A stretch of DNA of 64,000 nt from an uncultured Nitrososphaerota archaeon (GTDB lineage Archaea; Thermoproteota; Nitrososphaeria; Nitrososphaerales; Nitrosopumilaceae), in NCBI GenBank assembly GCA_963701075.1, contig OY969559.1, forward strand, positions 1,376,001 through 1,440,000, given 5' to 3'. The notes beneath the pieces are model-generated. The model saw nothing but the letters and a program-made list of their open reading frames with translations, had not been told where the DNA came from and made no database searches. The translations under genes were made by a program, and so were the position numbers. Shown piece after piece: positions 1-64,000 of the stretch (the stretch's first letter is position 1; the number at the start of each line of letters is the position of its first letter).

Positions 1-307
1 AATTCAGTTGTCAGTTGCTTTTACCAATATTTTGTTAAATGCAGTAGATGAAATAGGAGAAAATGAAGGAAAGATAACAATACGTGCTAGAAGTGAAAAA
101 AATAATCTGGTTATAGAGTTTGAGGATTCAGGAGATGGCATATCAAAAGAAAACATTAGCAAAATATTTGAGCCATTGTTTACCACCAAACAAAATGGAA
201 CAGGTCTTGGTCTTTCCAGCGTTCGTGCAATTATAGAATCTCACGGGGGATCCATATCTGTCAAATCACCTCCTACTGTTTTTACGATATTTCTTCCACA
301 AAACTAG
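1..307 (+). CDS. Sensor histidine kinase, C-terminal HATPase_c domain (5'-partial)
   Basis: N-box (FTNILLNA), G1 (DSGDGI), F-box (IFEPLFTTK), G2 (GTGLGL); frame is open to the window edge. Confidence 0.9.
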
Positions 308-328
308 AATCCTTGGTTTAAAAATTCA

Positions 329-401
329 TGGATCGGAAGGGATTTGAACCCCTGACCACCGCAGTGTGAGTGCGGTATCCTACCAGCTAGACCACCGATC
401 C
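329..401 (-). tRNA. tRNA-Val(CAC), intronless, no encoded CCA
   Basis: Reverse complement GGATCGGTGGTCTAGCTGGTAGGATACCGCACTCACACTGCGGTGGTCAGGGGTTCAAATCCCTTCCGATCCA folds as a cloverleaf; anticodon arm CCGCA-CTCACAC-TGCGG; T-loop TTCAAAT. Confidence 0.95.
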
Positions 402-526
402 AAGCCTTCTGGAAAGCATGTACCTATTTTGTCTTTGCACAAACTACAATCAAATCTAGAAAGATTCATTCCTATAGACTTTGTATGGCATAAGGTTTAA
501 TTCAACAACAGGATCAAGTGCAGAAC

Positions 527-2377
527 ATGCGTATATTGCAGCTTCACTGCGATTACATTGAGTTCACTCCAGTTAAAAAAGAAATCAAATCTGCAGAAGA
601 AATTGATCCACAATCAAAACATTTCGATGAGATAGTTGTAGCTTTTGTAGCAGTCGAAGAAGGAGATAATTCAGAAGTGGCAAAAAAAGCAATGAATGAA
701 ATTTCAGAGTCTATGAAAAAAGTCGGTTGTAACAAATTATTACTATACCCTTATGCACATTTGAGCTCAAAACTTGCATCTCCGAATGCCGCATTATCGG
801 TTCTAAAAGAAATGCAATCAAAGGGAGATGGTCTTGAAATCCACAGTGCACCGTTTGGGTGGACTAAATCATACAAACTCCAAGTAAAAGGGCACCCACT
901 TGCTGAAAATTCCAAAACCATATCAGCTGGGGAGGAAAAGGAATCTACTTCCGAGGCACTAAAGGCAGAATCCAAGATCCAATCATTTTGGCACATCATG
1001 ACACCCGATGGTAAAATGCATGATATTGACAAGTTTAATTTTGCAAAATATCCAAATTTGGAGGTTCTTGCAAAATACGAAGCTGCAAAGAAACGCTCAG
1101 TTGATGAACCTCCGCCTCACGTAAAACTAATGAAAAAATTAGCTATTGCAGATTACGAGCCTGCTTCCGACGCAGGTAACATGCGATTTTTTCCAAATGG
1201 CAGACTGATAAAATCACTCCTCGAGCGATATGTTACCGAACAGGTGATAGAATACGGAGGGTTTGAGGTAGAGACACCAATCATGTACGACTCACATCAT
1301 CCAAGCATGGAGAGTTATTTCAACAGATTCCCGGCAAGGCAGTACAACGTGCAGTCAGAAGGTAAGCAACTTTTCCTGAGATTTGCAGCATGTTTTGGGC
1401 AATTCCTTATGGCCAAGGATTTTCAAATGTCCTACAAGAATCTTCCTCTACGATTGTATGAGCTTACCCGTTATAGTTTCAGAAGAGAACAATCAGGAGA
1501 GTTGGTAGGACTACGAAGATTGAGGGCGTTTACTATGCCTGATTGTCACGCGATGTGCAAAGACATGGAACAATCAAAAGAAGAGTTTCGGAAAAGATTC
1601 GATTTGTCAAGACATGTAATCAGAGGCATTGGATTAGACGAGTCAGATTTTGAGATGGCAATAAGATTCACAGAAGAGTTCTACAATGAAAACAAGTCTT
1701 TCATTGAGGAGATTGTAAGCAAAATAGGTAAACCGGTGCTTGTAGAGATGTGGAAAGAGAGATTTTTCTATTTTGTTCTCAAATGGGAATTCAATTATGT
1801 TGATAGTTTAGGCAAAGCCTCTGCGCTATCAACGGACCAAATCGATATTGAAAATGGTAAGAGATACAATATAGAATTTATTGACGAGAACAACAAACCG
1901 CAAAATCCAATCATACTACACAATTCCCCAAGCGGAGCAATCGAACGAGTGATATATGTATTGCTTGAAAAAGCAGCAAAAGATCAAAAAGAAGGCCGAA
2001 AGCCAACACTGCCCTTATGGCTTGCACCGACACAGGTAAGAATAATCCCAATCAAACCTGAATTTCTAGACTATTGTGAAAAGTTAGCTGAAAAAATATC
2101 ACAGAATGACATTCGAGTTGATCTAGATGATAGAAACGAAAGTGTGGGCAAAAGTATCCGTGATGCAGAAACAGATTGGATACGCTACATCATTGTAATT
2201 GGAGAAAAAGAAGTAAACGCGGCCAAACTAAGTATCAGAGATAGAAAAACTAGCAGTGTAAAAGAGATGGCAGTGGACGAGATGGTCAAAGAGATCAAGG
2301 AGGAGACAAAGGATATGCCATTTTTGAAGATGAATATGAGCAGATATGTCTCAAAAAGACCACAAATAATGGTCTAG
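527..2377 (+). CDS. thrS: Threonine--tRNA ligase, archaeal type with N-terminal editing domain
   Basis: MRILQLHCD start, YPYAHLS and APFGW editing motifs, LRFAACFG, FRREQSGE, MPDCH, SGAIER; alternative GTG start at 518. Confidence 0.96.
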   Translation: MRILQLHCDYIEFTPVKKEIKSAEEIDPQSKHFDEIVVAFVAVEEGDNSEVAKKAMNEISESMKKVGCNKLLLYPYAHLSSKLASPNAALSVLKEMQSKGDGLEIHSAPFGWTKSYKLQVKGHPLAENSKTISAGEEKESTSEALKAESKIQSFWHIMTPDGKMHDIDKFNFAKYPNLEVLAKYEAAKKRSVDEPPPHVKLMKKLAIADYEPASDAGNMRFFPNGRLIKSLLERYVTEQVIEYGGFEVETPIMYDSHHPSMESYFNRFPARQYNVQSEGKQLFLRFAACFGQFLMAKDFQMSYKNLPLRLYELTRYSFRREQSGELVGLRRLRAFTMPDCHAMCKDMEQSKEEFRKRFDLSRHVIRGIGLDESDFEMAIRFTEEFYNENKSFIEEIVSKIGKPVLVEMWKERFFYFVLKWEFNYVDSLGKASALSTDQIDIENGKRYNIEFIDENNKPQNPIILHNSPSGAIERVIYVLLEKAAKDQKEGRKPTLPLWLAPTQVRIIPIKPEFLDYCEKLAEKISQNDIRVDLDDRNESVGKSIRDAETDWIRYIIVIGEKEVNAAKLSIRDRKTSSVKEMAVDEMVKEIKEETKDMPFLKMNMSRYVSKRPQIMV

Positions 2378-2424
2378 AGACCAGGGCACTAGCATTCCAT
2401 AATCTGTCAAACAAAGATTTTGAG

Positions 2425-3300
2425 TTATTTACGAGAAAGATTCATGGCTATTACTTCAGCCATCAATTTTGCTGCCACAGATGCCGTTGCTCCATTGTCA
2501 TATGTGGGACACAGTTCCACAATGTCCATACATCGGATCACGTTGTTTTCCATCGCATATACCATGTCAAACAACTCGCGAGATGTAATCCCCATTGCTT
2601 CTGGATTTCCAACTCCTGGGGCAAATGCAGGATCAAGCACATCTAAATCGATGCTGAGGTAAACTTTGTCAAATGTTGAGAGTGCATCTTTTACAAGTTT
2701 TGGGCCCTTACCGTCTCGGATATCTTTGTCAGTTATGGTTCTAACATTGTGTTCTGTTTTGAATGCAAGTTCTTCTTTGACAAAAGAACGAGCGCCTACA
2801 TGGATTATGTTATCAGCCCCTCTTTTCTCAATAATTCTTCGAAGATATGCCGCATGACTTAGTTTGATGTCAGCATATTCGTCTCTTAGGTCGTAGTGTG
2901 CGTCAAATACAATATACCCAGTATCTTTTGGAAAACTCATGTATGTGCCATAAGTGATAAGATGTTCGCCTCCCAAGATTATGATCTGCTTATTGCGCGA
3001 AACAAGCTCTGATGTGATCTTTCCTATCATGTCAAGTACTTCGGTTGCTACAACTGTGTGTTTTGTGTTACCAAGATCCTCGACATTTACAGATTCCAAA
3101 TCAACGTTAAACCTAGTTGAGAAGATCTCTATGTTATTGAATGCAAGTCTGATTGCATCAGGACCAAATCTAGTGCCTGGCCTAAACGAATGGGTTGAAT
3201 CAAATGGTATTCCATATACAATTGCAGAAACATCGCCCTCTTCGTTTGGACTAGTAATCAGTGGATTTCGGTTCATATACAGATCAGTGAAACTCAACAA
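2425..3300 (-). CDS. speB: Agmatinase (ureohydrolase family)
   Basis: GGEH, DAHYD and DLDVLDPAFAPG metal-binding motifs; GTRFGP. Confidence 0.9.
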   Translation of the reverse strand: MLSFTDLYMNRNPLITSPNEEGDVSAIVYGIPFDSTHSFRPGTRFGPDAIRLAFNNIEIFSTRFNVDLESVNVEDLGNTKHTVVATEVLDMIGKITSELVSRNKQIIILGGEHLITYGTYMSFPKDTGYIVFDAHYDLRDEYADIKLSHAAYLRRIIEKRGADNIIHVGARSFVKEELAFKTEHNVRTITDKDIRDGKGPKLVKDALSTFDKVYLSIDLDVLDPAFAPGVGNPEAMGITSRELFDMVYAMENNVIRCMDIVELCPTYDNGATASVAAKLMAEVIAMNLSRK

Positions 3301-3540
3301 AAACGCTCACGCTGCACCGCAGATATAATGTTATGGAAATCAAACCATGTTGTCATAAGTTGCATGGAATTCATTGTAATACTATAGAATAGGCGAGAAC
3401 GCCGTGACGGGGTTGAAAGAATAGGCAAAAAATAACCTATGCGTTCTCGTCATAATTTCATTGCCTGATACACTATTTATCGATAGATTAACTTGGTTAA
3501 CTTTGGTTGCAAGTCAAGATCATCGTACGATATGACAAAA

Positions 3541-3708
3541 CTAGTTTAGAATCAGCGTTCTGCCAAAAGCCCCACAGTCCATGTGAACCTGCTCTTCGCT
3601 AGCCTTGTTGCATGCCCTACATATCAGGAGGATTACCTCGTTGCATGTATCACAACGTTGAAATTCTTTCATATCTTCTCCACAAGTTCTACATGAATCT
3701 ATTCGCAT
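3541..3708 (-). CDS. Small Cys-rich zinc-finger protein, 55 aa (not in the ORF track)
   Basis: MRIDSCRTCGEDMKEFQRCDTCNEVILLICRACNKASEEQVHMDCGAFGRTLILN: three CxxC plus HxxC; TATA-like TTTATAAG about 25 nt upstream. Confidence 0.75.
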   Translation of the reverse strand: MRIDSCRTCGEDMKEFQRCDTCNEVILLICRACNKASEEQVHMDCGAFGRTLILN

Positions 3709-3817
3709 ATATACAAAATTTACAAATTCGACTTATAAATTGTATTAATATTAGTCTTGACTAACTAAGTGAAAAAAATACGCACTTGATAAAGAAAATA
3801 GATAGAACGACAAGATC

Positions 3818-5224
3818 TTAGGATGCCAGTTTCTTTCGTATTATCTCAAGTGTGGTACTAGGATCTGCTTTGCCCTTGGTCTTTCGCATGACTTTTCCTA
3901 CGATATAATTTACCGTATCAGGATTCTGCTTTGCTTCCAATACTGCCTTTTCCTCTTCTTTGAATACCTCATCTATTATTTTTTCAAGAGATGATGCATC
4001 ACTTACATTACCAAGGTCTAGACTAGAAACTATCTCGGACAGAGACTTGCCAGTCTTTACCATCTCTTGCAGCGCGATCTTGCCTGAATTTCGCGTTATC
4101 GTGTTATTTAGAATTGCGTCTGCCAAGTCAGAGATGTGCTTTGGCATTATCTTCAGTTCCAGCTTCTTTTCCCTAGTATCTGCAAAACCCATGATGTCAG
4201 TGGTGATTATATTTGCAACTTCCTTTGCGTTGGTATCGGTATGTGCCTTTTCAAATAAATCTGAGTAAAACTTGTCTGATGACAATACATCTCCAACCTG
4301 AGACGGAATGCCGTATTTTTTGACATATCGTTCCTTTTTAGCAACAATACTTTCCGGCATCTGTGCTTTAAGAGTCTCAATTTTGTTTTGAGCAATACGA
4401 ATAATTGGAATGTCTGCTTCAGGCAAGTATCTATAATCTTGTTCTTCTTCTTTTGACCTTGATGAGACTGTGATCTTTCTTGCTTCATCCCAGTGCCGGG
4501 TCTCTGCTGCAACTGGTATATTTCTTTCAACTAGGCTTTGTTGCCGTGTGATCTCAAAATGCAATGCCTTTTCAATATCACGAAAAGATCCAACATTTTT
4601 TATCTCAACTCTGTTTGCTTTTTCAACCGATATGTTGCCATCAACTCTCATGGCACCTTCAAGATATGGGTCAGATACACCGAGGTTCTCAACCAAGTCT
4701 GCAAGGACGTTTAGGAATATACGAACTTGCCTTGGATTTTCAAAATCAGGTTCTGTCACTATTTCAACTAGTGGAGCCCCTGCTCTATTGTAATCAACAA
4801 GGGTAATCTGTGTTTTTTCAGAGCTTCCTTCATACACTAGCCTGCCAGGGTCTTCCTCAAGCTGGATTCTTCTTATCTTGATTTCTTTTCCTTCTATCTG
4901 GACTGTTCCGTCTGAGCCTATGCTGGTTGGACCATATGCATTGTATTGAGTGACCTGAAAACCCTTTGGCAAATCGGGGTAAAAGTAATTCTTTCTAAAA
5001 AAACTGATTCGTTCTGGAATCTGGCAACCAAGGGCAAGTGATATCACAGTAGCTTTCTCTACTGCCTTTTTGTTGAGTATGGGCAATGCGCCTGGAAGAC
5101 CAATACAGACAGGACAGATGTTTGAATTTGTCGGAATACTTCTATAATCAGCTTTGCAACTACAGAATAGTTTACTCTCTAGCTTTGTTAATTGACAGTG
5201 AATCTCAAGTCCTATCTTTGTCAT
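3818..5224 (-). CDS. gatB: Asp/Glu-tRNA amidotransferase subunit B
   Basis: IGLEIHCQL, RKNYFYPDLPKGFQ, LEEDPG, DYNRAG, DYRYLPE. Confidence 0.97.
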   Translation of the reverse strand: MTKIGLEIHCQLTKLESKLFCSCKADYRSIPTNSNICPVCIGLPGALPILNKKAVEKATVISLALGCQIPERISFFRKNYFYPDLPKGFQVTQYNAYGPTSIGSDGTVQIEGKEIKIRRIQLEEDPGRLVYEGSSEKTQITLVDYNRAGAPLVEIVTEPDFENPRQVRIFLNVLADLVENLGVSDPYLEGAMRVDGNISVEKANRVEIKNVGSFRDIEKALHFEITRQQSLVERNIPVAAETRHWDEARKITVSSRSKEEEQDYRYLPEADIPIIRIAQNKIETLKAQMPESIVAKKERYVKKYGIPSQVGDVLSSDKFYSDLFEKAHTDTNAKEVANIITTDIMGFADTREKKLELKIMPKHISDLADAILNNTITRNSGKIALQEMVKTGKSLSEIVSSLDLGNVSDASSLEKIIDEVFKEEEKAVLEAKQNPDTVNYIVGKVMRKTKGKADPSTTLEIIRKKLAS

Positions 5225-6672
5225 AGCGGTACCCCTGAAAGATGAGTTGTCTGTTGCAGTGCATATGCAGTTTGTAACAAACTCTTTTCTTGAAATGAGT
5301 TTGCAAAAATCTGTATGCCGATTGGCAGACCCAAGTTGGATATTGAAAATGGAACTGAGATGGCAGGAATTCCAGTCAGGTTAGCTGTAATGGTGTTGAT
5401 GTCAAGCTGATACAATGTTAGTGGATCGTCTATTTTCTCGCCAATCTTGAAAGGCAGTATTGGCATTGTCGGTGCAACAAGAAAGTCTACTTTTTTGAAT
5501 ACCTCGTCAATCTGGAATTTCATCATTGCTCTCACCTTTTGTGCTTTCAAATAGTACTTGCCATAGTATCCTGCAGACAGCACGAATGCTCCAAGTAGCA
5601 TTCTGCGGGTTACTTCAGGTCCAAAGCTACTCCTTACTTTAGACACATATGCCTTGAATTCATAACCTTCAGTGCCAAGATCAAATCCGTATCTTATGTT
5701 ATCATATCTTGCAAGATTACTGCTTGCCTCTGCAGAAGCAATTGTATAATATGCAGCTACAGAGTGCTCTATAGAATCAAGCGATATTGTAATGCATTCG
5801 GCTCCAAGGTCTTGTAACTTTGAGATTGCATTGTTTGTTGCAGTAGACACCTCTTTGTCTACTCCATCTCCGGTCATCTGTTGTACTAGACCTATTTTCT
5901 TTCCCTTTATTCCAGCATCCAAGTCTTTAGCATAGTCTACACTACCTTTTTCCACAGTTGTATCATCATGGGAATCATGGCCTGCAATGACGTTCATGAC
6001 AAGGGCAATGTCTTCGACCTTTCTTGCAATGGGACCAATCTGTTCTATGCTGTTGGCATAAGAAACAAGTCCGTATCTACTTACAAGACCATAGGTTGGT
6101 TTCAATCCAACTACAGAACAAAAGCTTGCAGGGCTTCGAACCGAGCCGCCAGTATCAGAACCAAGTGATATCATGCATTCAAGAGCACTTACGGATACGC
6201 CGCTCCCGCCAGATGATCCACCAGGCACATATTTGATATTCCACGGATTTCTACTAGGACCAAAATAGCTAAATTCGGTAGTAGAGCCCATTGCAAATTC
6301 GTCAAGGTTTACCTTACCCAGTATTATAGCATCTTCGTGTTTGAGCCTAGATACAACAGTGGCATCATACGGTGCAACAAAGTTTTCTAGCACTTTGGAA
6401 GCACAGGTGGTTCTAATTCCAGAGGTACAAATGTTATCTTTTATAGACATAGGCATGCCAAGAAACAGGCCGGTTTTTTCCTTTGCCTTTATCTTTTTGT
6501 CAACCGACCTTGCCTGGTTTAAAGCATTTTGCTCATCAATTGTAATGTAGGCATGTACCTTGTCTTCAACAACGTGAATTCGGTCTAGTGTCTTTGCAAT
6601 AAACTCTTCAACAGAAACATCTCCGTTACGTACCAGTGACAAGTACTCTGTTGTAGATATTCCAAGATCCAT
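5221..6672 (-). CDS. gatA: Asp/Glu-tRNA amidotransferase subunit A
   Basis: Amidase signature GGSSGGS, GSDTGGSVR, SSNLARYD; overlaps gatB. Confidence 0.97.
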   Translation of the reverse strand: MDLGISTTEYLSLVRNGDVSVEEFIAKTLDRIHVVEDKVHAYITIDEQNALNQARSVDKKIKAKEKTGLFLGMPMSIKDNICTSGIRTTCASKVLENFVAPYDATVVSRLKHEDAIILGKVNLDEFAMGSTTEFSYFGPSRNPWNIKYVPGGSSGGSGVSVSALECMISLGSDTGGSVRSPASFCSVVGLKPTYGLVSRYGLVSYANSIEQIGPIARKVEDIALVMNVIAGHDSHDDTTVEKGSVDYAKDLDAGIKGKKIGLVQQMTGDGVDKEVSTATNNAISKLQDLGAECITISLDSIEHSVAAYYTIASAEASSNLARYDNIRYGFDLGTEGYEFKAYVSKVRSSFGPEVTRRMLLGAFVLSAGYYGKYYLKAQKVRAMMKFQIDEVFKKVDFLVAPTMPILPFKIGEKIDDPLTLYQLDINTITANLTGIPAISVPFSISNLGLPIGIQIFANSFQEKSLLQTAYALQQTTHLSGVPL

Positions 6673-6948
6673 TTAGATCATCTTTGGAGCGCGTACAAAA
6701 TTATTTTGATCTCTCTTTAATTTATTGATGAGTAACACACCATCAGTCAGAAATGGTTCGTGTATATCTTCGCGGAGATCCTCATATTGCATCTCTTTTC
6801 GCAATGTTGCATCAGAGGCATATTCTACTTTGTCTAGATTATTAAAATAGTTTAGAATCTGATCTACTTGAGTGATATATTTTTCTGTGTCTTGCAACTC
6901 GACTTTTACTAAATCCCCCAGATGCTCAATTTCTTTTCTGTCTACCAT
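6673..6948 (-). CDS. gatC: Asp/Glu-tRNA amidotransferase subunit C
   Basis: 91 aa, LRED and FVRAPKM motifs, lies between aspS and gatA. Confidence 0.88.
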   Translation of the reverse strand: MVDRKEIEHLGDLVKVELQDTEKYITQVDQILNYFNNLDKVEYASDATLRKEMQYEDLREDIHEPFLTDGVLLINKLKRDQNNFVRAPKMI

Positions 6949-6957
6949 TTCAATCCA

Positions 6958-8268
6958 CTACGGCGTAAGTCTATCAACGTCTCTTGGATAAAATGTCGTG
7001 TCCCTTATGTTTTCCGTACCTGTTAGTGCCATCATTAATCTCTCTAGTCCTATTCCACATCCGGCGTGTGGAGGAACACCATAATCGAAGACTCTGAGAT
7101 GATAATCAAATGTGTCAAGCTTGAATCCCTTGTTCTTCATCCTTTCTTCAAGTTCATCCCTTTTCTCAATTCTTGTACTTCCAGATGATAATTCAAGATC
7201 TCCAAACATTAGATCAAATGACTCGGAAACTTTTGGGTTATCCTTTTTTGCCTTGACATAAAATGGCTTGGGGGCAAGTGGCCAATCTTTGATAAAGTAA
7301 AATCCAGTAACGTTTATCTTTTTTAGTTGCGATGGATAAAGATCATCACCCCATTCTATTTTTACTCCTGCATTTTTCATTTTATCGACTAGTTCAGAGT
7401 AGGAATACTGAGGTATGACATTAGGAACCTCGGGTATCTGATATTCAAGTCCTTGAAGCGTTTTTGCATAATCTTTTACTGTATTAATTGATTTTGTAAT
7501 GATGTTTTCAATATGCTTCATTATATCATTATAGTCCACAAATGCCTCTTCAAGGTCTATTGAGATTGCCTCTGACAGGTGTCTGTTAGTTCTAGATGGT
7601 TCTGCTCTAAAGATTGGTGCGATCTCAAATACTTTTTCAAAGCTCAATGTTAGCTGTTCTTTGTAAAGCTGTGGGCTCTGGGCAAGAAATGCTTCCTTGT
7701 TGTAATAAAATATGGGAAAAAGCGCTGCCCCTCCCTCGGTAGCTGTGGCAATCATTTTTGGGGTATTTATTTCAAGGAATTTTTTTTCGTAAAGATATTC
7801 CCGGATAGATTTGAGAACAAGGTTCCTCATCTTGAACACGTGTTGCAGAACACTTCGTCGCAAGTCTATTGCACGTATCTCAAGTCTTGTATCAATATTT
7901 GCAACAGTTTTGGTCTGCCAAGTAAATGGTGCAATCTTTTCAACACTGGAAAAAATCTTCATTTCAGAAGGAATTATTTCAGCTCCATGTGGTGCTTTGT
8001 TTGATGGTTTTATTGTTCCCTTGATTGCGATTGTAGATTGCTCTTTTATTTTTACAAGTGCGTCTCTTATCTCTTCTGGACATGCACCGGCCTTTGCCGT
8101 AATTTGCATCTCTCCTTCGCTATCATTTAGCATAACAAATATCAGATTTCCATGGTCTCGTACACTTGAGACCCACCCCATGACTGTTACATCTTTCCCA
8201 TCAAGAGATGGATCAATATCATTAGAGTAAACAGTTCTTCGCCAATCTCCCAGTTCTGTATCTATCAT
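6958..8268 (-). CDS. aspS: Aspartate--tRNA(Asp/Asn) ligase, probably non-discriminating
   Basis: LAQSPQLYKE, FRAE, PPHAGCGIGLERL; Pro in the anticodon-domain L1 loop (KAPHG); operon with gatCAB; start placed at MIDTELG. Confidence 0.93.
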   Translation of the reverse strand: MIDTELGDWRRTVYSNDIDPSLDGKDVTVMGWVSSVRDHGNLIFVMLNDSEGEMQITAKAGACPEEIRDALVKIKEQSTIAIKGTIKPSNKAPHGAEIIPSEMKIFSSVEKIAPFTWQTKTVANIDTRLEIRAIDLRRSVLQHVFKMRNLVLKSIREYLYEKKFLEINTPKMIATATEGGAALFPIFYYNKEAFLAQSPQLYKEQLTLSFEKVFEIAPIFRAEPSRTNRHLSEAISIDLEEAFVDYNDIMKHIENIITKSINTVKDYAKTLQGLEYQIPEVPNVIPQYSYSELVDKMKNAGVKIEWGDDLYPSQLKKINVTGFYFIKDWPLAPKPFYVKAKKDNPKVSESFDLMFGDLELSSGSTRIEKRDELEERMKNKGFKLDTFDYHLRVFDYGVPPHAGCGIGLERLMMALTGTENIRDTTFYPRDVDRLTP

Positions 8269-8758
8269 CCTTTTCATCAGATGTGCTCTCATTAGTGTTA
8301 ATTTATGTATCGTACATGAGAAATTTCCAAGTTTCATTAAATTTTATAAAATACACAAAAAAACGAACAAAATCAGACTGATCCTATTATCAGGGTTTTA
8401 ATCAAAATTGAAATGTGCGGGTATTTTTACATCATGAATGCGTATCATCTATATCACAATATGTCAATATATACAAATTTTCATAAAATTTCAAATAAAT
8501 GATACAATTATTTCCATAAAAAGGGTAAATTCACCAAAAAGTTATAATACATAGTATTATTCACCATATATGGATAATATGCATTTGTTTTTGGCACGTG
8601 TACGATACCTGTTTGGTTCAAGGGGTTGGGAGTCAATTGTTATCTGAAAACCAATCCAGCAAAAAGCAGAGCAGTTTTAGAATCAATTCATGGTTTTCAT
8701 TACTTACTTTTTTAATAAAATCTAGAACCATAGCGTATGATTTCGGGGTTGCTAAATA

Positions 8759-9706
8759 ATGACAGTACAGCCCGACATAGAAATTGACAAAGAACAAAAA
8801 ATACGCGGTTTTACAGATCATGCTAAAAAAGATCTTTGGCTAACCTCAAAAAAGAAAATTCACTCATTGTTCTTACTTCTAAAGTATCGAATTAGAATCG
8901 GTTTTGTGTTTACTACCAGTACAATTACAGGATTGCTTATTGCAACTAACTTTCATCCTCAATTAGTTCAACTTTTTACGGTACCTTTGATAACTTTGTT
9001 TGCAACTTTGGCAGTATATTGGATGAATGATATAACAGATATTAAGCTTGATAAGATCAATGCAGCCAACAGACCTCTTGCTGGAGGCATGGTTAAGAAG
9101 TCTGAAGCAATAGTTTTTCTTACTTTACTATCACTGACGGCACTCGGATTAGCTTATTCCGTTAACAATATCACTCTATTATTCGCCGCCGTTTATCTGA
9201 TAATAGGAATATTATATTCATCACCAAGGATAGCGTTGAAAGATAGATTTGTTCTCAAAACTCTCTCCATTGCAATTGGCGGTTTTACTACTACGTTGAT
9301 AGGAGCTAGTATTAATGGAACACTCGATGGAAAAGATTTTGTTTCTGCAATATCATTCATGATGTTACTTTTTGTAACATCCCCCATAAATGATCTAGGA
9401 GATTATATAGGCGACAAAGAATGTGGTAGAAGAACCATACCAATAGTAATTGGTAAGAAAAAAACAATTTTCATATCTATTGCAATACCATTTTTTATGA
9501 TGATGACTTTTTGGTTTTTCTATCCTAGCTTAGGATTTAGTGTAAAAGCTCCAATTGCTATGACAGTACTAGCAATTACATCATTCTTAGTATTCCGACC
9601 CATGCTTTCGCATCTAAATGATTACAAATACATCAAGTCCAGACACAAAAAATCATTATTACTATACTACGGATTACAAGCATCTTTGCTTATCGGAGCC
9701 CTCTGA
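8759..9706 (+). CDS. UbiA-family membrane prenyltransferase (DGGGP synthase-like)
   Basis: NDITDIKLDKINAANRPL and NDLGDYIGD aspartate-rich motifs, YS..P, multiple transmembrane segments. Confidence 0.85.
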   Translation: MTVQPDIEIDKEQKIRGFTDHAKKDLWLTSKKKIHSLFLLLKYRIRIGFVFTTSTITGLLIATNFHPQLVQLFTVPLITLFATLAVYWMNDITDIKLDKINAANRPLAGGMVKKSEAIVFLTLLSLTALGLAYSVNNITLLFAAVYLIIGILYSSPRIALKDRFVLKTLSIAIGGFTTTLIGASINGTLDGKDFVSAISFMMLLFVTSPINDLGDYIGDKECGRRTIPIVIGKKKTIFISIAIPFFMMMTFWFFYPSLGFSVKAPIAMTVLAITSFLVFRPMLSHLNDYKYIKSRHKKSLLLYYGLQASLLIGAL

Positions 9707-9778
9707 GAAAAATACTTTCTAATTCTTAGTTTTTGGGGGTTTTTATTTATTCGTAAAATTCCTACAATTTACAAATAA

Positions 9779-10750
9779 TTACTGAACGCGCTGGACTTTT
9801 GGCGGTGTAGCTGAGGCGCTTATCCACATTTTATCAAATTCATCTTTTAGTTGGGTCGAGAGTTTTTCACCTATTCCGAATAGTGCCATTTTGAATTTCT
9901 CGGGTTCACAATTATTTATGATTTCTAATCCTACATATTTACCATCAATTATGAGCATACAATATGGTACCTTCAGATATTTTCGGTCTATTTTTGAAGG
10001 ATAGAAAGGATTTGCCACGACGTTAATTCGTTCTTTTTTGTTTTTGTCATCAATTTTCATCTTATCTTTCTCAGATTCAAAATAATCTGCAACTAAGTTT
10101 ATGTCAGAGATAACTTTGGTGTGAATACCCATTGCAGTTTTTTTCAATATTGCGTTAATAATACGTTCATCTTGAAATCTACTTGCCAAGAGTATCCCAG
10201 TTTCTGCAAAGTCAACTAGCTCTAAAACTTTTCTTACCATAGAATCATAAGTAGACGTTAACTCAAAGCGATTTTTAACTACATCAAGATTTTCATATAT
10301 GTTTGATTCAGGATTTATTTTTGAAACAAAATTAGAAATTTCTTCAGGTTTAAATTTTGAAGTTCGCTTCAAGAGATCAATCATTTCCAGTTCTTTTGAA
10401 ATCTTCATATTGTTTAAAAGACCAACAACGTGTTTTTCGTAAACGAGGTTTCCTAGGGCAGTATGCTCATACTTATTTTCACGTTTGCCCAATAATCCAA
10501 ATTCCACCAGTTGTTTCAGTCTTGTATAATATTGCTTCTTTGTTAATCCTATTTTTTGAGGGGTATCAAGTTCTGATGCCAATCCATTCTTTGCGGTCAA
10601 AAAAATGGTTAACGCGTCTTCTTTAGAAAGAATCGATAGAACATTAACTAGATTAGTTGCAAGCTTAGGATCTTTTTCAACATGCAAAAGTTTACCCAAA
10701 TCAAAAGAATCTTCATGTGATTTAGCGTATGATGACTCTTGCTTCACCAT
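9779..10750 (-). CDS. Putative transcriptional regulator: N-terminal winged HTH plus C-terminal TrmB/PLD-like domain
   Basis: GLTKKQYYTRLKQLVEFGLL...YEHTALG; C-terminal MLIIDGK...FDKMW pattern. Confidence 0.65.
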   Translation of the reverse strand: MVKQESSYAKSHEDSFDLGKLLHVEKDPKLATNLVNVLSILSKEDALTIFLTAKNGLASELDTPQKIGLTKKQYYTRLKQLVEFGLLGKRENKYEHTALGNLVYEKHVVGLLNNMKISKELEMIDLLKRTSKFKPEEISNFVSKINPESNIYENLDVVKNRFELTSTYDSMVRKVLELVDFAETGILLASRFQDERIINAILKKTAMGIHTKVISDINLVADYFESEKDKMKIDDKNKKERINVVANPFYPSKIDRKYLKVPYCMLIIDGKYVGLEIINNCEPEKFKMALFGIGEKLSTQLKDEFDKMWISASATPPKVQRVQ

Positions 10751-10996
10751 GTAGTCACTACTAAGCGGGTACTATTACTTATATGTTACCTAGATAGAGA
10801 CAGTAACCTGTGGTATTCTCCATTTTAGGCTATAATTTTATCAGAGTTAAAGATAACTGCAATACCTCAAAAGATCAGATAGTCAATTTAATGAAATTTT
10901 GAATGAATTCACAATCGTAAATTAATAGAACTCCAGTAATAAGCGAACCAGGTAGAGATTAGAGTGATCAATTAACACAAAATTCAAATTGAAAAC

Positions 10997-11227
10997 ATGA
11001 GTTTGTACAACATGTCTTTAACAAATAGAGAGAAAATAGGAATTTTGATCTCACAAGCAATAACTCTCTATTCTACCAGATTGCAAGAAAATAAAATTTC
11101 AGAACATCAATCAGTAATTGATTTCATATTAAAAAATATACCTGAACAGTACAAATCAGAATTAACTATCGATTTAATAGATGCTGTCTTTGCATTTGTT
11201 TCAAATAACAACATGGAACTTTCATAA
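10997..11227 (+). CDS. Small hypothetical protein
   Basis: 76-aa ORF, co-oriented with and 29 nt before purP. Confidence 0.6.
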   Translation: MSLYNMSLTNREKIGILISQAITLYSTRLQENKISEHQSVIDFILKNIPEQYKSELTIDLIDAVFAFVSNNNMELS

Positions 11228-11256
11228 GGCCCTCTAATCATATAGAAGATACAAGC

Positions 11257-12282
11257 ATGGTATCAATAGTTACGCTCGGTTCCCATTGTGCATTACAAGT
11301 GTTAAAAGGCGCAAAGGATGAAGGATTCAGAACTCTTTTAATTTGTGAAAAAAAACGCGAGAGGCTTTATCGTCGTTTTACATTCATCGATGAATTGATA
11401 CTTGTTGACTCTTTTAGTGAGATTTTGGAGCAACGCTGTATTACAAAACTGAAAGAACAGGAATCAATTGTCATACCGCATGGGACTTTGATTTCCCAAA
11501 TATCATCATCCGAAATAGAATCAATCAAAGTACCAATTTTTGGAAATAAGTGGATCCTAAGATGGGAATCTGATAGAAACATGAAAGAGCGAATGATGCA
11601 GGAATCAAAACTGCGTATGCCAAAATCTGTGTCAAGCTACAAGGAGATTAACGGCTTAGTCATTGCTAAAAGACATGGAGCAGCTGGCGGCAAAGGATAT
11701 TTTTTAACTTCAAGTGCAGAAGGTTACAAGAAAGAAAGAGACAAGCTTATTGCCCAAGGGCTTATCAAAGGCGATGATGATTTGTACCTGCAAGAATATG
11801 CGTTTGGAGTATCAGCATACCTGCAGTATTTCTATTCGCCAATAGGCGAGGATTTAGAATTCTTCGGTGTCGATAGACGATATGAATCTGACATAGATGG
11901 ACTTGGGCGAATTCCGGCACAACAACAAATGAGTGTTGATAAAATATCTTCGTTTAACGTGATTGGAAATAGTCCATTGGTTTTAAGAGAATCACTCTTG
12001 GATGAAGTTTACACTATGGGTGAGAAATTTGTCGAAGCAGCAAATCGTCTGGTTCCACCAGGTATGAATGGACCATTTTGTTTGGAGGGAGTTTACGATG
12101 AAAATGGCCAATTTACCTCCTTTGAGTTTTCTGCAAGAATAGTTGCAGGTACGAACCTTTACGTCGATGGTTCTCCTTATTCAGCATTTATCCACAATGA
12201 ACCAATGAGCATGGGACGGAGAATAGCGCGTGAGATCAAGATTGGAAAGGAAAAAGGCCAATTATCTAAAATAGTGACTTGA
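11257..12282 (+). CDS. purP: PurP-family formate--AICAR ligase (ATP-grasp)
   Basis: TLGSHCALQ, GGKGYF, DRRYES, GNSPLVLRESLL, FEFSARIVAGTN, MGRRIAREIK. Confidence 0.92.
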   Translation: MVSIVTLGSHCALQVLKGAKDEGFRTLLICEKKRERLYRRFTFIDELILVDSFSEILEQRCITKLKEQESIVIPHGTLISQISSSEIESIKVPIFGNKWILRWESDRNMKERMMQESKLRMPKSVSSYKEINGLVIAKRHGAAGGKGYFLTSSAEGYKKERDKLIAQGLIKGDDDLYLQEYAFGVSAYLQYFYSPIGEDLEFFGVDRRYESDIDGLGRIPAQQQMSVDKISSFNVIGNSPLVLRESLLDEVYTMGEKFVEAANRLVPPGMNGPFCLEGVYDENGQFTSFEFSARIVAGTNLYVDGSPYSAFIHNEPMSMGRRIAREIKIGKEKGQLSKIVT

Positions 12283-12357
12283 TAATTTTTCCAAGACATG
12301 AGATTTGTATCACTATTTTTCAAGCAAATTTAGCAGACAGGTGATGAAGAGATAAGA

Positions 12358-13728
12358 TTAACCCATTGTTAATGTTCCATCATAATACTTTACTACTATG
12401 CTGTACGATTTGTCATTATATATGATTGTAAATGATTTGTCTCGTGGAGCATTATCCAATATAACTATGTCAGCTATTCCACCGTCATCATAATCGCTAA
12501 AGATACCAGAGTTTGGAGTAAGTTCACACAGTGTGATCGGAACTGAAAACCCGCTAATTGATTGTGTACGCATGAGTCCATTATTATCCTCAAATAATGT
12601 TTGAATTCCATTACTCTGTAGCCTTGCGACGACTACTCCTTGTGGAGCTACATTCTGTGTTAACGCACCATTATGATTGAACATGAATGTAGTCAAATTC
12701 CCAATAAGATTTTGCATTGCAGGTGTGCCATCTGCGTCTGGCTTGCCAGTTCTGTCAAAGGCCATGTAATATAACGTGTTATTTGTTGGAGAAGTCCCCC
12801 ATGTCCACGAATCTTCCGAGGTTGGATCAATGTTAAGCTGTGGATCAAGCAAGTCGCCCTGAACTTGTGCGTTCGGTGGAAAACCAGTTCTATCTGCAAA
12901 TACACGAATTAGGTTAGACGGAATTCTGTCAAAAATTAAGTTGACTATTTGATCTCCTCCTGCATTTTGATAATCAACTGTTACTGGAGTTGGAAATGCT
13001 GAAAAATCATATAGTTGAATTACCGGCCAGACATTTTCCTCTACAGCATTAGCTGCAAAACCATCTACATTTGTGTTAAGAGTTTCATTTTCTCTTATCA
13101 CATGCTCCATTTGGTTTGTAGTAAGTACTCCTGGTATGTTTGTGCATGCCTGAAGATTTGATGGACTAATTTTAGCTCCACCGTTGTTAGTATCATTGAT
13201 TGAACCAAATCCCCCTCTAGCAATCGTAAATCCTACAGTCTCCGAGTAGTCAAGACCAGATTTTGGCGAAAATGAGCTATCCGGTCCACAGAAACCGCCA
13301 AAATTCAACCCTTTACCGGTGAGCACAGCAGTGTTAGCAGCGGCAATTGCTTGATTTCTATCAGCAAAGTACCCATACCAATTACCGTCGGTACCCTGTT
13401 CCATTCTTAGTCTTTTACCGTTGACAGTTACTACTGGTTCACCATAAACTTGATTCAATTGGTTCATGTTTGGATCAGACACTACGACCTCTATCACCAT
13501 AGGTCCAGCAAAATAATTCGTCGTCAAAGAGTTTTCGGCAGATACATACAGATTTGGATTAGATGACACATGCTGTACCGGCTCGTATTGCGGAAGCAGT
13601 CCATCCATTGCTTTTACAGGATTTATTGCAGACGGTAAAAGGACAATGCTTGATATGAGAATTAGAATCAAAAGCAGTGAAGAGGTCTGCCGAATATTTG
13701 ATACAAAGTCAAATCGTTGAAATTTCAT
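12358..13728 (-). CDS. Secreted or cell-surface protein of a thaumarchaeal family, function unknown
   Basis: Signal peptide; NPNLYVSAEN...FAGPMVIEVV...GNWYGYFA; Asn/Thr/Gly-rich; start placed at MKFQRF. Confidence 0.7.
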   Translation of the reverse strand: MKFQRFDFVSNIRQTSSLLLILILISSIVLLPSAINPVKAMDGLLPQYEPVQHVSSNPNLYVSAENSLTTNYFAGPMVIEVVVSDPNMNQLNQVYGEPVVTVNGKRLRMEQGTDGNWYGYFADRNQAIAAANTAVLTGKGLNFGGFCGPDSSFSPKSGLDYSETVGFTIARGGFGSINDTNNGGAKISPSNLQACTNIPGVLTTNQMEHVIRENETLNTNVDGFAANAVEENVWPVIQLYDFSAFPTPVTVDYQNAGGDQIVNLIFDRIPSNLIRVFADRTGFPPNAQVQGDLLDPQLNIDPTSEDSWTWGTSPTNNTLYYMAFDRTGKPDADGTPAMQNLIGNLTTFMFNHNGALTQNVAPQGVVVARLQSNGIQTLFEDNNGLMRTQSISGFSVPITLCELTPNSGIFSDYDDGGIADIVILDNAPRDKSFTIIYNDKSYSIVVKYYDGTLTMG

Positions 13729-13948
13729 ATAAAAACGTGAATTTGTCCGGTATATAAAAATAAAAATCATTTTTATACGTATTTTGTGTTTTAAATTAGA
13801 AGATCGAGATGAGTCGGATCGATAAACTGAATTAATTACGAAATACGGATGATCAAAAATAACTTTATTTAAACAACAAACTTGTTCTAAGAACTTGGAA
13901 TACCTTACATTTGGTTTAAATAGTTAGGCCGACCTAATCCAAAAAATA

Positions 13949-14287
13949 TTGAAGAAAAAAATGTCATTTTCACAATTGAAAAAATATGATATAAACCAAA
14001 AAGTTTTGGAAGCTTTAGCTGATGCACAATCTAGGACAATATTATTTTCAATTATAAAAGAAGGAAAGACGGCAACAGAACTATCTGAAAAATACCGCAT
14101 TCCGTTAAGCTCCGTATACAAGAAAATCACAGATTTGGAAGAGATTGCTCTTGTTAGGGTTGAAAAATGGGAAATGTCAGACGGTGGAAAAAGATTCAAA
14201 GTGTACAAGAGTCGAATTAGCAAAGCAGAAATTAGCATCAAAAAACCAGAGCCATCAATTGCTCTGACTCCAAATCAAGATACATAG
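13949..14287 (+). CDS. Winged-HTH (ArsR-like) transcriptional regulator
   Basis: LEALAD..SRTIL, KTATELS...IPLSSVYKKI..L, GKRFKVYKS. Confidence 0.85.
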   Translation: MKKKMSFSQLKKYDINQKVLEALADAQSRTILFSIIKEGKTATELSEKYRIPLSSVYKKITDLEEIALVRVEKWEMSDGGKRFKVYKSRISKAEISIKKPEPSIALTPNQDT

Positions 14288-14448
14288 AGATTTTTTGTTC
14301 ATATGAAATGACATCTTCAAAAAATATTTGACAAACCACTAAATTATGTGTTGTAACTAGTCATATTTGCACTCGGTACTAGAAAGCAAAAATAGCATTT
14401 AGACGAATTCTGACAAATCCTAATATTGGCATAAAATCCAGCGAAAAC

Positions 14449-15150
14449 ATGAAAAAATACTATATTGTCATTCCATTAGCGGTTGCAATTGTTGCAGTAT
14501 CTGTTTATCTATTTCATCCGCATGAAAATGCTTTCAATACATCATCATCTCAGACATTGATTGAAAATCAGTCAATCCAGCAACAATCAAACTCATCCAA
14601 TACACTATCAGTTCAAACATTGATTGAAAATGGCTCTCCTATGCTAGGTGATCCTAATGCAAAGATTACCATCGTAGAGTGGGGTGATTACCAATGTACC
14701 TATTGTCACCTATTTCATCAAAACACCAAAGATCAGATAATTCAAGAATATGTCAATACTGGAAAAGTGAATTTTGTGTTTCGAGACTTTCCATTAAATG
14801 GACCTGATTCCGTACTAGCTGCAGAAGCAGCATATTGTGCTGGCGACCAGGACGAGTACTGGCAGTATCACGATGAGTTATACAACAATTGGGGCGGGGA
14901 AAGAACTGGATGGGTCAACCAAAAATCACTTGATCAGTTTGCAACAAATGTCGGCCTTGATTTGAATCAGTTTGACAAATGTATGAGTGACAAAAAATAT
15001 GAAAACAAGGTACTTGCGAACCAACAATTTGGTCAGGAGATCGGCATTGACGGAACGCCATCATTTATCATATTCAATGACAAAACGATTACAAAAATAG
15101 TAGGGGCACAACCCTTTTCTGTTTTCAAGCAAGTGCTTGACAACATCTAA
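14449..15150 (+). CDS. Membrane-anchored DsbA-family oxidoreductase
   Basis: GDPNAKITIVEWGDYQCTYC, RDFPL, GTPSF, GAQP; N-terminal transmembrane segment. Confidence 0.9.
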   Translation: MKKYYIVIPLAVAIVAVSVYLFHPHENAFNTSSSQTLIENQSIQQQSNSSNTLSVQTLIENGSPMLGDPNAKITIVEWGDYQCTYCHLFHQNTKDQIIQEYVNTGKVNFVFRDFPLNGPDSVLAAEAAYCAGDQDEYWQYHDELYNNWGGERTGWVNQKSLDQFATNVGLDLNQFDKCMSDKKYENKVLANQQFGQEIGIDGTPSFIIFNDKTITKIVGAQPFSVFKQVLDNI

Positions 15151-15171
15151 CCTAATCTAGGGAGTATTATA

Positions 15172-16447
15172 ATGGTCAAGCCAAAAATCGAAAAACAAGA
15201 TTCTGTAAAATTATATCGCCTGCGAAAGATGTTAGAAGAGCTTATCTGATAAAAGCGGGCACGGAACAGAACTAATTACGCTTTATGCACCACCAAAAAA
15301 AGCTCTCCATGAAATCATAAACGGGCTAAGAGAAGAGCAAGGAACCGCAGACAACATAAAGTCAGATCTCACTCGTACCCATGTTGTTGATGCATTGTCA
15401 AGAGTAATCCAGCGGTTGAAACTATACAAAAAAACTCCAGATAACGGTCTTGTTATGTTCTGTGGCGCGTTGCCTCCCGAAGGTGGCGGCCCAATTGGAA
15501 GCGAAGTGATAAAAATGTACGAGATAGAACCGCCAAAAGAACTCCAGACATTTCTCTACAGATGTGATGATCATTTTCATGTTGATATTCTAAAAGACAT
15601 GCTCAGAGAAGAAAACATGATAGGATTTCTTGCAATTGATGCAAAAGATGCAGGATGGGGTCTTTTACGCGGAGACAGACTCGATGTGTTGTCTGAAACA
15701 TCATCAGGGGTTGCAGGCAAACACAGACAGGGCGGTCAGTCTGCAAGAAGATTTGAAAGACTAAGAGAGATGGAGCTTAACGATTACTACAACAGAGTTG
15801 CGCACACGACAAAGGAATATTTCATCGACATCTATCCAATAAAGGGTCTTATCATCTCAGGACCTGGCCCCACTAAAGAAAATTTCATAAAAGAAGAATA
15901 TTTAGAATACAGACTTCAGAACATGATCACTGCCACTCTGGACACTTCATACGCTGGTGCCGAAGGTGTCAGGGAGGCTTTTTCAAGGGCACAGGATGTA
16001 CTTACCGATTTTAGGATGGTTGAAGAGAAGAGGTTGGTAGAGAAGTTATTCTATGACATACACAACACAAAAGGCCTTGCTACTTATGGGTTAAATGAGG
16101 TAATAGACCTGCTCAAAAGAAATGTAGTAGACATGATACTAATAACTGATGATACCAACTTGCGCAAGATTGACATCACATGCAAAAGATGCCAACACGT
16201 ACAGTCAGAAATCCTAGAAAGACCAAAGGTGATTCCAAAAATACAGGAACTTTTAAGCAAACCATGCCCCAGCTGCAAGAGCATGGATTTAGAATCATCA
16301 GAAAGAGATATTGTAGATTATCTGTCTTTGCTTTCTAACGAAGCAGGAACAAAAATAGAGGTGATATCTGGCACTACAGAACATGGGGCAATGTTGTCAA
16401 GCATAGGAAAGATAGGCGCATTTTTGAGATATAATCCAAACCAATAA
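15172..16447 (+). CDS. prf1: Peptide chain release factor aRF1, with one extra base near 15241-15244 (probable sequencing error)
   Basis: NIKS, YRCD and GGQ motifs; N-terminus MVKPKIEKQDSVKLYRLRKMLEEL joins SDKSGHGTELITLY in the +1 frame; total length is 3n+1. Confidence 0.93.
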
Positions 16448-16500
16448 TTCAAATTATAAAATTCGGTAACTCTAAATAATTTATATTTTCAATTCCAAAC

Positions 16501-16821
16501 ATGGAACATGTAACACCAGATGAATTTGATTCAAAGGTATTGAACAATGACAAAAAGACGCTTGTTCTTTTTTATGCCAGTTGGTGTCCTTATTGTGCAA
16601 ATTTCAAGCCTCTCTTTGAAAGCATGAATGTAAGCAATGTTGAAAAAGTTGGAGCTCTGGTAGACGAAGATGAAAATCCACTTTGGGACAGATTTAACAT
16701 TCAGGCAGTTCCCACAATGATTGCTTTTGAAAAAGGAAAGATAATTGATAGAAAAGATGCAAAAAAACATGTAGGTCTAACTAAAGCAGATATGGAATCA
16801 ATCATAACGAAATTAGTCTAA
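16501..16821 (+). CDS. Thioredoxin-family protein
   Basis: FYASWCPYC, IQAVPT. Confidence 0.9.
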   Translation: MEHVTPDEFDSKVLNNDKKTLVLFYASWCPYCANFKPLFESMNVSNVEKVGALVDEDENPLWDRFNIQAVPTMIAFEKGKIIDRKDAKKHVGLTKADMESIITKLV

Positions 16822-17226
16822 TTTTATAAAATTTTTAATTTTATTAGATAATTTTTCTAGCTCTTCATCATTTGCAATCATTCTTCGTTTCCACGGGTTG
16901 CTCATTGTCTCATATCTTGGTATGACATGTACATGAACATGTGGGATTATCTGATTTGCAGCCCTGCCATTATTTTGACCAATGTTAAATCCGTCTGCTC
17001 CTGTTGCTTTCAATATAGCTTTTGCCACCCGTGGAACTTTAGCAAATAAAGACGATACATCTTCTGTTGACATGTCGATTATTTTTTCATGATGTTCTCT
17101 TGGGATTACAAGTGAGTGACCAAGATGGATTGGATACTTGTCCATTATGGCAATATGCGTTTTGTCTTCATAGATAAGATATGCATTTTGTTTTCCGGCA
17201 ATTATATCACAGAAAATGCAGTTCAT
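16813..17226 (-). CDS. HIT-family hydrolase
   Basis: CIFC, GHSLVIP, histidine triad HVHVHVIPR. Confidence 0.93.
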   Translation of the reverse strand: MNCIFCDIIAGKQNAYLIYEDKTHIAIMDKYPIHLGHSLVIPREHHEKIIDMSTEDVSSLFAKVPRVAKAILKATGADGFNIGQNNGRAANQIIPHVHVHVIPRYETMSNPWKRRMIANDEELEKLSNKIKNFIKLD

Positions 17227-17505
17227 GAGATTCTCCGTCCTTTATTTTATTTATAGTATAGGACTACGTCAGCAAAGATTTTGTGAAGATGCCGAATCTG
17301 CATTGTATCATGGTACAAGATTCATGGGGCTGAATTTATCGATATTAGATACGCAAAAACGTGTCAGTTAATGAGTCATACACATGTTTGATTTTAGTGA
17401 TGTTTTGACGGATTTTTATAATTTAGGCATAAGACATGTATTCAAAGCCAAACAAGCTGTAGACTATAGAAAACGCTTATGTATACGAGGCATCAACACT
17501 CGATA

Positions 17506-18117
17506 ATGCACAAGCGAATCGTCAAAATTGCAAGCGCCATAGTCGCTGCATTAGTTTTAACGCTTGTGGGAGCTAATTCGTCTGTCCATGCATTAAGTGA
17601 CGCCATATACTATCCACCATCATTTGGTGGTGCGCCTTCTGCCGGGTCTTCACTCGGTGGTACTTCATTGACTTATAGTGATGGTTTGACCATTAATGGA
17701 AATACATATGACATATCCAAGAACATACAAACAATACCAACTGTACCACTTTACGTGGGTGCACCTGCAACCATAACAGTCAAACTATGGGACAGTAGCG
17801 GTACGTATGAAATTCAAGGTGTAGCCATGTTTCTCAATGTAAGAGGTTACAACCCAAGTGCAGGATCTAGCGATACATGGGTACAGTATTCCACAACAAC
17901 TGGAGTTACTGTGCATGATCCTCATGGCCTCCTAGGTACTACTACAGCTAGCGTCACGTACGACAAAAGCTTCATGTATGTAACATTTCACCTGACGCCC
18001 AATAATCCAATGAGCACATCATGGATGATTTTCACAGCATGGGATAAGCACATGGCATCCAATACAGCCAAGGTAGATAACGCAGTAAACTTCTCATACA
18101 TACCATTTTCGTACTAA
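17506..18117 (+). CDS. Secreted hypothetical protein
   Basis: Signal peptide ending VHA; beta-rich Thr/Ser/Gly composition; alternative start at 17479. Confidence 0.7.
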   Translation: MHKRIVKIASAIVAALVLTLVGANSSVHALSDAIYYPPSFGGAPSAGSSLGGTSLTYSDGLTINGNTYDISKNIQTIPTVPLYVGAPATITVKLWDSSGTYEIQGVAMFLNVRGYNPSAGSSDTWVQYSTTTGVTVHDPHGLLGTTTASVTYDKSFMYVTFHLTPNNPMSTSWMIFTAWDKHMASNTAKVDNAVNFSYIPFSY

Positions 18118-18258
18118 ATTCAACTCCCTCAAGTTTCATAACTTTTTTTGATTATTTTTCACTAGTTTATCTAATTATTATCTGACAAACCAGATCTTGT
18201 ACAGTTTCACATTATCAGATATAGTTAATTAGGGTAGAATTTTGACGTTTATCGTTAA

Positions 18259-18861
18259 ATGGGCAAAAAAGAAAGAGAAGAACGCGAGCAGGAACGTGAA
18301 AGCTTTTACGAAAAACGTCAGAAACAGCAATTCAAGTACAAGGCGATTGGAATAGGAGTATTAGCTGGCGTGGTAGCTGTTCTTGCCATTTCAAGTTACA
18401 ATTTTTACGTATTATCTACTCAGGTAGTACCGCAAGGTGTTCCTCCAGGAGCAGGCCCACTTGGAAATGTAAACATACAAGCAGGAATACTAACCATGAT
18501 TTACGGTCAACAGTTTGATTATTCGTCTACTGTATATCAGGTAAAAAACGCATATATCGATTTTGAGAAGGAGAACGGAGAAACAATTCACATGCATGCG
18601 GCCAATGTAACCCTTGGTTTCCTGTACAATTCGTTAAACATAGGGTTAACTGACAATTGTTTTACATTCCCTGACAAACGTGCCTTTTGTACAGACGACA
18701 AATATAGCCTCAAGTTCTTCATAAACCACCACCAAGTCCAAGATATTAGCAATTATGTCATAAAACAGAATGATCGAATACTCATATCTTATGGCAACGA
18801 GAACTCGACCCAGATAGATGCACAATTAGCAAAATTAGATTCATTTACTCTCATACCTTAA
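18259..18861 (+). CDS. Conserved thaumarchaeal membrane-anchored protein
   Basis: Charged N-terminus, one transmembrane segment, TIHMHA, C...C pair, YVIKQNDRILISYG. Confidence 0.7.
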   Translation: MGKKEREEREQERESFYEKRQKQQFKYKAIGIGVLAGVVAVLAISSYNFYVLSTQVVPQGVPPGAGPLGNVNIQAGILTMIYGQQFDYSSTVYQVKNAYIDFEKENGETIHMHAANVTLGFLYNSLNIGLTDNCFTFPDKRAFCTDDKYSLKFFINHHQVQDISNYVIKQNDRILISYGNENSTQIDAQLAKLDSFTLIP

Positions 18862-19673
18862 GGTTCGCTTAGAGCATCCTTTAGTACCTTGAATTCTTCA
18901 ATTGTGATCTCGCCTTTCACTAATCTATTCTTTAGAATAACTAGCGCATAGTCTTCTTGGGTTTCATCTACATCCAGTAGGGTTGATGAAGATTCATGAC
19001 TTGTAGTCATTCCAGATTTAGCGCCCATTTTTTTTCGATATAAAATAAATCCCACTATACCTGCACCGCAGATAATCATGGCTGGATAGAGAATATTTTT
19101 AAAATCATAACCGTTTGAAGATTGCTCCGAATCTGCATACGTAGAATTAACTGTAGTCAACGTCAATGTGTCATCAATAGTTATATCTTCATGCAATACA
19201 GACTCGTGTCGCTGATTAGAGTTTTGCAATGAGGTATTACTTTTATTAGTGTTTTGAGATAGTTGTGTATTATTTTGAGTTACTGGCATCATGGAAACTA
19301 TTGGCGAACCATTTGGCGAAAAATCAAAAAGTACAGTCTTGCCTTCAGATTCATCATTAACAAATGCTGTTGCATTATATGTTCCCTCAAGTGAGAATTG
19401 GTTCGGATCGTCAGTATTAACAGTTATCTGAAAATTACCATCAGATTCAGAAGCATTACCTGTGATCAAGACAAGTTTACCATGAGGATCGTGAATCTCA
19501 AGATTTACTATTTGAGAGCCAGTTTGATTGACTGTACCTGTAAAATACATGTTCATGTCTATGGCATATAACGTTCTATCAGTGTGCAATGATGTCACTT
19601 CAGCATATACTGGAGCGATAGTCAAAGAGAATAGGCCCAGTACCAATAGTGATATTAGATATCCCATCGTCAT
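18858..19673 (-). CDS. Exported Ig-like membrane protein with C-terminal SHOCT domain
   Basis: Signal peptide, GTYNATA, transmembrane segment, then ALVILKNRLVKGEITIEEFKVLK. Confidence 0.78.
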   Translation of the reverse strand: MTMGYLISLLVLGLFSLTIAPVYAEVTSLHTDRTLYAIDMNMYFTGTVNQTGSQIVNLEIHDPHGKLVLITGNASESDGNFQITVNTDDPNQFSLEGTYNATAFVNDESEGKTVLFDFSPNGSPIVSMMPVTQNNTQLSQNTNKSNTSLQNSNQRHESVLHEDITIDDTLTLTTVNSTYADSEQSSNGYDFKNILYPAMIICGAGIVGFILYRKKMGAKSGMTTSHESSSTLLDVDETQEDYALVILKNRLVKGEITIEEFKVLKDALSEP

Positions 19674-19743
19674 GTCATTCCAATGGCAAAAATTATTAAA
19701 AATAGATAGAATTGTGAAGAAGTGTTAATTAAATGAGAAATAA

Positions 19744-19760
19744 TTGACCAATTTAGTCAA
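19744..19760. promoter_or_regulatory. Near-perfect palindrome, candidate operator between divergent genes
   Basis: TTGACCAATTTAGTCAA. Confidence 0.35.
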
Positions 19761-19908
19761 GTTGAAGAGACCATGAGAACAATTCTAGGTAGTTTGTTCA
19801 TCTCAGTAAAGCTACAGATTTAGTGACTTTTGTAATATAGTTTGAAAATAGAAATGTGTTTAGCTCAAATTCCAGTTTTTAGGTTTAGGCACCAAGTGAT
19901 ATAAGAAA

Positions 19909-21291
19909 ATGATACGCAAGTTTAGCCCAAAAATACCATATAAAACAAAGATCCTGATACTTGGAGGAGGTTTTGCGGGAAGTAACGTACTACGTGAGAT
20001 TCAAAACAAATTTGGCAGCAATGCAGAAATAACATTGATCAGTCAAAATAACTTTTTTCTATTCACGCCAATGCTGCCGGAGATTTCGTCTGGGATGCTC
20101 CATCCAAGCGATATCTCCACTCCAATCAGAACTTTTTGTAAGACGGCAAATTTTTGCCATGCAAGAATTCTTTCAATTGACCTAGAACATAAAGCGGTAT
20201 CAGTAATTAGAATATTTGACCAGAAAGAAACCACATTTGAATACGATTATCTAATCCTTGCAATGGGAAGTAAGGATAACTTTTTTGGAAATATAAACAT
20301 TGAAGAATTTGCTTTCACAATCAAGACATTAGAGGACGCCATTGCAATTAGAAACCACATAATCAGCGTCCTAGAGTGCGCAGACCAAGAAAGAGACAAT
20401 ACACTGCAAGAACAGCTGCTACGATTTGTGGTGGTAGGAGGAGGGTTTGCAGGAATAGAAATTGCAACAGAGATGAATCATTTCTTGCATGATGCAGTGA
20501 AAAACTTTTACAAAAATATTGATTTAAAGAATATCCGCGTCATAATAGTTTCAGCAAGAAATGGAATTCTGCCAGAGGTTGGAGAGGAACTTGGAGAATT
20601 TGCGTTACAGTATGTACGAAGGTCAGGAATTGAAGTAATAACAAATACAAAAGCAGTTGATGCAGGAGAAGATCATGTCTTACTTAGCGATAATACAATC
20701 ATTCCATGCGCAACTTTTGTGTGGGCAGGCGGAGTCATAGTAGATCCTCTAATATCGTCACTCAAGTGCGAACATGGTGGCTCTGGCCGCGTAGTAGTTG
20801 ACCAGTATCTCAGACTCGAAGAATACCCAAACATATTTGCGCTTGGAGATTGTGCACATTTGGTAGATCCTCGCAATGGTACAATCTACCCAACTACGGC
20901 TCAAATTGCAATAAGGCAGGCAAAAATTGTATCAGAAAATCTTGCCGCTGAAATATACGGTCAAGAAGATTCAATGAAAATGTTTGATTATAAAAATAAA
21001 GGAGTCATGGCCACGATTGGAAAATGTACTGGCGTTGCATTAATCAATGGAAGAAAAGTACACGGATTCCAAGCTTGGCTTTTGTGGAGACTGTTTTACT
21101 GGTCTCATCTGCCTACAAGCGAGAAGAAAGTAAAGGTTGCCTTTGATTGGCTGCTCCATTCCATATTTCGAGCAGATATCATGACAGTAGGATTTATCAA
21201 GAAAAAGACTCTGACAAGACTTGAAACCCCGATGTATTCCATTCTAGAAAGAAGCCAAGAGGAATCTTCTGAAAATCTATCTTACCTATAA
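19909..21291 (+). CDS. ndh: Type II NADH dehydrogenase-like FAD oxidoreductase
   Basis: Two Rossmann motifs (ILGGGFAG, VVGGGFAGIE), FTPMLPE, FALGDCA, PTTAQ.A..Q, KGVMATIG. Confidence 0.85.
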   Translation: MIRKFSPKIPYKTKILILGGGFAGSNVLREIQNKFGSNAEITLISQNNFFLFTPMLPEISSGMLHPSDISTPIRTFCKTANFCHARILSIDLEHKAVSVIRIFDQKETTFEYDYLILAMGSKDNFFGNINIEEFAFTIKTLEDAIAIRNHIISVLECADQERDNTLQEQLLRFVVVGGGFAGIEIATEMNHFLHDAVKNFYKNIDLKNIRVIIVSARNGILPEVGEELGEFALQYVRRSGIEVITNTKAVDAGEDHVLLSDNTIIPCATFVWAGGVIVDPLISSLKCEHGGSGRVVVDQYLRLEEYPNIFALGDCAHLVDPRNGTIYPTTAQIAIRQAKIVSENLAAEIYGQEDSMKMFDYKNKGVMATIGKCTGVALINGRKVHGFQAWLLWRLFYWSHLPTSEKKVKVAFDWLLHSIFRADIMTVGFIKKKTLTRLETPMYSILERSQEESSENLSYL

Positions 21292-21493
21292 GACAAAAAA
21301 TTAGAAATTTTTCAAAAAGATTTTTGAATATAGGATTAGAAATATCAAGACGTGTGCTATTTGGTTGAGCAAACACCTACGCGTCTTGCAACATATTACT
21401 GAAAGTAAAATAAACTTTCAGTCACGTCTATGAATGATTTTTTGAATCAAAATGGCAAAGTACAAAATGCACTGTCTATTTTAAAGAGCCAGG

Positions 21494-22759
21494 TTGAACA
21501 ATAAAGCAACGCAGCAATTTAGAACTATAATTCCTTTAACATTATTCATCATTTGTGTTTTATTTATCTGGCATGTTCCCTCACATGCAGCCGCACAATC
21601 CGATCAAGGTGTAATTATTTCATCGGGCAATATCAGTTCACCAATTCAGTTTGACAAACAAGTCTTCTCTTGGACAGATCGCGTTAACATTACGATATAT
21701 GCACCAGACTACAATTCTGACCCAAACTTGGTTGACACTATTGGTGATACACCGGATAATCCGATAAATGTGTGTACCACCGGGCACTGCATACCATACA
21801 GACTAGTTGAGACGGGTCCCAATACTGGCATTTTTTCGGGATATATTGATCTTACAGGCAACCCAAGTCAAAAAGGATCAATAGGAATAGACGGGAATGG
21901 TGAAAACCCATCAGGTACCATGTCTACATGTAATACCATCTGTGGTCCCACCGATGGCATGCTCCCAAGTACTGGAAATGATGGAATCTCAGTCTCGTTT
22001 GAATATTCACGAGATCAAACGGTGACAGGCTCTGCACTCATCAGATGGCATATGGGAGAAATCCAGTGGTTACAGCCAAACTACCCCTCAAATGGTCAAG
22101 GAGTATTACAAATTGTTGACCCTGACATGAGTTTGGATCCGGATTCAATAAGCAAATTTGATACAAGTGTCTGGTCAGATTCCGATTCTGGTGGTACCAA
22201 GATTACAATGACTGAGACAGATGCAGGGTCGGGCATTTTTCAAGGCACCGTGGACTTTGCTACACAGTATTCGTCTTCTGGAAACAGGTTACACGTGTCT
22301 GATGGCGACACGGTTACCGGAGAATATATCGACAGAACTTTGCCTCCACCATACTCTTCAACTGCTCAATTACAATTACTTGCAACTACTACAATTGGTA
22401 CAATCCTACCACCGCTAGAAAGAGTTCCTGTCAGCAATGCAAGAATGATTGATTCCACTGGCAAGACACTCGATGAGGTAATGACAGGTCAACAAGTACA
22501 AATCGTATCAGATGTCACAAACAAAGTGAACAAAGATCAAGCATTTGCCTATCTAGTACAAATCCAAGACAATAACGGAATCACTCTTTCGCTATCCTGG
22601 ATAACTGGTTCGCTATTACCTAACCAAAACATGAGCTTGAGTCAATCATGGACACCAAAATCTTCTGGAACATATACCGCCCAGATATTTGTGTGGCAGG
22701 GCGTAACAAATCCCAATGCATTATCACCTACACTAACACTACAAGTTCCTGTATCATAG
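21494..22759 (+). CDS. Secreted S-layer-like protein
   Basis: LVETGPNTGIF, WSDSDSGG, YIDRTLPPPY, PPLERVP, FAYLVQIQD..G.TLSLSWITGSL resemble the C-terminal part of thaumarchaeal S-layer proteins. Confidence 0.7.
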   Translation: MNNKATQQFRTIIPLTLFIICVLFIWHVPSHAAAQSDQGVIISSGNISSPIQFDKQVFSWTDRVNITIYAPDYNSDPNLVDTIGDTPDNPINVCTTGHCIPYRLVETGPNTGIFSGYIDLTGNPSQKGSIGIDGNGENPSGTMSTCNTICGPTDGMLPSTGNDGISVSFEYSRDQTVTGSALIRWHMGEIQWLQPNYPSNGQGVLQIVDPDMSLDPDSISKFDTSVWSDSDSGGTKITMTETDAGSGIFQGTVDFATQYSSSGNRLHVSDGDTVTGEYIDRTLPPPYSSTAQLQLLATTTIGTILPPLERVPVSNARMIDSTGKTLDEVMTGQQVQIVSDVTNKVNKDQAFAYLVQIQDNNGITLSLSWITGSLLPNQNMSLSQSWTPKSSGTYTAQIFVWQGVTNPNALSPTLTLQVPVS

Positions 22760-22962
22760 TATAAATCTCAATTTTATTCTGCATGCAAGCATGCCAACTA
22801 TTATCTCAAGACGCTTGAAATATAATAAAAGTATCTCAAGATATGCAAAAAATGAGGCAAGCTTGTTTGGATTGAAAACACCATAGTTGATTATAACTAA
22901 TACCAGAAACAAATACATGAATTGTAGTTTACAATTTTTACACATTTACCAGAAAAAACTAT

Positions 22963-24570
22963 TTGCCAAATCGTAAAACTATGAAAGACATGGAATCATA
23001 TCCACAATACAGCATGGAGAAAACTAACAAGGATTATGAAATTTTCATTGAAAAAAACCTTGACGCATTAATAGAACGCTATAATAGAGCTGAACAGAAA
23101 TACCGAAGTCTTTATGATAATTCTCCTGATCTTTTACGCACAATAAATTTGAGCGGAATGATAATAGACTGTAATCAAACTTATGCAGGTACGCTTGGGT
23201 ATGCAAGAGAAGAAGTTATCGGTGTATCAATATTTGAACATGTGGCAGAAAATAGTTTAGATGCGTTAAGAGAGTCATTTAAGATCTGGAAAACAAATGG
23301 AAGCGTTAAGGATAGAGAGATTTGGCTTAAAAGAAAAAATGGTAGCACATTTCCCACATTACTTAGCGCTACTAATCTTTATGACACAGATGGAAATATG
23401 ATCGGAAGTAATACCACCATAAAAGACATTTCTGAGATTCACAATACCCAAAAACGGCTTGTGGAGCACGAAAAGATTTTACAAGAACAATATGATCAGA
23501 TTCGTACTTCAAATGAAATCCTGTTAGAAACAGAATTAAGATATCGAAGCCTTTACGAACAGTCCCCAGATCTTTTGCGTACTATTGACATGGATGGAAG
23601 AATCGTAGATTGCAATAAAACTTATGCCGAAAAACTTTGTTATTCAAAAGAGGAAATTCATGGAAAATCAATATTTTTTCATACTGCCGCCAGAAGCATC
23701 AACGAAATGCAAGACGCTCTAAAAGAGTGGAAAGACACAGGCATAATAAAAAACAAAGAGATTTGGCTTAAAAGAAAAAATGGTAGCACATTTCCCACAT
23801 TACTTAGCGCTACTAATCTTTATGACAAAAACGATAATCTCATTGAACGTATAGCATCTCTAAGAGACATGACAGAAATGTACACAGCAAAAGAGGAAAT
23901 AGAACAGCAGAAAGTGAAACGTATCAGCGATATGGGGGCACTTTCAGCACGTATAGCGCACGACCTCAAGAATCCATTATCAGTAATTAAAAATAGTATA
24001 GAGTTGATGAAAGCGAGGACTCTCAATCACGACGATAAAACGAAGGGAGATCTTGAGAGGATGGAGAGGGCTACTGTGAGAATATCTCATCAAATAGAAG
24101 AGGTGTTGGAATATGTTTGGCCTAAACCTTTAGAGCTTCTGGATAACTCTCTGCTTAATGTTTTGAATGCTGTTGTATCAAAAATTAATGTTCAACAAGT
24201 TGCAATAGATCTTCCTAAAACAGACACAAGTCTAATTTGTGATGCGTCCAAATTAGAGATAGTTTTTTCGAATTTGATATTGAATGCAATTCAGGCAATG
24301 AATGGAATAGGAAGCATACACATAAGAATAAAAAATGAGGAAAAAACAATAACAATTGAAATAGAAGACACTGGCCCTGGAATTCCACAAGACCTATTGC
24401 CAAAAATATTCGAGCCATTATTTACGACAAGACAGATAGGAACTGGATTAGGATTGGTAAGTTGCAAAAGCATCATTGAAAAACACGGCGGCACGTTAAC
24501 CGTACAGACTCAAACAAACAAAGGGACGACATTTTTCATCGAGTTGCCAAAAATTTGTGATAGACAATAG
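22963..24570 (+). CDS. Cytoplasmic sensor histidine kinase with two PAS domains
   Basis: Two [16 protein letters not shown] units; H-box IAHDLKNPL; N, G1, F and G2 boxes; exact start uncertain. Confidence 0.92.
23316..23827 (+). repeat. Perfect 71-bp direct repeat inside the PAS kinase (23316-23386 and 23757-23827)
   Basis: agagatttggcttaaaagaaaaaatggtagcacatttcccacattacttagcgctactaatctttatgaca occurs twice. Confidence 0.9.
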
Positions 24571-24665
24571 GTTTTGGTAGTTCAAGAGATTCAATCAAAA
24601 TCAACTTTGAAGTAATTCTTGAGAAGGCTAAAATTATACCATCATATGAGAACTCCTGTTATCTA

Positions 24666-26342
24666 ATGGAAATATCAAGTAGAAATGTAGTTGAAGGTCC
24701 TTCAAGAGCACCCCATAGAGCCATGTACAAGGCCATGGGGTTAACAGATAATGATCTTGGAAAACCATTCGTAGGAGTATCGCATACAGGTAATGAAGCC
24801 ACTCCATGCAACATTCACCTTGGCAGATTAGCCCTGCATGCAAAGGCAGGGGTTCAGGAATCGGGTGGAACTCCCAGAGAGTTTTCCACAATTGCAGTAA
24901 GTGACGGAATAGCCATGGGTCATGAAGGTATGAAATCTTCTCTAGTCAGTAGAGAAATCATTGCAGACTCTATTGAGTTAATGGTCAGAGCACACCAATA
25001 TGACGGCCTTGTAGGCATAGCAGGTTGTGATAAGAGCCTACCAGGCTCCATGATGGCAATGGCGCGATTAAACATCCCGTCAGTTTTTGTTTACGGCGGA
25101 ACCATAATGCCTGGAATGTATGAAGGAAAGCAGGTTACAATTCAAGATGTATATGAAGCAGTGGGGGTATATGAGGCGGGTCAGTTAACTCTTGAGGCTC
25201 TCAAGAATTTAGAAAATGTTGCTTGCCCAAATGCTGGCTCTTGTGGAGGCATGTATACAGCAAATACCATGGCATCAATTAGTGAGGCCATAGGACTTGC
25301 ATTACCTGGAAGCGCGTCACCTCCTGCAGAAGATCCTAGAAGAGAAAAATTTGTCTACCAGAGCGGCAAGGCAGTGATGAATTTACTCGAAAATGGAATA
25401 AGGCCCAAAGACATTCTTACCTACGAGGCATTTGAAAACGCAATAACTATTGCAAATGCCATAGGGGGTTCTACAAATGCGGTGTTACATCTTCTAGCTT
25501 TATCCAGAGAAATTGGCGTAAACCTAACTCTTGAAGATTTTGAAAAAATAAGAAAACGAACACCTCATATTGCAGATATGAGGCCTGGAGGATTTTATGT
25601 CATGCTAGATCTTGACAAGATAGGTGGAATTCCACTAGTAATGAAGACTCTGCAGAAAAAGAGCCTCTTAAATGAAAGTGCTTTAACTGTAACAGGAAAG
25701 ACCTTGAAGCAAAATCTAGATTCAATACAACTTTCATTGAATGAAAATCAGAAAGTTCTAAGGTCTATAGAAACACCAATTCACGATGTAGGAACTCTAA
25801 CAATACTTAGAGGGTCACTTGCTCCAGAGGGAGCAGTTGTAAAAGTAGCTGGAATGCATACAACAGAGTTCATAGGTAAAGCTAAAGTATTTGATAGGGA
25901 AGAAGATGCGTTTGATGCAATATCAAAACGTCAGATTAAAGAAAACGACGTGGTCATAATCAGATATGAAGGTCCAAAGGGAGGTCCTGGCATGCGAGAG
26001 ATGCTTGGCGTCACAGCAGCTCTGGTTGGACAAAAATTAGGCGAAAAAGTAGCTCTTGTTACAGACGGAAGATTCTCAGGTGCCACCCGCGGTTTGATGA
26101 TAGGACATGTTTCCCCAGAAGCTGCAATGGGTGGAAATATCGCACTGGTAAATGACGGTGATGAAATTAGAATCAACATAGAAAAAAATAGCATCGATGT
26201 CATGGTACCTGAAACAGATCTTGCTGAAAGAAGAAAACAATGGAGACCAAGAAAACCGAATTATGAAAAAGGTGCATTGGCAAAATTTGCCTCACTTGTT
26301 GCTTCCGCATCCGAAGGAGCAATAACAAAACCCAAATGGTAA
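24666..26342 (+). CDS. ilvD: Dihydroxy-acid dehydratase
   Basis: [51 protein letters not shown]. Confidence 0.97.
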
Positions 26343-26358
26343 ACCGTAGAATCGTGTT

Positions 26359-26577
26359 TTAGTAATCTTTTGGAAGATGATACTGACAGAAAAATCTCAT
26401 TTTTTGTCCTATCTGTTTGGCAGTTACAGAAATCCCGTCATCTAGACCCTTGTCACATATAGTACACATTGCCTCTTTCACAGTTGATTTTACTGGTGTT
26501 CTTCTTTTAGAAAAATACAAGTCTTGGAAGAGCAGAGTTTTACTCCTATCTACGTGTGGAACTAGTATCTGAGACAT
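26359..26577 (-). CDS. Small putative Zn-binding protein
   Basis: CTIC...FCQYH; TATA-like element upstream. Confidence 0.65.
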   Translation of the reverse strand: MSQILVPHVDRSKTLLFQDLYFSKRRTPVKSTVKEAMCTICDKGLDDGISVTAKQIGQKMRFFCQYHLPKDY

Positions 26578-26687
26578 GTATTATTGATCACCACGATCGC
26601 ATATAAAGGTACCGTACCATACCGTAATTAGCCATATTGCAAAATGACTTAATTTTAAATAGAGTCTGAAACTGAGGGTCTGTATGG

Positions 26688-28043
26688 GTGGCCACATTTG
26701 GGCATTCAAACCTTAAGATAGTACCCCTAGATTATTCTGGCTCCCAATTTGATCTGTATAATAAAATTTCAAGAAAATTCGAGTATTCTTTCCTCTTTGA
26801 ATCATTGACTGGACCAGAGGAGCTTGCAGAAACTTCAATCATGGGGTTTGATCCTCCAATCGTGGCAAAGTGCTTTGCAGACAGAGTAATACTTCATTAC
26901 AAAAATGGCGCATCAACTGTAATTGAAACAAAAGATCCGTTATCTGAAATCAAGAAACTCCTCTATCAAGTTCCTGATCAAAAATACCGATATGTTGGAG
27001 GCGCCGTGGGTGCCATTAACTACGACGCCATAAGATTGTGGGAAAAAATTCCAAACTCTCATGATGAAAACAGCTCACCCATAATGGAATTTGGAATATA
27101 CGATGATGGAATTCTCTACGATAACAAACAAAAAAAGTCGTTTTATTTCTATTATGATACAAATAGGATAAGCAGGCTCGCTTATGATAGTACTGACTTT
27201 GAAACATTTTCTTTATCTGAGATCAAAGAAAATATGAATAAAGAGTATTTTAAGAAAATGGTAGAGAAAGCAAAGCAGTACATACATGATGGAGACATTT
27301 TCCAAGTTGTACTTTCAAAAAAATTCAATTTCAATGCAAATGGTGATCTTCTAAAGGTCTACAAGTCACTTAGACAAATCAATCCTTCACCATATCTTTA
27401 CCATATAAAGTTGGGCAATAGGACTATGATAGGTTCAAGTCCAGAAATGTTGTTGCGTATAACGGGAAACACTGTTGAAACATTTCCCATAGCTGGAACA
27501 CGACCAATTACAAGCGATGAAAAGAAGAACGAATCCATGAAGGAGGAACTACTACATGATGAAAAAGAATTGGCGGAACACACCATGTTGGTAGACCTAG
27601 GACGTAATGATATCGGACGAGTTTGCAGATATGGTTCTGTATATGTCAAAGAGTTGATGGCAGTAAAGAGATTCAGTCATGTGCAACACATGGTGACACA
27701 TGTGGTAGGCACACTTGACAAAAGATATGATGTGTTTGATGCTATCAAGGCAGTATTTCCAGCTGGAACTGTATCTGGTGCACCCAAGATTCGTGCCATG
27801 GAAATAATAGATGAGTTAGAACCAGATGCAAGAGGACCTTACGCTGGTGCTGTAGGATATTTCTCTTTTAACGGATGTTGTGATTTTGCAATTGCGATAA
27901 GAACAATTTTCATGGATGGAACACAGGGCTTCATACAAACTGGGGCAGGGATTGTTTCTGATTCAGTGGCTGAAAACGAATGGATGGAGACTCAACACAA
28001 AGCAAATGCCATGATATCAGCATTGAAGGAGGCTACTAAATGA
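26688..28043 (+). CDS. trpE: Anthranilate synthase component I
   Basis: GDIFQVVLS, NPSPY, SSPE, PIAGT, EHTMLVDLGRND, FPAGTVSGAPK. Confidence 0.95.
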   Translation: MATFGHSNLKIVPLDYSGSQFDLYNKISRKFEYSFLFESLTGPEELAETSIMGFDPPIVAKCFADRVILHYKNGASTVIETKDPLSEIKKLLYQVPDQKYRYVGGAVGAINYDAIRLWEKIPNSHDENSSPIMEFGIYDDGILYDNKQKKSFYFYYDTNRISRLAYDSTDFETFSLSEIKENMNKEYFKKMVEKAKQYIHDGDIFQVVLSKKFNFNANGDLLKVYKSLRQINPSPYLYHIKLGNRTMIGSSPEMLLRITGNTVETFPIAGTRPITSDEKKNESMKEELLHDEKELAEHTMLVDLGRNDIGRVCRYGSVYVKELMAVKRFSHVQHMVTHVVGTLDKRYDVFDAIKAVFPAGTVSGAPKIRAMEIIDELEPDARGPYAGAVGYFSFNGCCDFAIAIRTIFMDGTQGFIQTGAGIVSDSVAENEWMETQHKANAMISALKEATK

Positions 28044-28627
28044 AATTTTTAATTATTGATAATTATGATTCGTTTGTGTACAACATAGCTCAACTATTAG
28101 GTGAACTAGGAGTCAGCTCTGACGTAATTAGAAATGACAAGATAACATTAGATGAAATTAGAAAAGGAAATTATGATGCAATAATTATCTCACCTGGACC
28201 TGGAACGCCGGAAGATGAAAAGTATTTTGGCATTTGTACCAAAGTGATAAAAGAATTTGGCCCCACAAAGCCAATTCTTGGAGTTTGCCTAGGTCATCAA
28301 GGGATAATACATGCATTTGGAGGCAAAGTCGTAAATGCTGGAAATGTCAGACATGGAAAAACTAGTCCCGTTGAACATTATGAATCTCCATTATTTGAAG
28401 GAGTTCAGAACCCGTTTAGGGCCACAAGATATCATTCACTTGTAGGAGACAAAACAATAATTCCAGATGATCTCAAAGTAACTGCGATTGCACAAGACGA
28501 CAAGGAGATAATGGCAGTAAGTCACAAGAAATATCTCATCGAAGGCGTTCAATTCCATCCAGAATCCATCATGACAGGAGAAGGCAAGAAGATTCTAGGC
28601 AATTTCATAAAGTTGATTAAAAAATGA
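28040..28627 (+). CDS. trpG: Anthranilate synthase component II
   Basis: IDNYDSF, SPGPG, GVCLGHQ, RYHSL, QFHPES. Confidence 0.95.
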   Translation: MKFLIIDNYDSFVYNIAQLLGELGVSSDVIRNDKITLDEIRKGNYDAIIISPGPGTPEDEKYFGICTKVIKEFGPTKPILGVCLGHQGIIHAFGGKVVNAGNVRHGKTSPVEHYESPLFEGVQNPFRATRYHSLVGDKTIIPDDLKVTAIAQDDKEIMAVSHKKYLIEGVQFHPESIMTGEGKKILGNFIKLIKK

Positions 28628-29670
28628 TTTCAGAAACAATAACAAAACTTGCAGATAACAAAGATCTCAGCTATAGCGAAATGCGTGATATTATGAATGA
28701 GATACTTGACGGCAAAACATCAGTTCAAGACACCGCAAATTTTCTCAAGAATCTTACTGCAAAAGGAGAATCCAATGATGAACTTTTAGCAATGCTTGAC
28801 ATGATGCAAGAACATGCAATACACATAGAACCAAAATGCAACGGAAGAATAATTGATGTGTGTGGTACGGGAGGGGACAAAATGAGCACTTTTAATGTCT
28901 CAACAACTGCTGCATTTGTCATTGCTGCAGGTGGAGTAAATGTAGCAAAACATGGAAACAGATCAACTTCTGGCATAAGCGGCAGTGCCGACATATTCGA
29001 ATATTTTGGATATGACCTAAACATGGAACCAAGCAGGATCAAAGACATAATTGAAAAATTCAATATTGGGTTTATGTTTGCTCAGAAATTTCACCCAGCT
29101 ATGAAAAATGTTGCAGAGGCAAGAAAACTGTTAGAAACAAGAACTGCTTTTAATTTACTTGGTCCCTTGAGCAATCCTGCCCAAGTCAAAAATCAGCTAG
29201 TGGGAGTATTTGCACCTTCGTACTTGCAACGCGTCATAACACTACTACAGTCACGTGGTGCAGAGAATGTAATGACCGTGATTTCTAGCGATGGGCTAGA
29301 TGAACTATCTACCACTTCAAAAAATTATGTTTATCATTTAAAAAATGGAGAAATTCATAATTTTGTACTAGAACCTTCCGAGATTGGACTGACAAAATCT
29401 AACCTCAGTGATATTCAGATATCAACTAGAGACGAAGCAATCAGATCATTTGTTTCAGTTCTAAATGATACTGGAAAAAAATCAATGATAGATATCACAG
29501 CATTGAATGCGGCAGCTGGATTTGTCGTAGGAGGAATCGCAGATAAATTTGACGAGGCATTAGAAATTGCATTTGATACAATACATAGCGGAAAATCATT
29601 TAACCTCTTTAGAAATTTTATCAAATATTGTGGAGATATTAGTAAATTGGAGGAGTTTGAGAGTAATTGA
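28624..29670 (+). CDS. trpD: Anthranilate phosphoribosyltransferase
   Basis: DVCGTGGD, NVST, KHGNRS, FHPAMK, GLDE. Confidence 0.96.
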   Translation: MISETITKLADNKDLSYSEMRDIMNEILDGKTSVQDTANFLKNLTAKGESNDELLAMLDMMQEHAIHIEPKCNGRIIDVCGTGGDKMSTFNVSTTAAFVIAAGGVNVAKHGNRSTSGISGSADIFEYFGYDLNMEPSRIKDIIEKFNIGFMFAQKFHPAMKNVAEARKLLETRTAFNLLGPLSNPAQVKNQLVGVFAPSYLQRVITLLQSRGAENVMTVISSDGLDELSTTSKNYVYHLKNGEIHNFVLEPSEIGLTKSNLSDIQISTRDEAIRSFVSVLNDTGKKSMIDITALNAAAGFVVGGIADKFDEALEIAFDTIHSGKSFNLFRNFIKYCGDISKLEEFESN

Positions 29671-30443
29671 AAGACGTACTAGAAAAACTTGTAGAAAACT
29701 CACAGAAGGCAATCAATGAAGGAGTTTACGACGTAGAACATCAATTGACAAAATCTGATAAAAATATCATAGATGAGATTAGAAAAAACACCCATGCATC
29801 ACTTATAACTGAAGTAAAATTTTCATCACCGTCTCTTGGCGACATACGACAGATTTCAGATCCTGTAACAATTGCAAAAACAATGATAGAGGGAGGCGCC
29901 ATAGGACTCTCAGTTTTAACTCAGCCCTATCTCTTTCATGGATCCCCCCAATATTTTGCAGAAATCCGTCGACATGTCAATGTACCACTATTGATGAAAG
30001 ATATAGTCATAGACAAGGCCCAGATTGATGCTGCAGAGAGATTAGGTGCAGATATTGTTCTTTTAATCCAATCAGTCTTTGACAAAAAATTTGCAAAAGA
30101 AATAGATGACTTTGTAGATTATGCACATAAAAAGAATCTCTTGGTACTAATAGAATCTCATACAAAAAACGAATTTCTAGATTCCGTTAGGACACATGCA
30201 GACTTGCTTGGAATAAACAATCGTAATCTAGATACATTAGAAATAGATCTAAAGGTAACAGAGGCAATTCTCAAAGACCAGAAAAGGGATGACAGGATAA
30301 TCATATCTGAGAGCGGCATAGAAACAGCCCAAGACATCAGATTTCTTAGCCAACATGGTGCCAATGCCTTCCTTGTGGGCAGTAGTATTATGAAGAGTAA
30401 AGATATCAAGGGATTAGTTTCAAGTTTGGTGTTAGCAATATGA
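29667..30443 (+). CDS. trpC: Indole-3-glycerol phosphate synthase
   Basis: [31 protein letters not shown]. Confidence 0.95.
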
Positions 30444-31642
30444 AATTAGAGTACCCAAAAAATGGCAAATTTGGAGAATTTGGCGGCCGATTCATACCTG
30501 AGACCCTAGTTCCAGCAGTAGAAGAATTAGAACAGGCATATCTGAAATTCAAAGACGACAAGGATTTCAGACAAGAATTGGACTATTATTTACGAGAATA
30601 TGCTGGAAGACCCACCCCGCTTTATCTTGCTAAAAATCTCACAGAATTTGTCGGAGGTGCTAAAATCTACTTAAAAAGAGAAGACCTGCTACATGGTGGA
30701 GCCCACAAGATCAACAATACATTAGGACAAGGACTTTTAGCAAAAAGAATGAATAAAAAAAGAATCATTGCAGAGACTGGGGCAGGTCAACATGGCGTAG
30801 CAACTGCCATGGCATGTGCAACTCTTGGATTACAGTCTGAAGTTTACATGGGATACAAAGATACACAGCGACAGAAACTGAATGTTTTTAGAATGAAGCT
30901 TTTGGGTTCGGTTGTACATCCAGTAAAAGAAGGAACCCAGACTCTCAAAGACGCCATCAATGAAGCAATACGAGACTGGATAACAAATGTAAAGACCACG
31001 TACTATCTTTTAGGATCAGCTGTTGGACCTCACCCATATCCAGTAATGGTTAGAGATTTTCAAGCAGTCATAGGAAATGAAATATTATCACAGATGAAGG
31101 ATCTTGAAAAGAAATCTCCTGATTCAGTAGTGGCCTGCGTGGGCGGTGGATCAAATGCGATTGGAACATTTTACCCACTTATTGATGAAAATACCAGTAT
31201 GTTCGGTGTGGAAGCTGGCGGAGGAGGGATTGGAACAGACCATCACTCTGCAACACTCACAGCAGGATCAAAAGGAATCCTTCATGGCATGCTAACCTAC
31301 CTTCTGCAGGACAAATATGGACAGATACAAGACACACATAGCATAGCTGCAGGATTAGATTATCCTGGAGTAGGACCTGAACATTCGTATCTAAAGGATT
31401 CAAAAAGAGTAACATATGATGCCATCAGTGACGACGATGCCATACACGCCTTCTTAATGCTTTCAAAACATGAAGGAATCATACCAGCCTTAGAGTCATC
31501 GCATGCAGTAGCATATGCGATGAAATTAGCAAAAAAGATGTCAAAGAGTGAGACTATTGTAGTTACCTTGTCTGGACGCGGTGACAAGGATGTTGAAGTT
31601 GTACAAAAATATTTGAGTAAAAATGTCAAGAATTCAAGATAA
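30440..31642 (+). CDS. trpB: Tryptophan synthase beta chain (TrpB1 type)
   Basis: [48 protein letters not shown]. Confidence 0.97.
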
Positions 31643-32429
31643 ATTCTCAGAGCTTAAATCCAAGAATCAAAAAGCGTTCATAGCCTATGCCATGGCAGGG
31701 TATCCTAGTGACAAGGAAACAATATCCATAGTGAAAAGCTTGGTAAAAGGAGGGGCAGATATCATTGAACTTGGTTTGCCTTTCTCAGATCCGCTAGCAG
31801 ACGGTCCTGTCATACAAAATGCAAGCTTTCGCGCATTACAGAAGGGAATGAATCTTGACAGATTTGTAAATCTGGTAAAAAAAATTCGAAAAGAAACTAA
31901 TGTACCACTTATCTTGATGACATATACTAATCTGGTGTATAGTCATGGATATGACAAGTTCATTTCAACTGTAAAAAAAGCTGGAATTGACGGATTGATA
32001 CTACCAGATATGTCCATCGAAGAATCGGATCATTATCTTGATGTTGTTCGAAAAAACAACATGGATGCCATTTTCCTCATATCTCCTAATACCTCAGAAG
32101 AGAGAATAAAGAGGATTTCAAGAATATCGTCTGGTTTTGTGTATTTGGTTTCAGTATACGGTACAACTGGAACACAGCAGCAATTTCAACAATATACACT
32201 AGATGCCATAAAAAATGCAAAGAAGATACTAGATGGCAAAATACCACTGGGCGTAGGTTTTGGGGTTAACAATGCAGAACAGGCAAAGCTGATTTTACGA
32301 ACAGGTGCTGATGCCATAATTGTAGCAAGCGCATTTTTACGTTTAATTGAAAAAACCTCTAAGACGAAGATCCAGTCAAAGATAACCGTATTTACAAAAA
32401 GTCTGAAAAAAGCAACGATCTCAGAATAA
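31623..32429 (+). CDS. trpA: Tryptophan synthase alpha chain
   Basis: [33 protein letters not shown]. Confidence 0.96.
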
Positions 32430-32460
32430 GAAATAAAAATACCATCAATCCATCATAGAT

Positions 32461-34068
32461 ATGCAGTCGGAAACTAAGTACATTTTTGTAACAGGTGGAG
32501 TCATGTCAGGGCTTGGCAAAGGCGTTGTTTCGTCATCCATAGCAAAACTCCTTCAACTTTCAAATCAGAAGGTTTCTTGTGTTAAGATCGATCCCTATCT
32601 GAATTACGATGCCGGAACCATGAATCCAATTGCTCATGGTGAGGTATTTGTCACTGATGACGGAGGCGAATGCGACATGGACATTGGCAATTATGAGCGG
32701 TTCCTAAATCAGAGCATACCAAGAACACATAACATCACTACAGCCCAGATCTACTCAAGTGTGATAGAGTCTGAGAGACGAGGCGAATACTTGGGAGCAT
32801 GTGTTCAGATAATACCCCATGTGACAGATGCCATCAAGGATAGGATTAGAGGCATTGCAAAGAGCGAGAACCTGGATGTTTTAGTGGTAGAATGCGGCGG
32901 AACCGTTGGTGACATTGAAAGTCTGCCATTTCTAGAAGCATTAAGACAAATGAGGTTAGAGGAAGGATCTGACAATGTAGTTTTTGTTCATGTGACATTG
33001 GCACCGTCTCTTGATGTAGTAGGTGAACAAAAGACAAAGCCTACTCAACATAGTGTTCAAGAACTAAGAAGAATCGGTATTCAGCCCGACTTGATGGCAG
33101 TAAGATGTAGCAGGCCACTTGAAACTTCGGCAAAGAGAAAAATTTCATTGTTTTCTAACGTTTCTGAAAAGGATGTATTCTCATGTCATGACGCAGAATC
33201 CATACTAATGATACCGCAAATGTTGTATGATCAAGGAATTATCGATGTAATTTTTAAAAAATTTGGCAAGGTTGGACTTGTAAATACCTCAACTAACTGG
33301 GACAAGTGGAATGCCATAGTGAACTCGTTTGTCAACGTAAAAGACCAAGTAAAGATAGCCATGGTTGGAAAGTATGTCAAGTTGGCTGATAGTTATGTCA
33401 GTGTAAATCATGCACTAAAACATGCAGGATCCAAGATTGGCAAGAATGTGACAATAGACTGGATAGACTCTGAAGAGCTGAACGGTGATGTGGATAAGCT
33501 TGCACAATATCATGGAATTATTGTTCCAGGGGGATTTGGCGAACGTGGCGCCGAGGGTATAATCAAAACAGCAAATTTTGCACGAGAGAAAAATATACCA
33601 TACCTCGGCATATGTTTCGGATTTCAACTGGCAGCTGTTGCATTTGGTCGATACGTATGTGGCTTGTCAGATGCAAATTCAACTGAGATCAATCCAAATA
33701 CACGAGATCCTGTAATAGATCTTCTACCAGAGCAAAAATTCATTGAAAACAAAGGTGGTTCTCTCAGGCTAGGAGCAAACGAAATTAAAGTTGATAATAA
33801 CACTCTGGGGTTCAAGATTTACAAATCAAATACAATCTTTAAGAGACATAGACATAGATACGAATTTAATCAAAAATATCTAGAGTTATTCAATACAAAA
33901 GGACTGCAATTCTCAGGATATAGCGATAACAAAAAACGTATGGAGATTCTTGAGATACCAAATCACAAGTTCTATCTAGGAGTGCAATTCCATCCAGAGT
34001 TTAGTAGCAGGCCTGGATATCCAGAAGAGTCTTTTGAGGCATTCATACAAGCAGCCTCTAGTGCATAA
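32461..34068 (+). CDS. pyrG: CTP synthase
   Basis: GGVMSGLGKG, HGEVFV, GGTVGDIES, KTKPTQ, GICFG, RHRHRYE, QFHPEF. Confidence 0.97.
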   Translation: MQSETKYIFVTGGVMSGLGKGVVSSSIAKLLQLSNQKVSCVKIDPYLNYDAGTMNPIAHGEVFVTDDGGECDMDIGNYERFLNQSIPRTHNITTAQIYSSVIESERRGEYLGACVQIIPHVTDAIKDRIRGIAKSENLDVLVVECGGTVGDIESLPFLEALRQMRLEEGSDNVVFVHVTLAPSLDVVGEQKTKPTQHSVQELRRIGIQPDLMAVRCSRPLETSAKRKISLFSNVSEKDVFSCHDAESILMIPQMLYDQGIIDVIFKKFGKVGLVNTSTNWDKWNAIVNSFVNVKDQVKIAMVGKYVKLADSYVSVNHALKHAGSKIGKNVTIDWIDSEELNGDVDKLAQYHGIIVPGGFGERGAEGIIKTANFAREKNIPYLGICFGFQLAAVAFGRYVCGLSDANSTEINPNTRDPVIDLLPEQKFIENKGGSLRLGANEIKVDNNTLGFKIYKSNTIFKRHRHRYEFNQKYLELFNTKGLQFSGYSDNKKRMEILEIPNHKFYLGVQFHPEFSSRPGYPEESFEAFIQAASSA

Positions 34069-35063
34069 TCATTTTGGGATTTCATAGATTCGTTGCCTAG
34101 TATCTCGAAGTGAAACCCTTCTTTTCACGTAGCCCTTATCAAGCAAGTGTCTAAGTGCTAGTCTCACGGTCCTATCGGGAAGTAGAGTTTTTGCCACTAG
34201 TTCCTTTTGGGTAAGAGAATCCTTCATACTCTAATGTTTTAAGTAGTAACTTTGAGCTCGGTGGCATGTTTAAGAGTTCATCTGCAAGTTGTACTTTTTT
34301 TGCCAAAGCAGAAACTGTAGTTGAATCCTTTTTCATACGAATAACGTTAGCTGATTGTGAAAAATTAGTGCATTCTACAGTCTTATCAACTTTGAATCTA
34401 TCTTTCCCATCCATTACAACCTCGCATCTCAGACTAGATGATATGTCATCAATCTCGATAAAACTATCTTCTGGCACTATTAGTGGACGCCTTGTTATAT
34501 CAAGGGAGTTTACTGAGACTACACAGAACACTTTAGAACCTTGGTATACTGCAGGTCCACCCGCAGACATGGAATATGCAGATGAGCCAATAGGAGTAGA
34601 CACAATCAAACCATCGCTGCTATCATGCCAAAATTCCTCTCCGTTTACACGCAAAACATGCTCCATCAGAGTTGCACTTTTTGAAGAAAAAATTGCTACA
34701 TCGTTTAGTGCAGGGTAAACACTTTTGTCATCAATTTTAACTCCTACTCTAGTCAGGTGTTCTATCGTAAAATCACCTTTTTTTAGCCTGTTGAGATAAA
34801 TTGGAAATTCTTTAAGAATCAGTCTGAGCCAGGTAACCACTTGATTCAAACTCATTAATTCCTAAGACAGGTATCGTACTATTGACAAAACGGTGAAAGT
34901 ATGATCTTACTCCACGGTCTCCCCCAGTTACAATCACATAATCAATCTCTTTTCCAAAGGTTTTGTTAGTAAGAATATTTGATTCAATTCCATGACTTTC
35001 AAGGGATTGCTTGACCGACTTTACAGTCTGGTCTTGATCTTGACTGTAAATGGCCACTTTCAT
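34069..35063 (-). CDS. nadK: NAD kinase fused to a C-terminal HTH, with two extra bases (about 34818 and 34219; probable sequencing errors)
   Basis: GGDRG, LNDV, DGLIVSTPIGSSAYSMSAGGP; repaired C-terminus GSLTQKELVAKTLLPDRTVRLALRHLLDKGYV; length is 3n+2. Confidence 0.85.
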
Positions 35064-35095
35064 ATCAGAGACTGAACCCTTGCACAATAAAAAGC

Positions 35096-35971
35096 CTAAA
35101 CTTGCGAGAACTTTACCAGGTTATACAGATACGCAGCATTTTGTTGTATACTACCTGAATTTGGTATTTTTGAGATGCCAGTAGCTTTTGTCTCCAATGC
35201 TGCCTGAGCTGCTCCAACTGCAAAACAGATAGCCCATAGAGAATCTTTCTCTTTCAGATATGAACATGCAAATGCTGCACAGAATATATCTCCCACACCA
35301 GTTGTGTCTCCAATCTCCATATTTGGAATGTGTAAATTATACAGCCTGTCTTTAACTAGCATCATTATGTCTTGTTTGTTGGTGTAAAGAACGTGTTTCA
35401 CTCCTTTCTTTTGCAATGCAAGCATTGCTTCCTTCTCTTGCAAACCTGTAAGATAGAAAGCCTCGTCTGGGTCTGTTTTAATTGCTGTTATTTTTGAAAC
35501 GTCAAGCAATGTTTTTTCAAGATATATCTTACCATTACCATCAACACGACGCAAGAATCCTTGGGGATCAAATAGAAAAAAATCAGAATCTTCTCTTATT
35601 TGATCAAGTGTTTCCTCTGATACTTCGTCAAAGACAGGACTTACAATGAAACCGTCTGCGTCAGAATTACTAAATTCTATTGGATCGCATTTTGCCTTGA
35701 GATACAACTCTCGTTCTGCACCAAGAACATTTAGTGAAAAACGAGTAGTGGGATTATCGGAAGTTGCGTTCTGTGGAAGGAACAGGCCCTTGGCCTCAAG
35801 ATCGCGCTTGAATTTAAAATCAGGTCCGACTCTAGTTTGTAGTTCTACATCAAATTTCATATTTTTGGCAGTAATTCCGCAATAGGCAGCAGGTCCTCCA
35901 GGTGTTTCCACCACCTGCCCATTTCTTGATATCTCATCTATAGTGCAATGTGACAATATGGCAAGTTTCAT
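35096..35971 (-). CDS. PfkB/ribokinase-family carbohydrate kinase
   Basis: PGGPAAY, DPQG, DTTGVGDIF; start placed at MKLAIL. Confidence 0.87.
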   Translation of the reverse strand: MKLAILSHCTIDEISRNGQVVETPGGPAAYCGITAKNMKFDVELQTRVGPDFKFKRDLEAKGLFLPQNATSDNPTTRFSLNVLGAERELYLKAKCDPIEFSNSDADGFIVSPVFDEVSEETLDQIREDSDFFLFDPQGFLRRVDGNGKIYLEKTLLDVSKITAIKTDPDEAFYLTGLQEKEAMLALQKKGVKHVLYTNKQDIMMLVKDRLYNLHIPNMEIGDTTGVGDIFCAAFACSYLKEKDSLWAICFAVGAAQAALETKATGISKIPNSGSIQQNAAYLYNLVKFSQV

Positions 35972-36214
35972 GGATTGTTTCCTAGCACCTTTCCATTTAG
36001 TTCTTCTTCTAAATTTGTTTTTTAAGATAGGAAGGCAAATTTCGGTGTTTTCCATAATGACTTACAGTATTAGAACTCGGACATGCTTGACACAAGCCGT
36101 ATACATATTCTAATGTTGCAGGTATCTCAAACTTTGTGATGAATAATCAAAATATTTGTCATAAAATTGTCTGGTCAAATGCGTTTATTTAGAGGCATAT
36201 TACAGGTACCATAT

Positions 36215-36503
36215 ATGCCATTAAAGCGCGCAAGTAGAGGCAGAAAGAAAGGAGGAAAAGGATCCTCTGATCGTGTACAATGCTCTAACTGTGGCGCGAC
36301 CGTACCACGTGACAAGGCAAAGAAAGTAACATCGAGATTGAATCTGGTAGAACATAGTTTAGCTGAAAGAGCTTAGAGCACAAGGAGCTTACATCGCCTC
36401 ACCTACAGTATTGAAGCATTATTGTATCTCATGTGCAATTCACTTTGGCATACTAAAGATTAGATCAGCAGATTCGAGACGTCAAACAGGTAGACTGCGC
36501 TAG
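36215..36503 (+). CDS. rps26e: 30S ribosomal protein S26e, with one extra G at 36365 (probable sequencing error)
   Basis: MPLKRASRGRKKGGKG..VQCSNCG..VPRDKAKK; repaired frame continues LAKELRAQGAYI...YCISCAIHFGILKIRS. Confidence 0.93.
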
Positions 36504-37078
36504 TCGCTTATCTTTTTAGCTGTAGCAATCATTCTTTGGACAAATGTTATTCCTGCAATAATGATTACTATGATTACAGCGTAATTGAGAAAAACTGCAC
36601 CTGCCATTCCAACTATTGCGATTACAAGTAATCGTTCTGCTCGTTCACCTATTCCAATTCCCTGTAGCTGAATGCCTAGCGATTCCGCTCTTGCTCGGGT
36701 GTAACTTACAAGCAATGACAGAGTTATTGCTAAAAGAACTAGATAGCCTTCAGAATAATTTCCAACTAGTATGCCAAGAAATATTGCAACTTCTGCAATC
36801 TTGTCAAAAACAGAATCTAGAAAGGCGCCTTTTTTAGATGTCTTTCCTGTGATTCGTGCTACTTGGCCGTCCACGATATCAAAAAATCCAGAAATCAAAA
36901 GTAGAATGCCACCGATTACAAACGAATACTGGAAATGAATTCCATAAACTATTGCGGATGCAAATGCAAATACAAGACCTACTGCAGTCCAGAAATTTGC
37001 AGAAAGACCAGTAGAAGCAAAGGCTTTTCCTATGTTCTGTAGAGTTGGTTTTAGGCTCTCTCTGAAATTGTTAAGCAT
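36500..37078 (-). CDS. CDP-alcohol phosphatidyltransferase (archaetidylinositol phosphate synthase-like)
   Basis: DIVDGQVAR...GAFLDSVFD, SYTRARAE, GERAER. Confidence 0.88.
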   Translation of the reverse strand: MLNNFRESLKPTLQNIGKAFASTGLSANFWTAVGLVFAFASAIVYGIHFQYSFVIGGILLLISGFFDIVDGQVARITGKTSKKGAFLDSVFDKIAEVAIFLGILVGNYSEGYLVLLAITLSLLVSYTRARAESLGIQLQGIGIGERAERLLVIAIVGMAGAVFLNYAVIIVIIIAGITFVQRMIATAKKISD

Positions 37079-37169
37079 CTTGACTCTCAATCGTTCTTTA
37101 GGATTAAAGCGTTTACGCCTTCACAAACGGACCAAAAATACTCAAATAATATAGGGTAGAATAACTTGC

Positions 37170-37382
37170 ATGGGCATCATAGCCAAAGGTGCAAAGTGTA
37201 ATGTTATTGGTTGTGATAAAGACGGACTTCGTTCTTTAACCACTTCCAAGGTTGAAGGCACTGGCTTGAGTATTTCTGGCGTTGGAAAGAAAACAGCACT
37301 GTGTAAAGAACATTACAAAGAATGGAAAAAGGCAACCAAAGACGACCGAGATGTTGAAAGGGCTAGATACGATAGATTTTAG
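37170..37382 (+). CDS. Small conserved archaeal putative Zn-binding protein
   Basis: MG.I.KG.KCNVIGC...LCKEHYKEWKK. Confidence 0.75.
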   Translation: MGIIAKGAKCNVIGCDKDGLRSLTTSKVEGTGLSISGVGKKTALCKEHYKEWKKATKDDRDVERARYDRF

Positions 37383-37531
37383 CCACCTTCTTTTATTCTC
37401 AGACTTGACAAAATTATTTAAGCAAATTTTACGTAAATTGTAATTACTTGCTATCTTGAATATTCGATATGCTTTAAGAGCTAATGCCAAAAACGAGGCC
37501 TTTATAATGCCCTGATTTGTCAAACAATCCG

Positions 37532-38119
37532 ATGAAGTCAAAACCAATGGGCGCGCTATTGGGTGTTTTGGCGATAGTTGCCATTATTGCAATAGCTCCA
37601 CAAGCTTTTGCGGCCAATGCCCAAGTAACAATCAGCAAGGGGGCAAGCTTAACTAATGGAACTTGTTCAGCAACAACCTGTTTTAATCCAAATTCCGTCA
37701 GCATCAATGTTGGCGACACAATAACTTGGACAAACGCTGATACAGTTGGACATACTGCAACAAGCGGAAAACCTTCAGACAATACAACCGGTACTGTCTG
37801 GGACAGCAGTTTGATTAAGGCCGGAGGCACATTTACATCTCCTCCTTTCGCAACAGCTGGAACGTATAACTATTTTTGCCAAGTTCATCCATGGATGACT
37901 GGTCAAGTAATAGTTGGAGCAGGATCTGCAGCTAGTTCACCAACTACCACCGCACCTTCAGGAAACAATATGACAGGTATGAACATGACTGGAAACAGCA
38001 CGATGTCTGGAAACCAGACCGTACCCGAATTTGGCCCTGTAGCGTCACTAGTTCTTGTAATTGCAATTATTAGCGTAATTGCATTCACAGCAAAGACTAG
38101 AGGCTTACCAAAGCTCTAA
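37532..38119 (+). CDS. Blue copper protein (cupredoxin) with PEFG-CTERM anchor
   Basis: Signal peptide; HTATSG and YFCQVHPWM type-1 Cu ligands; VPEFG plus transmembrane segment and basic tail. Confidence 0.9.
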   Translation: MKSKPMGALLGVLAIVAIIAIAPQAFAANAQVTISKGASLTNGTCSATTCFNPNSVSINVGDTITWTNADTVGHTATSGKPSDNTTGTVWDSSLIKAGGTFTSPPFATAGTYNYFCQVHPWMTGQVIVGAGSAASSPTTTAPSGNNMTGMNMTGNSTMSGNQTVPEFGPVASLVLVIAIISVIAFTAKTRGLPKL

Positions 38120-38148
38120 ATCTTCCATTTTTCTATTTTTAATTCGTA

Positions 38149-39225
38149 CTATTTTTTTACATTTTTCTTGTTGTTAAAATAGGAACTGGCAAGGTCTTTG
38201 TAATACTTGTCCAATTTCTTGTACAGCCGCTTTGGTTTCCTAGGCTTTTCAGTGCTTAATGCATAAAGACATAGCACCGGAAATGCAATAGTTGCGTCAG
38301 TGTACACCATTATAACATCTTCATGCGCATCCTTTACTTTGCCCCAGCTTTTTCCCTCTTGTAACGTAGCCCCAGATAGACCACCAGTATCGGGTCTTGC
38401 GTCAGTTATCTGAATAATGTAATTTTGTCCACCATGGCCCAATCCAAGTATTTGATCTAAGAGCGGACCTGTTTGCTGCGCAGTGTTTTTTGGCACTCCA
38501 CCACCCAACTCCACTATGCCAGACTTTTCCGAGTTGTAAACTATTGCAGCTTGCTCCAATATTTCCCTTACAAAATCTAAATTATACAACTTGTTTTCAA
38601 GGCGCAGTGGGGCAAGATCCAATGCAAGTGACGAGTCCTTTAATGTAGAGATGTAAACAGGTACATCATAGTCATAGGCAGTCACTACAAAGCTTTTTTC
38701 AGGATGTTTTGAATGTGCTTTTGAGTATTTCCCCATTGCATTACAAAACTCTGCTGTTGTAAATGACTCATCAATAAGATTATCTGTGAACATTTTTTGA
38801 ACTATTTTATCCTCTGCTTTTAGTGTCTCTTCGCCTTTGATGTATACATCCCTGATTCTGACGATATCTTTTTCATATAATACCATGTCATCTACTTCAA
38901 AATGGCCTTGTTTTACAGGTAAATTCCATGCAAAATGGTCCTCATGGTATACATTTGCGCCAGTTGAGATTATCCAATCTACAAATCCTCGTTCTATCAG
39001 TGTTTTAAAAAGCCCGCCAAACCCAACTGGTGTCATTGCACCAGATACAGTAAGGCAGATGGTGGCATCATCCTCAATCATTTTACAATAGAGTTTAGCA
39101 GCGTCACCTCACTGTCTAGCATTATAACCAGTACTTGCGAAGATTTCTACCAAATCATCAATGCCCATGTTGGGTTTTATTTTTAGATGAGGAATATCTT
39201 TTCCACGAAAATTATGATGATCCAC
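38149..39225 (-). CDS. Deoxyhypusine synthase-like protein (possible homospermidine synthase); in-frame TGA at 39109-39111 is a probable sequencing error
   Basis: SGAMTP.G, STGAN.YH, GGGVPKN, GGLSGATLQEGKSWGK; upstream frame MDHHNFRGKD...GYNARQ*GDAAKLY is continuous. Confidence 0.85.
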
Positions 39226-39312
39226 GAACGGGTAATTTAATTTTGGGCTAAATAAATACTTGCCAACAACATTTCAATGATCATATTTTGCGATACAGTG
39301 TGAAGAGATTGT

Positions 39313-39438
39313 TCATGCAGCAGCTAACTTTACTTCTGTTGCATGGTGTCGTGAGACTTCATTATGCATTGTAACATGCGCATGTTCTTTGAAAACCAAG
39401 TTACATCGGTAACATTTCCACGCAGTCATGCCGCTCAT
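39313..39438 (-). CDS. Small C2H2-type zinc-finger protein, 41 aa (not in the ORF track)
   Basis: MSGMTAWKCYRCNLVFKEHAHVTMHNEVSRHHATEVKLAAA; TTATATAG upstream. Confidence 0.7.
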   Translation of the reverse strand: MSGMTAWKCYRCNLVFKEHAHVTMHNEVSRHHATEVKLAAA

Positions 39439-39608
39439 GGCTCCATATCACAATTTTGCTATATAAGACCCGCGTATGATTTGTACTAGTAAATCATCTA
39501 ATCAAAAAACAATTTAACATAATTCTGATGAACATGATTGATAAATGGTTATTCATTTTCAATTCCTGCCATATAGTATTTTAATAACAATCAAGAGACT
39601 GAAAATGA

Positions 39609-41381
39609 ATGCGACCTTTCAAGCCAGGTAAATGGAATCTAAATGAACTTGTAACTAACCCTTATTCTCCCTCATTTAAGGGCAGATTACATGAGATCGA
39701 GTCCAAAGTCAAAGAATTTGAAAAAAATAAGAAGAATCTCGTTTCTAATATTTCGGAAAAAAAATTTGTGTCTATGCTCCATGCCTTGGAAGAGATATCA
39801 GAAAAGTTTGGCATTGTTTCAGGCTATGCATCGTTAGAGTATTCTTCAGATACCCAGTCTGACAAGATAACTTCACTTCTTACTAAAATGAGACAGTTTG
39901 GAGCAGAAATTGATAACCGTACTTTGTTTTTTGATCAATGGTGGAAGAAGCAACTTGATGAAAAAAATGCACAGAGGCTAATGCAGCATACCGGCGAACT
40001 GCATGAATTTCTCAGGCATAAAAGGGCATTGGCACGATATTCATTATCAGAGCCTGAAGAGAAGATAATAAACACGTTAGATGTCACTGGCCACTCTGCC
40101 CTTGTAAAACTGTATGACAAAATTACTAATGCGTTCCAATTTACCGTAAAAATCAATGGAAAAACAAGAATCTATACTAGAGAAGAACTCACCCAACTTG
40201 TAAGAAGCCCAAAAGCAAAAACAAGAGAGATTGCATACAAATCACTTTTGTTGCAATTCGACAAGAACAAAGGCGTGCTGGGCGAGATATATCAAAATAT
40301 TGCTCTGAATTGGAAAGACGAGTGTATCCAAATTAGAGGATATGCATCTCCCATATCTGTTAGAAATATTGGAAACGACGTAGACGACAAAACCGTCAAG
40401 TCACTTATTTCAGTATGCAGAAATAATTCAGATGTATTTCGAAGATTTTTCTCATTGAAAGGGCGCATTTTAAAAGTAAAGAAGCTTCGAAGATATGACT
40501 TGTATGCACCTATCCAAAAAAAAGAAGAAAAAAAATACACGTATGATAAAGCAGTGAATATAGTACTTCAAACCCTTGATAGTTTTAATCCCACTTTGGG
40601 CGAATTTGCAAAAAGAGTTTTTACAGAAGATCATGTGGATTCTCAGATAAGAATTGGGAAGAGAAGCGGAGCCTTTTGTAGTACAATAGCACCAAAGATA
40701 ACTCCTTTTGTTTTACTAAATTTCAAAGGAAGAACTAATGATGTCTTTACCATGGCGCATGAATTAGGACATGCCATACACAGTATTGCTGCATCAGACA
40801 AATCAATTTTCATACAAGAAGCACCTTTACCATTGGCAGAAACTGCATCTACATTTTCTGAGATGTTATTATTTGATAGAATCCTAAATCAGGTTTCAGA
40901 TGAAGAGCAGCAAGCAAATCTAGTTGAGCATATTGATGATCTTTATGCTACCGTTGGAAGACAAGCATATTTCACAATTTTTGAGATTGACGCACATCAG
41001 AAAATAGGAGAAAGTGCAACGGTGCAAGAGATATCTGAAGAATATATGAAAACATTAAAGGAACAGTTTGGAGCATCACTTTCTATTTCTCCAGATTTTG
41101 CAGTAGAATGGACTTGTATCCCTCACTTCTTTCACTCTCCTTTCTATTGTTACTCGTATTCATTTGGAAACCTATTGTCACTTTCTTTATTCCAGAGATA
41201 CAGAAAGGAAGGGCAATCGTTTGCGTCTACCTATGTGAAGATCCTTGCTGCTGGAGGGGCACAAAAACCAGAGGAATTGCTCAAAGAATACGACATAGAC
41301 ATATCATCTGAAAAATTCTGGCAAGAAGGATTTGACTATATCAAAAACCAGACTAAAAGGCTTGAAGGTTTAATAGATTAA
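39609..41381 (+). CDS. pepF: Oligoendopeptidase F (M3B)
   Basis: GKRSGAFC, HELGH, AETAS.FSE, W..IPHF...FY.YSYSFG. Confidence 0.92.
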   Translation: MRPFKPGKWNLNELVTNPYSPSFKGRLHEIESKVKEFEKNKKNLVSNISEKKFVSMLHALEEISEKFGIVSGYASLEYSSDTQSDKITSLLTKMRQFGAEIDNRTLFFDQWWKKQLDEKNAQRLMQHTGELHEFLRHKRALARYSLSEPEEKIINTLDVTGHSALVKLYDKITNAFQFTVKINGKTRIYTREELTQLVRSPKAKTREIAYKSLLLQFDKNKGVLGEIYQNIALNWKDECIQIRGYASPISVRNIGNDVDDKTVKSLISVCRNNSDVFRRFFSLKGRILKVKKLRRYDLYAPIQKKEEKKYTYDKAVNIVLQTLDSFNPTLGEFAKRVFTEDHVDSQIRIGKRSGAFCSTIAPKITPFVLLNFKGRTNDVFTMAHELGHAIHSIAASDKSIFIQEAPLPLAETASTFSEMLLFDRILNQVSDEEQQANLVEHIDDLYATVGRQAYFTIFEIDAHQKIGESATVQEISEEYMKTLKEQFGASLSISPDFAVEWTCIPHFFHSPFYCYSYSFGNLLSLSLFQRYRKEGQSFASTYVKILAAGGAQKPEELLKEYDIDISSEKFWQEGFDYIKNQTKRLEGLID

Positions 41382-41445
41382 AATCGCCTGGCAACCAAGC
41401 GCCCCCAGTTGCCAGGCATGTTCCCCTACGGTTTGAACCGATGTC
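41380..41445 (-). ncRNA. Candidate small structured RNA or strong terminator hairpin
   Basis: 10-bp perfect GC-rich stem (41386-41395 / 41408-41417), second hairpin at 41429-41440, TATA-like sequence at about 41463-41476 and T-run downstream on the minus strand. Confidence 0.4.
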
Positions 41446-41529
41446 AGCAATCCAAATGATGCATTATAATTTAAACTATTTGGAACTGATCTGAAACTAT
41501 TTTATTTTATAACACCAACTAAGTTTCAA

Positions 41530-41685
41530 GTGAAATACCCTCGATGTTGCAATAAGAAAGCGGAATATTTGATTACCTATGATTGCGGTCCAGATCCTCA
41601 AGAGACCATACTCGTATGCAAGGAACACTTCAAAGAAGAACCATTTCAGCGCTTTGCAGTAAAGATAGAAAAGTTGCGTGGGTAG
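41530..41685 (+). CDS. Small Cys/His-containing protein, 51 aa (not in the ORF track)
   Basis: MKYPRCCNKKAEYLITYDCGPDPQETILVCKEHFKEEPFQRFAVKIEKLRG; GTG start about 20 nt after TTTTATAA. Confidence 0.6.
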   Translation: MKYPRCCNKKAEYLITYDCGPDPQETILVCKEHFKEEPFQRFAVKIEKLRG

Positions 41686-41718
41686 ACTTAATAATTCGAG
41701 CTAAAAAAGTGGCAGTAA

Positions 41719-42907
41719 ATGAAATCTGTCATCACAGTATTACTGATTTTTGTAGTTTTGATGGGTTCAATTGCAGGTGCACATGCGCAACAACCTCAAC
41801 TTGCAACATATCGCGAAACTGCCCAAGTCCTTGTTGATGAAAGAGTACAAAATCAGACTACAGCATTTATCACGCTAAGTAGTACTAGTCCTCTTGAAAT
41901 GCGCGTCCCTACTGCTCTAGACCAAAAAATTTCAAATGCTGCAAATGTTACATCCGTTGCGATAACTAATGCAAATTCATGTGTACTTGGAGTCACTGAC
42001 CAAATATGTGTTGTAATAACCATCTACTCACCATCATTGATAGAGAGCGTACAACATTACAAAAATACAAAGTACTTCTCAAGCAATTGGTGACACCTTG
42101 ATCAATGATATCAACAAGGCATTTTTGTTGGATGCGACCTTCAATTCAGCTTTTGTAAATCCCAAAGGAGAATTAAGTAGAGCTCTTGGTACCTCAGGAT
42201 CAGTATCTGGAAATAGAACAATTTCAGTTGTGTATACTGCACCACAACAAAAGTCCTCATATCTATTTGATCAATTGACATCAGTCCTTATGCCAACACA
42301 GATACGAGATGCAGGCGGATTTTACGATGTTGCAAAGAAAATGGCTGACTCTACCAATTCTACTGTCACTTTTGCAATAACTCCCACAACCAGCGGCCAG
42401 TCAATCTATCAATTACAAGTATCAGCACAGACACCAAACAAAGGCGAAGTAACATCCATTAGTCCCCTGGATCTTTTTGGCGTCAGTACACTAAGTAGAT
42501 CATCATATTTTAGCGGAGGCTTCTTTCCACTCAATTCCCTCTTTGAGATCTCAATTATATCAAATAATTATACTACCATAACAAATCACGGGGGAGACAT
42601 CACTCCAACGACATTCCGAAACGGTCAGAAGATTCCATCAGACCTCACACAACCAGGCTGGATATTTGAACCTGATTCAGGGCAGCAAATTACTGGGATT
42701 TACCTTTTTGGAACAACAACATCTGTATCAAGCGATGACTTGACACTTACATTAGGATCAGGCAGTACATCTCAGCCTAACCAGTCATTAACAAATTCTA
42801 GTACAACCAATACCACTCAGACAGGGCCAGACTATTCAACATATGCGCTAATAGGAATTGTAATAGCAGGTGGCGCCGCAGTCTATCTTTTCATGAAAAG
42901 AAGATAA
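41719..42907 (+). CDS. Exported, C-terminally anchored surface protein, with one extra G at 42049 (joins the two track ORFs)
   Basis: Signal peptide in the first ORF; Ser/Thr linker, transmembrane segment and KRR in the second; repaired junction IESYNITKIQSTSQAIGDTLIND. Confidence 0.75.
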
Positions 42908-42911
42908 TAAC

Positions 42912-43463
42912 CTAGAGTATCAAAACAGCAGCTGAAAAGACCGTTGTCCATCTGCCCTGTGGATCTCCGACAGCACTCTGAGTTATGTTTCTTGTTTTGT
43001 ATATTTGGCCTGATATTTTCCACTGTTGCTTTTTTTCATCCCAACTCTTGTTTACGTCAAATTCTATCCCCAGTGAGGATGCCAGCATCTGAGCTGCAAT
43101 GTCTTCTGCATATTCTCCGGCTTCCTTTTCTGTTTCACCAAATGAGTGATATTCAGAGAGATACCCGTACTTTGTATTGTCCTTAGGCGCTGCAATTCCT
43201 ACTGATGAAGCCAAAAGCCTATGCGGCTCATTGGTGTCATTTCTTGCATAGATTACAAACTGTACGCTTCCTGGCCTTATCAATTTAAGACCCTCTGCTT
43301 TGGAGACCAGTTTTGCACCAGGTGGAAAAATACTTGAAATTAGGACAATATTAGTGCCTGCAATTCCAGCATCACGTAATGCATACTCAAAGCTTGTCAG
43401 CCTATCAGGATGTACTCCCTTACCTCTGGTAAGGAATAGCTTTTTTGCAACAAGGTCTAACAC
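42912..43463 (-). CDS. pdaD: Pyruvoyl-dependent arginine decarboxylase
   Basis: SFEYALRDAGI...N.V..SSI.PP self-cleavage site, YGYLSE. Confidence 0.9.
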   Translation of the reverse strand: MLDLVAKKLFLTRGKGVHPDRLTSFEYALRDAGIAGTNIVLISSIFPPGAKLVSKAEGLKLIRPGSVQFVIYARNDTNEPHRLLASSVGIAAPKDNTKYGYLSEYHSFGETEKEAGEYAEDIAAQMLASSLGIEFDVNKSWDEKKQQWKISGQIYKTRNITQSAVGDPQGRWTTVFSAAVLIL

Positions 43464-43514
43464 GATTCCATTCTAATTTCAGATCTTTAAAAATTTATTG
43501 AAAACAAGGAAAAA

Positions 43515-43973
43515 TCAATTCATGGACTGTAATGCCTGTATGATTTCTTGTCCATGCGACTCTACATCTACATCCCGAAATATCTTGGCGATTTTTCCGT
43601 CTTTATCTATGATAAAGGTGGACCTCTTCGCAAGTCCTGCCAAATTCAGTCCAGCATAGATCTTGCATGTAGACTTGGCAGTATCACTCAGATGCAAATA
43701 GGGAACCTTGTATTCGTTGACAAACTTCTGCTGGTCTTCAACTGTGTCTATCGATATTGCAAAAAGCTCAGCATTTTGTTCTACAATCTTAGGATAAGCA
43801 CGTATGGTGGCTTCAGCCATCTGGAAGATTTTCTTTGATGGGCAGGCAAATAGATGGTTTTTTGGGTAAAAACAGAGTACAACGTTTTTTCTTCCTTGAA
43901 AAGAGCCTAGTTTTATAACATTACCATCATTTGCAACAAGTTCAAAATCAGGCGCAGAATCTCCTTCTTTCAC
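43515..43973 (-). CDS. Peroxiredoxin, BCP/PrxQ-like
   Basis: GDSAPDF, FYPK.....[15 protein letters not shown]. Confidence 0.82.
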
Positions 43974-44031
43974 ACATATGGTTTTACATTATAGGTTTAT
44001 GACTATTTTGTATTTGGATAAAATATGAAAC

Positions 44032-44574
44032 CTAGATTAGATATGACTTTTTGAAGGTCTTTTGATAGAGTTTTACTGCTCCGATCACGACCTTTTTTGC
44101 ACTTTCAACGTTCTTCCAGCCTACGATCTCTACTTTTTTTCCCTCTAGTTGTTTGTAAACCTGAAAGAAGTGAGCTATTTCCTTTAGGTGATGTTTTTCT
44201 AGATCAGAGATATCTTTCAGGCCAGCATATCTTGGATCATCTTTTGCTACGCAGAGAATCTTGTTGTCCATCTGGTTTGAATCTTTCATTCGCAGCAAAC
44301 CAATCGGTCTTGCCTCTATTAGGATTCCAGGATAAGTAGGATTTGTAACTAAAACTAGTGCGTCCAGTGGATCACCGTCTTCAGCATAAGTTTGTGGAAT
44401 GATACCATAGTCTCCAGGATAATATAACGGGGAAAAAAGAACTCTGTCTAGTTTGATAATGCCATTTTTTTTATCATACTCATACTTGTTCTGCGAACCT
44501 TTCGGTATCTCCACTATTACATTTAGAATTGACGGGATTTTTGGACCTGTTTCAATATCATGCCACAAATCCAT
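44032..44574 (-). CDS. ppa: Inorganic pyrophosphatase, family I
   Basis: EIPKGS.NKYEY, YP.DYG..PQT...DGDPLD, FF..YK.LEGK. Confidence 0.95.
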   Translation of the reverse strand: MDLWHDIETGPKIPSILNVIVEIPKGSQNKYEYDKKNGIIKLDRVLFSPLYYPGDYGIIPQTYAEDGDPLDALVLVTNPTYPGILIEARPIGLLRMKDSNQMDNKILCVAKDDPRYAGLKDISDLEKHHLKEIAHFFQVYKQLEGKKVEIVGWKNVESAKKVVIGAVKLYQKTFKKSYLI

Positions 44575-44802
44575 AATGAATACTTTCAGAAAAAAAGCCT
44601 AATTTAATTGCCATCTAGCAAAAATGGGCTTTGGTATCATCAATCTTTTTTTTGACTTTTCAATTCATGGCCATTATTTTTAGTCATTAGATCTCAAATT
44701 TGAGATAAAATATATCACCTATTAAAAAATATTCAAATAATTACGCAGTATCAAATCAGAGAATACAAATAAGAAAGAATTCAACGTGATTTGAGATAGA
44801 AT

Positions 44803-45846
44803 ATGAAAGCAGCATATGTAAAAGGACCATCAAATGTGGAGATCAAAAATGTTGAGAGGCCACAAATAGGATATAATGACATCATAGTAACGATGAGATC
44901 TTGCGGGGTATGCGGATCAGATCTGGAAAAAATCTATGGTCAATACAGTCAGCCTTCCATGAGGCTTGGGCATGAGCCATCAGGAATAGTCTCCGAGACA
45001 GGATCCAACGTGAAAGAATTCAAAAAAGGAGATAGAGTTTTTGTACATCATCATGTACCATGTTACTCTTGTCACTTTTGCTTACATGGAAATGAAACAA
45101 TGTGTCAAAAGTATTCCGAAACAAATCTTAGTCCATGTGGTCTTGCAGAGGAATTTCTTGTCCCAGACTGGAATGTTTCCCATGGCGGAGTGATAAAGTT
45201 ACCAGACCATGTTAGCTTCGACGAGGCTTCTATGATAGAACCACTTGCGTGTTGTGTTAGAGCATGGAGTAAAATCAAATTCAAGCAAGGAGACTCGGTT
45301 GCAATTCTTGGTGCAGGGCCTACTGGTATGATGCATGTAATGTTAAGCAAGATTTTTGGTATGAAAGATATTTTTTGTTTTGATATAAACAACTTTAGAT
45401 TAAGTTTTGCCAAGCAATTTGGAATAACAGAATCTATTCTTTCTACGGATCCTAATGCACATCAAAAAATTCTTGCCAGTACACAGAATAGAGGAGTAGA
45501 CGTCGTAATAGTGTCAACAGGAAGCCTAAACGCTATTGCACAGTCGATAGAGATTGTCAGAAAAGGCGGAACCGTTGTCCTTTTCGGAGTACCATCAAAA
45601 GATGCAAAGATGTCTATAGATATCAGCAAAGTATACTCAAAGGAGATTACCATAACACCAAGTTATGCAGCATCTGAGACTGATACAAATGTGGCATTCA
45701 AACTAATAGAAGAAAAAAAAATAGATGTGAGTAAATTGATTACACATAGATTCGATCTTTCCGAATCCGCAAAAGCACTTGAATGCGCTCACCTGGGAAA
45801 TGACTCAATGAAGATAATTGTAACAAATTCAGAAAGGCTTAACTAA
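44803..45846 (+). CDS. Zn-dependent alcohol dehydrogenase (MDR, sorbitol/threonine dehydrogenase-like)
   Basis: CGSD, GHE, C..C..C.......C, EPLAC, GAGPTG. Confidence 0.9.
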   Translation: MKAAYVKGPSNVEIKNVERPQIGYNDIIVTMRSCGVCGSDLEKIYGQYSQPSMRLGHEPSGIVSETGSNVKEFKKGDRVFVHHHVPCYSCHFCLHGNETMCQKYSETNLSPCGLAEEFLVPDWNVSHGGVIKLPDHVSFDEASMIEPLACCVRAWSKIKFKQGDSVAILGAGPTGMMHVMLSKIFGMKDIFCFDINNFRLSFAKQFGITESILSTDPNAHQKILASTQNRGVDVVIVSTGSLNAIAQSIEIVRKGGTVVLFGVPSKDAKMSIDISKVYSKEITITPSYAASETDTNVAFKLIEEKKIDVSKLITHRFDLSESAKALECAHLGNDSMKIIVTNSERLN

Positions 45847-45856
45847 GGCAAATTTT

Positions 45857-46702
45857 TTGGAAGAAGATATGGACTGGGGATTAAAAAATCGCCTTGCGCG
45901 GATAATAAAACCTCATGACAAACGAGGAGTAATGTTGGCAGTAGACCATGGTTATTTCCTAGGTCCTACAGAAAGACTCGAGGAGCCAAGAAAGACCATT
46001 GCTCCATTGTTGCCTCATGCAGACTCGTTAATGCTAACACGTGGTGTTCTAAGAACATCGGTAGATGCTACATATCCAGTACCAGTAGTGCTCAGAGTTT
46101 CAGGTGGCTCTAGCATAATTGGCAAGGATTTGTCAAATGAAAAGATAACAACATCGATAAAAGACGCAATCAAGTTGAATGTATCAGCACTTGCAATGTC
46201 AATATTTGTAGGTGCCCCCCACGAACATGAATCTCTTGTAAGCCTTGGCAATTTAGTAAACGAAGGCGAAGAGTATGGAATACCAGTTCTTGCAGTTACT
46301 GCTGTAGGAAAAGAATTAGAAAAGCGAGACGCTCGATATTTGGGGCTTGCATGTAGAATAGCTGCTGAATTCGGAGCACATTTAGTTAAGACATATTATT
46401 GCGAGAATTTTGATAAAGTTGTAAGGGCTTGTCCTGTGCCAGTGATAATTGCAGGAGGACCAAAATTAGCAACAGAATTAGATGCGCTAAAACTTACTTT
46501 TGACGCCATACAATCAGGCGCTGCAGGAGTAGACATGGGAAGAAACATTTGGCAATCAGATTACCCGGTTGCAATGATTAAAGCTGTAAAAGCAATTGTA
46601 CATCAAAATGCAACAGTAAAGGAAGCCCATGAAATGTTCAATATGCTAAAGGGAACCAAAAAACCAGTTAAACCGGTCATTAGATCTAATCAGAAATCTT
46701 AG
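45857..46702 (+). CDS. lsrF: LsrF-like class I aldolase/thiolase
   Basis: MDWGLKNRL, LAVDHGYF.GPT, VKTYYC, PVIIAGG, GVDMGRNIWQ. Confidence 0.82.
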   Translation: MEEDMDWGLKNRLARIIKPHDKRGVMLAVDHGYFLGPTERLEEPRKTIAPLLPHADSLMLTRGVLRTSVDATYPVPVVLRVSGGSSIIGKDLSNEKITTSIKDAIKLNVSALAMSIFVGAPHEHESLVSLGNLVNEGEEYGIPVLAVTAVGKELEKRDARYLGLACRIAAEFGAHLVKTYYCENFDKVVRACPVPVIIAGGPKLATELDALKLTFDAIQSGAAGVDMGRNIWQSDYPVAMIKAVKAIVHQNATVKEAHEMFNMLKGTKKPVKPVIRSNQKS

Positions 46703-47138
46703 ACAAGTGCACGTGTACAATCTTCCATTTTTGTGACTTGACTAGAACAAATGTTCCTCTGCTATCCATTGATAGATGTTGGCCTCTAAAGCTATAATTA
46801 TCGACTATCATTCCTGTTTGTCTTATAGTAAAAGTTACCACCGCGCAGTTATCAAATATGTCCACTCGTGTATTTTTAATTTCATGTTCATAGTCAGATA
46901 TACTGACAAATCTTAGCTGCTGCAATGCAATAGTAGTAGCATAGTCTTTCAAGTCAAATGGAGGAACATCGCCATAACTTGAAAATCTCGGATCATCAAG
47001 CTGGATTGCACTTAGGGGAGCCAAGTTCTTTGTTTTACCAGAATCAAAGAAAGTTGCAATTACGTCTATTATCTCGTCTTTGTCTCCCAAAATCGATCTT
47101 GATTGAGATAATTCTAGTTTAAGTCTTGTGAAACGCAA
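46686..47138 (-). CDS. NTF2/SnoaL-like domain protein
   Basis: RGTFVLVK...WKIVHVHLS; start uncertain. Confidence 0.75.
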   Translation of the reverse strand: MRFTRLKLELSQSRSILGDKDEIIDVIATFFDSGKTKNLAPLSAIQLDDPRFSSYGDVPPFDLKDYATTIALQQLRFVSISDYEHEIKNTRVDIFDNCAVVTFTIRQTGMIVDNYSFRGQHLSMDSRGTFVLVKSQKWKIVHVHLSKISD

Positions 47139-47219
47139 GTCAAATCTGTCTCTGGTATTGAAATATTCACGGGGCGATAGCGCGTTTTCTAATAATTTTG
47201 TTCAATTTCACTAGTAATA

Positions 47220-47227
47220 TTTATAAA
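47220..47227 (+). promoter_or_regulatory. Archaeal TATA box of the ilvB operon
   Basis: TTTATAAA about 31 nt before the leader ATG. Confidence 0.55.
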
Positions 47228-47258
47228 TTATTTCATATGAAAAATCATAGGGACTAAA

Positions 47259-47321
47259 ATGAAGTTAGGAGGCTCGGCAAGCATTTCTGGTATTCTGCTG
47301 CTAGTCGACCTTATGCTGTAG
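47259..47321 (+). CDS. Putative ilv/leu operon leader peptide MKLGGSASISGILLLVDLML
   Basis: 9 of 20 codons are Ile/Leu/Val, including a consecutive ILLLV run; overlaps alternative hairpins; ends 32 nt before ilvB. Confidence 0.6.
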   Translation: MKLGGSASISGILLLVDLML

Positions 47322-47353
47322 GCTACAGCAAGTTAGTCGGAGTTAGAAAAATT

Positions 47354-49042
47354 ATGGAAAAAATGTCAGGTGCTAGATCTTTAATGGTTGCCCTCGAGAA
47401 AGAGGGTGCAAACATAGTCTTTGGACTACCCGGAGGAGCAAATCTTCCAATTTACGATGAGCTCTACAAGAGCAACATCAGACACATTCTTGTTCGACAT
47501 GAACAATCTGCATCACATATGGCAGACGGTTTTGGCAGAGTCAGCAGAAGACCAGGAGTATGTTTTGCAACTTCAGGCCCAGGGGCAACAAATATTGTAA
47601 CAGGCATTGCAACTGCTCAGGCAGATTCGTCCCCAATGATTGCAATTACTGGACAAGTTCCAACAAAAATGATTGGAAGAGACGCTTTTCAGGAAAGCGA
47701 CATAATTGGAATTTCAAATCCCATAGTAAAATATGCATTTCAACCCATGACAGCAGCAGAAGTTCCCGAAGTAGTAAAAAAGGCATTTTACATTTCATCC
47801 ACCGGCAGACCAGGTCCAGTGCTAATTGACATTCCAAAAGATGTTCAACAAAACGAAGCAGAGATTACATTTCCTTCAGAAGTAAAGATAAGAGGATATC
47901 ATCCATGGGTAGATCCCGACATTAGAGAAATCGAGCGAGCCATAGATATGTTACTTGCTTCTGAAAAGCCAGTAATCTTGGCAGGAGGCGGAGTGATAAT
48001 TTCAGGAGCTTTTGCAGAACTTCAATCAATAGCAGAATTACTCATGATTCCAGTAGTAACAACATTCAAAGGAAAAGGTTCGTTTCCAGAAAATCACCCT
48101 CTTTCCCTAGGACCCATAGGAATGCACGGTCATGCAGAAGCTAACAAGATCATGGTAGAAGCTGATTGCGTGCTTGCATGTGGTTCTAGGTTTTCAGATA
48201 GATCTGTTGGAACGTTTGAAGAATTTGAAAGAAATCTTAAGATAATACACATGGATGTAGACCCAGCCGAGATAGGAAAGAACCAGACTACTCACATAGC
48301 AGTAGTAGGTGACATAAAGGCCTCCCTTAGGATAATGGTAAAAATGCTAATCCAGAAAGCCATCAAGCGGGCCGGAGACAATCCATGGCTAAAACGTGTC
48401 AATGAGACAAGAGAATACTTTAGACAGAATCTAAAACTTCATTCACACCCATTAGGAGCTGCAAAGGTTCTAAGAAAATTAAGAGAAGTGCTTCCCCCGC
48501 AATCAATTGTAACAACTGAAGTAGGCCAACATCAGATGTGGGCATCGTTATTTTTTGATGTAATACATCCTGGAACTTTCTTTAGTTCCACCGGTCTTGG
48601 CACAATGGGGTGGGGATTTCCAGCTGCGATTGGTGCCAAAGCTGCAAGACCAGATGTTCCAGTAGTGGATATAGCAGGAGAGGGAAGTTTCAACATGACT
48701 GAAAATTCACTTGCGGTCTCAGTTCTAGATGACTTGCCTGTGATAGTATTTTTGTTAAACAACTTTTCACTTGGAATGGTTGCCCAGTGGCAGAGAACAT
48801 TCTACGACAGACGCATGATTGGAATAGACCTTAAAAATTGTCCAGACTATGTCAAGTCAGCTGAATCTTACGGAGCTCAGGGCATAAGAGCCCAAAGCAT
48901 AGACGAGATTGGAAAGGCAGTTCAGACAGCGCTTAAAAGCAATATAGCGACAGTCATAGACATTCCAATTGATCCTCAAGAGGACGTCTTACCATTTGTT
49001 GCTCCTGGAACATCTCTCAAAGACATGATTTTACCATCCTAG
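47354..49042 (+). CDS. ilvB: Acetolactate synthase, large subunit
   Basis: FGLPGG, RHEQ, TSGPGATN, DAFQE, GRPGPV, VGQHQMW, GLGTMG.G.PAAIG. Confidence 0.96.
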   Translation: MEKMSGARSLMVALEKEGANIVFGLPGGANLPIYDELYKSNIRHILVRHEQSASHMADGFGRVSRRPGVCFATSGPGATNIVTGIATAQADSSPMIAITGQVPTKMIGRDAFQESDIIGISNPIVKYAFQPMTAAEVPEVVKKAFYISSTGRPGPVLIDIPKDVQQNEAEITFPSEVKIRGYHPWVDPDIREIERAIDMLLASEKPVILAGGGVIISGAFAELQSIAELLMIPVVTTFKGKGSFPENHPLSLGPIGMHGHAEANKIMVEADCVLACGSRFSDRSVGTFEEFERNLKIIHMDVDPAEIGKNQTTHIAVVGDIKASLRIMVKMLIQKAIKRAGDNPWLKRVNETREYFRQNLKLHSHPLGAAKVLRKLREVLPPQSIVTTEVGQHQMWASLFFDVIHPGTFFSSTGLGTMGWGFPAAIGAKAARPDVPVVDIAGEGSFNMTENSLAVSVLDDLPVIVFLLNNFSLGMVAQWQRTFYDRRMIGIDLKNCPDYVKSAESYGAQGIRAQSIDEIGKAVQTALKSNIATVIDIPIDPQEDVLPFVAPGTSLKDMILPS

Positions 49043-49050
49043 TGATACCC

Positions 49051-49542
49051 ATGTGGTCTATAATTTCCGTACTTGTAGAAAATAAACCCGGAGTACTATT
49101 CAAAGTCACTAATCTCTTCAGATCAAGAAATTACAACATAGATAGCATATCTGTTGGCATAACAGAGAATCCAGAGTTTTCCAGGATGACCATCACAACA
49201 TCAGCTGACGAGAAACAACTCAATCAAATAATCAAACAACTTGACAAGATGATAGATACTGTAGAGGTAAAACTATTAGATGAGAAAAAGAGCATATACC
49301 GCGAACTGGTATTAATGAAGATAAAAATAACAAAACCATCAGACATAATGGAAGTAACTGATCTTGCAAATGCTTTCAAATGTAATGTTCACGATGTACG
49401 AAAATCATCAATTATTGTTGAAATTACAGCAACTCCTGACAGGATCAATGCATTTGAAGATCTTGTGAGAGGATATGGCATACTTGAGATAGCAAGAACC
49501 GGAATGTGTGCACTTGAGAGAGGAGTAGGCAATGAAAGTTAG
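49051..49542 (+). CDS. ilvN: Acetolactate synthase, small regulatory subunit
   Basis: VENKPGVL..V..LF..R.YNIDS, RELVLMK, EIARTG; alternative start at 49042. Confidence 0.94.
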   Translation: MWSIISVLVENKPGVLFKVTNLFRSRNYNIDSISVGITENPEFSRMTITTSADEKQLNQIIKQLDKMIDTVEVKLLDEKKSIYRELVLMKIKITKPSDIMEVTDLANAFKCNVHDVRKSSIIVEITATPDRINAFEDLVRGYGILEIARTGMCALERGVGNES

Positions 49543-51050
49543 AATTTTTGATACCACTTTAAGAGACGGCGAACAAACGCCGGGCATTGCTCTAACCCCA
49601 GAGCAAAAACTTGCAATTGCTCAAAAGTTAGATGAATTGGGTGTGGATGCAATAGAAGCAGGCTTTCCAATAATCTCCGATGGCGAAAGAAAAGCAGTAA
49701 AGGACATAGCTCATGCGGGCCTTAAAGCAGAGATTTGCGGTTTGGCAAGAACTGAAAAAAAAGACATTGATGCTGCAGTAGCAGCCGGGTTAAAATACAT
49801 ACACACATTCATTGCAACGTCTGACATTCACCTAAAATACAAACTCAAACTCACACGTGAACAGGCAGTTGCAAAAGCAGTGGAAGCAGTAGAGTATGCA
49901 AAATCACTTGGATTGCAAGTGGAATTTTCTGCAGAAGATGCAACCAGAACTGATAGAGAATTCCTCAAAAAAGTTTTCAGAGCAGTTACAGAGGCCGGCA
50001 CTGACAGAATAGACATACCAGACACTGTTGGCTATTCAACCCCCCAATATATCGCCGAGATTACAAAGGATACAATAGATGCCACTCATTTGCCCGTCAG
50101 CGTTCATTGCCACAATGACTTTGGATTAGCTGTAGCAAATGCGATATCTGCAATTCAAGCAGGTGCACAGTGTGCACATGTTACAATAAATGGCATTGGA
50201 GAGAGAGCTGGCAATGCTTCACTTGAAGAATTTGTCATGGCACTACAATGTCTACAATTTGACAAAAAGTTTGAGACAAATATCAATACCAAGCTTCTCT
50301 ATGAGACATCACGCTACGTTTCAAAAATTGTTGGAGTTCAAGTCCAACCAAACAAGGCCATAGTTGGAGAAAATGCCTTTGGACATGAATCTGGAATTCA
50401 CACACATGGTGTATTGAGTAACCCATTAACGTATGAGCCGATTAGCCCAGAACTTGTAGGTAGGACACGCTGGTTCCAGGTAGGAAAACACGCTGGGGCA
50501 CACGGTGTTGCTGCAATGTTAGAAGAATACGGCATTCAACCGTCAAAGGAGCAGACACATGAGATCCTAGAGAGGATCAAGAAATTGGGAGACCAAGGAA
50601 AACATGTAACAGATGTGGAGTTGCTATCAATATCAGGCGAAGTAATGCATCAGGAAGGATTGAAAAGACTAGTACACCTAACAGGATTTTCTGTGTCTAC
50701 TGGAATGGGCAATATGCCGTATGCATTTGTCAAGTTAAACATAGAGGGAAAAGACTTCATAGGAACAGATTATGGTGTTGGACCTGTAGATGCATCAATC
50801 AATGCAATACAAAAGATTACAGGCGAAATTGACAAAGTTAGGATAAAAGAATACAAGTCTAGATTCAATTTCTGGCGGATCAGAGGCGTTATGCGAAGTA
50901 ACAATCAAGGTAGAGGACGTATATGGAAACCAAGCTTCTGCAAAATCCATTGGTGAAGATATCGTAATCACCAGCGTTCAAGCCATGATTGAGGGCATAA
51001 ACAGAATAATGCTCAAAAAAATTCTCAAACAAAAAAACTTGGGACACTAG
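49532..51050 (+). CDS. leuA: 2-isopropylmalate synthase/citramalate synthase family protein, with one extra T at 50858 (probable sequencing error)
   Basis: DTTLRDGEQ, HCHNDFGLA, GIGERAGN, HESGIH, G.GPVDA; repaired C-terminus EYKLDSISGGSEALCEV...; stop abuts leuB. Confidence 0.87.
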
Positions 51051-52067
51051 ATGTATAAGATATCCCTCATAACTGGAGACGGCATAGGTCCTGAACTATC
51101 AGAATCTGTTACAGATATGCTACACGCTATAAGCGACAAGATTGGGTTAAAGTTAGAAATCAATACTGTTGAAGCCGGCGATGGTGCATTAAAAAAAACA
51201 GGCAAGGCGCTTCCTGATTCAACTTTTGATACAATAAAAAAATCTGATGCATGTCTAAAAGCCCCAGTAGGAGAAAGTGCGGCAGATGTGATTGTGTTTC
51301 TACGAAGAGCATTGGATCTTTATGCCAACATAAGACCGGCAAAATCATATCCCAACATGCCATCCCTTAAAGAAAACATTGATCTGGTCATAGTAAGAGA
51401 AAACACAGAAGATCTCTACACAGGAATGGAGTTCGATATTGGCAATTCTGCAGTTGCATTAAGAACCATATCTGAATACGCATCAAAACGCATTGCAAAA
51501 TACGCTTGTATTACTGCAGGCCAAAGAAATGGACAAAGAAAAGTAACTTGCGTTCACAAATCAAATGTTATGAGAAAAACAGATGGCCTTTTTGCAAGAT
51601 CATGTGCTCAGGTAGCAAATGAATTCCAAGATATCATGTTTGAACAGATGTATGTGGACGCATGTGCCATGAACCTCATAAGACAGCCAGAATCTTTTGA
51701 TGTCATAGTGACAACTAACTTGTTTGGAGACATCCTATCTGACGAAGCAGCCCAAGTGGTAGGTGGGCTTGGGATGGCACCAGCAGTGAACATAGGAGAC
51801 AGTTTTGCCTTGTTTGAGCCTGTTCACGGAGCAGCCTTTGACATTGCTGGAAAGCAGATTGCCAATCCATCTTCTTTTATCTTATCTGCAAAAATGATGT
51901 TTGAATGGCTAGGTATGAAAAACAACGACTCGGCATCTTTTGCAGTAGCAAAAAAGATAGAAGAAGCTGTCTATAGCGTTGTAAGCGAAGGTATCAAGAC
52001 AAAAGACATTGGTGGAGACAAAACCACCAAAGAGTTCACCCAACAGGTAATCTCAAAACTTATTTGA
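51051..52067 (+). CDS. leuB: 3-isopropylmalate dehydrogenase family protein
   Basis: GDGIGPE, LYANIRP, RENTE..Y, HKSNV, NLFGDILSD, FEPVHG. Confidence 0.88.
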   Translation: MYKISLITGDGIGPELSESVTDMLHAISDKIGLKLEINTVEAGDGALKKTGKALPDSTFDTIKKSDACLKAPVGESAADVIVFLRRALDLYANIRPAKSYPNMPSLKENIDLVIVRENTEDLYTGMEFDIGNSAVALRTISEYASKRIAKYACITAGQRNGQRKVTCVHKSNVMRKTDGLFARSCAQVANEFQDIMFEQMYVDACAMNLIRQPESFDVIVTTNLFGDILSDEAAQVVGGLGMAPAVNIGDSFALFEPVHGAAFDIAGKQIANPSSFILSAKMMFEWLGMKNNDSASFAVAKKIEEAVYSVVSEGIKTKDIGGDKTTKEFTQQVISKLI

Positions 52068-52401
52068 GATCTGATACTGGTGGCTCTCGTGACCAAAAGA
52101 ACATTGCAAAGCCAATCGGTATCATGATAGTTATTGCCACGCCAAAACACACCCAATAGAAAGTTGGATCAATTCCCTTGATTAGAGGTACTGGAAATAC
52201 AGTATATGCCCACACAAAGGCGATGAACCCTAGGATGACTTTATTTCGCTTAAAAACTCGCCATCCAAGTTTTCGTTTTGTGATATAGCATTTCTTGCAA
52301 CGTGTCCTGTCATCAGTCATACAAGAATTACAGCAATGCTTATCACAAAAGTAACATGTATGATCACCATAACCTGAGCCGCAAAAGTCACACTGTTGCA
52401 T
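52060..52401 (-). CDS. Cys-rich membrane protein, hypothetical
   Basis: Four CxxC-type pairs followed by two transmembrane segments. Confidence 0.7.
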   Translation of the reverse strand: MQQCDFCGSGYGDHTCYFCDKHCCNSCMTDDRTRCKKCYITKRKLGWRVFKRNKVILGFIAFVWAYTVFPVPLIKGIDPTFYWVCFGVAITIMIPIGFAMFFWSREPPVSDLK

Positions 52402-52433
52402 AAATAATTGTCGTGAGGTCTGGATTTATCTTT

Positions 52434-53723
52434 TTATGGAAATAGCCTTTCGGGATCTCGCGGGTATAGAACGACTTCTCTTACATTATCAATTTTAGTC
52501 AAGACAGACATTAATCTGTCAAGGCCCAATCCCCATCCAGAGTGAGGGGGCATTCCCCAATCAAACGTTTTAAGATGATCTTCGAATTGAGATGGGTTTA
52601 ACCCTTGTTCAATCAGTCTTTCCTTGATCTTACTTGGATCATGTAGACGTCTACCGCCAGATGACAATTCAAGATATCCATATTGCAAATCAAATGATTT
52701 GGACAATGACAAGTCATCTTCCTTTTCATGTATGTAGAATGGTTTCAACTTCATAGGCCAATCTATCAAAAAATAGAATCCTGGATGTAACTCTCCAAGT
52801 TTTCTTAAATGAGAATCCAGTAGATCATCGCCAAGTTCAAGAGGAATTCCTTCACGGCCAAGCTCTTCCACGGCTTGTTTGTATGTGATTCTCTCAAATG
52901 GCGTTGCCGGTCTTTTTACATCAATTCCCAAAGTCTTTTGCTCCTCAATACAGTTTTTTTCAACATGTTCAAAAACATTGGCTACAACTGTTTCTAGAAC
53001 TTCAATAACATCAAGATAATCCATAAAATCAGCTTCTACATCCACACTTGTAAATTCAGTAAGATGTCTGACAGTATGCGATTTTTCTGCCCTGTAAAAT
53101 GACGCTATCTCAAAAACTCTTTCAAGTCCAATTGTTAGTTGCTCTTTGTAAAGTTGTGGACTCTGTGCAAGATATGCCTGTTTATCAAAATATTTTAGAG
53201 AAAATAGGTTTGCACCACCTTCACTGGCACTTCCAATTATTTTGGGGGTGTTTACCTCGATGAAACCAAGTTCAACAAGAGTTTTTCGTATAGATTGTAA
53301 CGCATGGTGACGCATTTTGAAAATAGATGCCGTTTTCTGATTTCTTAGGTCAAGCGCTCGCGCATTTAGTCTATTATCTATATTGCTCTCCAGTCTACCT
53401 ATTGGATCAATTGGTAGTGGATGCACAGCACGCGATAATATTTCTATTTTTTCGGATTTTATCTCAAACGGAAAATCACGTGATTTGGTCTCTTGCACTG
53501 TTCCAGTGATTCTAACTACGCTTTGCCTATTGAGGTCTTTTACCTGTCGGATGCCTTCTTCTCCAACCACTACCACTTGTGCAACTCCTGTAACGTCCCT
53601 TAATGTGAGAAAAGTGAGTTTGCCCAATTCACGAAGGTCTTCCACCCACCCGCCAACAATTACCTTTTGACCTTTTAGAGATGCATTTAGGTTACCCATG
53701 TAATGTGTTCTTTTCAAATCCAA
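52434..53723 (-). CDS. aspS: Second aspartate--tRNA ligase, probably discriminating
   Basis: LAQSPQLYKE, YRAEKS, PPHSGWGLGLDRL, YPRD; no Pro at the L1-loop position. Confidence 0.92.
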   Translation of the reverse strand: MDLKRTHYMGNLNASLKGQKVIVGGWVEDLRELGKLTFLTLRDVTGVAQVVVVGEEGIRQVKDLNRQSVVRITGTVQETKSRDFPFEIKSEKIEILSRAVHPLPIDPIGRLESNIDNRLNARALDLRNQKTASIFKMRHHALQSIRKTLVELGFIEVNTPKIIGSASEGGANLFSLKYFDKQAYLAQSPQLYKEQLTIGLERVFEIASFYRAEKSHTVRHLTEFTSVDVEADFMDYLDVIEVLETVVANVFEHVEKNCIEEQKTLGIDVKRPATPFERITYKQAVEELGREGIPLELGDDLLDSHLRKLGELHPGFYFLIDWPMKLKPFYIHEKEDDLSLSKSFDLQYGYLELSSGGRRLHDPSKIKERLIEQGLNPSQFEDHLKTFDWGMPPHSGWGLGLDRLMSVLTKIDNVREVVLYPRDPERLFP

Positions 53724-53732
53724 TTGACTTTC

Positions 53733-54242
53733 TCACTTTCTTTCAAATTCAACAACTAGTTCTATCTTTCTAAGGTGCTGCGATATTACTATGATTTTGT
53801 CTACATCAATTGGGAAACGGGATGTTTTTCTTCCTGAAACGATGACTTTGGTCTTCCTGACGCCCCCTGGCGCCCACAATTGGTTGATTGCCAAGATCTT
53901 GATTGGAAAGAACATGTCTTCAATGAATTTTTTATCGTCACACCCCTGTTCGACTAGCCATATCTTGCCGGCAAATTCCCCTTGAAGTATCCTGTAAAGT
54001 TCCCTGCTTTGTCGTATAGTCATGATATCGGCACTACTAAGATATAGCACAAAGTTTCCATTTGATTCCCGGCAGGAATTGAGCGTAAATTTTTCAATTT
54101 GTGGAATTTTTTGAGACAGTTGAACTAGCTTTATCGAAGCGTCTACATCTGACTTTGTCAGCTGTCCAGAATCCAGTTTGGATTCGCATTGTGGACAAAG
54201 AATACCATTCATGGCATCAAAGCTACAAATAGGTGTCCTCAA
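53733..54242 (-). CDS. Archaeal NusA-like (KH/Zn) protein
   Basis: MRTPICSFD...GILCPQCE..L..G.L...DV pattern; adjacent to aspS. Confidence 0.72.
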   Translation of the reverse strand: MRTPICSFDAMNGILCPQCESKLDSGQLTKSDVDASIKLVQLSQKIPQIEKFTLNSCRESNGNFVLYLSSADIMTIRQSRELYRILQGEFAGKIWLVEQGCDDKKFIEDMFFPIKILAINQLWAPGGVRKTKVIVSGRKTSRFPIDVDKIIVISQHLRKIELVVEFERK

Positions 54243-54359
54243 GGAAATCGGTTTTTTGCTTACTGGAACTGGAAGATAAACTATGCGAAATCGGGTTCTG
54301 TTAAGTTGTCAGGTGATGACACAAATTTTTCTTCCTGTTACAGGTCGGGTGATGGATTC

Positions 54360-54977
54360 TCAGTATGGTCTATAAATTGTTCGTATTTCGAATAATAACG
54401 ACCGCCAGAGATTTAATGATAATCCAGTATCTTGGTAAAGACTAAATTTTATCATGCTTTCATCATTTATCCAATTTTTACGATCTAATACTTTTGCAAT
54501 ATCTTGTTCAAAGACACCTCTAAGTTGTTGAGCCAGACAATGTAAAGCGGCTAATGCTGCAAAAGCGTCCATAACCGTAGTATATGTTATTTTGAACTGT
54601 TTTTCCTTTAATTCATGTTTCAATTCATTGTAAGCATCCCACCATTCTAAATCTCTTGTAAATGGTGTAAATTGTAAGTTATGTGGAATTGAAATGATTT
54701 TGAAATTTGCCAATACAGCGTTATGATTTAACTGCCGAATTAATGGCGGAATTCCACCATTTTCAACAAAATTGCAATTTCTAGAGATCAGCCTTGTTAC
54801 TGCTTCTACCTGTGCTCCGCAAACCAACATCATATTTAGTAATCTTGGCGAGTAAATTTGTGCAGTTCTTTGGCGTTCATATGGTACGACCTCGTCAAAG
54901 TTTAACATCTGTTTTTCAAGATCATTATGTAATTTTCCTAAATCCTCTAAATCTACTTGAAACCAGTCATACACCAA
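54360..54977 (-). CDS. Hypothetical all-helical protein, possibly HEPN-like, next to an IS remnant
   Basis: YSPRLLNMML..GAQVE and WWDAYNELKH motifs; AT-rich; starts immediately after the transposase stop. Confidence 0.6.
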   Translation of the reverse strand: MVYDWFQVDLEDLGKLHNDLEKQMLNFDEVVPYERQRTAQIYSPRLLNMMLVCGAQVEAVTRLISRNCNFVENGGIPPLIRQLNHNAVLANFKIISIPHNLQFTPFTRDLEWWDAYNELKHELKEKQFKITYTTVMDAFAALAALHCLAQQLRGVFEQDIAKVLDRKNWINDESMIKFSLYQDTGLSLNLWRSLLFEIRTIYRPY

Positions 54978-54978
54978 T

Positions 54979-55255
54979 TTAGTTATTTCTTGATGAATTT
55001 TGTATTAAGGTTATCCACTTGTTATCGCCTTCTATCTGGATCCCTGCTGCTTCCGAAGGTGTTTTCCCATCTAAACTCATGTGTGGTCACAAGTAGTTGT
55101 GAGAGTCTATAGCCTGTAAGAACTGGCGTACCATTCTTCTTTAGACCTCTAACTACCTTTTCACGGTCACGAATCTCGCCATTCAATCTCTCCATCATGT
55201 TGTTATTTCTATCACCTTTCAAAGTGATATGGGATTCATGAACTGTTCTACGTGT
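54979..55255 (-). mobile_element. Degenerate DDE (IS6-like) transposase, C-terminal fragment
   Basis: HITLKGDRNNNMMERLNGEIRDREKVVRGLK...GYRL, frameshift, HNYL*PHMSLDGKTPSEAAGIQIEGDNKWITLIQN; 5' part missing. Confidence 0.8.
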
Positions 55256-55278
55256 ATAAAATGGGCTTATGACAATCT

Positions 55279-55569
55279 TTAATTTTCCATAATTTTAAAA
55301 AAATCAACAATGTCTTTTTCATGACTTAGGTCGTCACCCAAATACGATTTAATCTCGTCTATGATCGAAGTATAGTTTTCTTTGTATACCTCTTTGAGTG
55401 TATCTCTCAAGTATTTTGGATACTCGTAGCAATCTATGATATTTCGGTTACAGATGGTGTTTAGTCGGGCTTGAATCAAATGATAATTAGCACCATTTCT
55501 TCTCATTAGGACAACTTCTATACACGACATTAAAGCAACTCTGTGCTGCTCATCAAAATGCCCCGCCAC
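55279..55569 (-). CDS. Small thaumarchaeal signalling output-domain protein (NitrOD5-like)
   Basis: IEVVL....Y..I..RL......I.DCYEYP.YL...LKEVY...Y.SII.EI pattern, recognised from memory. Confidence 0.6.
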   Translation of the reverse strand: MAGHFDEQHRVALMSCIEVVLMRRNGANYHLIQARLNTICNRNIIDCYEYPKYLRDTLKEVYKENYTSIIDEIKSYLGDDLSHEKDIVDFFKIMEN

Positions 55570-55725
55570 AATTCAATAGCGGCTACCGTTTTAACTATTT
55601 CCAAAAACTGCTCAAATTAATCATGCTTTCTCGCATTATGGATAATTGGATCTATTGTTATCGTCTTCTACCTGAATTCCTGCAGTTTCAAAAGGCAGAT
55701 TTACTTGCACAACACATTCTAACTA

Positions 55726-56661
55726 ATGACTACACTTTCAATTGAAGAACTCCAAGTTCAATATCAATTACGTGATAAAATAGTTCATGCAGTAGACGGA
55801 GTATCCTTTTCCCTTGGAAACAATGAATCATTGGGCATAGTAGGGGAGAGCGCCTGTGGGAAAAGCACCCTTGGACTTGCAATTATTAGATCTGTTCCAG
55901 GTGGAAGGATTGTCAAAGGAGATATACTGCTAGATGGAAAATCTACGTTAAAAATATCAGAAGAGGAATTTGCCAAGACAGTCCGTTGGAAGAAGATATC
56001 AATGGTATTTCAGGGAGCAATGAATTCACTGGATCCAGTTTTTTCAATCAAACAGCAATTCGAAGAGATCTTGAGGGCCCACAGTTACAGTGGAGATCAC
56101 CTAAAAAGGATAAATGATGTCATAGATTCTGTAGGTTTGCCCTCCACAGTACTAGACAAATTCCCTCATGAACTTAGCGGAGGCATGAAGCAAAGGGCGG
56201 TAATTGCCATGGCATTGATTTTACAACCGAATCTAGTGATTGCAGATGAGCCTACCACAGCACTTGATGTACTAGTACAAGCCCAGATCCTAAGTTTGCT
56301 TAAAAAACTGAAAAAAGAAGGCATGTCACTCATACTTATCTCCCATGACCTTGGCATAATATCTGAAATAGCAGACAAGGTCGGAATAATGTATGCCGGA
56401 AAGATAGTTGAATTTGGTACTTTGCAAGAGGTGTATTCAAACCCCAAACATCCATACACACAAGCATTGCTCAAGTCCATGCCAAAAATCAAAGGTGAGC
56501 CAGAGTTAATATCTCTAAAAGGCAACCCCCCCAACTTGGCCAATCTGCAAGTAGGGTGCAGGTTCTATGACAGATGTCCGCATGCGATGGAAAAATGCAG
56601 AAAAGAGCCGCCCAAAATTAAAACAGAGTCTGGCCACGTATTATGCTGGCTCTATGAATAG
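55726..56661 (+). CDS. oppD: Oligopeptide/dipeptide ABC transporter ATPase (OppD/DppD-like)
   Basis: GESACGKS, LSGGMKQR, ADEPTTALD, HPYT, GCRF..RC. Confidence 0.92.
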   Translation: MTTLSIEELQVQYQLRDKIVHAVDGVSFSLGNNESLGIVGESACGKSTLGLAIIRSVPGGRIVKGDILLDGKSTLKISEEEFAKTVRWKKISMVFQGAMNSLDPVFSIKQQFEEILRAHSYSGDHLKRINDVIDSVGLPSTVLDKFPHELSGGMKQRAVIAMALILQPNLVIADEPTTALDVLVQAQILSLLKKLKKEGMSLILISHDLGIISEIADKVGIMYAGKIVEFGTLQEVYSNPKHPYTQALLKSMPKIKGEPELISLKGNPPNLANLQVGCRFYDRCPHAMEKCRKEPPKIKTESGHVLCWLYE

Positions 56662-56690
56662 GATAAATAAATTAAAGAAATTTTCTTAAA

Positions 56691-57608
56691 CTAGTGAGAA
56701 TATGTTGTTTGGTTAAGACCGTTGTCTTGATAGTATTCGTTGTACAAGTTCAGTGCATTTTGCAATGATTTCTGATCTCCATTTGCAATATCTACATTTC
56801 TATTATCTGGAGTTTGTTCATTTGTAGTCGTGCTGTTAAGACCAGCATAACCTGTTGAGTATGTCGATGCAAGCGTATGTGCATGGATCTCTTGGAATAT
56901 CTGAATTGCTTTGCCCAGTGAAGCTGCCTGTTCTGCGTTTAGTTGACGACCTTGTGTATTCTCGTTTGTAGTAGCATTTTCTTGTAGATTCAGATAAGCC
57001 ATGTCAACTCTTGTAAGATTACTTAGAAGAGCAGTTGCTTCTGCATCCATAGCATCCCAAGTCTTGTCAATTTGGGCTTGTCTATTGCCAGAGTTTTGTT
57101 CATTTGTTGTTCCAGAATCTGTCAGTTTTTCATATTTTGCAGATATCATTGATAACTGTGAGACAATAGACTCTGATGCATTCAATGACTGATCTCTTGC
57201 TTGAGCAATCAAGGCATCTCTGTTTCTTCCTTGCTCATCAGTCGTGCTGCTGTTCAAGCCTGTGTAGTTAGTGGCTTGGAAGCTTTGAAGCTGCCTTACA
57301 TGAAGCTTATCAAATTCCGACATGGCATTATTCAAAGATGCGTTTGCTCCTGCTGCCAAGTTTCGTCCTGCAGTATTCTCATCTGTTGTAGCAAAAGATA
57401 GACCAGACCAGTTACGATGGGATCCGTTCATGTTATCAAATTGATATTTGTCAGAATAGGTCAAGGCAGCTGTTTGCTGAGCAGTAAGCTCTCGCTGAGC
57501 TATCTGAGACCATGGATCGTCTGCAAATGCCATCTTACTTAGATAAACAGAACTTCCACTTAGAACTAAACCGCTGATCATTACTACGGCTAGGAGTTTG
57601 GCGTTCAC
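56691..57608 (-). CDS. Secreted protein with five internal repeats of about 45-49 aa
   Basis: Signal peptide ending AFA; five [WY]xxL...TT[DN]E[NQ]...R units. Confidence 0.8.
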   Translation of the reverse strand: MNAKLLAVVMISGLVLSGSSVYLSKMAFADDPWSQIAQRELTAQQTAALTYSDKYQFDNMNGSHRNWSGLSFATTDENTAGRNLAAGANASLNNAMSEFDKLHVRQLQSFQATNYTGLNSSTTDEQGRNRDALIAQARDQSLNASESIVSQLSMISAKYEKLTDSGTTNEQNSGNRQAQIDKTWDAMDAEATALLSNLTRVDMAYLNLQENATTNENTQGRQLNAEQAASLGKAIQIFQEIHAHTLASTYSTGYAGLNSTTTNEQTPDNRNVDIANGDQKSLQNALNLYNEYYQDNGLNQTTYSH

Positions 57609-57800
57609 GTTTGAGTATCATATATTATGGCCTTTAAAACTTTGCGATAGTAAGAATTTGACCAAGTGATCGCCTGATGCCTAGATTATACATCAGTCGA
57701 AAATTAATGATTGGATTAATAATATACCATTTTGTTGCGCTTTGCGCCATAGGATGTTTTATACAGTTTTCTTGATATACTTGACAGAGAGGTAATTGCG

Positions 57801-58760
57801 GTGGAAGAGATCCTTTCTGTAAAAAACCTGAAGAAATACTTTGTAAAAGGAGGGTTTTCACGCCAAAAGGAGATAGTAAGAGCAGTCGACGACATATCAT
57901 TCTCAATAAAGAGTGGTCAGACATTTGTTCTTGCGGGCGAATCAGGATCTGGCAAGACAACAGTTGCCCGTTTGATATTAAGGGCAATAGAACCAGAGTC
58001 TGGCGAGATAACTTTTGACGGTGTCAAAATAACTAATGATATATCAAGTCTCAAAAAGATAAGAACGGAATGCCAGATGATACATCAGGACCCTTATGCA
58101 TCAATAGATCCTAGAATGAAGATTTACGACATAGTTAGGGAACCGTTAGACATACATGACATCGGTAAATCAAGTGAGAGAAGAGATTTAGTTTTTGAAG
58201 CATTAAGAGACGTGAAATTAGAACCAGAGGAGATTGTTTCAAAATATCCACACATGTTATCAGGAGGTCAAAGACAACGTGTTGCTATTGCTAGATCAAT
58301 CACAACTAAACCCAAGTTGATAATAGCTGATGAGCCAGTCTCAATGCTTGATGTATCAGTCAGAGTTGGAGTTTTAGAATTGATAAAAGAACTGCAAAAC
58401 AAACATGGCATCTCATTTTTGTATATAACTCATGATCTCTCCACTGCAAGATACGTAGGTCATGTGATTTCCATATTATATCTTGGCAAGATTGTTGAAA
58501 CCGGTCTCATCAATGACGTGTTACTGCATCCAAGACATCCATACACACAAGCACTCATGGATTCCATTTCTGAGCCAAGCCCAGACAACTTGCAAAAAGA
58601 GAAAAAAATTCGTATCAACAATCCCACTGAGGTAGACGTCTATCAGGGATGTAGATTCAGAGCAAGATGTCCGTACGCTATTGAAAAATGCAAGCAAGAG
58701 CCAGAACTTGAACCGGCAGGAGATCAAAGGTCTGTTGCTTGTTTTGTAAAGATAACCTAG
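57801..58760 (+). CDS. oppF: Oligopeptide/dipeptide ABC transporter ATPase (OppF/DppF-like)
   Basis: GESGSGKT, QDPYAS, LSGGQRQR, DEPVSMLD, HPYT. Confidence 0.92.
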   Translation: MEEILSVKNLKKYFVKGGFSRQKEIVRAVDDISFSIKSGQTFVLAGESGSGKTTVARLILRAIEPESGEITFDGVKITNDISSLKKIRTECQMIHQDPYASIDPRMKIYDIVREPLDIHDIGKSSERRDLVFEALRDVKLEPEEIVSKYPHMLSGGQRQRVAIARSITTKPKLIIADEPVSMLDVSVRVGVLELIKELQNKHGISFLYITHDLSTARYVGHVISILYLGKIVETGLINDVLLHPRHPYTQALMDSISEPSPDNLQKEKKIRINNPTEVDVYQGCRFRARCPYAIEKCKQEPELEPAGDQRSVACFVKIT

Positions 58761-61700
58761 TTTGCAACTTCTTGCGATATGTTAGAAATTCTATGCGATA
58801 CAACGTGTGATACGCCATTTCGTGGAAACACGCCGTAGATCAACTTTGCCTTTTGTACAACAGAATCCTTCAGTGACACCATTATGATCTGGCTTCCTCC
58901 TGACCTATCTTCAAGTATCTTGGCTAGTCTTTCTGTGTTTAGCGCATCCAAGTGAGCGTCAACTTCGTCAAGAAGGTAAAATGGCGATGGCTTTAGTTTT
59001 TGAAGAGCGAGCAGGAACGTAATTGCGGCAAGAGTCTTTTCACCTCCACTAATTGATGTCGATTCTCTTTTGGGTTTATTTGGAAATTGTACCAGATATG
59101 AAATTCCTGATGTGAATATGTCATCTTCATTTTGAATCTCAAGCCAAGCATTTCCTCCGGTCATCTTGTTGAAAATTTCTCGAATATCTTTATCGACCTT
59201 GTCGTAAGATTCCAAAAATGTTTGCCTCTTATCCTTGTCTATTTCTTCAATGAATTTTACAATAGAGTTTCTTTCGGCCTCCAGCTCGTTCTTTCGCGTA
59301 GACATTGAACGATATCCATCTGAGACCTCGACATATGTCTCAGGAGCTCTTGTGTTAAGAGAGCCAGACATTTTCCGCTTCTCAGATTCTAGTTCTACAA
59401 GAATTTCATCAACATCAAATGATTCAAGCAGAGTCTCATAACCATATGAGAGAAGGGTTTTGCGGATTCTTTCTTCATTTTCGCTAAGATCCTTAATATC
59501 GCGCAAAATAGAATCAGATTGCCTCTCCATTCCGTTGATTTCTTTTGTGAGTGTTCTCTCAGATTCATAAAAAGTCTTCAGTTTGATATCATATTCTTTG
59601 AGTGTCGATACCGAAGTACCAGATGTAGATATCAGCTGTTGTTCTTTTTCCCTCAAGGATACAAGTAAGACATCAGCGTTTTCCTTTTCCTTCGATGATG
59701 TCCTTGATTGTACCTCAAGATCGTGTTTTTCATGGTTTAGAGAAGACTGTTCTTCAGATAAGCGCCGCAAGTTTGCCTTGTGTGAGTTTTCCTCATTGGT
59801 AAGTTCAGTAATTTTCGTACTTAGTTCACGAAATTCAGTAGAAATTGTGCTCTGTGCGCTCAACAAAGTGGCCTTTTTCTCATTTAACGCAGAGATTGCA
59901 GTAGCAATTCTTGCCTGCTCCTCTTCAGCATAATTTTCTCTAGTTAGTGATATTCGCTCTTCTAAAGATGCAATATAGGACTCTGTCTTTGAGAGTTCAA
60001 CTAGAATATTTTCTTCTCTGCGCCTGAGCTGCAGTATTCTTGACGAGATCTGGTCTAGAGACACAGATATTGTCTTTAGTTTCGATCTCACGTCTGTAAG
60101 GCTCATGTCCACGTTAGCAAGTCCGGTCTCGGAAGAATGATACCTGCCGTCCAAGTTTCTTGTTATTCTTTCAATCTTCTTTAATTGCCCACTCTTGTTT
60201 TGAATAAATTTCTTTAACAGTTCAAGAGATTGTACTAGCCCATCTACTGAAGTACTAAGAAGAATTATCTTTGTAAGATTTGAGACCTTGGAATTCATAT
60301 CTACAATCACTGCACTTGCATCTGCCTCAAAGAAATGTCCATCAAGTGTAACTGCCTTGTACCCTTTTTTTGACAATGCATAAGCTGCTTCTTTTGAAGA
60401 GGCAAGACCTATGCTTCCAAAGATAAAGTTTTTGAGCGACTCTAGTTTTTCATCACATTTTATAAAATCTGAAATGACTCCAAGTATTCCTTCTTCCTGC
60501 GGTATAGTAGATTTGGAATTAGACACAGCATCTAATGGTATGATCCTAATTTTTGGAAGTTTTTTCTGTTGAGCAAATTCAGCAATTCCAAGAAGAGTTG
60601 CAAAGTCATTTACAACAAGTGCCTTTAGCCAGTCAGAACCTACTGATAAGATTGCTCTCTCGTATTGTTTATCCCAAGAAAGTAACTCATAAACAAGGCC
60701 TTGAATCCCCAGTCTCCTTGAATCTTCTTTGAGCTTTGCAATAGAGTAATCTTCATGCATTACTTCTTTTACAACTTTAATTTTTGCTTCATATTGAGCA
60801 GCAGCCTTACTTGCCTTTTCAAAAATCAATGTGGTCTCTTCAACATCTTTTTCTATTTTGGTGCGTTTATCACGCAAGTCTGACAGTCTAGATTTTAGCT
60901 CGTTGATTGCCAACTCATGACCTGCTCTTACTTTCCTGAGTTTTTGCTCAAGATCAAGTAGTTTCTCTTTTTCATCCGATAATGCTTTTGTTTTAAGCGA
61001 GTTTTGATCAACTTTGCTTTGAATGTCTAAATGTTCTTGTTCTAGTTTTGAACTTGAAAGCTTTGCATCATTTAATGTGCTGGTAAGATTTCTTACCTTT
61101 CCATCAGTCTTGATTTTGTTACTTGTAACCTGTGACTGTTGCCTCATGGTTTGATTAATTTCAGAATCAACTGATGCAAGTTCTGCATTGATGCTCTTTC
61201 TTGATTCATTTATAGTATTGATAGAATTTTTCAGTTCTACAATTTGAGATTCTAAGATGGAGCGCTTTTCATGTATACCTTCCAGATCAGTCTGAATTTC
61301 CGGTAGTCTGGTTTCTATGTGTGCCACTCTTCTTGCGTTGGCAACCAATTTACTATTTGCCGATTCTGACTGGTGCATTGCGGTAGAAAGCTCAGAATCA
61401 ATTGAGGCCTTTGCAATATTGTATGCATTGACTTCTTCCATGAACTTTTGTTTCTCTTCTTCAAGTTTCTTTATCTCATCGCGTAACTGCCCACGCTGTT
61501 CATCGAGTTTTTTGTATTCAGACTGGATGGCGTTAAGGCTTCTTTCTTTTGATACCTTTTGAGTGTCAATGTCCCTGAGCTTGTTTGAGGCTTGAATGGC
61601 ATAAAGTCTCTTCAGTTCTCGGTCTAGGAAATCATACCGGAGTTGGTTATTTCGTTCCTCTTCTAGCTCATCAATACGCTTCTTTATCTCGTCCATTCTG

Positions 61701-62285
61701 GCTAATGCAATCTCAAGTCTTCTGTCTGCTTCGTCCAGTTGTTTTAATGCCTCTGTTTTTTTCTCATCAAAATAGGCAAGTCCTATAATATCCTCAATTA
61801 TTCTTCTTCTCTCTTCTGAGTTAAATTCTGAAATTCTAGTAATTGTACCCTGTTGTACAATATTCAATTTGTGAATGCCGCAGTTTGCTACTTCCAAAAG
61901 ATCTAAAATGTGATTTCTTAGTACCTTTTTTTGGTTTAGATAATAGATGTTCTCACCTGATTCGTCCATCTCCCTTGTGATCGTCACTGTATTCGAATCA
62001 ACAGGGATCTTTCGATCAGAATTATCAAAGTGGCAGCTTACTCGCGCTATTTTTGCACCATGGTGTGCATTATCTACATCATGTAATAACGAACGTAGTT
62101 TGTCCACTCTCATAATTTTTGGTGCGTTCTCACCTAGAGCAAACGAGATTGCATCCAAAATGTTGCTTTTACCAGATCCATTAGCACCTGAGATGGCTAT
62201 AAGGCCAGGTTCAAAGTTAATTAGAGTATTCTTGTACCCAAATGATTTGAACCCAAAGATCTCTCAGCTTGCGTATATGGACCAA
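58757..62285 (-). CDS. smc: Chromosome segregation ATPase SMC, with one extra base at about 62265 (probable sequencing error)
   Basis: Repaired N-terminus MVHIRKLEIFGFKSFG, Walker A GANGSGKSN, coiled coils and hinge, ISGGEK, LLDEVDAHLD. Confidence 0.94.
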
Positions 62286-62366
62286 TGAAATCGGTGGTTT
62301 AACATCTGAAATAACAGATTATTGACAAGTTTCATTGACTAGGCTAACAATAATTACAATGTGTGA

Positions 62367-63434
62367 CTATTTGTCTCGTTTACCTTCGACAAATTCTGTG
62401 AAGGCGTTCATCGCCTCAGTGTATGGCATTTGTATTGGAGGATGTTTGAAGCAGTAAGATGAGATGCTAGTCATTGGTCCTGAAAGCTTTCTGTCTAGCG
62501 CTATCTTTAATCCACGTATAGCGTCGATCATTATTCCTGCGCTGTTATATGCGTCAATTACCTTGAGTTTTAGATCGAGTTTAATTGGGATCTTGCCAAA
62601 GTATTTGCCTTCGATGTTAATGTAACAAATCTTCTCATTATCAATAAAGTCAACATAGTCACTTGGGCCTATTCTCATTGGGATATCATAGTCCGCCATT
62701 GCCTTTACTGCACTTGTCTTGCTTATTCTCTTGTCTTCAAGTCGCTCTTCATCAAGCATATTGTAAAAATCCATATCTCCACCTATATTCAGCTGATATG
62801 TACCGTCGATCAGTACGCCCCTGTCTACAAAAAGTTTCACTAGTGTTTTGTGGACTACGGTAGCACCAAGCTGACTCATCACATCATCTCCAGCAAGAGG
62901 GAGATTCTTTTCTGCATACATTTGCTGCCATTTTGGTTCTGATGCGATAAATACTGGAATTGCGTTAAGAAACCCGATACCTGCCTCAAGTGCCTGACTT
63001 GCATAATGTCTTACAGCTTCTGTGCTTCCGACAGGAAGGTAATTGACAAGCATTTCGGCCCCAGTATCCTGCAGTATCTTTTTGACATTGACCTCGGGTT
63101 CTTGAGAAGGCGTAACTATTCGACTAAGGTGCCTTCCCAGACCGTCCTTTGTTGGCCCTCGTTGAACTGTTATTCCCATACGGGGAACTTCGGCAACAGT
63201 GATAGTATTGTTTGGTCTTGCATATATTGCCTCAGAGATATCTTTTCCAACCTTTGTGTCTGCCACGTCGAACGCTGCTACCACTTCGATATCACCTGGT
63301 TCGTATCCTCCCAAGTTGTAAGCAGTCAGGCCTATGACATCATTTGGGTTATCTGTATAATATTTTGCGCCTTGAATGAGTGCAGAAGCACAATTGCCTA
63401 CACCGGCTATAGCAATCTTGATCTTCTTTCCCAA
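62367..63434 (-). CDS. ino1: myo-Inositol-1-phosphate synthase
   Basis: GVGNCASAL.QG, NYLPVGS, GDD..SQ.GAT, YQLNIGG..DF.NM, K.ISKT. Confidence 0.94.
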   Translation of the reverse strand: MGKKIKIAIAGVGNCASALIQGAKYYTDNPNDVIGLTAYNLGGYEPGDIEVVAAFDVADTKVGKDISEAIYARPNNTITVAEVPRMGITVQRGPTKDGLGRHLSRIVTPSQEPEVNVKKILQDTGAEMLVNYLPVGSTEAVRHYASQALEAGIGFLNAIPVFIASEPKWQQMYAEKNLPLAGDDVMSQLGATVVHKTLVKLFVDRGVLIDGTYQLNIGGDMDFYNMLDEERLEDKRISKTSAVKAMADYDIPMRIGPSDYVDFIDNEKICYINIEGKYFGKIPIKLDLKLKVIDAYNSAGIMIDAIRGLKIALDRKLSGPMTSISSYCFKHPPIQMPYTEAMNAFTEFVEGKRDK

Positions 63435-63527
63435 CTTAATCGATAGCTACAAAATTATACCTACATATTAATTACTTGTGATTGGCAAGTGCAGAGGATT
63501 TTATATCCCAGACTTGATTCCAGACGT

Positions 63528-64000
63528 GTGATAAATTCTGGCAGACCAGTAGAAGACATCTCGATAAAAAAAGATGATACCATTGGTGTTATTTTTGAGC
63601 AAATGTCAAAATCAGGTGGCTTTGAGTCAAGAAATTTAGCAGATGGATTGAACATTCTAACTTCAATGATAGAAGACAAGGACTGTTTGAAATTTTTATC
63701 CTTTGTTGGTGCAGTTGTATCCACCGGTCTCAGAGGAGTAATTACAGACATGGTAAAGAACAAGATGTGTGACGTAATCATAACCACTTGTGGTGCTCTT
63801 GACCATGACATTGCGAGACATTATTCAAATTATTTGGAAGGGTCATTTACTCTTGATGACAGTGAATTAGCAGATAAAGAAATTCACAGACTTGGAAATG
63901 TTCTGGTACCATTGAAAAGTTATGGTCCGCTGATTGAAGAAAAAGTTCAAGCATTTTTAGAAAAAGAATATGCCAGTGGAAAAAAAGAAATGGCAACACA
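63528..64000 (+). CDS. dys: Deoxyhypusine synthase (3'-partial; not in the ORF track)
   Basis: GRPVEDI...GGFESRNLADG..IL..M, FLSFVGA.VSTGLRG, ITTCGALDHD, IHRLGNVLVP..SYG. Confidence 0.88.
   Translation, partial: MINSGRPVEDISIKKDDTIGVIFEQMSKSGGFESRNLADGLNILTSMIEDKDCLKFLSFVGAVVSTGLRGVITDMVKNKMCDVIITTCGALDHDIARHYSNYLEGSFTLDDSELADKEIHRLGNVLVPLKSYGPLIEEKVQAFLEKEYASGKKEMAT

Follow-up and report, generated by a model that had tools for sequence, protein, structure and literature searches.

Organization of the ilvB leader region

The window analyzed here is a 64,000-nucleotide (nt) stretch from an uncultured Nitrososphaerota archaeon whose genome is a single contig of 1.92 Mb. Within it, a leader site lies between a divergent 150-codon open reading frame (ORF) (46686-47138) and the ilvB-ilvN-leuA-leuB genes (47354-52067). 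An original prediction had placed an Ile/Leu/Val-rich leader peptide with alternative hairpins at this site, and base-by-base rechecking found all of its coordinates and pairings to be correct. The features discussed below are listed by window position.

47220..47227, + strand, TATA box of the leader promoter, TTTATAAA (sequence)
47252..47257, + strand, 5' arm of helix P0, pairing with 47333-47338 (pair probability, 0.97)
47259..47321, + strand, leader ORF of 20 codons plus TAG, unannotated as a protein (sequence; kept in 118 of 135 loci)
47274..47283, + strand, 5' arm of helix P1 (MFE), pairing with 47299-47308 and extended by 47269-47272 with 47309-47312
47292..47318, + strand, control codons I-L-L-L-V-D-L-M-L, positions -9 to -1 (Ile/Leu/Val share by position); 47299-47308 doubles as the 3' arm of P1
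47314..47330, + strand, hairpin P2, spanning the final codon and the stop (pair probability, 0.99)
47333..47342, + strand, 3' arm of P0, partner of the alternative helix, and SD-like GGAG (47339-47342) (sequence and folding)
47354..49042, + strand, ilvB, acetolactate synthase large subunit, gene 1 of the operon (TIGR00118, 709.6 bits; cut-off, 538)
49042..49542, + strand, ilvN, acetolactate synthase small subunit (TIGR00119, 176.9 bits, over the cut-off)
49532..51050, + strand, leuA-type isopropylmalate/citramalate synthase (NF002085 and TIGR02090, both over the cut-off)
51051..52067, + strand, leuB-type isopropylmalate dehydrogenase (TIGR02088, 402 bits, just below the cut-off of 410)

The predicted downstream order held up, with profile matches over the cut-off for the first three genes and a narrow shortfall for the leuB-type gene. 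IlvB of the window shares 90% identity with IlvB of Nitrosotalea devanaterra. The leuA-type frame is broken near 50855 in the assembly, and its C-terminal part runs on in another frame to the leuB start. The leader ORF has 9 Ile, Leu, or Val residues among its 20 codons; the run ATT CTG CTG CTA GTC lies at 47292-47306 as predicted, and the SD-like GGAG of ilvB is likewise in place. No Trp-, His-, or second Ile/Leu/Val-rich leader was found among 281 candidate upstream ORFs (uORFs) of the genome or upstream of ilvC, ilvD, trpE, leuC, and hisG. The exact leader peptide had no match in a collection of 15 billion proteins, and its absence from protein collections means that annotation overlooks the element.

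A TATA-like motif lies 34 to 39 nt upstream of the leader ATG in 75 of the 118 loci that carry the leader; no strict TATA pattern was found at 28 to 48 nt before the ATG in 35 of the 118. Across 784 genes of the window's genome, TATA-like words peak at 25 to 34 nt before the ATG. Because the spacing between TATA box and ATG is 39 nt here, the leader 5' untranslated region is probably short (~6 to 10 nt), which would put the start site near 47249-47253 and make the transcript nearly leaderless.

Conservation of the leader ORF and selection on its codons

Judged from the window's genome alone, the leader does not exceed chance. Its fold is exactly as stable as those of shuffled sequences (z = 0.00), and 3 of the 281 candidate uORFs have equally rich tails, with 7 Ile/Leu/Val codons among the last 10. 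We therefore judged the leader by its conservation across relatives rather than by single-genome statistics. The rule applied was an ATG-initiated ORF of at least 12 codons whose stop lies 20 to 85 nt before ilvB; the ORF with the best Ile/Leu/Val count in its last 8 codons was taken, and a count of at least 4 was scored as a pass. The ilvB loci comprised a first set of 30, a set of 15 thaumarchaeal loci (of 80), 20 from other families, and 80 from the window's family, the last hand-picked across genera from ~150 listed among 283 matching genomes. Four loci whose upstream region was missing or whose start could not be placed (L008, L017, L044, and L045) and six duplicates were left out, giving n = 135 with the window included. 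Genus codes (g33, etc.) are classification labels, and names were assigned by likeness to named records.

The original prediction had made a conserved uORF with an Ile/Leu/Val run in relatives its own test, and such a uORF was found at 118 of the 135 ilvB loci across the order, compared with 63 of 890 control genes of the window's genome and 7.3% of 6,750 shuffled sequences. The rule was passed by all 32 loci of the window's genus, by 70 of the family's 83 other loci, and by 16 of 20 in other families, and 17 of the 135 loci failed it. Related loci are not independent, so the spread over 30 genera weighs more than the locus totals. The ORF is 16 to 21 codons long in 100 of the 118 loci. In a second sample, assessed with a slightly wider window, 8 of 9 further loci of the family passed, as did 10 of 30 from family f15. 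Beyond the order, 4 of 32 loci in this sample passed, or 7 of 32 when GTG and TTG starts were allowed; L258, L259, and L272 look convincing, and the remaining passes look close to background. No Ile/Leu/Val-rich leader was found within 330 nt upstream of ilvB at seven Methanosarcinales loci, which may represent another copy of ilvB. As far as sequence comparison can establish it, the leader ORF is real, conserved, and unannotated, far beyond chance across relatives.

The conserved part of the ORF is its tail. In 118 loci, the Ile/Leu/Val share by codon before the stop was 0.69 at -9, 0.78 at -8, 0.86 at -7, 0.82 at -6, 0.95 at -5, 0.29 at -4, 0.96 at -3, 0.71 at -2, and 0.90 at -1, and the Ile/Leu/Val run always terminates at the leader stop codon. 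The N-terminal part of the ORF has 29% Ile/Leu/Val and is freely variable. Weighted by genus over 30 genera, the last nine codons are 76% Ile/Leu/Val and 0.8% Phe, compared with 47% and 8.3% in membrane-like windows of the genome (n = 896); the three residues make up 94.5% of the hydrophobic residues in tails versus 59.5% in membrane segments. Tails from 15 genera of other families contain no Phe, Met, or Gly at all. All three amino acids are present in 73 of the 118 tails, and Leu and Val are present in 41 more. The second codon position is 78% U, third positions are mixed, and the two alternative frames of the tail DNA yield 12% and 21% Ile/Leu/Val. Because Phe, whose codons also carry U at the second position, is scarce and the other frames are poor in Ile/Leu/Val, selection appears to act on Ile, Leu, and Val rather than on hydrophobicity or U-richness. 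In other families the start, the frame, the stop, and the Ile/Leu/Val tail are kept despite visibly unrelated nucleotide sequence. By these comparisons, the tail shows the pattern of control codons, not one that a membrane peptide or a stretch rich in U would give.

Leader helices, the ilvB initiation site, and termination signals

Folded over 47249-47360, the free leader forms three compatible helices, with pair probabilities of 0.94 for P1, 0.99 for P2, and 0.97 for P0. In P1, the predicted pairing of 47274-47283 with 47299-47308 is present at 9 of 10 positions, with a single A-A mismatch. In 50 in-register leaders, 86% of 500 P1 cells were paired, compared with 13 to 58% when the arms were slid. 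Covariation in P1 is confined to one column, which is G-C in 31 leaders and doubly changed to A-U in 14, and probably reflects one or two events. P1 was more stable than synonymous recodings in the window's genus (mean z = -1.9) and in most genera of the family (-1.8 to -3.4 in eight); it did not exceed the synonymous controls in g33, g46, or most other families. P2 is the 7-bp hairpin that had been predicted to span the stop codon at 47314-47330. Of 64 loci from six genera, 62 have at least 5 contiguous P2 pairs (28 expected from shuffles), but just 2 of 16 g33 loci do. In other families, 12 of the 15 genera have a stop-codon hairpin better than those of shuffles (-9 to -19 kcal/mol), and in most lineages the helix begins within ~8 nt of the stop. 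In these other families the stop hairpin ends short of the SD, which is left uncovered. Of the stems that the original prediction looked for in relatives, P1 and the stop-codon helix are conserved, with the lineage exceptions given above.

P0, which closes the free leader, is an extra helix absent from the original prediction. Its conservation was not evident in the window's genus (native, -3.8 kcal/mol; swapped, -3.45 kcal/mol; P = 0.10). In g33, the post-stop segment pairs with the leader's own start codon, and the two sides of this helix covary (native, -6.3 kcal/mol; swapped, -4.2 kcal/mol; none of 2,000 permutations was as low). P0 was rejected as a family-wide helix, being significant only in g33 and in g33 plus g37 (P = 0.10 to 0.58 in the other five groupings). 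What is common to the lineages is a helix that occupies the bases at or just past the stop when the ribosome is absent.

The original prediction had proposed a switch in which CGAC (47306-47309) pairs with GTCG (47336-47339) and ribosome stalling frees the ilvB initiation site. The complementarity is present in the sequence, and the alternative pairing is joined to P2 as claimed, although via a 4-by-5 internal loop. When the window RNA is free, P1 outcompetes the alternative helix (47305-47309 with 47336-47340), which has a probability of 0.003 over 47249-47360 and of 0.32 when more ilvB sequence is included. The alternative helix reaches 0.90 to 0.99 when a modelled ribosome masks segment 1, and then buries the first two G residues of the SD; with the ribosome modelled at Val -5, these residues are 0.86 and 0.82 unpaired. 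In the window's genus, 28 of 32 loci keep four or five of its 5 pairs, as do 13 of 14 loci in g40; the helix relies on G-U pairs with a U-rich stretch, and most other genera retain 2 to 4 pairs. Across 30 genera, closing of the ilvB start amounted to 1.75 kcal/mol for native tails, 1.93 for tails from other genera, and 1.69 for synonymous tails. Native tails occluded the start more than swapped tails in 14 of 30 genera (P = 0.36) and more than synonymous tails in 12 of 30 (P = 0.67). With the whole leader folded, the genus mean cost of opening the ilvB start was 6.8 kcal/mol for the free leader and 7.1 to 7.6 kcal/mol for the stalled one, and placing a ribosome on the final codons raised this cost in g40, g43, and g37. 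A general model in which control codons pair with the SD was rejected as no better than swapped or synonymous controls. The CGAC:GUCG switch is not supported as a conserved mechanism, since native tails behave like controls and the pairs fade in most other genera; according to the folding models, it remains a live rival for the window's clade. Of the claim that stalling on Ile/Leu/Val codons frees ilvB, the conserved ORF and stems are as expected of a stalling sensor, and it is the SD-freeing output that lacks support as the conserved mechanism.

No terminator-like site was found in 47100-47420, and the longest U run between the leader stop and the ilvB start is 2, in agreement with the predicted absence of an intrinsic terminator. 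The accompanying statement that there is no U-tract holds for the window's clade and does not extend to relatives, since 71 of 118 loci have a run of at least four U residues (U4) after the stop. By genus weight this is 56% of loci versus 35% in shuffles, a modest enrichment among related, nonindependent loci; the tract is missing in the window and in 12 of the 32 loci of its genus. The genome carries an aCPSF1-type gene (820 bits to TIGR03675, which we take to be the aCPSF1-type family), and aCPSF1/FttA is a homolog of eukaryotic CPSF73. According to the available portion of one study, archaeal terminators are U-rich and mostly hairpin independent, aCPSF1 terminates on U-rich RNA, the thaumarchaeal ortholog does likewise, and the weakest aCPSF1 binding is to RNAs without U4 (PMC8716108). 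This weak binding counts against aCPSF1 termination in the window's clade. Recruitment of aCPSF1 to promoter-proximal complexes is described in the accessible text of another report (PMC8448881).

Proposed mechanism, alternatives, and known leader systems

We propose that the leader ORF very probably serves as a ribosome-dwell sensor of the supply of charged Ile, Leu, and Val tRNAs for ilvB-ilvN-leuA-leuB, because this is the sole reading that jointly explains the start, frame, and stop of the ORF, the codons that it uses, and its location ahead of ilvB. We infer that the leader is translated and that ribosomes stall on it, as well as the direction of control and the termination step. The whole mechanism, combining dwell sensing with aCPSF1-dependent premature termination, is one that we favor over SD occlusion and put forward tentatively. 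A ribosome would load at the near-leaderless AUG and melt P1. With ample amino acids, it would pass the control codons, terminate, and depart; the leader would then close, with P2 over the stop, P1 re-formed, and P0 around the start, so that a second ribosome would be hindered. RNA polymerase would traverse the 30 to 60 nt before ilvB unaccompanied, and aCPSF1/FttA could cleave the transcript and terminate transcription. During shortage, the ribosome would dwell on the last codons, keeping the stop helix open and covering the nascent RNA until the ilvB start had been made and loaded, and the operon would be transcribed.

By our own arithmetic from figures in the available part of PMC7261190, the archaeal ribosome reaches ~12 nt past the P-site codon. 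With that reach, a ribosome modelled on codons -5, -3, and -1, the best conserved, would mask P2 on its 5' side. Counting against the model, P2 of the window's genome would stay largely intact if the ribosome stalled at Ile -9 or at Leu -8 to -6 (modelled pair probability, 1.00 at -9 and 0.45 at -7). A terminating ribosome would mask the same P2 arm, so that the model depends on dwell time alone. Direct evidence that archaea couple transcription to translation is scarce (PMC13681488). The Nitrosotalea devanaterra locus (L033) carries the leader, and parts of this locus occur in nine RNA runs; four metatranscriptome runs from one study yielded only contigs of low depth, which lie within ilvB and the gene upstream, do not cover the leader, and are uninformative on it.

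Two alternatives keep the sensor and change its output. The output could be translational, with the control codons or the post-stop segment pairing with the ilvB SD, a stalled ribosome freeing it, and mRNA loss following as secondary polarity. The alternative helix, so probable once segment 1 is masked and kept, if weakly, within the window's genus, argues for this, as do an A/U-rich hairpin that reaches the SD in eight marine-type genera and an ilvB opening that in 10 to 13 of 30 genera is more than 1 kcal/mol cheaper for a ribosome at codons -6 to -3 than for one at -14 (dearer in 3); the available text on mycobacterial polycysteine leaders offers a precedent (bioRxiv 10.1101/834739). However, native tails have no advantage over swapped or synonymous ones, masking more sequence cuts the opening cost regardless, the cost does not drop upon stalling when the whole leader is folded, the sign is reversed in g40, g43, and g37, and the alternative helix loses to P1 in free RNA; we consider a translational output unlikely, if still a serious candidate. 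It is improbable that the stop hairpin instead acts as a read-through signal, as in the classical segment 2:3, where an upstream stall spares the hairpin and a ribosome that gets to the stop opens it, so that a nuclease can reach the RNA or a second helix can form. The 5' arm of the hairpin does begin at the stop, where a terminating ribosome could melt it, P2 is intact in modelled stalls at -9 to -7, and the ilvB opening cost climbs as the ribosome reaches the stop in g6, g17, g12, and g24. Yet a stall at the best-conserved codons (-5, -3, and -1) would melt P2 too, and the freed arm lacks a conserved downstream partner, the difference between stop and stall exceeding +1 kcal/mol in 6 to 9 genera and falling below -1 kcal/mol in 4 to 7 of 30.

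The other alternatives do away with sensing. The ORF could be a by-product, its codons dictated by helices or a protein-binding site, or a coupling device from which leader ribosomes reinitiate on ilvB. Several control codons do double as helix arms (CTA GTC in P1; in P2, the CTG that precedes the stop), 9 of 13 family loci lacking the leader retain a 10-nt motif ahead of ilvB, so that some conservation is independent of the ORF, and in the actinobacterial LEU element, as cited by the authors in the portion of PMC1262725 available, leucine codon changes had no effect on regulation. That other families keep the start, frame, stop, and tail on unrelated nucleotide sequence, and that second positions are so rich in U while third positions are mixed, makes such an origin quite improbable; reinitiation without sensing would, moreover, lower ilvB output in shortage, presumably the wrong sign for a biosynthetic operon. 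Least probable of all, and very much so, is a function of the peptide product, such as that of a small protein that sits in the membrane or binds an enzyme. Its C-terminal half is hydrophobic and an LLVD/E-like core recurs in many genera, but the 9-residue hydrophobic run is interrupted by Asp or Glu in 74 of 118 loci, Phe, Ala, Gly, and Met are nearly excluded, unlike in membrane segments, and length and order vary.

The dwell-sensing leader that we favor resembles known bacterial systems in its logic. The ilvBN leader ivbL, ilvL, and leuL of Escherichia coli are leader-peptide transcription attenuators. The comparison with ilvL, ivbL, and leuL made in the original prediction is borne out by the conserved ORF and its control codons and breaks down at the intrinsic terminator. 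As described in the available text, the Corynebacterium ilvBNC or ilvB-II motif shares a short Ile/Leu/Val-rich ORF before ilvB, an in-frame stop, and helices overlapping the ORF end (PMC10272879 and PMC11857589). Unlike the bacterial ilvB attenuators, the element has no hairpin-plus-U terminator in this genome, and no conserved terminator/antiterminator pair was evident across relatives: the free leader holds P1, P2, and P0 side by side, and alternative pairings vary by lineage and do not exceed controls. It also differs in its archaeal TATA promoter, its probably near-leaderless start, a stop lying 28 to 74 nt from ilvB across loci, and its lack of Rfam similarity. Because no intrinsic terminator is present, we do not class the element, which would work like bacterial ilvB leader peptides, as a classical attenuator. 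In the accessible parts of their descriptions, the leaderless short-ORF attenuators of mycobacterial polycysteine leaders (bioRxiv 10.1101/834739) and the actinobacterial LEU element (PMC1262725) share with the present leader a transcript-first ORF that carries a run of control codons toward its end, the lack of an intrinsic terminator, and possible pairing of these codons with the downstream SD; here, by contrast, the SD-blocking helix is short and no better than controls, and three amino acids rather than one are involved. The Rho-dependent leader control of E. coli tna, named as a precedent in the same text (PMC1262725), has the logic of the proposed model, in that a ribosome held at the leader end keeps the termination factor off the RNA. 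Here a shortage of charged tRNA would cause the stall, and aCPSF1/FttA would take the part of the factor. In tnaC, the ribosome stalls because a ligand binds within its exit tunnel, and the operon that this induces is catabolic.

Rfam searches returned nothing near gathering score, with two chance matches at 17 bits in 47000-47450 and one chance match in ten related loci. The leuA-Halobacteria motif (53 positions; presumably RF03001) is also an archaeal RNA named after a branched-chain gene; it has matches in Haloferax volcanii and none in the window's genome, and neither the motif nor a clear leader was found at three haloarchaeal plasmid leuA/cimA loci. An interpretation of this motif as a leader-ORF element may have been put forward before, which would lower the novelty of the present one. 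Xie and Reeve reportedly discussed, in 2005, a tiny leader of the Methanothermobacter trp operon, which could lower it as well. No archaeal leader-peptide attenuator was found in the literature searched, with most subscription journals lying outside the search. The view that such control is poorly documented in archaea agrees with the available text of a 2021 source, which knew of no archaeal attenuation (PMC8448881); the accessible portion of a 2026 termination review does not contain the word attenuation (PMC13675443), and the part of a Haloferax Ribo-seq study available reports uORFs without such a role (PMC7261190). The control principle is known from bacteria, and the novelty would lie in its archaeal setting without an intrinsic terminator, with function predicted from sequence.

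It is possible, though we regard it as somewhat doubtful, that this is true archaeal transcription attenuation without an intrinsic terminator, in which the dwell time of one ribosome on the leader gates cutting by aCPSF1/FttA, and that it is ancestral to the order and present in at least one other lineage of the phylum (L258 and L259). The element, 100 nt long and conserved across globally abundant ammonia oxidizers, is a small, mutable test object. It would show regulation after initiation in archaea and whether the ribosome gates the aCPSF1 nuclease as it gates Rho in bacteria, and, if the proposal is true, it would serve as a natural reporter of how archaea couple transcription to translation.

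Codon choice in the leader tails

Across the 118 ilvB loci (of 135 examined) that carry a leader ORF, AUU made up 78% and AUA 10% of the Ile codons in the leader tails, set against 39% and 40%, respectively, in the genome from which the window derives. CUG and CUA together accounted for 50% of the Leu codons in these tails, compared with 28% in the window's genome. When the whole source genome (G000) was searched with ARAGORN, the only Leu tRNA anticodons recovered were UAG, CAG, and GAG, and no Leu tRNA for UUA or UUG was reported; such tRNAs were possibly overlooked by the program owing to unusual introns.

Neighboring genes and broken reading frames

One further ORF lies beside the leader:

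46686-47138, minus strand, ORF of 150 codons, oriented divergently to the leader promoter

This ORF had no NCBIfam match at 1e-20. Elsewhere in the window, ilvD (24666-26342) is located immediately upstream of trpE (26688) on the same strand, and no Trp-rich leader was found in the 346-nt gap between them. Within leuA (49532-51050), the frame is broken near position 50855, and the C-terminal regulatory part is in a different frame that runs to the start of leuB. An aconitase-family gene in the same genome is comparably split (G000:C1:774582-775941), and both breaks are probably assembly errors.

Leaders in family f15 and outside the order

Family f15 was represented by 30 loci, and in about two thirds of these no ORF satisfied our leader rule (an Ile/Leu/Val-rich tail shortly before ilvB). 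In this family (L212-L230), a leader, where present, was followed on the 3′ side by a common hairpin and a GUUUGUUU-like tail. Two loci from another order of the phylum (L258 and L259) have ORFs before ilvB that start with TTG and end in V-V-I-L-K, with hairpins of -18 kcal/mol directly 3′ of them and upstream of ilvB.

A motif before ilvB in marine-type genera

In eight marine-type genera (L036-L039, L042, and L146-L207), the motif TAAAATT(A/G)TGG occurs 31 to 38 nt upstream of the conserved IlvB Met, in all 42 leader-bearing loci and in 9 of the 13 without a leader ORF. Because its start falls 31 to 33 nt 5′ of this Met in 44 of 54 loci, which is the TATA box spacing of a leaderless mRNA, the motif may be a second promoter. 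It also folds as an A/U-rich hairpin extending to the SD; in the window's genus, it is reduced to its tail, which overlaps the start codon. The leader ORF is absent at L194, L196, L198, and L199, all from small genomes of genus g33, and at these loci the motif looks like a better TATA box. A change to constitutive expression is possible at these four loci.
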